A DNA stretch of 60,500 nt, the filler included, from Sphacelaria rigidula (lineage: Eukaryota): NCBI GenBank assembly GCA_964200075.2. It is 8 parts of 8 records of this genome, joined end to end, with 100 filler letters (N's around TTAATTAATTAA, not from the genome) between each part and the next. Parts side by side here need not be neighbours in the genome. Positions count along the whole stretch, not along the records: positions 7,577 to 15,051 come from CAXNAA020014752.1; positions 15,152 to 22,626 come from CAXNAA020014753.1; 6 more parts are not named here. One strand, given 5' to 3'. The position numbers and the translations under genes were made by a program. Below the pieces are notes generated by a model that was not told the origin of the DNA, did not search any database, and saw nothing but the letters and a program-made list of their open reading frames with translations. Below are positions 1 to 60,500 of this stretch, piece by piece (within the stretch, counting starts at the first letter, position 1; the number at the start of each line of letters is the position of its first letter).

Positions 1-3000
1 CTCCTTAGGCACAGTGTGCGTTTCCAGAGCTCAAATAGATGCCTTTCAGCCGATTTTGGAACGAAACACGTTATGGACAAGCTGGGTCTACTGCTCACCA
101 CTGCTCACCTATTTCTGTTGGTGGTTTCATCCATCGCCCTGACTGACACTAAAACGAGTATGTTTTAATTTCAACCATTTTTTCCGACCAGTTGGTAACG
201 TCTGTTGCCATCATCAGCGGTAGGCACGCTGGCTTTATTCCCATCACCAGCATTGCAATATATTGCATTGCATTCTCAGTATTACAACTTTTCCCTCCTT
301 GATCGGAACGGCGCGTGGCTTCTCTTGATAAAGTTGTGATCATCTCACCGTCGTCTACTGTAACACACCGCCTACTTACAGCATTCTGCTCGTGTTTTGA
401 TACTCATGTGAGCATGGCCACATGTGCAGCTGGCCCGATCACTGGTGCTGTTTTGCTCTGCTGAAGGCAAGATGCTGCGCGCCGCTCATGTGCACGAATA
501 GCCATAACTCGGGGAGTATCGTGACAACGGGCCGTTCGATGCAGGCGTTGCCTCCCCATCAAGAAAACCAGCCCGAACCTACGTGAAGCCGCCTGTCAGC
601 GCCCAACGAGCGGTCCCAGTGTTCAAGGGATGAACTAGATTGAACTGGAACTAGATTGAACTGGTGCTATCTATACTACGGTTTACTGTACTGCACTGTT
701 GTACTGTAATGTACTGCACTGCTGTACTACTGTACCGCTCCCTAAACAATACCGCCTACTCTCGATGCTGATACTTCACAGACAGTGAGAAATATTGACC
801 TCCCTTGCAATCTCCAGCCTCTACAGTCTGGTCTCTCATAAGACTGTAGAGCATGTGACACCGAAACTCGAGGCTGTTGGAAAGCTTTGGTCGGGATTCG
901 TGGAGATACTTTGGCAGGATCGGGTGCAGGTTCTGTACAGTGAAGGTAAAGAAACAACACGGGGGTGTTATACCCCGTACGATCGCGACGGTCTGCTTCA
1001 AGCACCGCGTACCGCAACAGCACGCAAACATGAATTACACAGGCTCTTGGCTGCAACGCTCTCCGGAAACACACAAGATTTTCTCCAGGCCTAAACTATG
1101 CTACGGACCTCCTCATCGCCATGTACACCTACGAATTGCCTTCTGAATAAACGGCACTGCTGATGATGAAAGCTAGCGAGCGGCATGTTGCACTCAGATG
1201 GGTGTCTTCAAACCCGAACACAGCGAGCCATCGAACGTTGACTGATCACTTCGATCACAGTGCACTGCATCCCTGACCGTACTAACCTTGCTGTCCCTGA
1301 AATTTTCTGCCTGCGGTCCCACGCTGCTGCTCTGCATGATCAGCAAATACGGTTAGCAGTACAGGGCGGTCTCTACTGCACTGACTGTTGTATCGTACTG
1401 TTCTATACTCCCTCTATAATGTTCTACACTACGGTCGCTATTTTGCTAGCAATCAATTAATCAACGAGCGCCCACGAGGCGTTATTGTGGATCGCCGATC
1501 AGCGAATTGTATTGTCGTATTCCACTTTCATATCGCATTCTTCAATAGATGTGATCTTTGATTGGTTAGTTTGATCGATTGATTGATTGTCGCACTTTAA
1601 CTGCCCCGCAAGGGATCCAGCCGAGCTAAGTAGCAATTTCTGCACAGTAAGTGTGATATAGTATTCTTGGGGTGAGACCTGAGTATTTTAGTATGCCAGC
1701 ATGGCCCCAAGAAACGGTCGAAGGCCTTCTGGGTCGATATGTATGATCTCGATGATGGATCAAGAAAATTGACGGCTGGAAAAGTGCCTGCTGCGGATAG
1801 CCCTACTCTGATCCCCTGTCCTCGTAGACTTCTTGAAAGGTGTTATAACAGCATAAATAATAGCTTTCATGCACCTCCTATTTTTGCACTTTGCAAAGAT
1901 ATAACAAACCCGGTGAATCCTCGGACGGCGTGAGCTAGACAAAACTCATTTCCTCTGTCATGGCGAAATAATACGTGAACAATGACATAATCATTCAACA
2001 CACAATTTAATTACCGTCATATATTGCCTCATCGTGCCGTCCCCCGTCGCGACTAATCGGGCCCTGCGTGTGCTGCACACACTCGCCCCTTGGGATCATA
2101 TTCCGTCCCAACGCACAGGATAGTGAGCCTGCTGTTAGAAAATAATGCCTTCTCGACGCTCATTCCGATATCTGTGAGAGAGTTTTCGGGATCGCATGCC
2201 TCACCGAACGAAGATCTTGAAGAGAGACAAAATGTGCCGACGTGGGAACCTACACACGCGGTAGACGGATCAAGCAGGTACCCGGCGCAACACAGCCTTC
2301 TCACGTTTACGACGAAGACATTCAGACTCGCTTTCTGACTTGAATTCTCAGCGCAGTAGCAGCTGAAGGCGATATGGCACCACATCGTCGGAAGAAGAAG
2401 GGCAAAAACGGGGTAGGAGGCTCCGATGGGGATCGATATAGACGAAGGCGATGGAGTTCCGACGATGATTCCTCAACGACCGAGAGGGGATCTGGCAAAC
2501 TTAGAGGGATAAAACGCGACGCGGCCGAAGAAAGCGCGCTCGAGGCAAGCTGAAGTTGTGGCTTAGTTGGATGCGATATTCTACGACGAGAAAGAGGGTG
2601 ATTTGGTACTGAAATTACCGCAATCACATACATGTTGTGCTCAATTAAACCCGCTTGCATGCTGGTCCACTGTACTGTGTCACTCCTGTTTGAAGTGGGG
2701 GGTACAAAAACGAGACTTGTACCAGAAATGGGGGGAGGGGGTATCAATATACTTCGAGCACATGCTGATTCAAGCAGCACCGACTGCTACATCAGAAAGT
2801 AGAAGGCAGTTCGTACAACACCAGTTGTCGACATGGAAGCGATCGAACAGAGGTATTTAGATATCTTCATTGTCTCGTTGAATACCACCAGCATAAGAGA
2901 CGAAAAACATACACTGATCTCAGAGGGGCGAGAGGTACCGACGTACACCTTCATCAGCTCCTCCGTAAGCTATGACAGATGTCCCTTATTTCTTCCAACC

Positions 3001-3697
3001 GAGAACGCATAGCACATCTTGAGACAACTCTACGTTTGCTCCTTGTCACTTTGAGAAGGAAAATGAGAAAAACACCGTCTGCAGATCACTCCGTACCGTC
3101 GGGTGTTCCGCCGCACTTTCTACCAATAATCTCGGGACAGTACTGGATCTCACGCTCTTGCGTCTCACGCTGTTTCCCATGCGTCAAATTGACACATGAT
3201 TAACATCCTCCCTAAGTTTACACATTGGGAACTCGAACACGTGTGAAAAAAATGCCCTCAATCATGACTCACGGAAACTGGTGGAACACTTCAAACTTGA
3301 AACCCCCCAAAAAAATGTCCCCCATGAGCACACGTCGCATCCAAGTTTTGAGCGAAATATGGAATACTCGCGATTATGACACGAATTTCATGAGAATGCA
3401 CTTCACCCCTGGTAGGACACACTAAATTAAACCTCGTGGCGGCATCTCAGTCAAAACGTTCATAGCTCGACACATAACCCGTACAAGGTCCGAGACTCAT
3501 ACCTCAGTCGACAAAGTTGCCGAAGTTACTTTATGTCCATCAAAACATTCCTGTGGTACCGGAAACTATTCACAGGTAACGGTTTCGTCAGCACGTCAGC
3601 GTGCTGATGAACTGTCGGTACATACTCTACTCGAATGACCTGCTCAGACACCAACTCTCTAAATAAATGATGACGTATATCTATTATATATGCTTAC

Positions 3698-5634
3698 TGT
3701 TGTGGGAGCTTCGCGGATTATTCGCGAGCTGAATAGCTCCCTGATTGTCCTCGTAGACTGTGACCGGAATGCAAAGCTACTTCCTCTGCGGTTGCATGAA
3801 TTTCAGGACCGCCTTCACCGAAAGAGCATCCCTCACCACGTCCCCATCGCTACATACTCAGCCTGAGTCGTAGACAACGCCACATTCTTCTGAGTCCGAG
3901 AGAAAAATCCAACGCGACCCCACAGAAAAATATTGCCCCTCCCGACACAGAACGCTGATCGTCGAATTTTGCGTAGTCAGCATCCGTATACGCTACCAAC
4001 TCGTCGCACGAACTTCTGACATACGTAATCCCTAAACCTACCATAGTCCTCAGGTATTCAAAAACCCTCGACACTTTGCGTCAGTCTGACGGGTTCTCGT
4101 TGTGCCTGGACGCAGCTCTCACGGCATCGGCCATGTCCAGGCGAGTGTTGCTGGATAGCCACATCAGCGATCCTACCGCCTCGCGATACCTCCCCCTGAA
4201 GTCTTCTCCCTTATCGACCTTGCAAGAATATGAGACATACGCAGGGGTCGCTGCGGTCCTAGTGATGGAAAACCTCGTTAGAACCGTTGGATATATGCAG
4301 CTTGTGACAACTACAGAGTACCCTTCTCGAGGCTGTACCTATACTCGCACCCTGCATACAAGACCGGTTCAAGATTTATCGTCGGAAAGTGACAGTTGAG
4401 ATCTGCAGCCAACTTGTCGCACACAGCCTCATCACCCATCACGAACATGTTATCGACATGCACCACAATTCGAACCTTGACCTCCTCCCCGTCCATCAAC
4501 CTGTAGATATATGGATCGACCAAACTCTGCTCGAATCCCAGACTTTGAATTGTTTTCCCTACCTTACCAAACCATTCTCCAGCCGCTTTTCGAATCCTAT
4601 CCAAAATTTTCCTCAGGCGTACGACAGTACCTGACCGTCTATCTAGACGTGGTGTTAACCGCATGTACACTTCATCACTCAGCTCAGATTTTACGAAAGC
4701 TTGCTCAACGTCAACGTGAAAAATGGTATTGCCCTCAGCGCAAGCTACCACCGGGGCTACTCTCTTGGTTGTTGAGGAAGTGGTCGGTGAAAACGTTGAA
4801 ATGTCCCCAAGCTCTTGACGATCACCCCTGAAAACCAGTCGAGCTTTTGCCTGAATCACATAACCATGCTCGTCAGTCTTCCACTGAAAACCCACTCATA
4901 ATATATTGCTTTCTCCCCTTCTGGCGGTGAGTCTACAACTGTCCACGTGTTGTTACGTTCTGATCCTTTCACCTCTCTGTTCATTGCACCAATCCTCACT
5001 CTCTTGAACTGAGAATTGTATACATCCCTTACCGTCTCAGGCGCTACCTCAATCTCATCAAGAATAACATATGGAATATCCTCGAACTCAGACTCCCCTG
5101 TTTTTCTCGGGTCGTCCGTGTCGCCCAGGAATGCCAGTATCCTGTTGGCGCCTCACAAATCCTCCGTCGACACCCACAACGCACTGTAATCGCCTTCTAG
5201 ATGTTGTAGGTCAGGATGGTGTTGATGCAGTCGCTGTTCTTGGTGTTGTTGCTGTAGCAGTCGTGTCTGTTGCCTGGTCCGACCTAGCGTCGGCTCAACC
5301 CCATCTAGTTGGTTCGCGGCACCCCCGCCACCGAAAGACGATAGCTCCGACGAATCACGATCGGAAGATGGTGCAGACGATGTCGACGACGTGGGCGACG
5401 CAGGCGGCTGCTCCACTGCGTTCTCGCCGTCGTCATTTTGTGGTCCGTGCTCAGGTTCTGAACGCTCATTGCCATCTCTTTCACGCTTCTCGGACACCGC
5501 ACCATCTGTCAATTCCCCCGCCACTCCGAGGTCCGACTCCCCTGAATCAGAGTCCTCGGCATCGCTCTCCCCGCTCTCTACACTCTGCCAGACTCCCCCA
5601 CCCCGCCTAGAAAACGGAATCGCTGTTTGCGAGC
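3698..5634 (-). mobile_element. Degenerate Ty1/copia LTR retrotransposon fragment (integrase-RT spacer, RT, start of RNase H, possible 3' LTR end)
   Basis: ORF 4311-4895 has WKTD..G.V...KARLV.RG, HVDVEQAF, VYM, VVHVDN (copia RT). ORF 3850-4074 has LVAYTDADYA..DQRSVSGG (copia RNase H). Frameshifts and stops present. Minus strand ends ...CACAACA at 3698 (LTR-like; weak). Confidence 0.92.
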
Positions 5635-5638
5635 TTAA

Positions 5639-6680
5639 CCCTTTTGGGACCGGGCCACCAGAACGACCAATGAGATTGGTCAGGAATGACGTGTCTGGCG
5701 TCTGCACGAAACAATGGCGTGTTGCTGAAAATCCGCGTATGTAACCGCAGAGTCATGACGAAGACCAAAAGTTTCATCCAATCTATTTCAGGTGCAGGGT
5801 GCGCATTAGGTGGTGTACATCTGATGTAGCAAGCAGTATGGGTCGTGGTGAAGAGCTTCCAACAAGATGCGGCGAACGGCGAGCCGCCCGCCCCTCGTGG
5901 CTTTGGATGATACTTTTGTCCTCATCACCTTGCCACACAGCCCTTTGTGATCGGGGTGGGCCGCCATTTCCCCCCTTGTTGCATGCGGCAAATTCTCTTC
6001 GAAATGTATCAACGTTGCGGCGCGCATCCATACAAGAGTATATAATAGTACAGTGCAGTGTAGAAGGCCTCTCCAACTGAAGCAGCAGCTGCCGCTGCAT
6101 ACCCCCTTGCACGTTCTGGGCAATTCTCAGCTACCGAAATCAGCTACCTATATACAGCTTTGTCATCCCCGTTCACTACATACATGTGGACTACACACTG
6201 CAAGTCATCGGCAAAGGGATACTCAGAATTCATTACGGTAGCTCCTGTTGTCTTTCCACAGCCCACCTGGATTTTGTGCCTCGTGAAAATGACCACATGT
6301 GCATGTACACTCGTTCCCGTTTTTTTCCGGGCCACCCTGTGTTAGTGTAAATTACCACGTTTCAGTATAGAATTGGGACCCAAAAAACACTCTGTAAAAA
6401 CTCGGGAACGGTATACTGAGAGCAAGTAATACCATAAAACCAAGCTGCGACCACGCTGCACGTAGAAACCTGGGGACGCTTATCTGGGCCAGGGATAGGG
6501 CCCCCACACGATCTATGCAGTGGCATTACACTCGACAACAGTCCCCGCGCTGATCGTTCGGATCTGGTTGATAAATAGCGCCTCGCTGTGATTGGGCAGG
6601 TGGCTCGAAGACATATATTTTTCATTATTTCACTAACACAGGGTCAACCCTGTGTTAGTGGGGATCCGGTCCCAAAAGGG
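5639..6680. mobile_element. Putative non-autonomous TIR element, piggyBac-like left end
   Basis: TTAA|CCCTTTTGGGACCGG (5639-5653) and exact inverted copy CCGGTCCCAAAAGGG (6666-6680). The right flank is TTGT, not TTAA. Abuts the 5' break of the copia fragment. Confidence 0.5.
6631..6660. repeat. Perfect 30-bp hairpin made of two CACTA-type termini
   Basis: CACTAACACAGGG-tcaa-CCCTGTGTTAGTG; third copy of the arm at 6335-6347. Confidence 0.75.
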
Positions 6681-7476
6681 TTGTCTCATGAGAAAAAAAA
6701 CTTTTGGTACCGAGGTATATATTTTTTTAATGCCCCATGCATTGTCCATACCAAATTTTACGCTCCAACTCTAAATATTGGGGTGAGCAAACCCATGTAA
6801 ACTTCAAACCCGCCTCTAGGCTGGCCTAGCTCGTAAGTGGAGACAAAGCAAGGGGACGGCTCTACTTCATTTGAGCTGGTTTTGTTTCGTCAAATCTCTT
6901 CTTTTCATATTGCGTTCTCTATTTCCAAAAAATAATCATTCAACCCCAACAACACAAATCCCAACCAACAACCCCAACCACCCCAAACAAAAAAACAAAC
7001 AAATGAAATTAAGTCAAATTAAAACAATTCTTTTATATCAGACATTCTTCTCTATTCGTTGCCTTTCGTGTGGGTGTTATCTAGGAATCGTGCTCAGACG
7101 AGTCGTCGGCGAAAGTAAAAGCGGCAATAATTCGTGCGTCCGAGGAACGAAGTATGACATGTTTTGAATATTTAGGCGCTCCCTTGCATGCCACTGTTTC
7201 TTCTCGCTTGACGTTCGTTCGTATCACAAGGATATATTCACGGGAGAGCGTAAATTTCATTTCAGAAGGCTCCCTATCCCCCTCCCCTGTCCCCCCGCCG
7301 ATGTTTGTCCGCAGAACACGCATATCTGAGCCCGAACGGTGCCCAGGCATCTTTGTTATAGATAACAACGTAGTACAACCGCGTTGTGATGCAAAAGCAG
7401 AGAGTAACGTGTGCAGCACAAACACCCCCCACCCCCCATTTGTCTTTGAGATATCATATAAGGAGTTAGTTCGAGA

Positions 7477-7576
7477 NNNNNNNNNNNNNNNNNNNNNNNN
7501 NNNNNNNNNNNNNNNNNNNNTTAATTAATTAANNNNNNNNNNNNNNNNNNNNNNNNNNNNNNNNNNNNNNNNNNNN
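7477..7576. other. Artificial contig linker N44-TTAATTAATTAA-N44 (first of 7; others at 15052-15151, 22627-22726, 30202-30301, 37777-37876, 45352-45451, 52927-53026)
   Basis: Identical 100-nt spacers every 7575 nt; the 12-mer gives stops in all six frames. Confidence 0.99.
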
Positions 7577-7885
7577 GAGTACGGATACGAGTCAAGTCTT
7601 CCCGCTGCCTGTACCCAGCCCATGACCTCAGTTATCACGGTAACAACTTCATGTTGTGTCCACCGGCGTCCGGGCTTGCCTATTCGAAGCTTGCGGCCTT
7701 TTCGATCACTTATCTGTGATCAGCACATCGTGTGTAGCACAACGTTGTGACAGCTAAGCACGTATCTCACCCGCTACGCGTCCGTTTACTGCGTGCGATG
7801 GCTTGAACGACAGCTACAGACTATGTGAGTGTTTTCCATATGTTGATGTGTCCATGCGGGACTTGTGGGACGGATGCTGAAGGTT

Positions 7886-7975
7886 GACGGGTGTAACATA
7901 ATACGTCAACGCTGACGTATGTAACAGAGTACATCAACGCTGACGGATGTAACAGATTACGTCAACACTGACGTA
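7886..7975 (+). repeat. ~28-bp tandem repeat, ~3 copies
   Basis: Unit approx TGACGGATGTAACAGATTACGTCAACGC. Confidence 0.8.
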
Positions 7976-8117
7976 AATAGCAAGACCCCAAAAAAATAAC
8001 TTGTTGAAAAGTGCTTTTTTCATCCTTCTCCGTCGTTTTTGCCCCGAGAAGAGGGCTCAGCGGATGTTGACACCTCAGAGCGTTCCAGAGCACCTTTGCG
8101 TTTTCCGTAGGTCACAG

Positions 8118-8224
8118 TGTAGTCGGTGGAAGGACCGCGTGCTTAGAGGACCGCACCGTAGCTCGAAACACCTCAGTCTCGACGTTTTCCAAAACCTATC
8201 GGGCCAGTCTCTGCAGGTACCACG
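8118..8224 (+). mobile_element. Truncated copy of the TGT..ACA MITE seen at 34878-35072
   Basis: Shares AGGACCGCG...AAAACC.ATCGGGCCAGTC...GCAGGTACCACG with 34890-34968. Confidence 0.7.
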
Positions 8225-8786
8225 ATAGTGTGGGAGGAACTTTTGGCAGGAAATAGATCAACCTCGTCACGGGTGCATGGGCCCTTGATTATTCTGGTCG
8301 CACTCCGACAGATCACCCAGGGATTCACCCGAGCAACCCGAGGCCTCACGTACTGAATCATGACGTCACGGCGATAGTCGAAGCCCCCGATCTTCCGCGA
8401 CTGATGCGATGGGCAAAAGACAGGAATGCTACACATCAACCCCTGTCCCTCTTCTCCATTGTATCCACTACTGGCTTGGGAATCCTGTCACCAACGTTTA
8501 GCTTCTCGCACGAAGCGACGACAAGCTCTGCTTACATCCACTCTACGTCCGGCCTACACTTTCGCCTCTTGCTCTTACTGCCCATTGTACACCCTTCAAA
8601 GTTTCCCACTGTCTTGTAATCTGCTGTGATTTTTTTTTGCCGTATTCGCCGATGTTGTAGCCAGAAGCGTTGTTTTGAATGGCGGAGGTGGCCGGCGACC
8701 ACCAGCGCACCTGAACTTCTGCTTCGCCGTCGGCCCCCTCGCGCTTGTCCGTGACCCTACCCACCAAAAACGGAGCTTTGTCACCG

Positions 8787-8896
8787 CACGGGTGGCCACT
8801 GCGGTGCCTGTAACCTCAAATTTCGACGTGACAGACCTTGTGCAACGTCTGTCACGTCGAAATTTGAGTTTACAGGCACCCCAGCGGCCACCCGTG
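8787..8896. mobile_element. 110-bp foldback MITE, CACGG...CCGTG termini, 2-bp TSD (CG)
   Basis: ~50-bp near-perfect arms around a 10-nt loop; CG at 8785-86 and 8897-98; excision restores transposase frame FVFFL-GDKAPFLVGRV. Confidence 0.9.
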
Positions 8897-11750
8897 CGAG
8901 AAAGAAAACAAAATGTCCCTTGTCGATCGAGGGAACATACCCTGCTGGATGGCCATCTCCGTCGCTCCCGCTACCTAGCACTAAGTTATCGACCCCACCC
9001 TTTCCCGGATCATCGCCGACAGGCGGCTTCCACCCCCCCACAGACCCCTTGACTACATCAACATCCCTATCTGCCCCCGCTCTCTCTTCCCGTGACCCTC
9101 CAGATGACTGCACGCCATTACGCTTGAACCAATGACACGAAAGGTTCCACGGTACTGAGCCTTTCGCGGCCAGAAGTCGGTGGGACGTCGCCATGTCGTA
9201 CTTGATGGCCTGCTGTTTGTCGAAATCTGCGCGTCGCACGGGAGGGTGGAGGCAGTACATCTGAGGAATTCAGGGCTCGGATGCGCTCCTGCGGTGGGGA
9301 AAATGATACGAGAAATAAGGATGAGAAACTTGGACCCGCCGTCCGCAGCGAAAACAAAACAAATAGAGTACACAGCGATCAGGACACAGTGTCACCACCT
9401 GGGGTGCTTGGGGGTGCAACGCACCGAGGGGATTGAGGGCAGCTAGCCGACAGTGGACGGCGTTATAGCGAGCCAGTGTGTTATCTCGCTGTGCGGCATC
9501 CACTTCTTTCAGGTCGAATGGAGGTGCACACTCCAGATCTGGAACACCCATGCGGAAGAGCGGGTGAGGGGCTCCCTCGTAGATCCCGGCGGCCGTCTTT
9601 CCCGTGAAGACTGTAGCATGTATGTGCTTCTTCATGCCGACGGTCACCTGCTCCGTCCCCGCTGGGCGGATTTCGAATGAACGGGGCTGAGTCACGCCAC
9701 GAATGGGCAGCACACGGCCACCTTCACCGACAGCTCCTTTGAAGTTGCCGAGGGAGCGAAGAGTGGTGGTGAACACCTCCAGTGCCTCGTATGCCTTGCG
9801 AAAAGCTTCCGCCTGCTGCCTTCTCGTGAACAGGCAAACTCCCTCGCAGTGAATGGAAATCCTGATAAAAAATCCCAATGCATTTGTCGTCGGTTCTTGC
9901 TATATACATCTAGATTTCTTCTCATCGCCAACTCGCTGTACGCATAAAACATATCCCTGGAAATGCCAGTACGAAATCAGGCCGGTTTGTTCGACCCATA
10001 TTATTATGGTATTTAGGAGCGTAAGCACGTGTGCTGCGGATCATCGTGGATTCTCGTCCAGACCACCTAAGGCGCTTCGAAAGCGCATATATCTGGACAC
10101 CGTGTCGGCGTGGAATATCGTTGGCGGAGGCGGTATTTCATCTGCTCCTGGGGTTTTGCCCACCGCGTCTGCGGAGGCAACGCGTGATTTGTGCGACCCG
10201 TGTCAACAACAGCAGAGGTACTCGTGCAGTGAGAGATGTCGTCTGAAAAAAATACGACAGCATGAACGAAAAAAATAGACGAAAATATGGGTGGAGTATT
10301 GAGTGATGGGTGCGGTTTCACGCCTGCAGTATCACAGTAGAAGGCGAACGATTTTGTTTATCCCTTCCAGTGCGGTGGGGATGGTGTCTCCTTGCCCCTC
10401 ATCGTATTCGCGGATAGATTACAATGTAGTTTGACGTGGTCACGGGGAGGAACAGCGGGGTCGCGGGTAGATGATGTAACCATCACCGGGTCTTCTGATG
10501 GGTGGGTCCGTTCGTGTACTGGATAAAATCAACGTCTTGGTTGGATTCACTAGGGTTCGTATAAGGAACGAGCATTTTTTTCCGTGACACACAGCTACAT
10601 GATTTCCTCCACTCGTCACTGTTGTCTGCAAGGATAATCCCGACGCACCTCGAAAAGACCTGGTCTATCATGATGTGGGTATGTCCCACCATCATGTAAT
10701 TAATCTCCACGCGGCCAATTGTCCCACGGGCCACAAGACATCCGAGGTATCCCAGCACGATATGATTCTTATTCTCCCCCACACAGTTGTCGAGTTGCAG
10801 AAATAGCTCATCGATGTAAGCTGGTGTGTCGCCGGTGCAATACAAGTCGAATAATCGGGTAAGTGCGAGGTGGATTGAAGTGCAAATAAGATTGCTCCCT
10901 GCACAGCGGCGAGCAACGACGGCGTCAGGGCGCAAATGTCAGTATTCTCGGGGGTTGCTGGCTACGAGGAATGCCGTAACAACTCATATCTTGCTCTCGG
11001 TCGGGATACGAAAAGGCCTCCCGAGCAGATTGCTCGGATAAGAAAGCAAGATAGTCAAGTGGCTTAGGTCTCCCGCGGTGCGCCAGTAATCGCGGGCGGT
11101 GTCTGGCTCACGAATGCCGTGTGTGCGTGCACATCGCGTGGGAGAGCAGGGAGTCACTTCCTCCGATTGTGAGGGGAGACAGGAAGAATTCCACGAACTG
11201 CCCTTCCACAAGTACTGCCATAACTTTTTGGCGCTCTGCGTATCCCCTGCCAGGCGTGGCGATCGCCAACAATCACGAGCAGAAGTCATATGCACCACTG
11301 AAGCAACATGAATGGATATTCAGGGCGTCAGTTACTCACCTACTTGTTATGGCGTCCGGGCTCATGACAGAAACCCTCGAAGGATGATAAGTAACTATGT
11401 ATGCCTTGACACCTCCTGCGGTCTCGGGACGAGAAAAATCTCCGAATACCGTCTTTGCAGCGAAACGGTCGTGAAGGAAACACCTTGAAACATTCATCAC
11501 ACTTCATAGAGGATATTTGCACCAAAACGCAGCATATTCCGGACAGGATAGGCTGGATTCTGGCAGGAAAGGGAGGAGGGCGCACGCTGAGCACGGCAAA
11601 GACACAAACAAAGGGATGGAAAAAACAAATGAATGCAGACATGTCGACTCAAGGCCTATTGGCCGCGCCGTAGAAGCGTACATACAATCGTTTTTGTAGT
11701 CTGCGCACACACGCACACTTGAAGATACAGTTACACATATGTACTGTCAG

Positions 11751-14060
11751 GTTCGGGCTCCAACAACTCCGCGTGTCGCTGTCAACGTGGCAGCTAAGGA
11801 CGATCACAGTCGTATCAGAAGCGGGGATGTGCGGTGCTAATGAGGGGGGGGGATACCACCATGAGTAGTGGCAGGCATGAGGGCGTCCACGTGATTTTGT
11901 TTTCGAGGTATCGACAGTGAGAGGCGCGTGTTTGCTATAAATAGTGATGTCCTCGGTCATCCAAACAGGACGAGCTGTCGCCACCTGGTTCTTGCAGTTT
12001 GGACCGCTCGATCAGAGTGGTGTTCCGATAGGGGTAGCACTTTCGAGGCGAAATCCCGTCTGGTTCAGGGGCTCCTGAAGATCCTAGTTGCCGTGTTTGT
12101 GCACCCCTAGCGCGGCATCACTTATCACTTTGTGGGGAGGAACCGTTTCTTTACTGAGCGAAGGAGAAACGCATCCAACGGTATGGGGTGGCTGATACCC
12201 AAGATTTGTACGTTCCTGTGGATGAATCGTGTTGTGGCCCGCGGTGTAGGTGCAAGCCCGAAACACTACATGTACATGTCAACCGCACCGCCGAAAAGTA
12301 TATGCGGGTGTGGAAATCGCAAAATACTGTGTAGTGCCGTTGTGGTCTTCGAGATGAGGGGTAGAGAACGAAGGTATAAGGAATCGTCCAATTCTAGGGG
12401 CCTAAGAAAAGCGAGGTAAAATTTGAAGCGAGGGGGGCCGCAGAAAATGACAGAACGGTGTAGAACACACGTATACGACCTGGAAATATGCAGGGAAACA
12501 TCATCGCATCAGACTGAAATACAAAGGGTGTACTCATGATCATGCATGCCATAGTCTGACTATGCTTGGTTACCCGTGCTGTCGCGATAACCGCTCTCTC
12601 ACCTGTCTATGCCGTGTGTCAACGGCGAGCACATCGGTAACGCGAATGCCGTTTGAGCTGCTGCGTCTGCTTGCATGGACGCATACTTGAGTGGTTCCAT
12701 GTTCGCCTTTGCTCTGATGGCACCGGGGCTGATGGTGGCCAATCGCTGTCGGTCTGCCGTCAACACCTGAAGGAGCGGCGGGATGTCGACGTGCGGCTTT
12801 TTCAGGGGCGGCTGGTCGTGCACTGGGCTCTGGGGAATTGGTTAAGCCCACTTCCCGATTACGACACCTCAACAAATACGCGTGCTTAGGCCCGTGAAGA
12901 CCTGTCTGCCACCAGCGGCTCGAATGAGGCACTCTACTCGCGGGATAGGGTGCCTTCGGAGGAGGATGAAATGGTGCTGGGCGAGGGGAGGGACACAACG
13001 GCCGAGGCGTCCAAATCCACGCCCTACTAGCGCAGCTGTACGATGACAAAAGGCCTTGAGTCCTGAACAAGCCGAGGGCATGCTGAAAATACATGAATAG
13101 GAGGTGATGGTGACATATTGTTTACAGCTAAGAAGTGAAAAATCAACCTCGGCGTCTCAGAGGTACAGCCTGGTGCAGAAAAGTGCGCAATTTAGTTGTC
13201 GTTGAGTGCATCGATGTGCGTCCTTCTCTCGGTTGAACGAACACCAAATTACTCAACAAGAGTACGAGGCCAGAGTCTCCTCATGACTTTTGGGGGTTGG
13301 TCTGTCGTAGCCTAATCGCGGTATTTTTTCGTCGTGGGAACGCTACATACAGAATGAGCTCACGATGTTCTCACCTTCATATGCTCAGCTTGCCCCGCTG
13401 CGGCCTTCTTCATCGTGTCGGGGTCTGCCGTTACCTCACACCTGCTGTCCCATTCAGGGTGTCGTGAAAAAGCGTGCAGCTGTGACACTTCATAAACGAG
13501 CATCGGAGCGCATCTTGTAGTGTGGGCGGTGTTTCCGCAGCGTGAGGTAAATATAGGCCATGGTAACGGCTGCCGCTCCGACACGAGTCGTCTCTGCCAC
13601 GTAAGTGTCGTACAATTCCTGCCGAACGTCGCGGTGCATCGGAGGAATAAGTAACGTCATGGAGCGTTCGAATCTGCGCTTGCGTGGAATCGATAGTAGA
13701 GAGGGTCATGCTACGGTAGGACAGCGGGGAGGGGGGAGTGGGTGGTAAAGGGGATTTGGGGCCTTTTTTTTTGTATAATATTGTACTTGAAATTGCCGTC
13801 GGTAGCAGCAGCGGTTGCTCCAACGCGCCTGTCCTAGATAAATAAGACTCGCTCATACTGCTTTGCTCCGCTTTTGCCCCAGAACTAGTGCACCGCGAGC
13901 TTCTTGGGTCGTCTGCAGTATCTATAGACCAATGTTTTCGTGGGTTCAAATACTTTCCTGCCTTTCGCAGCGTGACTCGACGAAAGATGCGTGACGGAAA
14001 ACGTTTGAAAGACGCGCCTGTTGCTGGAAAAGAAGTATCGATTACGGATGGCGAGTCTCG
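11751..14060 (+). pseudogene. Candidate antisense gene exons nested in transposase introns (11751-11833, 11998-12180, 13883-14060; others likely)
   Basis: Each has a YAG acceptor and GT donor. First two splice in phase (FGLQQLRVSLSTWQ...GMC-VWTARSEW..., one internal TAG). Third is open for 58 codons with a GTGAGT donor. No family recognised. Confidence 0.4.
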
Positions 14061-15218
14061 GTGAGTGTGCTGACAACGCCGCGCGGTTGCGCCACTGCGT
14101 GGTGGGAGCGGCTTTCCTAACGGTACAAATAAGATTTGCAAGTGCAGCTGCTGAGCGCGCACGCGGGACTACGGATGAATGAGTCAGAGACTCGCCAACC
14201 GCTGTTTGTACGTACCTTCTTGTAGCGCATGTAGAAATATGTCGCATCCTCGTGGGGCATAATCTCACCGTACACGTCGGTATAACAATCTAGGTAAGCG
14301 AGGAGAGCTCGCTCGCGGCGGACTCTTTTCTTGCCTGACAGCCGCCGCGATTCCTGACATATGCAGTGTCGAAATAGGCGCGTCGACACGCATTTATTTA
14401 CGGGCGGTGGTTTTTGTGTGCCGTGCATTGTGGTTTGACGTGTATGTCTGACATGCTCGAACCACGGTACGGGGAAAATCATGGCCAACCAGGGATCGGG
14501 ATGCCCTTAGACGTGGAGCACTTCTGTGGTGGTGCTTCATGGTTACTGTTGGGGTGAGATACAAGCTGGGCCAGCCTACAGGCGGATTTGTACTTTGCAG
14601 GCGAATTCGCACTTCTTTTCTTGAGTTGGGTGGTGAAATTTGGTATGGGCAATCAACAGGGCATGAAGTACAGCTGTCTGTGGGGTCCCGAAAAAATTTG
14701 TGAGGTTGGATCTTATTTTATTTTTTTCATTGATCGCGCGCGTTTGAGTATGGTAGCGACCATTGCGCTACGAGAACGCCCGAACCTCCCATAAAAAAAG
14801 AATGAAGGCCTATTTGTTTTACTCTGCACCTCTGTCGTTTTGCATGCCAAGTTTCAACTCACAATTCCAAAAAATCGAGGCGAAGAATTCAGAAGATAAG
14901 GTCTAGGAGTAATAATTATTTCTCCTCGAAACTCCCCCAAAATCACAAAAAAAAACGACAAAGCCGTCATTTTTTTTCATGCACTAACGGTTCTCCTGTT
15001 GGTGTGAACAGCCTTTCCAGTGTAGTCTGCAGTACTGACAAACCACGGTACNNNNNNNNNNNNNNNNNNNNNNNNNNNNNNNNNNNNNNNNNNNNTTAAT
15101 TAATTAANNNNNNNNNNNNNNNNNNNNNNNNNNNNNNNNNNNNNNNNNNNNAAACACAAAGAAGAAAACAAGAGTAGATAATCAGCCTACTGACGTCCTT
15201 CCGTTTTCTTGTGTTTTG

Positions 15219-15220
<2 letters not shown>

Positions 15221-15263
<43 letters not shown>
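15221..15263 (+). repeat. Poly-G run (43 nt)
   Basis: Direct observation, near contig start. Confidence 0.95.
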
Positions 15264-15264
<1 letters not shown>

Positions 15265-15932
15265 TAGTGGCCTGCAGTCGGTGGGGACCCTTGGTCTACA
15301 GGTTAATTGTCGGGCTGTGCAATATGGCACACACATATTTACATATATCTTGCAAAAAATAATACACAAGAGGAGGAGAAAAAAAAAACAGCTGACACAG
15401 ATCGCGTGTCTTGTTCCTACACACCACTCGCCTACGTGTTTCACTGCGCTCGGCTTCTTTTCCCGGGGTGTGGGTCAAGACACGTGCACACGTACGTATC
15501 ACAAGAAAGTGCGTATGATGAGAAACAAGGAAGAAAAACAGAATAAAAAAAAAACATGAGGTGAAGAAATAAAATCAATCACCTGCTGAAGAATATCCGA
15601 TTTCTCTGTACCTACTCCGGCTGGCCGTGTGAACAATAAATACTCTTTATGTTTTACCGGATTGTGGAGAATGACACAGAGCAAACATTTTCCAGATGAA
15701 CAAAAACAAAATACCGGCAGAAGGAGATTGCTTTCTTGACATATCTTGTTCCTGCTTCACCGCGCCACCATCATCCACTTCGCTGCCATCCAGCCCGCTT
15801 ACGGTGCTCCCCGTGATCCATGGATTCTCCATGTCGAGAATCTAAAAAAAACAAAAGGCGGCATACGATCATGTGCGTGTTGTTGTTGTTGTTGCTGTCT
15901 TCACATTGAAAATCGTTCCGATATCTGCGCAG

Positions 15933-16003
15933 TGCTTCAAGTTCCGTACAGGGCATCTGATGTGGATGCCTTCCGTGGTCACAGGTTAACTACCCACAAT
16001 AAG
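15933..16003 (+). CDS. Possible isolated internal exon, unknown protein (VLQVPYRASDVDAFRGHRLTTHNK)
   Basis: GCAG acceptor after a (TGT)n tract, AAG|GTATGA donor, only one open frame. Confidence 0.3.
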
Positions 16004-17205
16004 GTATGAGGAAAAACGATATCAAATGATAGTAAGATGAGACCCAGAAAAATTCACCCTTTTGGAACCGTTGATGGAAAACTGACGATTTAAATTTCAC
16101 GTTTTTTCGGGCAAGAAATGGTTGTTTTTCTACAGCCTTTGAGCAAACCATTCGTCCAAAGGGTGTATTTCAGACCCGTGCGAATGGAACGTGGAAGAAA
16201 ATAAGGCTCTCGATTTTACGGGTATGACGAATTGTTCGACCCGTCGGTGTTTTCTAACCGCCGCCAGGGCGCATGGCTGACCTTTCGTGAAGCAATCTTC
16301 ACGCCGCACCTGCAGCAGATGTTTCGTGCCGCATCATGGCAAGCCTGCGCCTAAGTTTCAATAACAAAGGCGACGCCGACAGCACATTTACCTCGGTTAT
16401 GCCCCCGTCTACTGTCTGTATTCGGAGACAGTCACCGTCAGGCCGTATGGGGATTGTTCACCTAATCCCCTGTACTGCGTGTGATCATGATATTTTCAGC
16501 TTATTTCAAGTGTAAACTCATGTCATGCACGTTACTGTACTCCGTCGTCCGCGTTTATACGGCGCCACACTGCGCTATGATCATTCCACACCCTGTACAA
16601 CTAATTAGGCAACTATTTTCAGTTTGTTGCCGATTGAGGTCGACACAAGAAGCAAGGAGTCACAGCACAGTGGGGAGGCTCTCAATAGTGCCGGTTGAAT
16701 AGTGCCAACGACCTATATAATGCCGGTAAAATCTCCAGGCACAGCCAGAGCTCGCAGTTGTGCCGCCCGGCACTACTGACGGATGACCCTCAGTAGTGCC
16801 GGTTTCAACGGTTTTGTACCCCCAACAGTGCCGGTTCCGGACAAACTCACGCACGCCTTACCCCCCACCAACCAAGCACCAGTAGGGGTACAGCAGGGTA
16901 CGTGCTGGTGCAGACCTTGCAACGTAGGGACACAACGTGCGTTGTGCGGAAGGTGAACTGCGCCTGGTGCAGGCCACGACGCCAGAAGGCCCTCATGGCC
17001 ACGGTTGCCCGGGGACATGCGGCGGGAGGCTCCACGGTATTTGCGGCAGCATGTGTGGCGAACCGGCACAACGAGGTATTCAGAGCCCTCAATTGCACCT
17101 GTTTTGGCACTTTTCAGCGTAGTGCCGGTGTCCGTGGTGGGCACATACCGGCACTACTGAGAGCCCCCCACTATATATTTCCAAGTGGAAGCGGGGGGGG
17201 GGGGA

Positions 17206-17372
17206 GGAAACAGAAAAAAAATGACCCCTGGGAGACTCGAACTCGCCTCCTGAGGAAAAAAAATCAATAAAATAGTTGCTAAAATAGTTTAAACTATTTA
17301 GTTCTCTGGAATTGGCTTGAATCGCCCGAAGTTGCGGGTTCGAGGCTCACCTGAGTCATTTTTTTGTTTTCG
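17206..17372. repeat. Inverted pair of tRNA-3'-half-like (SINE-like) sequences
   Basis: GGGTTCGAGGCTCACCTGAGTCA-T-run on plus and GAGTTCGAGTCTCCCAGGGGTCA-T-run on minus; central palindrome AAATAGTTTAAACTATTT. Confidence 0.6.
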
Positions 17373-19589
17373 CTTTTTTTTCCCCAAAGGTACGCTGCCA
17401 AAAAAAAACAGGTCCATGAATGGATTCATGCCGGCTGTTGAGGGACATTTCGTTTCGGACCAAAACGAGCAACTACAGAGTTGTACAGGGTGTGGATCAT
17501 TCCATGACGGCGACGAGGATGCCATGTACCCCGCCGTTATACATAATCCTGGTGCAGCGTTGGCGGGGGCTGTTACTTTGGCATATTATCCGATACAGGC
17601 TGTCACTTCGTAGGCTGCGATATTACCGCATATATCATGCTGCGCTCTGTGCTGTACGTTTCCACGACACCACCTCTATAATGCGGGTTGATCATGCATG
17701 AACGTTGCAGAGGCCCACTTTGTGCTGCGTGAGGTGTATTACTCCGGCTTGCGCTATCGCGTTCGGACTGTCTGTCATCGTGGGCGGCGTTGGGATTTCA
17801 TGCCATGATATTACACACCTTCTGTCGTCTTGCATGGAACACCGTCACATCATTTTTCAGTTACACTGGACTGTAGCGAAGTGTGCAGTGTGTTTACTGA
17901 CTGTAGTTATAGTTGGGTCCGCCTGGTTGCGACAGGTTGTCCCGGTCGGCTGTCGACCGTTTGCCAGTATGTCGCCTGTCTGGAAGCTGGCAATCACGTC
18001 CGCCTGATGTATTTCACATAATCCTGTGTGCCTCGCAGCGGTTCCTCTTGCTGCGGTTACTGTGCTGACGTTCGGTAGGTGAGCGGGGGGGGGGGCGGGG
18101 TGTGCCGCGGGGCAATGGGCTGCCCCAACCGCTCTTTCAGCTTTTTCAACGGAACGCCTGGCAGCGTCCTGGCCGTACTCCTCAGCGCTTCAACGCTTCC
18201 ACATGCGGCGACGGGATTTCCACTTGCCCCGCCATGTCATTGTCGCCGTATAGTGTGGCTTCCTACGCTCGCCGACTCTTGATGATGCAACCCACCAAAA
18301 GGGTGCACCACTCTAATTTCAAGTATATTAGTGTGCCACTCTAAGTTCGAGTATATAATGTGACATATTCGCGCACCGAACTCGAATTGAGGTATTTCAC
18401 AGATTCCCACTGACAAAAATCACATGTGTGGGGGTTTGTACTGTTTTGCGAGAGTTTTGTCGATGCATACAATTGGACACACTTCGCCCGTCGCGTGAAA
18501 TCATTGGGCAAACGCATGAATGTCATGAAGTATTGAGGAAGAGGACTCAAGGAAGGAGTTTCAGTCTGCTAAGTAGATGACGTTACCGTATATCTGTACA
18601 CGGCTGGGACGATTTTTTTGCTTCGTAATATAGCATCCGTACTTCATATTTCATGCTGAGAATCGAACTAAGAAAGGCATTCAAATGGAGCGCGGGAGCC
18701 TATTGAGACGGCAAAGGTACAGTGCCTTCCACGGTTGCTTCAAACTTTACGAACGAACAAGAGCCATTGCAACTCTGTTTTCGCCGCACGCAGCACGTTC
18801 ACATATAACATGACGCATATTATGCGGGGCAATCGTTGTGGGAACAATACACCCGGTGGAGCATGTGGTGGGAGGGGGGGGTATACTCATCATCTTGCAT
18901 GACACTGTCATATGGCCATTGGCCTCGCATCCCCACAAAGCCGGCACGGATCACGCCGGGTTTTCGCTGGACCAGGATCGTAGTCAATCACCAACCACAA
19001 AACGCCGTGGTGTGTTCCGCGAGTCGCATGAAGGGTGAGCTGCATCCTGCTGAGATTGTTCGGCGTGAAGCGCACTAATTATCTTGCACATGTTTGACAG
19101 CCTCCAATGAGTTGCTTCAGTTCATGGTATAGCCACTTCCAGAGACAGCCACGGGTTACACACTACCTCATAACTAGTACGATCATCCTCTTGCGCAGAG
19201 TTTGGGTTCTCCACCCCGCACAATATGATCTAGCTCGACCACGATCACCTTTTCATAGTTACCGCGACAAAAAACGCAAGCGCCCGCAAAAAAAAAGATA
19301 CAAGCTGGTTCACGCGTTTTCACCCAAAATTGTGCCATCAGCAAATGCCTTTCGCACCACCCAACCAATAGTCGCATACATGACATCATACTGACCACCA
19401 TGGACAGCTGAGAAGCGTAACAGCCGAATTTGTCGCTAGAGTCATAATGGTGGCGCTGAGGGCGAACAGGTACCTCGACCAATCAGCGCCCGTCAAATTG
19501 TTCCGATGTCGAAATTACGAATTCCAAGCCCAATTTTCACCGAATCTCCACATGCTTCGAATCGTAGTAACCGTCATCAGCTCGGGAAT

Positions 19590-21150
19590 CTAACGCGGTT
19601 CGGACGAATCAGAGTTCATACGGGTTGACTCCCTATGAATGTTGAATACGAATCATGTACCTCAGAGTCATCCGGTATGAATCACAGATGGTGAAGTTGT
19701 ATGTTCAAGGTCATACCGCACGAATCTCGGACTGGGAATGTGTACACTCCACGTAGTATCAGACGAATCGAGAGTAAAAATACCGCACGAATCCCGAACT
19801 GGGAATGTGTACACTCCACGAGTATCAGGCGAATCGACAGTGTCAAGTATGTACGAATTACACTGTCTGCATGAATCCTGGGCGGGAAACATGTACACTT
19901 TATTCATCTCGTATGAATTGAAGGTAGGGAACATGTGCATACGACTCATGCTGCATGAACGGAGATTCGGAAACACGTACGCTTTATTCACCTCGTATGA
20001 ATGGAAGGCGGGAAACATGTTATTTATGATTCATGCTCACAAACGCAACGTGGAAAACATGTACATGAATCACATGACTCATGCTGCATGAATCGTAGGA
20101 GAATAAACAGCTAGAAGAATCACTTTGGGCGCACAGATGCGTGCTGTGCCATGCTGAGCCATGCTGTACCGCACTGCCCGCGGACTGCCGAGTACACTAC
20201 CGGAGTTTACGCGAGGATGCGAGGACAACTCGTGCTTGTGTTGTGTTATTTTCAAGTGTTAGTGGTATTGTATACAGCATGTTGAGGTCATCTGTACCAC
20301 AGAACACATGTAACCACACACGCTGTTAACAACATAGCTCGGGGGGGGGGGGGGACTGGATAGAAAAAAGGCTTTGGGCACGCGTCTGCGTATGTTGTAC
20401 TACTCGTACTACCAGTGATGTATCACGTGTGAGTACAAAATTTGAAGTTGGTTTATTTATCGCGGATTTCGCATGTGAGGGGTTCGCGAACTGTGCGCTC
20501 TTATTTCCCTACCCGACCTGCAAAAGGGCCGCGCAACTGAAGAGTTCCACCCCATATAATGGGAGGTGGGAAACAACATGTTCACTTGATCCATATCATG
20601 CGAACAGAAGGTGGAGAACATGTACGCTTGATTCGCGCTGCAAAAAAACAGTGGGACACATACACTCTTGATCCATCTTATATGAACGGAAGGTGAGGAA
20701 CATATACGTGTGATTGATTCATGGCGAATGAATGGAAAGTGGAAATGACAAACATGTACACTTGATTCACCTCGTATGAATGGAAGGTGGGGAACATGTA
20801 CGTATTTCATGCGGCATGAACGGAAATTGGGAAGCACGTACGCTTTATTAATATCGTACGAATGGAAGGTGGAAAACGTGCGCCCATAATTCGTGCTGAA
20901 TGAATGGAAATCGAAAAACATGTACCCATGATTCACGTCATACGAATGGAGGGTAGGAAACGTATACCTTTGACGGTGTAACGCACGAACCACGAACTGG
21001 GAATCCGTACATTTGAAGCGGTGCCGTACGAATCACGAACCCAAAAGACGTACAAATCAGAACTTGTGTACGAATCGTATCATTGATTCGTCCGAATGTT
21101 CAATGAGTCGAATCGCGATCTTGTTCGTCCGAATCGTGGAATCTAACGGA
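19590..21150. repeat. Degenerate ~42-bp minisatellite arrays (approx 19700-20095 and 20560-20960) bracketed by inverted TTCGGACGAATCA motifs
   Basis: Unit approx GGTGGGAAACATGTACACTTGATTCACCTCGTATGAATGGAA; TTCGGACGAATCA at ~19599 and its inverse TGATTCGTCCGAA at ~21084. Confidence 0.8.
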
Positions 21151-22079
21151 AAAAAACATATTCGAAAAAGATTACTACGGGGTCGAACTATACCCGAAAC
21201 CGTGATGTTTCGGTGATGTGGGGTTTGGCGTCGTCTAATTTCCACCATGATACTCACGAAAGACCCAGGGAGTGTCGTGACGGTTTCCCTTACATCTGTT
21301 GTAAAAAAGCTCAGATCTCCTTCAAATTTGTCAGTTCGGTAGATGTTGATATTTTGAATGCAATTATTTTCACTTGACAGTGTTTATTTAAAAGTTTCTC
21401 CATTATCTACCGGCTTTCGGAAGTTCGAGTATGAAGACCCCCGGAAGGCGGTAACAAAATGCCCCATACGAAAAAAAAACAAGATGCGTCCCGGGATAGT
21501 CCAAGGAACACATGTACAAAGTTTGGTCGGGGAACACGAAAACCCCGTACAATATTTCTTGCCTTGACGTAAAATTGACCCCCAAAAGACGAGTTTTCAT
21601 ATTTAAACCAAGTAGTTAGAAGGTTGCACGTTTCAAGCTCACATCTTCCCACAAACGCACAAAACTTCACGCCGTAATTAGGGGTGAGAGCCTGAAACTA
21701 CACAAATGTGCTACGGGTTACTATGCAACTTTCGATGGACGACGTTTTTATTTTATGGCAGACTACAGTTGAAGCGGGACAGATTCGCTTGGAAACTACC
21801 ACTCAGATCGCTCCATTTCGCTTGGGAATCGCCAGCGGAGTACTCTAAAACCAAGTGTTCGTGCGGTCTAACTCGTAGCGCGTCCCAACCCGATACAGTA
21901 TCATAGATAATACAGTATTGTGAACTGCACACAATACAGTAGTACGGTACAGTTAAGGCACCAGGAGGAGTGTGGCAGCAACGGACAGCGCCTTGTTCGT
22001 CTTACCCAAGACGAAACAGTCAACACACCCATGCAGCTTCCGACATTGTGCCGTCAGCACTGCGTGCCGACTACCATTA

Positions 22080-22270
22080 TTTTCTGCAAAGACGAACACA
22101 ACCCCAGCTCATGCAATCCTAACCGTCTTCGCAATGCGTGAATACACCACATCAGCACAGGCAGAGGAAGCTCCAACACATGAGAGAGGGCTCGAGTGTT
22201 TTTGCTACGGTACAGTCGCGAAACAGGACATGCCCAATGTTGTAGTCCTCCGTCTGATTTTGGAGAGGTC
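22080..22270 (+). mobile_element. Possible hAT transposase C-terminal remnant
   Basis: ILTVFAMREYTTSAQAE...VVVLRL resembles the hAT dimerization-domain ATS..xER motif; weak. Confidence 0.25.
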
Positions 22271-22763
22271 GTCAATTCTGGGCCAGTGCCGGGTTTGAAC
22301 ACTCCGCCATAGTCGCGCTTCTTTCAATCCACTTTGGGTTACCCCAATCTGTGTGTGGGAGGTTTGGCTTCTGATGCAGTCTTCGCCCGCTGATGTATTT
22401 AAGCGGATTTTGTCGCAGTACATTTTCGTTTTGCGCATTAATTTTTTTTTTCCCGTTTTTTGGGGGTCCGACGGGATCAAAGGCGTTTTTCGAAGTATTA
22501 CAGTAGTCAGCGTCAGAAGTATGCAGAATCCGCAATTTCTTAGTTTCTCGAAGGTTGTCCAAATTTGTTTTGCTTGCCACCACTCATCACAGTGACTGTT
22601 AAAAAAAAAAAAATGGGCATCCGGAGNNNNNNNNNNNNNNNNNNNNNNNNNNNNNNNNNNNNNNNNNNNNTTAATTAATTAANNNNNNNNNNNNNNNNNN
22701 NNNNNNNNNNNNNNNNNNNNNNNNNNCCAGAGGTTTTCTCTCCTCTTTTTTCTTCAAAGAAAG

Positions 22764-22905
22764 TGCGTCCGACGGGAATCGAACCAGCGACTAACTCTTG
22801 TGACGACTAACTTTTGTGACGGTTTAAGAGATAACCAACTAGACTACTGACCAAGTCAGCGCTGACTTGTCAGTAGTCTAGTTGGTGGTCCCTTAAACCG
22901 TCACA
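22764..22905. repeat. tRNA-derived (Asp-like) SINE head in a head-to-head palindrome
   Basis: Minus strand has A-box TAGTCTAGTTGG, CCGTCAC and B-box GGTTCGATTCCC; inverted duplication 22815-22905 centred on CAAGTCAGC|GCTGACTTG. Confidence 0.7.
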
Positions 22906-23555
22906 CACCAAAGAAATGAGAACCGCAAGGTTCCATATTTCGACCTCTCGGGGGACAGCCATAATACGTACAAGCATACCAGGTGTATCAAAATAAGCAC
23001 TGCATGACATAACGACATCCCTCATCAGGGGGGTTCACCCCCCACCCCCCAACCCCCCTTCTCTTTTGCTCAAATCGGGACACTCCCGCATGTCCCCCGA
23101 AAAAATCGTAAAATATGCGGGAGTTTCCCGATTGAGCAAAAAGATGATACATCAAAAGTCAAGGTCCAGAGAATCGGAGAATATATCTGGTTGCCTCACA
23201 TCTAGCGGGAAAACGTTGCCCGATGGACTGGGGTCTGAAAAAACCAACTCACTGGAGAAAATCGCCCGTAGACGGGCTGAAATCCTGCATATATTTATTC
23301 AAATCGAGTTTGGCTGCCATGAAAAACGGTATAAACGGACAAGATGCCGATCGAGTGATGAGTCGATCTTCTGTCACCACAGCATTTTGTATATATTCTC
23401 CAAGATTTTTGACTACCGATGAATCTCCTGCTATTTATAGTGGTACGGATGAGGAAATGCATTGCTTGCTTCACGGTCGACACACCTGTAGTACGCATGC
23501 AGCGTTCAACAGTCAACATTGTTACAAGAATATCTTTGCCTGATGATGAGCAGAT

Positions 23556-26500
23556 AACAGCGGATCCTGAAAAATGGGGTCCATCTCACAAATAACAGTG
23601 GACCCTGGAAAATGGGATTCATCTCACGAATGAGATTGGAGTGGCATTTCTCTCTTGCAGGGATGACGCGAAACGCTTACGACCGAGCGAAGCCATCTTC
23701 CCCCCTAAATGTCCGCACCAGTTCAGCAGCTGTGGCTAGGTGCACCTAACGAATGCGGTGTACACGCGTGTCGATGACGATATCACCCTGTGCTCCAGCC
23801 AGGCACTGATGAACGAGGAAAGACTTTTACAGGTCGATACCACACAAATGGGGGCCCGGGGAAGTTTTTTCCCATTAAAATCCGTGTTTTCCAACCTGCA
23901 AAGCGTTCCATGCGCATTGTTTTCTAATACAAGCGGTAACTTGTCGATTTCTGTTCCGTTCTTCAAGGACTGCGTGATGCCGATCCCCGAAACGTTTGGT
24001 GTTGCTGTTCGATGGTATCTTCGGATGTTTAACTGGACCCGAAGCAGCCACCTTCTCTCAGGTTTTGAGAACCGTTTGAATTGTGTGGTTGCAGTTCATA
24101 AAAATCAAACTCTCTAGCTTTCACAGGTTTGTTACCCTGACCACCTCTGAGCAGACGGGAGTACGCGCGGTACAGCAACGAAAGGTAGCTATGATCCGGT
24201 TTGCCTGCCGTACTGCCGACAGCGTCGCGTGAAAGCCACAAGACCCTTGCTGTCGGCGGTTGATGGCGTGGGTTATGCAACGACGTGCGGTTGACCGTAG
24301 AGCACTCTCGTTTCTCCTCCCAACTTGTGATAATGCATGACCTCCTGACATCGGAATATATATAACTCATGGGGAGCATCTCACAGTGTACCGAGCTGTC
24401 CACGCGACCAGCGTGTGCTGCAGATTGCCTACGCGCCACGCTAGCAACAGTTAGGTCACCACCATAGGTATCTTTTTTTACTGCGCATGTTTGAAAGGTC
24501 TCTACAAGTGTCTGATCTCTCATACACCCCCATCAACTGGTGTGTGGCATGCCCTTCTGCTCGGCCACCCGGTTGGGGGAGGTCGGCGAAAATCAACAAT
24601 GAATAACACCCCCTAAGTTCAAACCGGATCTATCTGTTATTACCGTCGCACCGACCTTGCTGGCATGTGTGTGGCAGAGAACAGTAGTAGCGGTGACGAG
24701 AACATTGTCCTGTTTTTCAACGACATCTTTTTCAACGCACAGAGGCGCGTCCTGTCCAAAAAGACAGGCAAAGAGAAGTCGATCTTCGCGTTGGCGACGG
24801 GCAAGAAGAGGCGGAATCTCTTCGCACCTCGATGTTCTGGCACATGGAAAATTGGGCGCATGCTGGTGTAATAACATCGATGATGCCAATTTCACATGCG
24901 ATTGGTAATCGTCGAGCGAGGACACAAAAAGGACACGGGCGAGTAGCTTCCTCTCTGCCGTTGCTTCTCTCTCTGGTGATATCGTCATCGACACGCGTGT
25001 ACACCGCATTCGTTAGGTGCACCAAGCCACAGCTGCTGAACTGCTGTGGACATTCGGGGGAAAGATGGCTTCGCTCAATCGTAAGCGTTTCGCGTCATCC
25101 CTGCAGAAACGAAATGCCACTTCAACCATATTTTTTGTATGAACCCCATTTTCTAGGATTCACTGTTACATGAGGTTCAAGTGGCATTTCTCTCTTGCAA
25201 GGATGACGCGGAACACGTGCGACCGAGCGAAACCATCTTCCCCCCCCAAATGTCCGCACCAGTTCAGCAGCTAGGTGCACCTAACGAATGCGGTGCCACA
25301 CGCGTGTCGATGACGATATCACCAGAGAGAGAAGCAACGACAGAGAGGAAGATACTCGCCCGTGTCCTTTGTGTGTCCTCGCTCGGCGATTACCAATCGC
25401 TCGAGAGACTGGCATCATCGATGTTACCAGCATGTACCCAATTTTCCATGTGCCAGAACATCGAGGTGCAGAGAGATTCCGTATCTTCTTGCCTGTGGCC
25501 AGTGCGAAGATAGATTTCTCTCTGCCTCTCTTTTTGGACAGGAAGCGCCTCTGTGCGCTGAAAAAGATGCCGTTGAAAAACAGGACAATGTTCTCGTCAC
25601 CGCTACTACTGTTCTCTGTTACACACATGCCAGCAAGGGCGGTGGTGCGGCGAAAACAACAGATATATCCGATTTGAACTGGGTGGGGGTGTTATTCATC
25701 GTTGATTTCACCCGACATGTATGTGAGCGACCCTCTGGGTGCCCAACGACAACAGCGTGCAAGACGCCAGTTTGGGCGGGGGGGGGGGGTTGTATATGAC
25801 ATCAAACAGGTGTGGAGACCTTCTTGACATGCGGAGTGAAGAAAGATACCTATGGTAGTGATCTAACCGTTGCGAGCGTGGTGCAGAGGGGTGCGTCCAT
25901 GGTGCAATCTGGAGCACACGCTGGCTGCGTGAACACCTCGGTACAGTAGCTTGCAAGGATGGATTCCGATGTGACGAGGTCACGCATTACCACCTGGGGC
26001 GAGATATGAAGCTACGAAGAACAAGGGTGCTCTACGATCAACCACTTGTCGTTGCATTCGACACCCACGCCATCAAGCGCCAACCGCAAAGGTCTTGCGG
26101 TTTTCAAGCAACGCTGGCGGCAGTACGGCAGGCAAACCCGATCATAGCTAGCTTTCGTCGCTCTACTGGACTGGCAGGCGTCTGCCCAGAGGTCGACCGG
26201 CGAAGCAACATGTACCGAATTTCGCAACCTCTGTAAAAACAAAACAGGTCGGTTTTCCCAACTACATGAACATGATTCAATTGACTCTCGTGGTCTGAGG
26301 AACTGTGGCTCCCCTGACCTCCCGCCAGGTATAGAAGAAGGACGATAGAGTTTTTGCAATCGTATGCAACACTCGCGGGGAAACATATAGGTTCTCCTGT
26401 ATGGAATTCCGCGTTTTCCAACCTGCAAACCGTTTAATGCCCGTTGCTTTCTAAGAAGAACGTTAAACTGTCAATTTCTGTTCCGTTCTGTACTGATTGC

Positions 26501-27638
26501 CGTACCCCCATGTCAGGAAAATTTGGTATTGCTGTTTTACAGCATCTTCGCACGTGTGGATGGACCCAAAGCGGCAACTCTTCCTCAGACCACAAGGGCC
26601 ATTTTAATCATGTGTATGTAGTTAGATCGGATCGGGTGTGCCTGCCGTACTGCCGCCAGCGTTGCTTGAAGGCCACAAGACCTTTGCGGTTGGCGCTTGA
26701 TGGCGTGGGTGTCGAATGCAACGACAAGTGGTTGATCGTAGAGCACCCTTGTTCTTCGTAGCTTCATATCTCCCCCCAGGTGGTAATGCGTGACCTCGTC
26801 ATATCGGAATCCATTCTTGCAAGCTACTGTACCGAGGTGTTCACGCAGCCAGCGCGTGCTCCAGATTGTACCATGGACGCACCCCTCTGCACCACGCTCG
26901 CAACGGTTAGATTACTACCATAGGTATCTTTCTTCACTCCGCATGTCAAGAAGGTCTCCACACCTGTTTGATGTCTCATACACCCCCCCCGCCCAAACTG
27001 GCGTCTCGCACGCTGTTGTCGTTGGGCACCTAGAGGGTCGCTCACATACATGTCGGGTGAAATCAACGATGAATAACACCCCCACCCAGTTCAAATCGGA
27101 TATATCTGTTGTTTTCGCCGCATCACCGCCCTTGCTGGCATGTGTGTAACAGAGAACAGTAGTAGCGGTGACGAGAACATTGTCCTGTTTTTCAACGGCA
27201 TCTTTTTCAGCGCACAGAGGCGCGTCCTGTCCAAAAAGAGAGGCAGAGAGAAATCTATCTTCGCACTGGCCACAGGCAAGAAGATACGGAATCTCTCCGC
27301 ACCTCAATGTTCTGGCCCATGGAAAATTGGGTACATGCTGGTAGCATCGATGATGCCAGTCTCTCGAGCGATTGGTAATCGCCGAGCGAGGACACACAAA
27401 GGACACGGGCGGGAGCTTCCTCTCTGTCGTTGCTTCTCTCTCTGGTGATATCGTCATCGACACGCGTGTGGCACCGCATTCGTTAGGTGCACCTAGTCAC
27501 AGCTGCTGGACTGGTGCGGACATTTGGGGGGGAAAGATGGTTTCGCTCGGTCGTAAGTGTTCCGCGTCATCCCTGCAAAAACAAATGCTACTTGAACCTC
27601 ATTTTCGAGGTGTACCCCATTTTTCAGGATCCGCTGTT
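23556..27638. mobile_element. Large foldback non-autonomous DNA transposon (outer element B), AACAGCGGATCC termini
   Basis: Terminal IR AACAGCGGATCCTGAAAAATGGGGT; arms ~25172-26143 and ~26630-27600 are near-identical inverted copies; flanks AGAT/AGTT. Confidence 0.9.
23594..25167. mobile_element. Same-family element A nested in the left TIR of element B
   Basis: AACAGTGGACCC...GGATTCACTGTT, ~190-bp TIRs, flanks AAAT/ACAT; removal rejoins B's TIR. Confidence 0.88.
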
Positions 27639-28353
27639 AGTTGTAGATTTCTCGCCTGTGACCGTGTGCTCCATGATGAAGCTTTGCACACTGGTTGGGC
27701 ACGACACAGGCAGCATATGCCTGAAGTATCCGCGCGATTGGGTCGGGGAACACCGTACAACATGGCCCCAACTGATTGTGGGGAATGCCGTCCATGCGCT
27801 GTCAAGTCGGCCATGCAGCTGCCCAGACTTTGTACACTACAGATGAATGCGTATGTGCACACGCAGATGCAGAAACTTGGACACTTCGCGCGGCTGGGCG
27901 GCCGATATGGTAGAAAACTGACACCGGTCTATACTGCGACCCTCTCTGGATCATGACCATTTTTAGTGTACCGATCGGCACACAGTCTGTAGAGCTGCGC
28001 AGTTTATGACGCATGGCCCTACGCGCGCTGTAGCCGCTTCGAGGCGCTGAAACTTTGCGTATATATTATGCGAACCATAGTCAACAGTTCCACGTCGCTA
28101 TACCTGGCATTGTACGCTGCAGGAGTGCGCAGACGAGGAAAAAGTGGTCAAATTCTGTTTCGAAATATATATATATATATATTTCGTTTGGCGCAACTAT
28201 GAAAAAAGTGAGAATTTTCAGCTCAACGTAGCATGACCTAAGATCAGAAATACCTCCTTGAAGCATAAACATATGCTTGCCCGAAGTGCGGAGCGGAAAA
28301 AGTCAAAGCAGCATGCAGAATCTGTAAGAGCCCAACAATCACACCCCACCAGC

Positions 28354-28675
28354 TATGTGTTGAATAGTGATGTCTCTTTATTCAGGTGAAAATAGAGCAT
28401 TTGTTTTTCGTCGTATCTGCCGTATCCTACCGTATCGTATCTTATCGTACCGTACCGTATCGTATCGAGCTCGTCGTTATCGCCATTGGTTATTGCTATC
28501 GGTCATCGCTATCGGTCATCGTTATCGTTACATCGCATTGTTCTCGATGCGATAACGATATCGATATTTCGATATGATATATCGACGCTTTCGGTGCGAC
28601 ATATCGAAATTTCGGAACGACATATCGAAATTTCGGTACGACATATCGAAAGATTCGATACGATCTTCAACACTA
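28354..28675. repeat. (TATCG/TACCG)-rich element with ~21-bp internal tandem repeats, possible hAT-type MITE
   Basis: CGACATATCGAAATTTCGG x~3; ends GTGTTGAA...TTCAACACTA. Confidence 0.55.
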
Positions 28676-29014
28676 AACGCGAACCCCTTGGTCAAGAAGA
28701 TTTCGAGATCTTTACTGTGGGAGCAACCGTACGCGAAAACTAGCGTATGTATGAAGTGGTGCATTGATATACAGTGCATGAACTCAAATGGACTGCTTCT
28801 TGGTTAAGGCGCTAATTTCCAAGAGCCATTCAGTCGGCTGGTGGTCATGTACGTGTTGGTCATTCTACACGTGCATAGTGCTGTACTACATGTCACGGAG
28901 TTGTGAATATTTTCTTGCGCAATGTAGGTTCCACTTGAACAGGGCGATTTGGACTAAGTTGTTTGTCGTACAGTATTCTGATCCGTATTTGTAGCGGGAA
29001 CGTGCATGGTGAAT

Positions 29015-29284
29015 GGGGGCTCTAGAGTGCGGTACAGTCAGCAAACCACTGTACGATATGATACAACGCGTCGTAAGTACGTTATATAGTAGGGCAGTGG
29101 ATCGCTCAATGTATCGCAACCCAGTCAGTGAGTTAACTTACCCTACAGCACCGTACATGAGATGCGTGGGGGCTCTAGAGTGCGGTACAAATAGTGTATC
29201 ACAGTACATGATCATCCAACGCGTTGCAAGTACGATAATATAGTGGGGTGGTGTATCGCTCGAGCAATCACAACACAGCCAGTA
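29015..29284 (+). repeat. Diverged direct duplication (~150-bp period)
   Basis: GGGGGCTCTAGAGTGCGGTACA at ~29015 and ~29168 with continuing similarity. Confidence 0.8.
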
Positions 29285-30428
29285 CCTTACCTAAGCTACA
29301 ATTATCCATAAAGGCATCGAATCGCCGTGACGTGGATTACCTCCGCACTGCCATTTAACTTGCCTGTGCACCTTCTCTACTCCTGGAGAAGAAGCTCGAT
29401 TAATCGCTCAGTCTAATCTGCACTCATCATACGTCGTATGTCGTGTGTGTATCGTGGAACGCCAGCCCCTCTTCGTACTTAACGTGCAATACAGTAGGGG
29501 CGGTTGGTTGTCATGAACTCAGCTATTTGCCTGCGCCCTGACGAAATGTGCTGGTACGCCCCACCCTCTGCCTCTTGATGACTCTGTTTGGTGTAATGCA
29601 CACGCATCGTACATATCTCAAGATTGTATCTATGGAGATACCGGGAAAGCTGTCTCAACAACATCTCACCGCCAGATCAGCGTCGCTTCGAGCCTGGGTT
29701 TCCGTTATGAACGGCCAAGCGAGCGGCCTTACTGTCGTGCACCATGAGGAAGATGAAGGCGAAGACAAAAGTGAACAACAGGTGTTGTAGTACCGTTATG
29801 ATTTGTAACGTATGGTCACACGAGTGATGGCAACTATAATAATAGAGCTGATTGCGAGCGATTGCGGATCTTGGAAATGGATTGCAAGCGACGCTCGGCG
29901 TGTGCGAAGTCGTACCCCCTATCTATGGCGGTTCGCACGGGCCACCTTTCCGGGGGGGGTTGTGTTGTCTGCCTTCTACCTTCGATGGTACTTACTAGGA
30001 AAATTGAACGCGTGCCGCAGGTTGAGAGTAATGTACCCTATATGAAACGATAGCATTCTCATTGTGAAGAGACGTACCAGGAGAAAGCTGGGCTACACTA
30101 TCCAAGGGTACCTCAGCGGGTGTAAGGGGTACCATTTCCCGCAAATTTACCATGAGACAACAAATTGTGCGAATTGAGGTTTAACTCCGAGATGAGGTTC
30201 ANNNNNNNNNNNNNNNNNNNNNNNNNNNNNNNNNNNNNNNNNNNNTTAATTAATTAANNNNNNNNNNNNNNNNNNNNNNNNNNNNNNNNNNNNNNNNNNN
30301 NAACTGAAAAGCAAACCTTTCCGTACCTCCTCCTACCCCTTCAAACCAGGACCCCTACATTCCCACCCCATCCCCCCCCCCCCCCCTCTCTCCTGCCCCC
30401 CTTCCCTTCCCTCCAAAAAAAACCTCGC

Positions 30429-33400
30429 CTGTTTATCAAGCACCTCGATCCCCTTCTTCACGAAGCAAGCCACCCCGTCCCCCCTAGACTCCGTACGGGG
30501 CAACGTATACATCTTGTAGCCCTCAAGAGACCTGAGGCAATGCACACGCCGCCGCGCGAGACACGGCATGTAGGATCAAAACCAAACTACGGGGGGGGGG
30601 CGAGGAGGGGGCAGTGAAGCCCGTGTGGGGGATAGCTGATCGTGAGGGGCAGGGACGAATTGACGCGCGCATGGTGACAACCGTAGTACAGTGTTCGCGT
30701 CGCTCGCATTCATTCAAGAAGAGACCCTTCGCAGTGTCCCCCGTTGGCGGGAAAGCAAGCAATCCGTGATTGAAGAATGAAATGCCAAGATTTACCAGCG
30801 GAATCCGACCGAAAATCTTGGTGATAAGGGCCTCCTCCGTAAGAAGGGAATGCGTACACAGGCACACATTCGCCCAGTTCCGGGAGCTGTCAGGTGTATA
30901 TATACGTCCGTACATGTTCAACTTCCAGGCACTGTAGCCGGGAAAAGACGGGAGAAAAAAAGAAGTGAAACTGGAAGGGGCGATCTGTGAATGATAGCAG
31001 GACCGGTCGGACACAAGAAACAATGAAACTGCCCCTTCCTGTACTTGTTGTAGCAACAAGGGTACTGTAGCACAGAAACTTCGCCGTCTCTTCTTCCCGT
31101 TTGACGCTCACCTTTGGTACATATCCACCATTTCCTGCTCCGCTACCCACAACTCCTGCAAGCATATCACGTCGCTGCCCAGCCCCTGATGCACACACAC
31201 ACGCACCACGCCAACCAACACACCAAAATCAGCGATGGAAACAGTCCGGGGGAAGCGACAAGGGGGGTATGGAGACAGAGCAGCACCTTTTTATCTCAGC
31301 CAAGATAGCTGTATATTGCGGACGAATACGTGAAGAGGACCACGCAGAGCAAGAGCAGAAACCCTTGCATTGGTACGTTTGATCGATTGATTAATTGATT
31401 GATTGTCGCACATGCAATAATACCCGAAGGATACAGCCGTACTCACAATATGGACGCCCCAAGGTGAACAACATGTAAACACCCAGGGGCGAAGGTCATA
31501 AGATCAGGGCGGCGCGTGCACTGCACCAAGTTGACGGGGGGTTTCAGCGGGTCGGACCCCCCCACTACCTTGAGCAAAGCTTGCGGACGCTCGAGGCGCC
31601 TACCCCACATGACTGCCGTGCGGTGGTCTAGCCGGGCCTTACGGGAAATCGGCACATGAACACGCTTGTGAGGTACGTGTGTTAGTTCAGGTTTTCTCTT
31701 TCCTTCAAGGGAAAAAAATCAAGAAGAGGAAACACTTGTTGACAAAAAACTAGAGAAACTCGAGAAAGGGAGAGAGGAAGAAAGAGAAAAAACAATAAAC
31801 AAGGAAGAAAAAGTACTCAGCCCCAGCACCATGGCTTCAGAAAATGAAAAAAAAATTGTGCGAGACGAAAAAACTCCCACAAACGATGAAGCTACTACAA
31901 CATTATGGAACCGGGGTTCGATGGTCTGGTACCCTGTAGTCCAAGCCGATGTTTCATGGCTCATACATCGACGGTGCTGGAAGCCTTTTTGGTGCCCAGG
32001 CCTTCTCCTGCCACTGTCCAAGCACATGTGGTACAGCTTGCCTTGCATCGTTGTACGTGTCTCTCTACCGCTGCTCTAGAAACAGGGTGCATTCAAGACA
32101 ACCCTTCGTATGTCAGCGCTCGACAGCATGGAGTACAAGTGGAACGGCAAGTAGACATGTGGTAGGAAAACGCAATCGCTATAATAGTGGGAGGGCCATA
32201 CCTGGCGTTTGCGTAAGGGGTGAGGGAGGAAAACAAGCGGCGAGCAGGTCTGCCGCGAGCCCTGCGGGGAACGGGGCGGAATATGCAGTAAAGCTAGGTA
32301 GCGGTACCAGAATGCGAGATATGCGACCACCGGAGTCGCCGTTCTCCCCTGCTGCTCGTAGAGTAGTCGATGGTACTCCAGGCAGCGGCAGTCTTGCGAC
32401 GCCTGTTTTCCTTTCCCCAGTGCCAGCGTGCGGGAGGACTGAATTCAAGACGCCACCCCTCCCCAGTGCGTACTGATTGAACACCCAACAGCGCCCCCCA
32501 GCTCACAGCTTATAGCATGCGAGCCCCCAAACGAATGGGCCACACCACCGGCAGCGAAGCCAGTGCCGGAAATATCTGGTGTCACTAGGCATGCCAAAAA
32601 AGTCTTCATGGTCGTGGATTATATACTGCACATATTATGCTGCCTCTACCCGCGTTGCACTAAGCCGTAAATTGCGCAATAAATCTCTCCCATATGACGG
32701 CCACAACAATCCAAGCTTGATTATTGTCTGCCAGCACGAAAGAGAAAGCATCGTTAGGATCTCGCGAGGATCTCGAAATTGGGGTTGACGAAATAAATGT
32801 GAGGGTACCAGCCCGTTATTAGCAGAATTTACGCTGACGAATGTTGAACTAAAGCAAGGGGTTACCATATCTCTCAGTTGCAGTTGAGGCATCTTTGCTC
32901 CTCCCCCCTCTCCCAACTCACTCCCTCGCCTGGTCTGGCGAGATCCCGGCGTGCTTCGTCCCGGCTTTGTAGGGATCCGAGGCCAATGGTCTCGTGACTA
33001 CAGTATGCATGATCAGGAGTACACCCCTTCCCCTTCCAACTCTCTCTATTTTTTGGCTTTAGAAGAGAGATTACACGTAGTATGAACACCATCAAGCAGA
33101 AAGAAGGCCTCTGCAAGCCACTAAATAGCTGCAGAAGTATTACAACGCAGACGAACACCTGGTTTCGTGAGCATGTTGTTTCACGTTCCCCCCGTAGGGT
33201 GCGGTACGCTCCTCCAGGAAAATCCAAAACTCAGCCGTCTCACTGATGCTTTTCATCACCCCCATCAGTTCGACATTCCTGACTCGCGGTTAACTCGTAC
33301 CGAAGTTTCTCAAACGGTGTAAATCCTTTATACGTCAGACAGATAAACTCCCTGCAGCTCGAGCTAGCCCTTTCGTTAGCGTAGCTCCCTGCTGAGCTAT

Positions 33401-36063
33401 GAGAGCTAGGTATATGAGCCCTACTCATGTTTTCCCCTGAGTGAGCTATGAAAAGTTCATGGGCTACGCATGTTTGCCCTAGGTGAGCAACTAAGTGGCA
33501 GCTCATGGGCGCATATTCGCCCTCGGCGAGCTATGAGACCTGCATGAGCCACGCATGTTTGCCGTGGATGAGCTACCGGACGTGGGCACCAGTTACGAAG
33601 TAGCAACGTTTGACATCGCCGACAGGTGACCTCCCTGCGCCGCCATGGTATCAGCATTCGCTTGGTTGATGGTGGGTGCAATTGAAATACTTGGTGCCAA
33701 CAAGGCGTTGCCTTGGGGTACAGCTCATTACTGTCAGTCTCATTTGTGCACGTACCCCTGGAAGGACATTGTGTGAACGATCCGTAGTATACTCGTACCG
33801 CGGAGCAGCAATGTTGCACTGCCTTTCTGTTAGAACTCGTGGGGTCTTCCACCATCGTTTTGGATGGTATGGTGATGCAAAATCGTTGCCAAGTTTTTTT
33901 TTTCTTCTTTTGGATGTTCGTGTGCCGTATGTGCCGCTGTTCTGTACCGCCATGTACTGTACCGTGGTGCGACTGGAGTAACGCGCCCTTTCCCGGTTAA
34001 AGCGTTTAATCGAGAGCAAAAAACTCCACTTTGTTTTCAGAACCGGAAGCGGGAAACGCCTGCTAGGTTTTCCAACAACCGGCCATAACCGGTTCTCTTG
34101 TCGACGGTGCTCATCTCTAGCTCTGCGAGCTACATGAGCCACGCGGTTTTGCCCCGGATGAGCCACCAACCCGTATCTCATCAGCAGATGATTATCCTGG
34201 ACGAGTTATCGCGCGTAGCTCACATATAGATGTTCGACTACAAGTGAGCCACAGCCCACAGATGAGAAATGGGTGAAATTCATCCTGGCTCGGACTTCAG
34301 GAATATACTCTAGACACGCGAACCAACTTCATTCTCATAAGTCTGAACACCCCTGGTGTTTTACTTTAATTTATAGCATCATTGCATAGCTTCTCTTCCC
34401 CGTCCCCGTCGAAATTCAGGCGTGTAAAAAATCTTGGGTGCGCTGTCCGAACTGAAATATATGGCACCCCTTGACTAACGGAAAAAACTTTCCGAAATTT
34501 GTCATGCGGTGTGAAGGCCGAACTTGCTCGCATACATCTGGAATCACCGGAGGTATTCTCTTCGTCACAACACAGACACGAATCCTCGACTTTCCCGCAG
34601 GAGCTTCTGCTATGCACCATATAAAAGTATTACCATAACATATGCACCATTATACCAAGTTCGCCACTCGCTGTGGGCGGGTTTTTGTCGCGTTGCCGGG
34701 GATATGTGTGTGTTGCCATCCCATTTATTCTGGACGTCGGTCTACACCTTTCGGTATATGTAGACGCATCAGCCGGGGTCACACAGGAGGAAGGTCAAGA
34801 CAGCAGTTTCACGTCGGGTATATGTACGATGCCTTCCTTCATCATCGTGAGCAAAGGCTGCTGACACCGAGGGGTAGTGTAATGCGTCAGAGGACCGCGC
34901 GGTAGTTCAAAACAACTCAGGGTCTATGTTTTTCAAAACCAATCGGGCCAGTCCTAGCAGGTACCACGCCCCTGACCATAACCCCCACACTAACCGTGAC
35001 ACAAACCGTAACCATAGGTATGTTCGGATTCCGATGCGGTCCTCTAAGCACGCGGTCCTCTCACGCATTACAGGTAGGACCTTCGAGGTGCCTCCGATAG
35101 GGACACATGTCAGCTAACAACAAAATTCGGTAGAAATGACGATGGCAACCTACGGTCAACCCTTACACCGCGTTGCGGGTAGTCCATCTGGATCACGCAT
35201 GCTTTTTCAAATGAAATTGATGCCGATTCAGCAGGTGGCCTAACCTAGCGGTGGAGGGGACGGCGAGGCTAATCCATCTGTTGATCCAGATGGACTCCCC
35301 TCGCAGTCCAAGGACTAAATTGTCGCAGTCGTGGCTGTACTGCGGGAGGTTTTATGCCAATAATGCTACTACTGTTGTAGTGCCTTGTTTATGTCGATAC
35401 TGTCTGAACTGTCTGCACCGTATGATCACCTACAAGTACGCTCGGTGCATCAAATGCCTGCATGGAGACCACGGCGAGACTCCACACGGTCGTAGTGGGG
35501 GCACGGACAGAGAAACTCATCGACTCGGCGCACACGCAAGCAAACGTAGTACGATAAAAAAATCGACACTGCACCTTGAGATGTCGCAGTATGGACCCAT
35601 GCCTCTCTAGATAAGCATTCCTATCCTGGCTCTCTCGGTCGTCGCCGGAGCCCACCCTTTTGAATATGGGCGCAAGGACATTGAAGGTCGTAATCGACAA
35701 CCTGTCCAGCTCTGCTCCCGCATAACCAACGTCATCTGGCGCAGCTCCCGATACTGCCCTGCAGCCCCTTTCTATGCTACAGGAAGTACGACCGCTGCAG
35801 ATCCCACTACAGGGCGGAAGTACTGGAGAGCTCACGCTACTTCTTGGCGGAAGACAATCCCCGCAGGATTCAAAGCACCGGCGGTGAACTGGATTGGTGA
35901 ATGCTGAAGCAGATAGGGTGGAAACGAGCAGATGCGCAAGTGTGCACACGAAACCTGTCTTCGCGCGTCGCCGCTGTTGTTGCAAAGAAGTCGACGGGTG
36001 CGCATCGCTACAGAAGTCATAGCCAAACGTTGGTAATGGTGGCCAGATGCCTGCTGTTCTCAT
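30429..36063 (-). CDS. EEP (endonuclease/exonuclease/phosphatase, CCR4/nocturnin-like) family protein, 5' part. Exons 36063-35575, 31185-31112, 30531-30429; continues beyond contig
   Basis: Spliced product ...LSITTFNVLAPIFKR...RES...ILRHLK|GLGSDVICLQELW...MYQR|SLEGYKMYTLPRTESRGDGVACFVK; exon phases 0/2/0 are consistent; hallmark T.N.L, DVICLQE and DG.A motifs. Confidence 0.93.
31381..31680 (-). mobile_element. 3' end of a retroposon with (ATCA)n tail, intronic
   Basis: Minus strand ends GTGCGACAATCAATCAATTAATCAATC; same end at ~1571-1596. Confidence 0.55.
33241..34290. repeat. Intronic element with multiple GAGCTA/ATGAGCCACGC..TTTGCCC subrepeats
   Basis: Motif clusters at 33355-33580 and 34115-34250. 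Confidence 0.5.
34878..35072. mobile_element. 195-bp MITE, TGT...ACA termini, 5-bp TSD GGTAG
   Basis: TIR TGTAATGCGTCAGAGGACCGCG / CGCGGTCCTCTCACGCATTACA; GGTAG at 34873-77 and 35073-77. Confidence 0.85.
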
Positions 36064-36336
36064 CACTCCCAGCTAGCTCTGCCTCTGCTTCGCAGAAAGT
36101 AGGCAGCGTGGAAGGAAGTGCGCGCAAAGGTGAGTGCAATTGTACTGTGGAGATAACTTTTCTGTTCCGAAAAGCCACGATTGGTGAATGACGTGACGTA
36201 CCGTCTCGATACGGGTCAACAAAGTAACGGCCGTATTCGGTAGAGTAGTATTCGTACAGCGATAAAGCCCTGTTGATACTCTTGTGTGGAAGCTTGTGGT
36301 GGTAGGGGCAAACGAAGGCGATTGGCGATCGCAATC
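36064..36336. promoter_or_regulatory. Putative bidirectional promoter / shared 5' region
   Basis: ~270 bp between divergent ATGs (36063 minus, 36337 plus); depends on the plus-gene start call. Confidence 0.45.
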
Positions 36337-37008
36337 ATGAGAATTGACTCCCCAAGCGTGAGTCGTGACGGTGAAATTGCCTTCTTTCGTCACCCTTGAC
36401 GGAACACGGAACACACCCACGGGGAGCAGTTGTATGGATTTTAGATGTGCCCACTCTTTCGTTGTGAGAATCGGCAGTATCTTCACGATCGATCGTGTAC
36501 AGTCCAGACACGTTGCGTAGACATTGCTTGAATTGAACTCACACTGTACAGCTGTCTCCTTCTCGGTTCGCAAAAGTCGTGAAGGGAGAGAGGGAAGGAA
36601 ATATGGGGCTCACGAAAGCATAGCGAATGCATAAACTGCAACGGGCAGGTGAAGCAACCTGACGGCAGCGTGGATCCAACACCCACAGGGTGGATATCTA
36701 CATTTGGAGAGAAATATGCGACATGAGAGGAACGATACTATAATGGAGAACCATACATGGTATTACTCTGCGGGGGTACAGAAGGTTGTGTTCGGAGCAT
36801 TTGCTGACTCCACAGCGTGTTTCAGACGTTCACCGAAGCCCACGTTCTCGCCCTATGATGACCCCTTCACGAATAACCCCTACAGGACCAGCAATTGGCC
36901 AAAAAGGCACCGCCACCGCTACAATTCGAGTGCGAATTCAAGACCGATTTTAAAGCCATTGGGATCACGTTGGATGTGAACGACGAAGGAAGACTTGTAG
37001 TGGAGAAG
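36337..37008 (+). CDS. 5' exons of a probable PDZ-like domain protein (36337-36357, 36886-37008)
   Basis: AATCATG MRIDSPS|GTGAGT; phase 0-0 exon DQQLAKKAPPPLQFECEFKTDFKAIGITLDVNDEGRLVVEK|GTGAGG resembles the PDZ N-terminal strands. Confidence 0.6.
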
Positions 37009-38937
37009 GTGAGGAAAAGACGAACCGCCTGTCACGTTGTTGGCCGTCGTAATCGCGGTCAACGCTGCACGATATTTTTTCCTCGGCGCACCGAATTCCA
37101 AGATACGAAGTGCCGAGGCATGCGCGGGCAGAAAGAACACTTCAGGGTATTGCCCATCAACAACAACTGTAGGCCTCAAGATCGAAAATTCGAGAATTCG
37201 AGTTTTTGAGGGGGGGGGGAGGGACACCAAGCCTGCTATCCCCTAGTTTATTGTCGAGGCGTTGGCGGATGCGGTTAGCTGTCGTGTATAGAGATTCTTG
37301 GCACGGAGACCACTGAGATCACGGACACACCGCCCCTCCGAACTCATCACCAACCATGATAACATTTGTGGGATCGTGTTCCGTGTCGTGTGCCTCGACT
37401 ACCACCACTACTAGTAGTCCGGGCAACTTTAGCGACGCGTGAGATAATGTTGCTATACTTTGGGTACACGCTGTCGCTACCGTGCGCTCGTGCGTTGTAC
37501 ATGAATGTGTGTGAGCGTTATCAGCATCCTAGGTCATTGGGACAGGGTGGGCAAGGCTTTCGGTTTTTGTCAGTGTTGATCAAGTTATTTCAACAATTTT
37601 AACAAAAAATCACAAATCACAAAAAAAATCACGAAAAAAAAGTCCAAAATCATGATAGTTTTCGAAAAATGTTCTCCGGGGGAGGGGGGGGGGGGAAACG
37701 TGTCCGAAAATGTTATCTCGACAGACCGTTGACTGTACCACAAAACAACTGCACAAAGCCTATATTCGATGGAAATNNNNNNNNNNNNNNNNNNNNNNNN
37801 NNNNNNNNNNNNNNNNNNNNTTAATTAATTAANNNNNNNNNNNNNNNNNNNNNNNNNNNNNNNNNNNNNNNNNNNNCTGCGAAGATCGTTCGGCCTGAAG
37901 CCTACTGGTTATCTTACATTTGGATGACAGCCAACAATGAGCTGCTTTATTCTGTGGTATCGCCACTTCCAGAGACAGTCAAGGTTATACACTGCCTCAT
38001 GGGTGTGTGTGGTGTGGGGGAGGGGGGGGGGGTATCGTATAGAAAGTGTCCTTGCCTGTTTGTGTCTCACCCTTTCTATTACTTTGTTTATGTGTGCATC
38101 CCACAAACAGTTGTTCTAGATATCTACACCAAGGTATGTACACTGGCTTACGGTCGACAGTTCATCTTCTCCCCACTTCCATTTGAACTTGACGGGGTTT
38201 TCCTCATCTTCGTTACATACAACTACCGCGCATTCGTTAACGTTCGTTTTCACTATCCACTTCCTTGTGTATTCTACCTAGCACTTTCTCTTTTTGCGTC
38301 TTCAATCCTTCCGGTGTTTCTGAAATCATCCGCGAACATCACTCCTGATACCATATTTCCCCCACCTTGACTTCTTGCTTTGCTGCTTCTGTTGTTATTA
38401 TCAGATCATTGATACCTTGAATAGAATGGGTAATAACGTACATCCTTGTGCAACTCCTTGAAAATATCGAAATAATGTTTTATTTTTCCCTCTAGCATTA
38501 TAGCACTTTTGGCACATTCTGTCATCTTCTCTACCTTTTCCCACAAATTCCCTGAGATCTTAGCTTCCCACATCTTTTTACACAGCCCATTCCTCCATAA
38601 TGTGCCATAGGACTTTTGTACGTCCGGAAAGAAACACTACGTTCTCAGCTCGGCGCCATTCCTACCTTGAATAATCTTACCAAATGTGTGCACGTGATCT
38701 ACGCAACTACGGTTTGGTCAAAAACCTGTTTGCCCCTCGCCGTTTTTTCTTCTTTTCTAGCACCATTGCCCCTCTATCGTTCAGAATATTACCGAATGTT
38801 TTTCTCTACGGTGCTCAATTACGTTATCCCTCCGTAATCCCCGGGGTAGGCCTTGTCTCCCTTCCTGAAGAGGTTGACTACTACTCCTTTTGTCCACCTC
38901 TTGGGTGCGTACTACTCATTTTTCAAGACCCAGTCAT

Positions 38938-39194
38938 GATACTTTCTACCGTAGTCCCCCCAAAAAAACCAGCCCAAATTGTCACGAAAAAAGTGGACAT
39001 ACAGCGCCTGATGTTTGAGTCCAGGCTGAGTGAAACGCCTTGTATGGGCGACATTGGCGAAAACGAACCCAAGCGTGGGAATTCCTAGCTGCTCGTTGTG
39101 GTCGGCTTTTTCCATTTCGATTTACGTCAAGATTTTGCCTCCCCAAACCAGGCACTTTGTTTTTTTTTGGGGGGGGGCTTTTGTAGAAAGTGTC
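38938..39194. mobile_element. ~250-bp MITE (GACACTTTCTAC family), inserted in LINE
   Basis: Homologous along its length to 43589-43834; TIR GA(T/C)ACTTTCTAC. Confidence 0.85.
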
Positions 39195-40919
39195 TAGTAC
39201 AGAGTAACCATAACAGTAATAATTCCCTCTCTCCCGTACTTGAGAAATCCATGCACTATTTCTTCTGTCCCTGCTTCTTTTATGTTCTCGAGTTCAGCTG
39301 CACACTACTCCCTCTCTTGTGAACTCTCTCTGCAGTTCTATGGACCCACTATCTTCCCGTTTTAATGACTCTACCCTTGCCTCTGCCCACGCGTTGATTT
39401 CATTCTCGAATTCCGTGTCGAACCTCTCGTTAGATTTTGGCCTTCCTAGTTTTCTGTAGTGTTCTACTAGTACTTCTGTATTCCCCTTCGAACTACTCAC
39501 CAGTTTTCTATTCTGCGCCCTTAGCGTAGCTTTTCTGTCTAGTTTACTGTTGTCCCTTTATCCTTACCCATATTTGCTTTATCCCGCCATCGAAATCTCC
39601 ATATTTCTTATTCATTACATCTTCCGATATTCCCGTGTTTCTCCTCTCTGTCGTATGTTTATCTCGTTTCATGCTTGAGCATACTCCTCCCATCCTACCG
39701 TAGTTTTGCTCGATATATGTATACATATATATATAATGTATCTTGCGTGGCCCGCTCTCCTCACTCTTGAAGCCCCTTTTACTTCCTCATCTCACCATGT
39801 TACTGCTTAAAGTTTGTTGCATATGATCAGTTTCTTTTCCATGACATTACTCGCTGTGGCCTCGGTCAACTGCTCTCCCATCCTTCCACAATCTTCGCTC
39901 CTGATCGATCCTTTTCCACTTGGGTATTAACTGTCCCTACGCTTTCCAACAGTTCGAAATTTTTCACTCGTTTTTGGCCATCTCGACTTACATTATACTT
40001 GATCTTTTTTCCATTTGCACAACTTCCTATCCCGCTTATTTATTATAGCTCTCGTCTGCTGCTTGTCCCTCGATATGAGAAAATAATCTGTAATTCGCAC
40101 GTGCTCGATGCATACATATACTTCCATTCCCTTACTATTTCCATACTCCACCACTATATGATCACGAATGGAGCGTTCTTTCTCGTCTTTGCATTTTCTT
40201 GTCCATGTCCATTGCACCTCCGGCTTTTGTGCTCTAGCGTTCAGCGGTTTCACCTTGTTATTCTCAAGAAACTTCAGCATCTTCATCCCATTCGTATATT
40301 GTTCTCTTCTCCGTATTGTCCAATAGTGTCATTCGGTTGACTTGCTTGTCCAACCATTACATTCAAATCTCCCACTAACATTTTTTTACTTCTGTACATC
40401 TGCCGCTATCTCTCCAAACCTCCGATGTACATATTGTTTGCCGTACTCTTCGATTCTGGGAGCATCTAGATGTACCCTACGAGAAAGTATTTCATTCCTG
40501 CTCTCCTGGCATACCCTCATCCATGTGCTCCGGTCGAATTTTGTGTCTTTCATCATTTCTACGATATCACACAGTTATTTCTTGACCAAGAATCTTACTC
40601 CCCCCGCTCGCCTGTTCTTGGGGTTATGTCGTTTCCGCACTTCTCTGGTCATGCATACTCTCCATCTTTGCATCCTACTTCCGTCTTCTCCTTTTCCCAC
40701 GACTCTTTGATTTCCACCATGTCCCGGTCGCGGTTACTTACTACTTGTTCGGCAATCTCTGTTACTGTACGTTTATCCGTCGCGAATCCACACACGTCCA
40801 ATGATCCTATTCTCAACTTCCATTTCGAATAATGCCCCGCTCTCGAGTTGTTTATTGTTCACTGTCCATCGGTCTTATTTCTATTCTCCCCTGGTTGAGT
40901 TTCATCCGTTTCCTGTTTG

Positions 40920-41364
40920 AACACGGGATCTTACAAATTGGGGATGGATCATTTATTGGGGATGAGAAACCCAGAGGATTAAAATCTTCGTATCCGCACC
41001 AAATATTCGAAATATGGTTCCGTTTCTTCACCTACTGATAGCTATCGACAACTGCTACACGCCATAGAAGTTTGGATTTCGAACACCGAAATGTTGGGGT
41101 CCTAGGTGATAAAACAGTCTTGTGGAATTTCGGGTGTCCGAGCGAACGCCAAAATGGTTCCGAAATGTTCTTTTTCACCTAGGACGCCAACATTTCGGTG
41201 ATCGAAATCCAAATTCCTATGGCGTGTGGCAGTTGTCAATAGCTATCAGTAGGTGAAGAAATGGAACCATATTTCGAATATTTGGTGCGAATACAAAGAT
41301 TTGAATCCTCCGGGTTTCTCATCCCCAATAAATGATCTATCCCCAATTTGTAAGATCCCGTGTT
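40920..41364. mobile_element. 445-bp foldback MITE, AACACGGGATC termini, 4-bp TSD TTTG
   Basis: ~195-bp inverted arms; TTTG at 40916-19 and 41365-68. Confidence 0.92.
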
Positions 41365-42787
41365 TTTGGCCTTTGCTTGCTTCGGGCCGCTATGTCCCCT
41401 CTCCTTTCCCTTCCAGGCATTTACTTGTCCCTGATCATCCTCTCCTCTGTTTACCCGCGGACTATGGCTTAGCTTCTCTCCTCCATCGGCTGTGCATATT
41501 CACCACCTTACGTACTCGAACTATCGATCACAATTTGTTTTTAGATTTCATAAGTTGTCGCGTTCACATTTACGTGAATCTGCTGCGCGTGGTGCTCTTA
41601 ATGGTCCACGTAAAGCCGGACAGTCGGTAATTTTTTAGTCTAGTGTAATGTGTCGCTTGTCTTGAAGGTGTAGTTCAGTGGTTAGAATGTTGAAATCATA
41701 CCCCAAATATCGGGGGTTCTGCGTCCCTTTTTCGTTACTCATCATCGGTCTTAGTAAAATATTTAGACACGTGAGACTTGAAATCTGTCTATTTTCAAGA
41801 AAATTGGTTCAAGTCCGATATGTCTCACAGCAGTAAATTGTCGCCATTGCAACCCAGCCAGTGATTGATAATCATCTCTCAATCAAACGCCTTACGTCAA
41901 ACCCAGAACAATACGTTAAGTGAAGAAGAAAAATTGCCGGGAGCGCGGCCACGCTCTCAGCAAGTGCGAGCCAGGGTATGCTGCAGCAACCAGTCACGGC
42001 AGCCACCTACACCAAGGCACCATATTGGAATAAGAACCCGTACCTGCTGATGAGTAGTGAGCGCCATCCCTTTGTGCCGGTGATAGCGTGGTTGCAAGTA
42101 TGTGGTCTGAGGGGGAAACAGCGTGGTGGCTGTGCAACCGTACTAAATGTGTAGTGGTCGTGGTCATGCTCCAAAGTTGATTCGTTATCCTGCACGATTC
42201 AGCCATTATTTTGTGTTCACGTTGTTCTGTCTTCGAACCAGTTTTATGTATTCAAGCATGTTTTTTTGCTTCATCATCGGGAAACATATCACAGAAAGTG
42301 ACAGGTTTGACTGTTGCAGTACTGCAAGCTAGCTTCCGAGCGCCGTTCCATCGGCCTGTCGTGTTGATTGATTTGATAGTCGCACTTGAACTGACCCCCC
42401 ATGGATCTAGCCGCAGTCGCATGATAAATGTACCCAAGGCATAACAAAACTGAAACACTCGCTGAAGAAAAAGAAGAAACGGGGAAAAGTTAGAGCAGAA
42501 CGACATAGTAGTCTAAGACGTACAAAAACACAAAAACACAAAAACAAGGTAAAGGGGCACAGAAAAAGATAGACGATCTCTGTCACACACACGGCTTCAG
42601 CGTACAAGGTCTTGCGCAAAAACACACTCATATTCAGTCGTAGGAAACAAAAGATCGTGGAGAGGAATAGATTGCAGCCCATCTCCTACAAGCGCTCTAT
42701 TGAGGGTATGGGTCTTCTCGTCTACGAGAAACATGATGAAGCGAGGTACCACATTGCTCTGACATATACCAGCAGGGAAGAACATAT

Positions 42788-43485
42788 AACAGTGGATCCT
42801 GAAAAGTCGGGTCGACCTAAAAAATGAGGTTCAATTGGCATGCTTCTTATCTTTTTTGCAGGGAGGACGCGAAACAGTAATACACAGCGAAACCATATTT
42901 TTCCCCGAAACTCTGCAACTGTGAATCATCAGTTGTGGCTAAATGCACCGAACGACTGCGATGTACACGCGTGTCGATGACGATATCACCAGAGAGAGAA
43001 GCAACGACAGGAAGGAAGCTCCTCGCCCGTGTCCTTTGTGTGCCCTCACTGGGCCATTACAAAGCGCTCGAGAGACTGGCATTATGCATGTTACCAGCAC
43101 GTGCCGAGTTCCTCATGTGCCGGTAGGAATCCCCAAAGAACATCTGGCTGTGGAGAGATTTCGTCTCTTCTTGTCTCTGGAGGTCATCAATGCGAAGGTC
43201 GATTTCTCTTTGCCTCTCTTTTCGGTCGATTTCTCTTTGCCTCTCTTTTCGGACAGGGTACACCTCTGTGCGCTGAAAAACAGGGCAATGCTCCCGTCAC
43301 TGCTACTATACTGTTCTCTGTCACACAAATGCCAGCAAGGACGGTGCGCTGCGGAAAAAATAAGAGGTGATCCAATTTGAACTAGGGGAGTGTTGTTCAT
43401 CGTTGATTTTATCCGATATGACGTATCTGACCATCCCGACCACAAGAGCCTGCCACTTAAACCTCATTTTTGAGATCGACCCCCG
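42788..43485. mobile_element. Internally deleted copy of the AACAGTGGATCC foldback family
   Basis: Starts AACAGTGGATCCTGAAAA; colinear with 25172-25720; degenerate right end. Confidence 0.85.
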
Positions 43486-43588
43486 AAGAGTCCGATCCCG
43501 AAAGGTTACCATAAAAGGGGCAGTAGAGTGAGATCCGAATTTTTACTAGTCCAACCATATCTCTCAAATGGTTGTGTCACCCATACCT

Positions 43589-43834
43589 GACACTTTCTAC
43601 GATAGCCCCCCCCAAAAAATAGCTGAAAGTGTCACGAAAAAATGGCCATACAGCGCCTGATGTTCGGGTTTAGGCTGCATGAAGCGCCTCATANNNNNNN
43701 NNTGGCTAGAACGAACCCAAGCGTGAGCATTCCCAGCTTCTCGTTGTGCTCGGCTTTTCCCATTACGATTTACGTGAAGATTTCGCCTCCCAAAACCGTG
43801 CACTTTTTTGGGGATGGCTATCGTAGAAAGTGTC
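43589..43834. mobile_element. MITE with 19-bp TIR GACACTTTCTACGATAGCC and 4-bp TSD ACCT
   Basis: Perfect TIRs; ACCT at 43585-88 and 43835-38. Confidence 0.9.
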
Positions 43835-44415
43835 ACCTGGTGGTCGGGGTTGTTTTTCATAAAAATGCAGGTCAGGACCTGAATTTGAATCTCAAACAAA
43901 CGCGCCTGTTTTAAACTTGGACTTCAGGTTTGACCCAGAACAAACGCAGCAGCGTTTTTCCGCGGCTGATTTCAGTACCAAATAGTAAGACCAGTTATGA
44001 TCAGCGGCGAGTTGGAGAATAAAAAATGGTGAAGAGGAGTCACGCCGGCTTTTGAGCCTCGGGCGGTCCATCGAATCAGAATTAGTTCTAGTCGGTTCAG
44101 GGCACCTTTGCGTTTTCCGGTGGCCGCAGAGTTTGTTTTTATCAAGCTCGTATTATGATCCAAGAGCTCCCGAAGTATTTTCGGGGAACAAACGTTTGGG
44201 AACTTTCCGTGCGCCGTTCCGGGGCTTCGTTATCCTCAACGAAAAGCTCCATCCTCAATTTTGATGATCGGCTGTTTGTAGCTGTAAGCACACGCCAGTG
44301 TTACAAGCAACGAAAGCACACACAAAGAATGAAATTGGTCTAGTTAACGTGAATGATAGAGATCATTCTCAATCAACCCCGTACTCTCAATCTCACGAAA
44401 ATACTGTCATCAAAG

Positions 44416-45121
44416 AACAGTGGATTCTCGAAAATAGAATTGAAAAGAAAAATGAGGTTCGACTAAAAGCCGTGCTTTCCCTGACCTACACATGACAAAT
44501 GGCTTTGATATGGACGACCTCATCCCTCCCGACCCCCCTGCACCTATTTCGGCGGATTTCTAGTCTTCCGTTCCCCCAAAGGGTATCTAACAAGGTGTTC
44601 GTGAGATTGACAGTTGGGTGCGGATTGAGGGTGGCTTTGATCATTCGCTTTAACTTGGCCAGGTTTTCATTCCGTGTGTGCTTTTCGTCGTCTCATCACT
44701 GCCATGTTCTCACAGCTACACGTTTATATCCTACTCAGGGGTATCGAGGGCCTCAGTGGCAAGCTTCTACAGAGAGAATATTGGGCCTGGTGGAGGTTTA
44801 TTTCGGAACTGAAACAGCTTATTCACTAATTGACCGCTTTTCACTCTCAATTTCACGAAAACGTTGTTATCTGCGAAAGCACGATTATTGGGCCAAGAAA
44901 CGTCTTTTTTCCACCCCGAAATCGAGGCAAAAGTGTGCTTTCGCACATACCCCTTGGGGGAACGGAAGGCTAGGAACCCCCACAAATAGTTTTTGGGGGG
45001 TCGGGAAGGATGAGGTCGTCCGTATGAAAGCAATTTCTCATTAACTTAGGTCATGGAAAGCACGGTTTTTGAGTTGAACCTCATTTTTGTTTTTCAACCC
45101 CATTTTCGAAAATCCACTGTT
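44416..45121. mobile_element. 706-bp MITE, AACAGTGGAT termini, ~170-bp TIRs
   Basis: Inverted arms 44416-44586 and ~44946-45121; flanks AAAG/GAAG. Confidence 0.88.
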
Positions 45122-46902
45122 GAAGGTTGGGACGTTCAGCGATTCTGCAGTCGTGTTTAATATCATCACCACTACATTAAAACAATGAAGACGACTATGA
45201 GTCTACTACTACGGCTAAATTTGGGAAATAATGACGACTAAGAATCGACTCCTCCTACGACTATTGCAGGACATTATGACGACTAAGAGTCGATTCCCAC
45301 GACTTATTTCACGAAATAACAGGGTTGCCAGAAAAATGAGAACGTATTTTGNNNNNNNNNNNNNNNNNNNNNNNNNNNNNNNNNNNNNNNNNNNNTTAAT
45401 TAATTAANNNNNNNNNNNNNNNNNNNNNNNNNNNNNNNNNNNNNNNNNNNNCCTCTCTGTGGGGTGATGCAGAGTGTCCAAGACGTGTGTGGGCAATTTT
45501 CCCTGTTTGGGGGTCAAAAGGCATGAAAGTGAACAATCCGTGGGCCAAAAATCTGTGTCCCATAACATCCGGACTGATCTCTAAATATTCAACCGTATCT
45601 TGCGCAGAAACCGCCAATTGCAAATGATCAATTTTCCATTATGTGTTCCAAAAGGGTTAATTACAACATATCAATCAGATCGGAAAGTTGTTTTTTCAAC
45701 CGCATCTTGTCGATCGATTAAAAAAAAATGCTGGGCCGCGCTCGTGTCGTTTTTTTCTTCCCTATTGAGCGAATAGGTGTGGCGAAATTGATTCGATTAA
45801 ATTCGTTCGGATTGCGCAGTTTGAAATTTTCCATGCTTTCGATCAACAAGAGACGGTGGCATTCGTGGAGCGGCACTTGCGTTCTTGTAATCAGTACTGT
45901 CTGCATACAGTGATTGTGTTTGTGTGTATGTTTCGCATAGTCGATGAGCCCTACTAAAGTTAGCCCGTAAACTTGCTTCAAATTTATCATAGATGAAACG
46001 ATTTTGTTTTCCCTGAGGACTTAATTTCGAGCATAACATTTTTCTCCATTCCCACATATTGGTATGGAAATAGGCGCGATATGAAGTCACGTTGTTGCCT
46101 CAGCACCAAAACGGTTCCGATCTCTGCGCAGTACCTCCTAGCTTTCATATTGGGCTTCTGATGCGGAAGCCTTCCGTGTTCAGAGGCTAACTGTAACATG
46201 TACTTAAATGAAATGGTGACCATACAATCTGAAAAAAAATCACCGTACACAAAGGATTGCTAAAACGATCAACAGTGCGGGTCTCATTATAGTGCAGTGA
46301 GTCGCTAGCCCGTGGCATGACCACGCTATGCTGGGACCCCGCACCATACTGCTTTGGTGCCGTTGCTTGGAACGGTGTAAAGGATCGGACATATGATCAA
46401 TGATTTCAAACGCAACGGTGAAGAGTAGTGGCGAAGGTAGTGGAGAGCCAAGCCTACGCCCGTGACAAAGGGTTTGAGAGATGCGGCTAACGTACGGACA
46501 TACCGCTAGAAATAATGATGACACAGCCGATTCTCAACATTGAGGACGAAACCTTTCACGGAGGATGACAAACGAGAAACATAAAATCTTCGTACCCACA
46601 CCAATTCTTCGATATCCTGTGGTATTATGAAGATGTTGGCGAGACCCCGCAAATTGCAGAACCGGACTCTGGTATCACTCGTATCAGAGAACCGCGTTAC
46701 AAAGGGACCCCACACTCGAGAGGATGGCGCCATGGTGAGACTCCACCTGTTGATTCAGAATAAAAATCATGATCAAGTCCACTCGAGGCCCGCATGGAAG
46801 GCGTTGTACACGTCCAGAACAAAATCAGGATCAAGTCTGCACGCGTCCCGCCCGGAAGACTGCACTGCAGAGGACAGCACTGTCGTGGGACCTTCCCCGT
46901 AC

Positions 46903-49900
46903 CTTAGTGATAATCCGTCCCTCGCCGCTTGCTCTGCTTGGGCGCTTGTTTCTCTTTCGCACCGTTCGCTCGCACAAGTTGCGTCCCGCTTTCCACTCGA
47001 TTTTCGTGCCATCCACACCTTCCAGCAACGGCTCTCCCTGTGGAGAACAATGCAAGCAGCGAGCGCACACAAGACACGTGACTCAAGCAGCACAGGCAAC
47101 GCGGTTGAGTGTTGACATTCCATCAATTCTGAACGCCACTCTACACCGTTCGGTGTATGTGGGAGTGTCGGCCGGGGTGAGGAAAGCCAGCACAGAAGCT
47201 TCTTATTTTCTTCCGTTGTTTTACCCCACCTTGCTTTTGCGGTGCTTGCCTTATTTTGTATCGCGAGAGGGGCACAGGCAACGCGGGTAAAATCAGTATA
47301 TGACAAAAACGAACGGTATGAACGAGATTGGTCACTCTTCAGCCCCGACAGCATCATCAAGTACGATTCGCACCCCCCATGCCCCGAAACTGGCGCAGAC
47401 CGCTCCTCCACGCGTGGCGGTACGCTGCGCGAGAGAGGTTGGCTGACCTCAATCATCGATCAGTGTGTGTGGAGAGATGTAGGTCGTGAAAAATTGGGTC
47501 AAACATACACGAGTTGAGCCGCGATAGCCCCTCCCCTCCCCTCCCCCCAGTTAGCGGGGGGAAAGTGAAGGGTAAACGGGAGTGGCATGAACTTGTTCAA
47601 CACATGATATGGTTGCGGTTCAAAGATCGGTACACTAGGGGATAGATGGTGGCCACAGAAGGCGAATCAGGCTGGGGATAGGATATGGAAAAGGTCTTGT
47701 GTAATGTACAGACGACGCGTAATGAACGCTCGAACGTTGGAGGTATCTCGACTAGGAGTAAGAATGGTTCTCCGTCTCGGAAGGGGTGCGTAGTCCATGG
47801 TCAAACGAAAAAGGCAGGCAATAAATGAGTACGCCCCCAGGAAAGTAGCTGCTTTGAGGAGGCAAAATCTACATGACATGTAAATCAAAATGAAGAACGC
47901 CGAGCACACAAACCACCTAGAAAACTCATGCGCTTGGATTTGTTTTCACCAACGTCGCCCATGCGAGGCGCTTCACGCAAGCTGAAACCGGCTACCATGA
48001 ATCGTATGGCCATCCTCTTCGTGACCGTTTTGGGGCTGGTTTGAGAGTGAGAGGGGAGGGGGGAACTTTAGCGGCATTACTCACACCCCTATATATAACA
48101 CGGGATTTTATGAATTGAGGATGAGAGCCATGAGAATTGGAATCTTCGTATCCACACAATATCTTCGAAATATGCTTCCATTCTTTCAATATCTGGTGGC
48201 TATTGACAACGACTACACGCCATACAAGTTTGGTGATCCGATCAGACCCCTAAATTGGTTTATCACCTTGGACCCCAATATTTCGGTTATCGACATCCAA
48301 ACTTGTACGGCGTGTATAGGTTGAGGTGTGGAACTATATTTCCAAGATTTGGTGTGGATACGACGATTTCAATTCTCCGGGTTCTCATTCCCAATTTGTA
48401 AAATCCCGTGTTTCATGACGGTGGCACAAGAACACGAATAAATCACGGGTCGGACGAATCCATGGTTCGTCTGGAAACTACTCGATTTTAGTGTAATAGA
48501 TTCGTACTGTATGAATCAGTCCTTAGGCTTTGTGTTCAGCGTTGCGTGCCGGGTACGCGCAATCCAGGCACGTGGAATGGCGCGAACATTTCGTTGAGAC
48601 CCTGTTGACCAGCGGTCAACCTTTTTTCTCTCGTTCGAGCAACCAGTCCTGGAGAATCGTTCATTTGGCGATTCGAACCGGCGATGATTTGTCCAAACCG
48701 TGACATGAATGATATTGATGAGCTTTTTCACAACAACTTAGAAGACACATCCCGGAATGATATTGCCTGACAACAAAAAAAAGAAGACAACTGTTTAGTT
48801 TAGACACCTGTTGTAAAATTCCGTGCATGCATGTTGATATGGTGACTACTGTGCAGACGACAGTCAGTACAGGAGAGCAACGAAAGATAGATATCATCGG
48901 GTTTGCCTGCCGTACTGCCGACAGCGCTGCTTGAAAGCCAAGAGACCTTTGCGGTCGGCGGTTGATGGTGTGGGTATCAAATGCAACTACAAGTGGTTGA
49001 TCATAGAGCAATCTTGTTCCTCGTGGACATCTCGTCCCAGCTTGTAATGCATGACCTTTTCACATCGGAATCCTGAGAAGGTACTGCACTGTACCGCGGT
49101 GTTGACGCAGTGGGTGTGTGCTCCAAATTGCATCATGGAGGCACGCCTGTGCGCCACGCTAGCAACAGTCACATCACCACCATAGATATTTCTTTCACTC
49201 CGCTCGCATTGGACGCTGAAAACGATGCACTTCGGACGACCACGTCAACGAATCAACCATCTCCCTCGGGGCAGACGCCTCATTATTTCATCAATACTCG
49301 GAAAGAAAAAGGTGGAGGAAAAATCAGCGCAGCCGCGACTACGGAGGAAGTGCAAAGAAAAATCTAGAACGACAAACAACGACACGAAAAACTGATCCGA
49401 AATGCATCACCATTTCACGAGATCATCCATGGCCATCTACCACACGGTCGAACCATTCTGAAACCCATCACCATTTCACGAGATAAGGTTATACTCGGTC
49501 GCACACGGCACGGCCGAATTTTTGTATTCCGAAATACAAATATATTGTGCGGGATCATTTACTCCAGGGTGACACATAAAACTGTTCCGAAATATTTCAT
49601 CTTTGTAAAAGATCATCCACAACTGTCAGCGACACAAGTGAGTTTGGGCGTGTGGGTGGAATCCTGAGCAAAAACAGCACATTTTCTCGCATCAAAGATA
49701 TAAATATATTCATGTATAAGAGCTTAAAAATGCCTGCCTAACCTGGTCCATGATGTTTGCCGTGTCGTATTGCTTGGTGAGCACCGCGTTGGAAAAGAAG
49801 GGGTTGTCGTCGAAGTGGAATTCGAGGGTGAATCCAAGAAGGTTCTCCTTATCCAGGCATCGTACGTCGGAGAGGTAGAACAACGCTTCAAGGTCTCCCT

Positions 49901-52245
49901 CGCTTCAAAAGAGAGCGGACAAAGAATCGCGTCATAGTTCGTCCAAACGTACAAAGCAAAACAACAAGTACACAAAAAGGGACATCGCGAAGCAGTGTGT
50001 AAAAATGGGTGAAACGAAGCATGGATGTGACTACATATATATAGAGAGAGAAAGAGATCACGTGTGTAGAAGGGAGCAAAAAAGCGAGACACTTCAGTCG
50101 AGTGACTGATCGACCACTGAACGCGGGCCAAACTAACCGACCGTTTTATCTAGCAGGCTAGGCGTGAGGGAGGTGCAATTTTTCCAGGGGGATGTGCTCT
50201 TGATAGATAATGGTGACGGTGGAGTCCCACTCCAGTGTGGTTACGACCAGTTCGATTGCCGATGCGTTATTGTATAGAATATGAGGTGAGGGGTGTATGA
50301 GTATATATTGCGTGGGTAAGATAGCGGTATAGAGAAAAATACTCCAATCGAGTGACCCTGACCGGCCACTAAACGCGGGCGTATGATCTGCCGATGCGTG
50401 CGGGGCGTGAATCCCTTTTTCGAGGGCGCGGGGGAGAAGGGGGGGGGTTGCAACCCCTGGGGCCATAGAAAATGATGATAGTAGGGTCACACTGCAGTGT
50501 GGTCTTCACCAGTTCGATCGCCAGTGCGCAACTGCATAAAAAATGACGTGGGAGGTATGTATTGTATAAACAAATACGAAGGATTACGCAGTAAAGAAAA
50601 AGGCAAGAAGCGAAACACTTCAGTCGAGCGACTGATCGACCACTGAATGCCCCAGACTAGCCGTAAGATCTGGCTAGACGTGAGTAGGGTACACATTTTT
50701 CGAGCGGGGGGTACCCCCTTGATGCCATAGACAACAATGATAGCCGGATCCCACTACAGTGCGGTCACGACAAGTGCGATAATCGTCGGTGCGTAACTGT
50801 ATAAATAATCACGCGAAAGGTTTATGTAGTTGAAAATTACGTGGGTAGTAGGGGCACAAAACTTCAGTCGAATGACTGATGGGCCACTAAACGTGGCACA
50901 ACTAGCCGTATGATCTGGTTAAGCGTGAGAGGGGTATCCCTTTTTCGAGGGGGAGAGGGAGGGGTACATGGTGCCATAAACAACTATGTAATAAATATGT
51001 GATGAGGACAGCCTATCCGTGAGGTCTTTTCACAGACTGATTACTGAATATACATGGAGCATTTGAAGAGAAAACAAAAAGACCTCGCTCGCCGCACAAC
51101 GTCCCTCAAAGCTTCGCAGTGCGACATGAGATTTCTTCACCAGTCTGATCACATGGGCGCGATTGCTTGAAAATATATATATACATATACATATATATAT
51201 GAGCGTAAGGCGGCTCCTCATGATGAACAAAAATAAAAGCCCTTTGAAAAAGCGTTTGTGGTCCGTCTTGGTCGTTTTCCGCCCCGAAAGAGAGCGAGGC
51301 GGAGTTTGACGCCTGACTGACTTGCTCCATATGTTGAGACGGTTCTTGGATATCTTCGCGTTGTCCGGTGGTCGCAGCTTTTACTTTGACCAAACGAGTG
51401 CTTTCGTCCAAAAACGGTCAAATCTAGAAAAAACTGTCATTCTTCTCAGGACTTGACAGTCTCTGAACAAAAGTGCTTTTTTGACGGAAGTGATAAACTG
51501 CGGTAACCGGAAAACGCCAACGTGTCCTGGAACCGCCTGAACAAGTAGAGGAGGTCATTCATTCCAAGGTGTCAAACATCGCCTAGCTCTCTTCCAGGAC
51601 GTAAAACAGCGAAGTAAGATCACACAAGCATTTTGTACAGGACTTCGTGTTCGTTTGCTATAAAGAGCGGCCTAAATTGTGAGGCATCGCCACGAAATGA
51701 GGCCTGCTGCATATATTTCATACGTCCGACAGCTCACGAGCTGCCGCACTATTACTCCTCCTTGGTGTACTGATCCGCATCATGACCTATGGCTCATTTG
51801 CACCCCGTCGCCATATCCCCACAGCGCTGGGCGCCGAGCACGCGAAGCAGTAGCGTAAGGGCTGCGCTTATTAGAGAGGACTAACTCTTAGACGCGACGG
51901 TCCACAGACACAAAAGCATGCGTGATTGCGGGGGCTGGGAAACCTAAGCTAACCGACGTGTGATATATTCCACGAATAAACACACCCTGGTACTACCGTT
52001 AGTATGGGGGTGTATTGTGTATTGCAATATAGGCAATAGCTCATACTGCACGAAGTGCGGTTTTTGGGAATCTAGTCTCTTGTCATAATTCAGAGGGTGT
52101 GCGAACAAAACAAAAAAAGTAATCGCTCACCATACAACGTCCCTCAGAGCCTCGTGGTGCAACATGCACTGCATCCAAAAGTGAGGAACGCCGATTTCGA
52201 GCGCGGCTGGGTCCTGGCCATCCTGCATTTCTGCTGAGTCTTCCT
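46903..52245 (-). CDS. NAP1: Nucleosome assembly protein (NAP family), internal exons 52245-52131, 49902-49743, 47037-46903; partial at both ends
   Basis: Spliced ...IGVPHFWMQCMLHHEALRDVVCEGDLEALFYLSDVRC...GFTLEFHFDDNPFFSNAVLTKQY...|GEPLLEGVDGTKIEWKAGRNLC...; GT-AG sites with matching phases; classic NAP motifs. Exact paralog uncertain. Confidence 0.93.
47575..47840 (+). mobile_element. LINE 3'-end fragment (5'-truncated)
   Basis: GDRWWPQ...GGIS.RS.NG.PSRKGC.. ending ATGAGTACGCCCCC; homologous to 58180-58500 (minus). Confidence 0.7.
48097..48412. mobile_element. Older, shorter copy of the AACACGGGAT foldback MITE
   Basis: AACACGGGATTTTA...TAAAATCCCGTGTT; homologous to 40920-41364. Confidence 0.85.
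48780..49205. mobile_element. Internal fragment of the AACAG foldback family
   Basis: Matches 24120-24490 and 26630-26942. Confidence 0.8.
50080..50990. repeat. Intronic tandem array, ~250-275-bp unit, ~3.5 diverged copies
   Basis: ACTTCAGTCGAG.GACTGATCGACCACT.AA recurs at ~50091, 50341, 50617 and 50861. Confidence 0.85.
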
Positions 52246-53199
52246 CTGCATCCCGCCGCCCACCCACATGAAAAGGATGGAACATGACGGAAAAGGGCAA
52301 CAACGAGCGAAAAATAAAGGAGCGTGAGGTGGGGGGGAGAATACTAACGTCAAAACCTTTATCCGAAACATGCTTTAGGGATTCCCAAAAAAAGTTCATC
52401 TTGCGACTTTCATACCCTCACCAAATACTTCTGTGAGTTTTGTACGTCATGTATGCCCGTTTCCGGAGCGCGGGAATGCTCTAAAAAAAATACCTGATTG
52501 CCCATCGGTTTTTTTGTAAGCCTGCCATAACGCATCTGACCAGTTTTGTGATTTTTGTAAGACTGTCATACCTGTACCCGATATATCTGCAAGATCTGTA
52601 CGCAACCTCAAACCCTACAGAACATACCCGTACACTGCAGAACGCAGCAATGAAATCTAAGATTTTTTAGGCATGATTGCTCTAAATCACATGTCGTACA
52701 GACCATGATCCGTCTCGAAGTTACTTCGTTCTCAGTACACTGATCCGGATGATTTGACCCGCCCCATTCTTCATGTTTGCTCCTCAAAACGCCGGACGCC
52801 GAGCACGCCAAGTAGAGCGAAGGTTACGATTTGACTTCCCTGACTCCGCGGTCACTGATTCTGGAGTTTTTTTTTTCATTTGTTGTTTCAGACAGATCCA
52901 TGAATTGTCCGACGTGAAATCTAAATNNNNNNNNNNNNNNNNNNNNNNNNNNNNNNNNNNNNNNNNNNNNTTAATTAATTAANNNNNNNNNNNNNNNNNN
53001 NNNNNNNNNNNNNNNNNNNNNNNNNNCTCAGAAAAAAGGACGACTACGAATTCTGAATACTTCTGACGCTGACTACTATACTTTATTCTGCACTGAGCTC
53101 ACCCAGACGTTTAGAACATGCATACTTCACTGCTACTGTCGAAAAATTTTCAGTACACGGGGTGTACGTTGCACCTAAGGCAAAGTTATCCACCGTCGC

Positions 53200-54390
53200 G
53201 CCACGGCCATGAGTGGCTTTGCCAGGTGGCCTGATTGTGACTATGGTGGCGCAGCCATGGGGCGTCGCAAGCGCGCTTGGTGACCGGCACATCGACTCAT
53301 CAAGTAGCCCTCTTCAGCGTGTACTTTGGGTTGGCGCTCTTCTCACTGCATACATCGTGATCTCATCGCTTAGTTGAAGAACGGCTCCGCGAAGTGGATC
53401 GTTTGTTCATCCAAAAGTGCAGCATGTGACTGGATAAACAGCGGCTTCCCAGAGCGGCTCATCTCGCGATGAGTCCTCCACTTTCGCGTATGAATAGCAT
53501 CTCAAACGTGCTTGTTGAATTCGAGCCTTTTTGCAGAGAAGTTGGGAGCTATCAAAATGTGTACAGGCGACTGCGTGTGTGGTTGTACGTCGCAGTGCAG
53601 CCGTTTCGCGAAGAGGCCAATTCCATTTTTTGAAAGATGTGAATCGCATCCCTTCCGAGCTGGTGCCAGTCGGTCCTCAGGGTTCAAGGTTAGAGGATGT
53701 GGATCATTTTTTGGAGGATTAGTTAAGTGATTGTCACACATTCACTGATCCGCAACGAATCCAGTCAAGATCACAAGATACATGTGGCCAAGGGGAATAC
53801 ACGGCAACACTATGAGAGCAATGCCACGGTGGGGGTGCACTTTTTTTTTCTGAGGCTCTTTGCCTTATCCGCCTCTCGATGACAATATCTGGGCCTTAGT
53901 GTGCAGCCCCACAAAACGTTTGTACAATGAAAAGCGCACCCCAACCGTGGCATTACTTATGAAGGAAACTCGAGAAGAGGGGTAATGAGAGAAGGAAACA
54001 TGAGCAACAAGGAGCTTAATGAGGTTTATAAACTGACACGGACGCTGGACTGGGAGTCATGACTCACGCTGCCCAAGCGCGTGTGCCATTTTGCACACGA
54101 ACACATAGACATCCTTCCGAAAAGAGATCGTCCAAGCTAGCTCAAGATTGCGACAACAGCAACAATTTTTCCAGCAGTGTTGAAACCATCGCATCAACCC
54201 CTGCGTCCAGATCCGGGCAAACACGCAAAACAAATAATAATCCTCATCCGGTGGAGGGTGTGTTGCTGCAGTGGCGAGCTGTCGATAGACGGAACTTCCC
54301 CACGCTAGGATAAAAGTGCATAACCGACATGAAAACCTCGGATTGGGGAAAAGCTCGCGCAAGATACCACCAGTGCCAACTTTTTATCAC
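53200..54390 (+). mobile_element. Highly decayed hAT-like transposase remnant
   Basis: LQRVLWVGALLTAY, ISNVLVEFEPFCREVGSYQNV and VLLQWRAVDRRNFPTL resemble successive hAT motifs in the expected order. Confidence 0.35.
53825..53949. mobile_element. 125-bp MITE, CACGG...CCGTG termini, apparent 2-bp TSD GC
   Basis: TIR CACGGT.GGGGTGC.CTTTT on both ends; GC flanks at 53823-24 and 53950-51. Confidence 0.75.
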
Positions 54391-54699
54391 CTGTGACCGC
54401 GTGCATGCTGGCCAATACGCCACTTCGTGCCTTTAACTTCGCATACAAATGCTCACTGTATTCAAAATTTCGACCTCTTGTCGGTGGAAAGGTTAACGTT
54501 TTGACCGTAGGGGTGAGCCACCCATTGAGCCGGCATAATTTTCACCTGAATAGTGACTTTTGGACTCAGATGACCCACCCTGGCGGTCAAGGGCTGAAAG
54601 CAAGGAGGAATCGCCAGCAGAAAGTTGCATGATAAACACACACACATATATACCGTAATACAGAACATAATGGACAAATGTAGAGGCATCGAAGAAGTA

Positions 54700-56400
54700 G
54701 AAAAAACGCAGCCGTATCGCAGGCGGGAACAAAAAAATAAACGTAGGAAGGTGAAAGGGGAGAGGAAGAAGAAAACATAACCAGCGCATGCCCTACCGCA
54801 TAGTCGGCAGTGAATGGGATACGTCCATTCGGTTAGTAGTTTTTTCGCTACGCTTCTTTCGTTCATGTTTCTCCTTTTCTTTTTTCACCAAGAACTTTCT
54901 CCTCGGTCGCCAATATCGCCATGGATTTCACCGCCTTGTCCTCCACCTGGTCGTGGTATTGTATGCTGTTTTGTGCGCTCGTTTCCCCGTCGTGAGAGTC
55001 GATCCCGAATCCCTAAGGTCATTTAAGTCCGCCCGCTAGTCCCCCCGCTTTACTGCCTCTGGGCCTCCCTTCTTCCTGTCCAAGACTGTGCCCGTAACAC
55101 TCTCGGGCCAGCGTTTGACGTCCAAGCCTTCAGCGTGTCCAGCATAAAATGGCCTTCATCTCCGGAATGCCCCGTTGACGCTCCCACACCCCGTCCGCTC
55201 GAGATCTTTCACGCAGGATGGAAAGTTGTGCATGGGCTTTCGGAGTCGTGTGATACACTGCAGTAGGAGTTGGTGGTTTGTCGTGCGCAGCTTCTTGTAG
55301 TTGGTCTGTTTTATTTAGCTCGTATGTTGAGGATCCGTAGAGAAGGACTTCGAGTACTCCGGCTTTCAGAATCCAGACTTTGAGGTCCAGCGCCGCGGCC
55401 AACGTTTCTCTGTCGTACAGATCTCGCACGAACTTTGTGCACTTTCCCAACGCGTGTCCTGTCCGGCGTTTTGATCTCGGGGACCATCTCGGTTACTTCG
55501 TTGATGAATGCCCAAGGTACACGAAGTTCCCTGTTTCGACATACCGTTTTAGCAACCATCCGGTCTCTGCCCTCTTCGACACGGTCAGTCTAAAGGCTTC
55601 GTACGTCCGTACAACGACTGCCATAACTTTGGAAAGCCTCAATAGCTATCGTCAATTTGACACGGCTCACTCGCAGCCTCGACACGAATGCCAGTATCGC
55701 CCCCCTACAGCATAGCCTAGAGCTGTCGCACACGCGCCTCGTGTGAAATTACTACCATGCGATTCGTCACGTGCATGCCCGCACTTGCCCTGATTCTCGC
55801 GCCTGCGGTTCAGTCCTCCCCTGCCTGTCGGATCATCCATCTCCATCTTGATGGAATCTGGGCCTAACTCACGCGTAAACGGCGTTGTCAAGCCTCGCGA
55901 TTGTGTCCGCTGCGCTTTCCGCGACGGGGTTTTAGCCTCGCTGCCCGAGTTGCAGGGGCAGCGCGGGGATTGCCAGTACTCCTCCCCGTCAGCGCCGAGT
56001 GGCGGGCAATCGCTCTGTCGACGTGTGCAACAGGTCTACCGAGGCAGTCTTTCTATGTCGCTACTGTTTTCAGACGGTCGCACGCCTGGAGCACCACGGC
56101 CTCCAGACCGAAAAGTGAGTGACACTTCCCTAGGGTCTTGGAGTATGGCCTGTGCATGCGGTTGTCTTCGACAGACCCTGCAGGATATTCGGAGATGATA
56201 CGCACAAAAGAGGGTGGCGAACTTCTTGTACGGATTTGCCTTGTGAGACATGCTCAAGGTCGAGAAACTTGATCCTACATTTCCCTCGTCGGCATTTCCA
56301 TGAATCTCGAGTTCACCATTTACCATCCAAACGAGACTCACTTGATGCACACTAGCGGACCCGATTCTATTCCGGGTAACTCCGGTCTAAATCACACGAA
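54700..56400 (-). mobile_element. Degenerate RTE-like LINE RT region
   Basis: LYDR...LDLKVWILKAGVLEVLLYG.ST (RTE-type C-terminus); upstream YKKFATL...IL.D...FRSG. Confidence 0.75.
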
Positions 56401-57224
56401 TAAAATCGTGCTTCAACTTCTTTGAGCCAGGGACTCCGTACCTGTCTTGACAACATGAGTATTTGCGAAAATCATAATCGAAAAAAAAAAACGGTGCTGT
56501 GATTGGCCCGCTGCCTTGAAGCGCAGCATAACTGCTTCCGATTCTCCGAGTCCAGGGGAGATTGTAGCACTTGCCTAAAATCGGAACTTTTAACGCGATG
56601 TGTCGAAAGACGGGGTCGAAAGCACTGAACGACAATACAAACGAATATCGATCAGCAGATATGACAGTGTGTATCAAAATGTGTTGAGGTGAAAACGTGT
56701 GTCCATAGCTTCACGGCATGCAGTATCACATCCAGATATCGACAATACAATGCGCACGTACCCACAGGTAATACGACTGCACAAAGATACACGATGCTGC
56801 TGACATCGAGTATTTTGGTTTCGTATTGGGCGAGCTCTGACAACGCTCATTTCTTTCCGCCTCGAAGCGTTCAGCTTCGACACAAATTGTGCTGTGCAGT
56901 TTTCAAAGGCAGTCAACGCATCCTACCTCACTTCTTGACGGATCGAAGTCAAAACAAACACGTCGAACGTGGTTGAGTTGGAGCAATCGTGAGGACTACC
57001 GACCATTGTTTGGGGGGACTGTGCAACTCTCTTGGTCGGCGTTCGAGCCCCTTGGATCGGCTGTGGTTCGCCGACTGGTCGTTATGGGTCCGAGTCTGAT
57101 ACCTCTCAGAAACATTTTCGCTGACGATGCCGAAGTCATGTTGTGTCATGTGTTTGGCACAATTCTAACTCCTGCCCTTCCTCGAGACGAGTCCGTGGTT
57201 TCTAGGGATTAACTCACCTCTTCC

Positions 57225-57320
57225 CCGGTTCACATCGAAGAACGATGCTCCGGGTCGAAAGGTATGCGTGGTCAATGACCAAACGACTGAGGCAAGAATC
57301 AAATGAGTACGCCCCCCCTG
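57225..57320 (+). mobile_element. Short LINE 3'-end copy
   Basis: GCGTGGTCAATG..CAAACGACT.AGGCAAG...ATGAGTACGCCCCC. Confidence 0.65.
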
Positions 57321-58179
57321 CTCCTTCCCCCGCCCCCGCCCCCCCGGTACACCTTGCATCTTGATCTTGCGGACGAGATCAGCTCTCCCGCACCGCGTCG
57401 ACTCTATTCAGATGAACACTTCTTGCTGCTCACATCCTCACGCTTTCAACGACCGAAATCAGTTTCTTTTCAGGAGGAGACCCAATCTGCCGGGAATTAA
57501 AGCCGCTTTCCCCGACCAAACGGGTTTTAGTGGTACCATTAGATCATCAGGGGGCGGCGGCAATCTTAAGGCCCCGTCTGATGAAGACAAATAAAGCGGG
57601 AGTGTAAGTTTGACTTTGAGCATGGCTGTGACTGTTCATGATTTTGATTCTCCTGATTGGTTGAGGGCTGATGCTCTATGCTCAACGCCCTTTCGAAGCG
57701 AGCTCAACACAACTCATGTTGTTGATATTTTTTTTATTATTGAGCACGGGCGGAGAATTTGCTAAGAATGAGAAAGACCACGTAAACCGGATGTCATGCG
57801 TGGGTGTTCGGCTCAACATGGGGCCTCGACTACACACCAGAGGTGCACAGTTATCCGCTGGGCGTACAACACACTGGTCTGTTCGAGTGCTGTCATATGC
57901 CGTCACGTTGTCATGATCATTTTTTCTCTGCCTTCGACAGGAATCGCGGGTGATTTCTCGTGATTGAGAGGTTGTGAACAGTCGCAATCGTCCTCACAAG
58001 CAACCCCCCCCCCCCCATTATTTGTATCGATAAGCCCAGGCCTGAAAATCGAAAGTCAAGCTAGACTTTGACTTCGATGTTTCCCATCAAGCCTCTGACC
58101 CCCAGCCTCGTCACGAAACTGTGTTATCGGCCGACGTCCAGGACCTCAGGGTTTTCAGTGCGGGTACCATTTTGAGCGT

Positions 58180-58640
58180 GGGAGGGGCGTACTCATTCGT
58201 TGCTTGCCTTAGTCGTTTGACCACACATCCCTTTCGAGACGGAGCACCGTTCCTACTCCTAATAGAGACACCTCCAATATTCCGGCGCTCATTACGTTTC
58301 TTCCCTACATTGCACAAAAACCTTCTACATATACATCTTATCCCCGTCCTGTTTCGCCGTCTGTGGCCACCACCTATCTCCTTGAATAGCCGTTGTTTTC
58401 TCGCTAATCTCCATGCATCAAACGATTGCATACCACCTTGGTTCACGCCCCGCATGTCTCTATCTAGCACGTCCCATTCCTCCTTGTACAGGTCACACTC
58501 TTAAACTGTATGCGTTCTGCTCTCCATTGCTTCGCCACAGTTTTGAGCGTGGGGGGGGGGGGGGGGGGGGACCCATTTATTTGTTGCTTGCCTTAGTCGT
58601 TTGACCATTGACCACGCATCCCTTTCGAGACGGAGCAGTG
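58180..58640 (-). mobile_element. Two LINE 3'-end copies (58180-58500, 58560-58640)
   Basis: ORF 58111-58470 FLCNVGKKRNERRNIGGVSIRSRNGAPSRKGCVV; same family as 47575-47840. Confidence 0.7.
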
Positions 58641-59211
58641 GGAGGGGCGGAGATACCCCGATGATCGGAGGAAGCTTCTCAACTCGTTCATCCATGTTTT
58701 GCGGTTTTCGAGGTCGACCAGCAGTCCTGAGGGGAGTAGGGTGGTCATTTTTTACAGTTCTGATTGGTTGAAGTGATCAGTATGTTATGTTCTCCCACCA
58801 ATCGCGCGGTTTGACCCACTTGGCGGTTAGACCAACTCTTATGGAGCCGAAAAAAATGGAGAAGGACGATAGAACCATGCGATATCTTTATCGTCCTGGT
58901 TGGTGATCTCTGGTTCTTGACTTTGATTTTTGTTTGTTTGGCTTCGCTTGTCGAGTGGGATCGATGGGCTCTATCTCTTCTAGGCCGAATGGTCGCCTGT
59001 GGCACTGCCTCTTTCGGGGTTTATCCTTTTTTTGTGGTATCGCGTCTGTGTTGATTCTTCGGGGTCCTGTTCTATTTGCTTATTTGATTTCGTCAGGCAT
59101 TGTTTTGGGTAGTTTAGTCAGCCTGTGACCACGTAAGGTGTCCGTATCAGATAGAGCAGTACGTCTGTTAAAAGGTACGGCACCGAGATCGGCATTGTTC
59201 TCTATGTGAAG

Positions 59212-59248
<37 letters not shown>

Positions 59249-59263
59249 CCACGACAACAACAG
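59212..59263 (+). repeat. (CAA)n microsatellite ending in a CAG acceptor
   Basis: Direct observation. Confidence 0.95.
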
Positions 59264-59721
59264 GTGGGCCCGTCTACACCATGTTCAAAGATCCAAAAGC
59301 GCTAGAGAAACCTTTTCCCCATGGTGAATTCGGACAATTTAAATCAAAATGAAGAAGATATCTCCGAAACGCACATGCTAGAAATAACCCCTCTGCCGTA
59401 TCTCGGTTGTTTTACTCCACACTGCATCATTTGCTTACTTCATTTTGAGCGAAGCAAAGATACGAACCTACTGGGAGAAACATGGCATGCAAGGCATGTG
59501 AGCGCCTGACCACTAATCAACTGGGTACAGGTGGTTTGCTCGATTGGAAAACGTGCAGCTGGGGGAGTAGCACCATATTGCTGTGACTGTGGAAAATTGT
59601 TCGAGAAGGTTGCTACTGACTGTTTCATGTTATTTCTTATTTCTAGTAGACATCAACGCAAAAGATCTTGTTTCTCCATCATTTTGGTACCTCAAAGGCT
59701 CAATCGAAGCAAAGGGCACAG
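59264..59721 (+). CDS. Two candidate small exons of an unknown gene (59264-59323, 59698-59721)
   Basis: Phase 1-1 exons splice to xGPVYTMFKDPKALEKPFPHGSIEAKGT; AG/GT sites present; no family recognised. Confidence 0.4.
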
Positions 59722-60500
59722 GTATGCTCAGGCCCTCTACCGCGGGCTAATATATATCCCGATAGTGAATCTGTAGCTGTCAAAGTTATCGACACAAATG
59801 TGGTGCGGTGCTAGAATACACAGCGCAGAGCGTGACCTGTTCCAATTTGTCACATGTTTGTAATTATGCGTGCGGGCGGCTCTACAGCAGTTTGAAAACA
59901 GTCGAATCTATGAATATGAAGCACACTCGGTTTGCACGTGGATACTCATGTTCAGACCTGTGCTGGATTCAAACTTATGTATTTGCCCTGTTGCCATGAC
60001 CATTGCTTCCGGCTGTTACCCAAACAGCTCTCCCCCCCCTCCTCCCAGCCCCGTGTTGTCGGTGTCGAATTGGTCGAAATATCTAGCAACGCATTAAGAA
60101 CATCGGTATTTTTGCTCGATTTTGTGACCACAAGAGATGATTGTGTGCGACCTGATCGCAGGACTCCAAACCCGCCTTCACAACCACGTAAAGTTACAAT
60201 CCTATTCGTAAAAAAGAAATACGAACGAAATCATGTCAAGCACACGGACGGTCAACTAGCGGCCATCTATGCCTTCGCTACTGTCATTCTCCGAGAATCG
60301 ACGGGACTCTTAAATCCGCTATTTCGCTGCGGATGTTTGAAGGGCTACTTGGGGTCATGTGCTGTTCCAGTGCCTGGGGGGTAGTGTACCCGCATCTTGA
60401 GGAGTCGTACCCGCCAGATGTCAAGAATAACAGCGATAAACAACAAATTGTGAGAATTGAGGTTTAACTTCGAGATGAGGCTCAAGCCTAAAACAGTGCT

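Follow-up and report, generated by a model that had tools for sequence, protein, structure and literature searches.

The window analysed here, a 60,500-nucleotide stretch of Sphacelaria rigidula DNA, contains on its minus strand an interrupted coding region that raises the question of whether it is a host gene or the remains of a mobile element and, if the latter, of which kind. The original prediction assembled seven phase-compatible GT-AG exons at 8436..14353 into one protein, and the exons themselves hold. They lie at 14216..14353 (exon 1, an internal exon with the GEIMPH motif), 13375..13618 (exon 2, with a CxxC...H cluster), 12603..12766 (exon 3, recognised by conservation and splice sites, with the first catalytic Asp at codon 12667-12665), 11158..11246 (exon 4, its donor context altered in the window copy), 10649..10898 (exon 5, the DUF7869 core, with Asp 2 and 3 at 10791-10789 and 10665-10663), 9425..9861 (exon 6, supported by conservation, sister alignment and transcript joints) and 8436..9226 (exon 7, a linker followed by a C-terminal domain). 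All of the motifs that had been named are found on the minus strand, with first-codon positions of 14269 (GEIMPH), 13487 (CxxC), 13383 (the H of that cluster), 12667 (DAAAQ), 10791 (DNCVGENKN), 10665 (the D of GHTHIMIDQ), 8773 (PFLVG) and 8704 (WWSP). The window copy has an AG acceptor at 7/7 exons and a GT donor at 6/6, and across 18 aligned copies including this one, counted where a copy covers the site, these dinucleotides are mostly retained (exon 3 donor 15/15, exon 6 acceptor 17/18, exon 5 acceptor 12/17). Taking the majority letter across the 17 sister copies yields a single open frame of 667 codons over the seven exons, which aligns to residues 1-644 of the Ectocarpus homologue P0007 at 39% identity (E 1e-141), and conservation against diverged subfamilies is focused on the same exons. 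The gene does not start at 14353: that position is an acceptor, and sister copies have at least one further 5' exon that is missing from the window copy. An exon 6 donor near 9400 proved peculiar to the window copy and an exon 7 acceptor near 9260 was likewise set aside, homologues and transcript joints giving 9425 and 9226. The transposase gene is intron-rich, with at least eight exons encoding an N-terminal Cys cluster, the CxxC...H cluster, a D-D-D core and, to judge from its best matches, a C-terminal BAH-like barrel.

Splicing can be followed in contigs of four sequencing runs from one study, the RNA nature of which is a software guess, no run being recorded as RNA. These probable RNA contigs contain the exact joints 14216/13618, 13375/12766, 10649/9861 and 9425/9226, and intron 4 (259 nt) is also spliced out in them, with the joint shifted by one base because the last exon base of the window copy is altered; five of the six introns are therefore seen removed. 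Among the 15 joints listed, with 8 more outside the listing, none removes intron 3. The donor of this intron occurs in a different joint, which runs at high depth from exon 3 to 9074 and apparently stems from a deleted copy. That spliced transcript keeps the C-terminal domain in frame and is devoid of two catalytic Asp residues. Its four joint letters fit a cryptic acceptor in intron 3 (11556..11570, minus strand; a pyrimidine tract and CAG followed by AATC), and no genomic copy broken at 9074 was found among the 26 candidates scored. The probable RNA contigs bear the letters of other copies and are without the MITE that interrupts exon 7 of the window copy, which is skipped in contigs of 4/4 runs.

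The predicted assignment to the Sola-type/DUF7869 D-D-D transposases is borne out by the core, which matches PF25273 (DUF7869) at E 1.2e-21 and 77.7 bits against a cut-off of 26. The three catalytic Asp residues are present in 77/83, 79/83 and 79/83 aligned rows, the rest being gaps at Asp 1, and the C, C and H of the CxxC...H cluster are retained in 76/83, 77/83 and 76/83. The fold was assessed on P0007 rather than on the window copy: of the 50 VIA rows listed, the top 25 all belong to DDE transposases or integrases, with a best Z of 9.4 (rmsd 3.4, 169 residues aligned). These results support a core with the DUF7869 D-D-D RNase H fold. Our search of the accessible literature found nothing on DUF7869; the present analysis connects this domain with elements whose ends, duplications and target motif are those of Sola1.

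What remains in the window is very probably a dead internal fragment of a cut-and-paste transposon family of Sola1 type, about 20.7 kb long, in this brown alga. The fragment, which belongs to a family that we call A, occupies 8223..14996 on the minus strand; similarity to sister copies stops at both limits, past which the sisters run on with sequence common to them, and the window copy lacks the 5' arm as well as both terminal inverted repeats (TIRs). This copy is inactivated by four frameshifts (1-base deletions near 14318, 13504, 13435 and 8633), a premature TAA in exon 7 (8534-8532) and a palindromic 112-bp MITE, also inside exon 7 (8787..8898), which does not occur in any of the 14 sister copies that span this point and which returned 402 first-look candidates in the genome, 40 of them scored. 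Inactivation in a stramenopile lineage had been anticipated, and the named homologues are indeed brown algal. The intron that precedes exon 1 harbours, at 14560..14996, a nested portion of a palindromic high-copy repeat that the sister copies also have; it gave 700 first-look candidates, of which 40 were scored. An unrelated repeat (8117..8224), which matches L031 at 7391-7498 and L037 at 837-944, lies where the fragment is broken off on the 3' side.

The family is multi-copy. Exon 5 has 82 matches in the genome (95 candidates scored), and a sharp 3' end, 540 bp beyond 8223, is common to 10/12 copies compared, the other two having run off their contigs. The ends read AACAG...CTGTT and form an imperfect TIR of 182 bp, common to the 3' end and the 5' arm, with 270 matches against 0 for the control. 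One contig, C1473, unites the 5' TIR, a passenger gene and the first exon that the window copy lacks, and overlaps the family A copies L037, L042 and L040; on this contig alone, about 11 kb separate the 5' TIR from the first exon of the transposase. The length of about 20.7 kb is a composite, and the target-site duplications were read from MITEs, because none of the contigs examined contains both ends of family A. On those MITEs, whose likeness to the family TIR is confined to its first ~47-58 bp and which are not full-length copies, the paired ends show a 4-bp duplication that is exact in 12/24 and within one mismatch in 20/24, compared with 1.3% and 11% for mismatched pairs; none of the pairs has a duplication of 5-9 bp. 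Around the duplication is a palindromic target site, CNNC-AWWT-GNNG, with frequencies in 86 distinct flanks of A 0.67, A/T 0.68, A/T 0.73 and T 0.57, plus C at the next and fourth-next bases. At least four diverged subfamilies exist in this genome. Divergence within the family at codon positions 1, 2 and 3 is 3.3, 2.8 and 4.1%, so that the differences between copies are close to neutral. A boundary common to subfamily B copies was rejected as a terminus, B continuing on both sides of it. No palindrome arrays were found on the arms examined, nor any tRNA genes where these were looked for.

The passenger gene lies on the strand opposite to the transposase, is divergent and spliced, and begins with an exon that looks ParB-like; a conserved exon containing VLDGNHR is found upstream in four subfamilies. 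In the ESM Atlas the top hits of the ParB-like exon score 0.95-0.96, and the second cluster has ParB_N on 11% of its members. The same exon has no significant match in Pfam, NCBIfam or the PDB, where the rows returned are chance only, and no longer homologue of it was found. The other passenger exons, conserved at 40-78% between subfamilies, resemble the layout of beta-class methylases. Neither DPPY nor FxGxG was found in them, and Pfam and NCBIfam gave nothing significant (best match Eco57I, E 0.22). The passenger is a putative methylase-like gene, with motifs that appear degenerate.

The element has a close counterpart in Sola1-1_Ec32 of Ectocarpus, and because of this match the element type must be regarded as already known. 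As given in PMC12477816 (2025), Sola1-1_Ec32 is 21,549 bp long and has AACCG-CGGTT ends, a 282-bp TIR, a 4-bp duplication and an opposite-strand ParB-methylase gene; the two families have in common AAC(A/C)G ends, a long imperfect TIR, 4-bp duplications, a length of ~21 kb, nested insertions and a passenger on the opposite strand with a domain that, here, is putatively ParB-like. They differ in TIR length (182 bp here), in the number of groups (at least four subfamilies here, one family in what is listed there) and in the putative methylase motifs, which are degenerate-looking here. The stramenopile lineage that had been proposed is intron-rich and inactivated as claimed, but not undescribed, the two-gene type of ~20 kb having been described in Ectocarpus in 2025. 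For insect Sola1 elements, PMC3845634 names AWWT as a Sola1 hallmark and likewise reports TIRs and MITE derivatives; those elements measure 1.5-2.8 kb, and one of them has a 630-aa ORF that is intact, as against the ~20 kb, many introns and second gene found here. Another giant DNA transposon with a ParB-like passenger is the red-algal Plavaka with ParB-like and methylase accessory genes; according to 10.1101/2025.02.11.637652 it belongs to another transposase superfamily and has three passengers and repeat arrays beside the ParB gene, arrays that were not found here.

The probable placement in Sola1 is drawn from ends, TIR, duplications, target and layout, and we consider it quite improbable that the element belongs instead to Sola2 or to an unnamed Sola-related group. 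AWWT duplications of 4 bp are reported for Sola2 as well (PMC3627910), and in a tree of 37 cores that included no named reference a long branch (1.78) leads to the algal clade; against this, the AACAG ends and long TIR fit Sola1-1_Ec32 and not Sola2-1_Ec32, which has GGCGG ends, a 26-bp TIR and a length of 4.6 kb, and the passenger layout too fits Sola1-1_Ec32. That the locus is a domesticated host gene might be argued from the spliced joints in the probable RNA contigs, but the letters in those contigs are those of other copies and the MITE is missing from them; the window copy itself is interrupted by that insertion, a stop and four frameshifts; and the gene is multi-copy, with TIRs and near-neutral differences between copies. 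For the window copy this explanation, to which we give practically no credence, is refuted, and the locus is to be read as a transposon, as predicted. The element type is in print, and the family described here is a well-supported further member of it; what is added is an overlooked tail domain.

This domain (8436..8939, minus strand) is broken in the window copy, intact in sister copies L044, L032 and L046, and present in 56/73 long relatives. It had been suggested to be an SH3-fold, Tudor/chromo-like module; an SH3-like barrel it is, but its best matches make it BAH-like rather than Tudor/chromo, which are near in fold space only. Two non-overlapping domain profiles match the BAH domain of SHL (E 0.0023 and 0.0013), and neither has a Tudor or chromo profile match in the PDB. 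Pfam BAH (PF01426) is the commonest family among domain members (4/28, best E 0.00095), with a weak match in 1/16 of a second member set; the best score, 17.1 bits, does not reach the cut-off of 30.8, and the family A domain itself has no match to PF01426. In fold comparisons of the domain model (pLDDT 88.9), the top 6 VIA rows and 9/10 top Foldseek rows are BAH-bearing proteins, at Z no higher than 7.0, a value in the range that the software calls common, and E 0.008, with no Foldseek match at 0.001 or better. The best profile and fold matches are the BAH domains of SHL/EBS, AIPP3, MTA1, DNMT1, ORC1 and Rsc2 (fold matches at Z 6.5-7.0, rmsd 2.5-3.4, 75-86 residues aligned), behind or tied with which come the chromodomain of MRG701 (Z 6.5) and Tudor (Z 5.8). 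The nearest named ESM Atlas cluster is PWWP (0.75), which we treat as a lead only. At the positions of the three aromatic-cage residues of SHL/EBS, aligned to SHL, family A has L/W/S and most relatives W/W/acidic-or-polar; across 50 rows the central position is Trp in 49, the first in 29, and the third is never aromatic. Judged from these residues, the methyl-lysine cage looks incomplete. Compared with known BAH domains the tail is also shorter, falls under the Pfam cut-off and is fused to a transposase. BAH is mentioned 0 times in the main text of PMC12477816, and our search, mainly of titles and abstract openings in the accessible literature, did not find a transposase with a BAH-type domain. 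Transposons that carry chromo, PHD and Tudor readers have been described (10.1101/2021.11.30.470311 and PMC12477816).

By analogy with known DDE/D transposases, an intact copy would have been transcribed and spliced, and the enzyme would have attached to the TIRs, cut out the element or its MITEs and placed them in new sites with a stagger of 4 nt, the copies afterwards decaying almost neutrally. The role that we tentatively rank as most likely for the tail, at a little under even confidence, is that it anchors the transpososome to nucleosomes or to a histone tail, thereby biasing insertion sites. If it does read chromatin, it would offer a testable handle on site choice by giant transposons in brown algae. 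There is a substantial, if minority, chance that the barrel instead serves to bind DNA, either the target or the ends, or to keep the transpososome assembled, as the SH3 barrel at the C-terminus of retroviral integrases does. In favour of this reading, two of the three cage positions are Leu and Ser in family A, the target preference extends past the duplication by 4 bp, barrels of the chromo, Tudor, KOW and PWWP kinds are within 1-2 Z of BAH, and Ectocarpus is without H3K27me3 and H3K9me (PMC12477816). However, sequence profiles and not folds alone select BAH (SHL, and Pfam BAH in 4/28). Moreover, a BAH domain can bind nucleosomes without a methyl cage, as that of Sir3 does, and the Sir3 nucleosome complex (4jjn) is among the fold matches of the tail.

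A further likeness is to a host protein, the cohesin loader NIPBL, of which the extreme C-terminus in human (6wge_E, ~1540-1635 of 1642; presumably the tail of the long isoform) is matched over most of the domain in a one-way search with transposase profiles (E 0.00048, 0.0032 and 0.002). NIPBL did not appear with three whole-length profiles or with one single sequence; among these, A6 (25 rows), A7 (24 rows) and the protein P0017 matched neither SHL nor NIPBL. In the accessible literature our search met no paper linking the C-terminus of NIPBL isoform A to transposons. It is conceivable, but unlikely, that a widespread Sola1-type group carries an unrecognised BAH-related chromatin tether from which the human NIPBL tail was captured, and that in this alga a deleted copy yields large amounts of a catalytically dead protein which, retaining the domain, could be a repressor. 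If the match reflects real homology, it would provide a fold and a possible transposon origin for the tail of a human disease gene. Profile A2 matched SHL and not NIPBL, and A3 NIPBL and not SHL, while two non-overlapping domain profiles each match both the SHL BAH domain and the NIPBL C-terminus, at E 0.001-0.003.

The window chains separate contigs via N spacers, and the transposase gene lies on the minus strand of the contig at positions 7577-15051 (C14752), where the motifs of the original prediction were located; its named homologues are all brown algal, which makes a brown alga the most likely host. Alignment with 17 sister copies, diverged subfamilies of the same genome and annotated algal proteins placed seven exons at 14353-14216, 13618-13375, 12766-12603, 11246-11158, 10898-10649, 9861-9425 and 9226-8436. 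These exons do assemble into one protein as proposed, the majority sequence of the sister copies being a single frame of 667 codons with 39% identity to the annotated Ectocarpus homologue P0007 over 660 aligned columns. Contigs from four probable RNA runs have four of the introns removed exactly and a fifth with a shift of one base; the runs come from one study, their RNA nature is guessed, and they represent other copies than that in the window. The seven exons stand, as a count that is incomplete. A profile of the Cys-rich N-terminal region of intronless relatives detected a matching exon in other subfamilies, a genome search gave 63 matches, and those on stretches L190 and L191 overlap DNA upstream of L042 and L037, two copies of family A, to which the window copy belongs. 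Since position 14353 is itself a splice acceptor, the gene has at least eight exons, the additional 5' exon being seen in relatives and sister DNA.

The window copy is inactivated, as had been suspected, by four 1-base deletions and a premature stop; its exon-4 donor context is altered, and it is interrupted by a 112-bp palindromic MITE that occurs at hundreds of places in the genome. A stop or frameshift is present within the covered part of 17 of the 18 copies compared, and L037 is free of either over 568 of 668 codons. Divergence from the majority sequence is spread about evenly over codon positions 1, 2 and 3, which fits copies decaying after insertion.

The DUF7869 identity was upheld by exon 5 (77.7 bits), and the three Asp and the C-C-H cluster are nearly invariant across 83 aligned rows. 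In a wide fold search, the structure model of P0007 (mean pLDDT 77.8) brought mariner transposases and retroviral integrases to the top, in agreement with an RNase H/DDE-type fold (best match Z 9.4, rmsd 3.4, 169 residues); Foldseek ranked Mos1 first, at an E of only 0.012. Profile searching gathered 7175 proteins at E <=0.001. Positions 201-244 of A3, a whole-length transposase profile, weakly resemble the winged-helix DNA-binding domain of RFX5 (E 1.4) in the N-terminal part, which could be a TIR-binding domain or a chance match.

Genome searches revealed a multi-copy family with TIRs and 4-bp duplications. Exon 5 has 82 genomic matches, and because sister copies run on past 8223 and 14996, the window copy is an internal fragment (8223-14996). 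A sharp 3' end lies 540 bp past the fragment in 10 of 12 copies, the other two having run off their contigs, and a query with this end gave 270 matches against 0 for a control; the opposite end has 182 bp in common with it. Among 24 short AACAG...CTGTT elements with both ends, the flanking 4-bp duplication is exact in 12 and within one mismatch in 20 (chance levels 1.3% and 11%), and 86 distinct flanks yield the target consensus C-N-N-C-AWWT-G-N-N-G. On contig C1473, the 5' TIR lies near 2670, a spliced passenger gene runs on the strand opposite to the transposase between about 12.7 kb (its front) and 3.4 kb, and exon 1 of the full transposase gene falls at about 13.5-13.9 kb. The full length from added overlaps, about 20.7 kb, is a composite because both ends never fell on one fetched contig.

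In Ectocarpus, Sola1-1_Ec32 (PMC12477816) measures 21,549 bp and combines AACCG-CGGTT ends with an imperfect TIR of 282 bp, a 4-bp TSD and a ParB-methylase gene on the opposite strand; the present element resembles it in its ends (AACAG), its long imperfect TIR and its length, the TIR being shorter here (182 bp). PMC3845634 gives AWWT as a Sola1 hallmark, and by PMC3627910 it occurs in Sola2 too (for classification background, see PMC4455052, PMC5751038 and 10.1101/2021.09.26.461848). The Sola assignment is supported, and the proposed intron-rich lineage belongs to a described kind: comparison with published descriptions supports a decayed giant Sola1 of known type.

Several MITE families of 125-460 bp (L109, L131-L148 and others), among them types of about 350 and 410 bp, bear Sola ends. 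On L081 (contig C1316), family-A and subfamily-B copies are fused head to head at a short common word, and in subfamily C exon 1 is preceded by a long, degenerate tandem array (L047 500-2760, L084 70-1360, L086 4400-10000).

The passenger has a ParB-like front and a methylase-like back (sites at L201 4017-9473, L191 116-562, L204 and L155/L156). Its exon 1 keeps a VLDGNHR motif in four subfamilies and scores 0.95-0.96 at the top of an ESM Atlas search, where the second cluster has ParB_N on 11% of its members; searches of Pfam, NCBIfam and PDB with the passenger gave no significant match. The later exons, one with 96 matches, are conserved between subfamilies and resemble a beta-class DNA methylase layout, in which the catalytic and SAM-binding motifs appear replaced and degenerate.

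The C-terminal tail (8436-8939) had been likened to a Tudor or chromo SH3-fold. A barrel is supported, and the closest matches are BAH-bearing proteins: with the model of an intact sister-copy domain (pLDDT 88.9) they rank 1 to 6 in the wide fold search and make up 9 of the first 10 Foldseek matches, at moderate scores (Z 7.0, E 0.008) with a chromodomain within 1 Z. Two domain-only profiles of 16 and 28 rows, having no sequence in common, were placed in the same family by hhalign (99.9%), and each returns the BAH domain of SHL among 177,635 PDB sequences (E 0.0023 and 0.0013); Pfam BAH is the most frequent weak match among members, below the Pfam cut-off. Of 73 long relatives, 56 have the domain (46 of the 63 that lay outside the profile), against 0 of 73 reversed controls. 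Its aromatic cage is incomplete at the positions expected from SHL. According to PMC12477816, Ectocarpus is without H3K27me3 and H3K9me and has H3K79me2 and H4K20me3. A role of the tail in chromatin docking falls just short of an even chance, and one in DNA binding or assembly is only slightly less likely.

The BAH-like tail profiles also hit a human NIPBL construct (PDB 6wge_E/6wg3_E) over its final ~100 residues, with E 0.0032 and 0.002 for the two domain profiles and 0.00048 for whole-length A3, helped partly by an acidic linker; three further whole-length profiles and a single-sequence query did not list NIPBL. The 1642-residue construct presumably ends at residue 2804, and the matched stretch presumably belongs to the long isoform only. 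On these profile matches, the two tails likely share ancestry, and NIPBL may have captured its tail from a transposon, or both may derive from a host BAH-like domain. The match may thus reflect a shared domain or a transposon-derived NIPBL tail; within the literature open to search, neither the BAH-like tail nor this likeness was found in print.

Each of the four runs has a contig, 168-317 in depth, that links the donor of exon 3 (12603) to 9074 in exon 7; normal joints have depth 3-27, though contig depth reflects expression poorly. This in-frame join passes four letters fitting a cryptic acceptor at 11559, skips exons 4-6 and, with them, two catalytic Asp, and leaves the tail in place. None of 26 candidates scored was its genomic source. 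The contig suggests a copy with an internal deletion that has lost two catalytic Asp and retains the BAH-like domain. One run also shows a skip from exon 4 to exon 7. Within intron 3, the 32 bp at 12526-12557 belong to a repeat of very high copy number (summed contig depth of the bin about 25,000), and the same word lies at junctions in L049 and L081. A degenerate 42/84-bp tandem array lies at 19670-21018, and long inverted repeats on neighbouring contigs, at 25357-27411 (arms of 429 and 375 nt) and 40920-41364 (194 nt), are probably other foldback elements.
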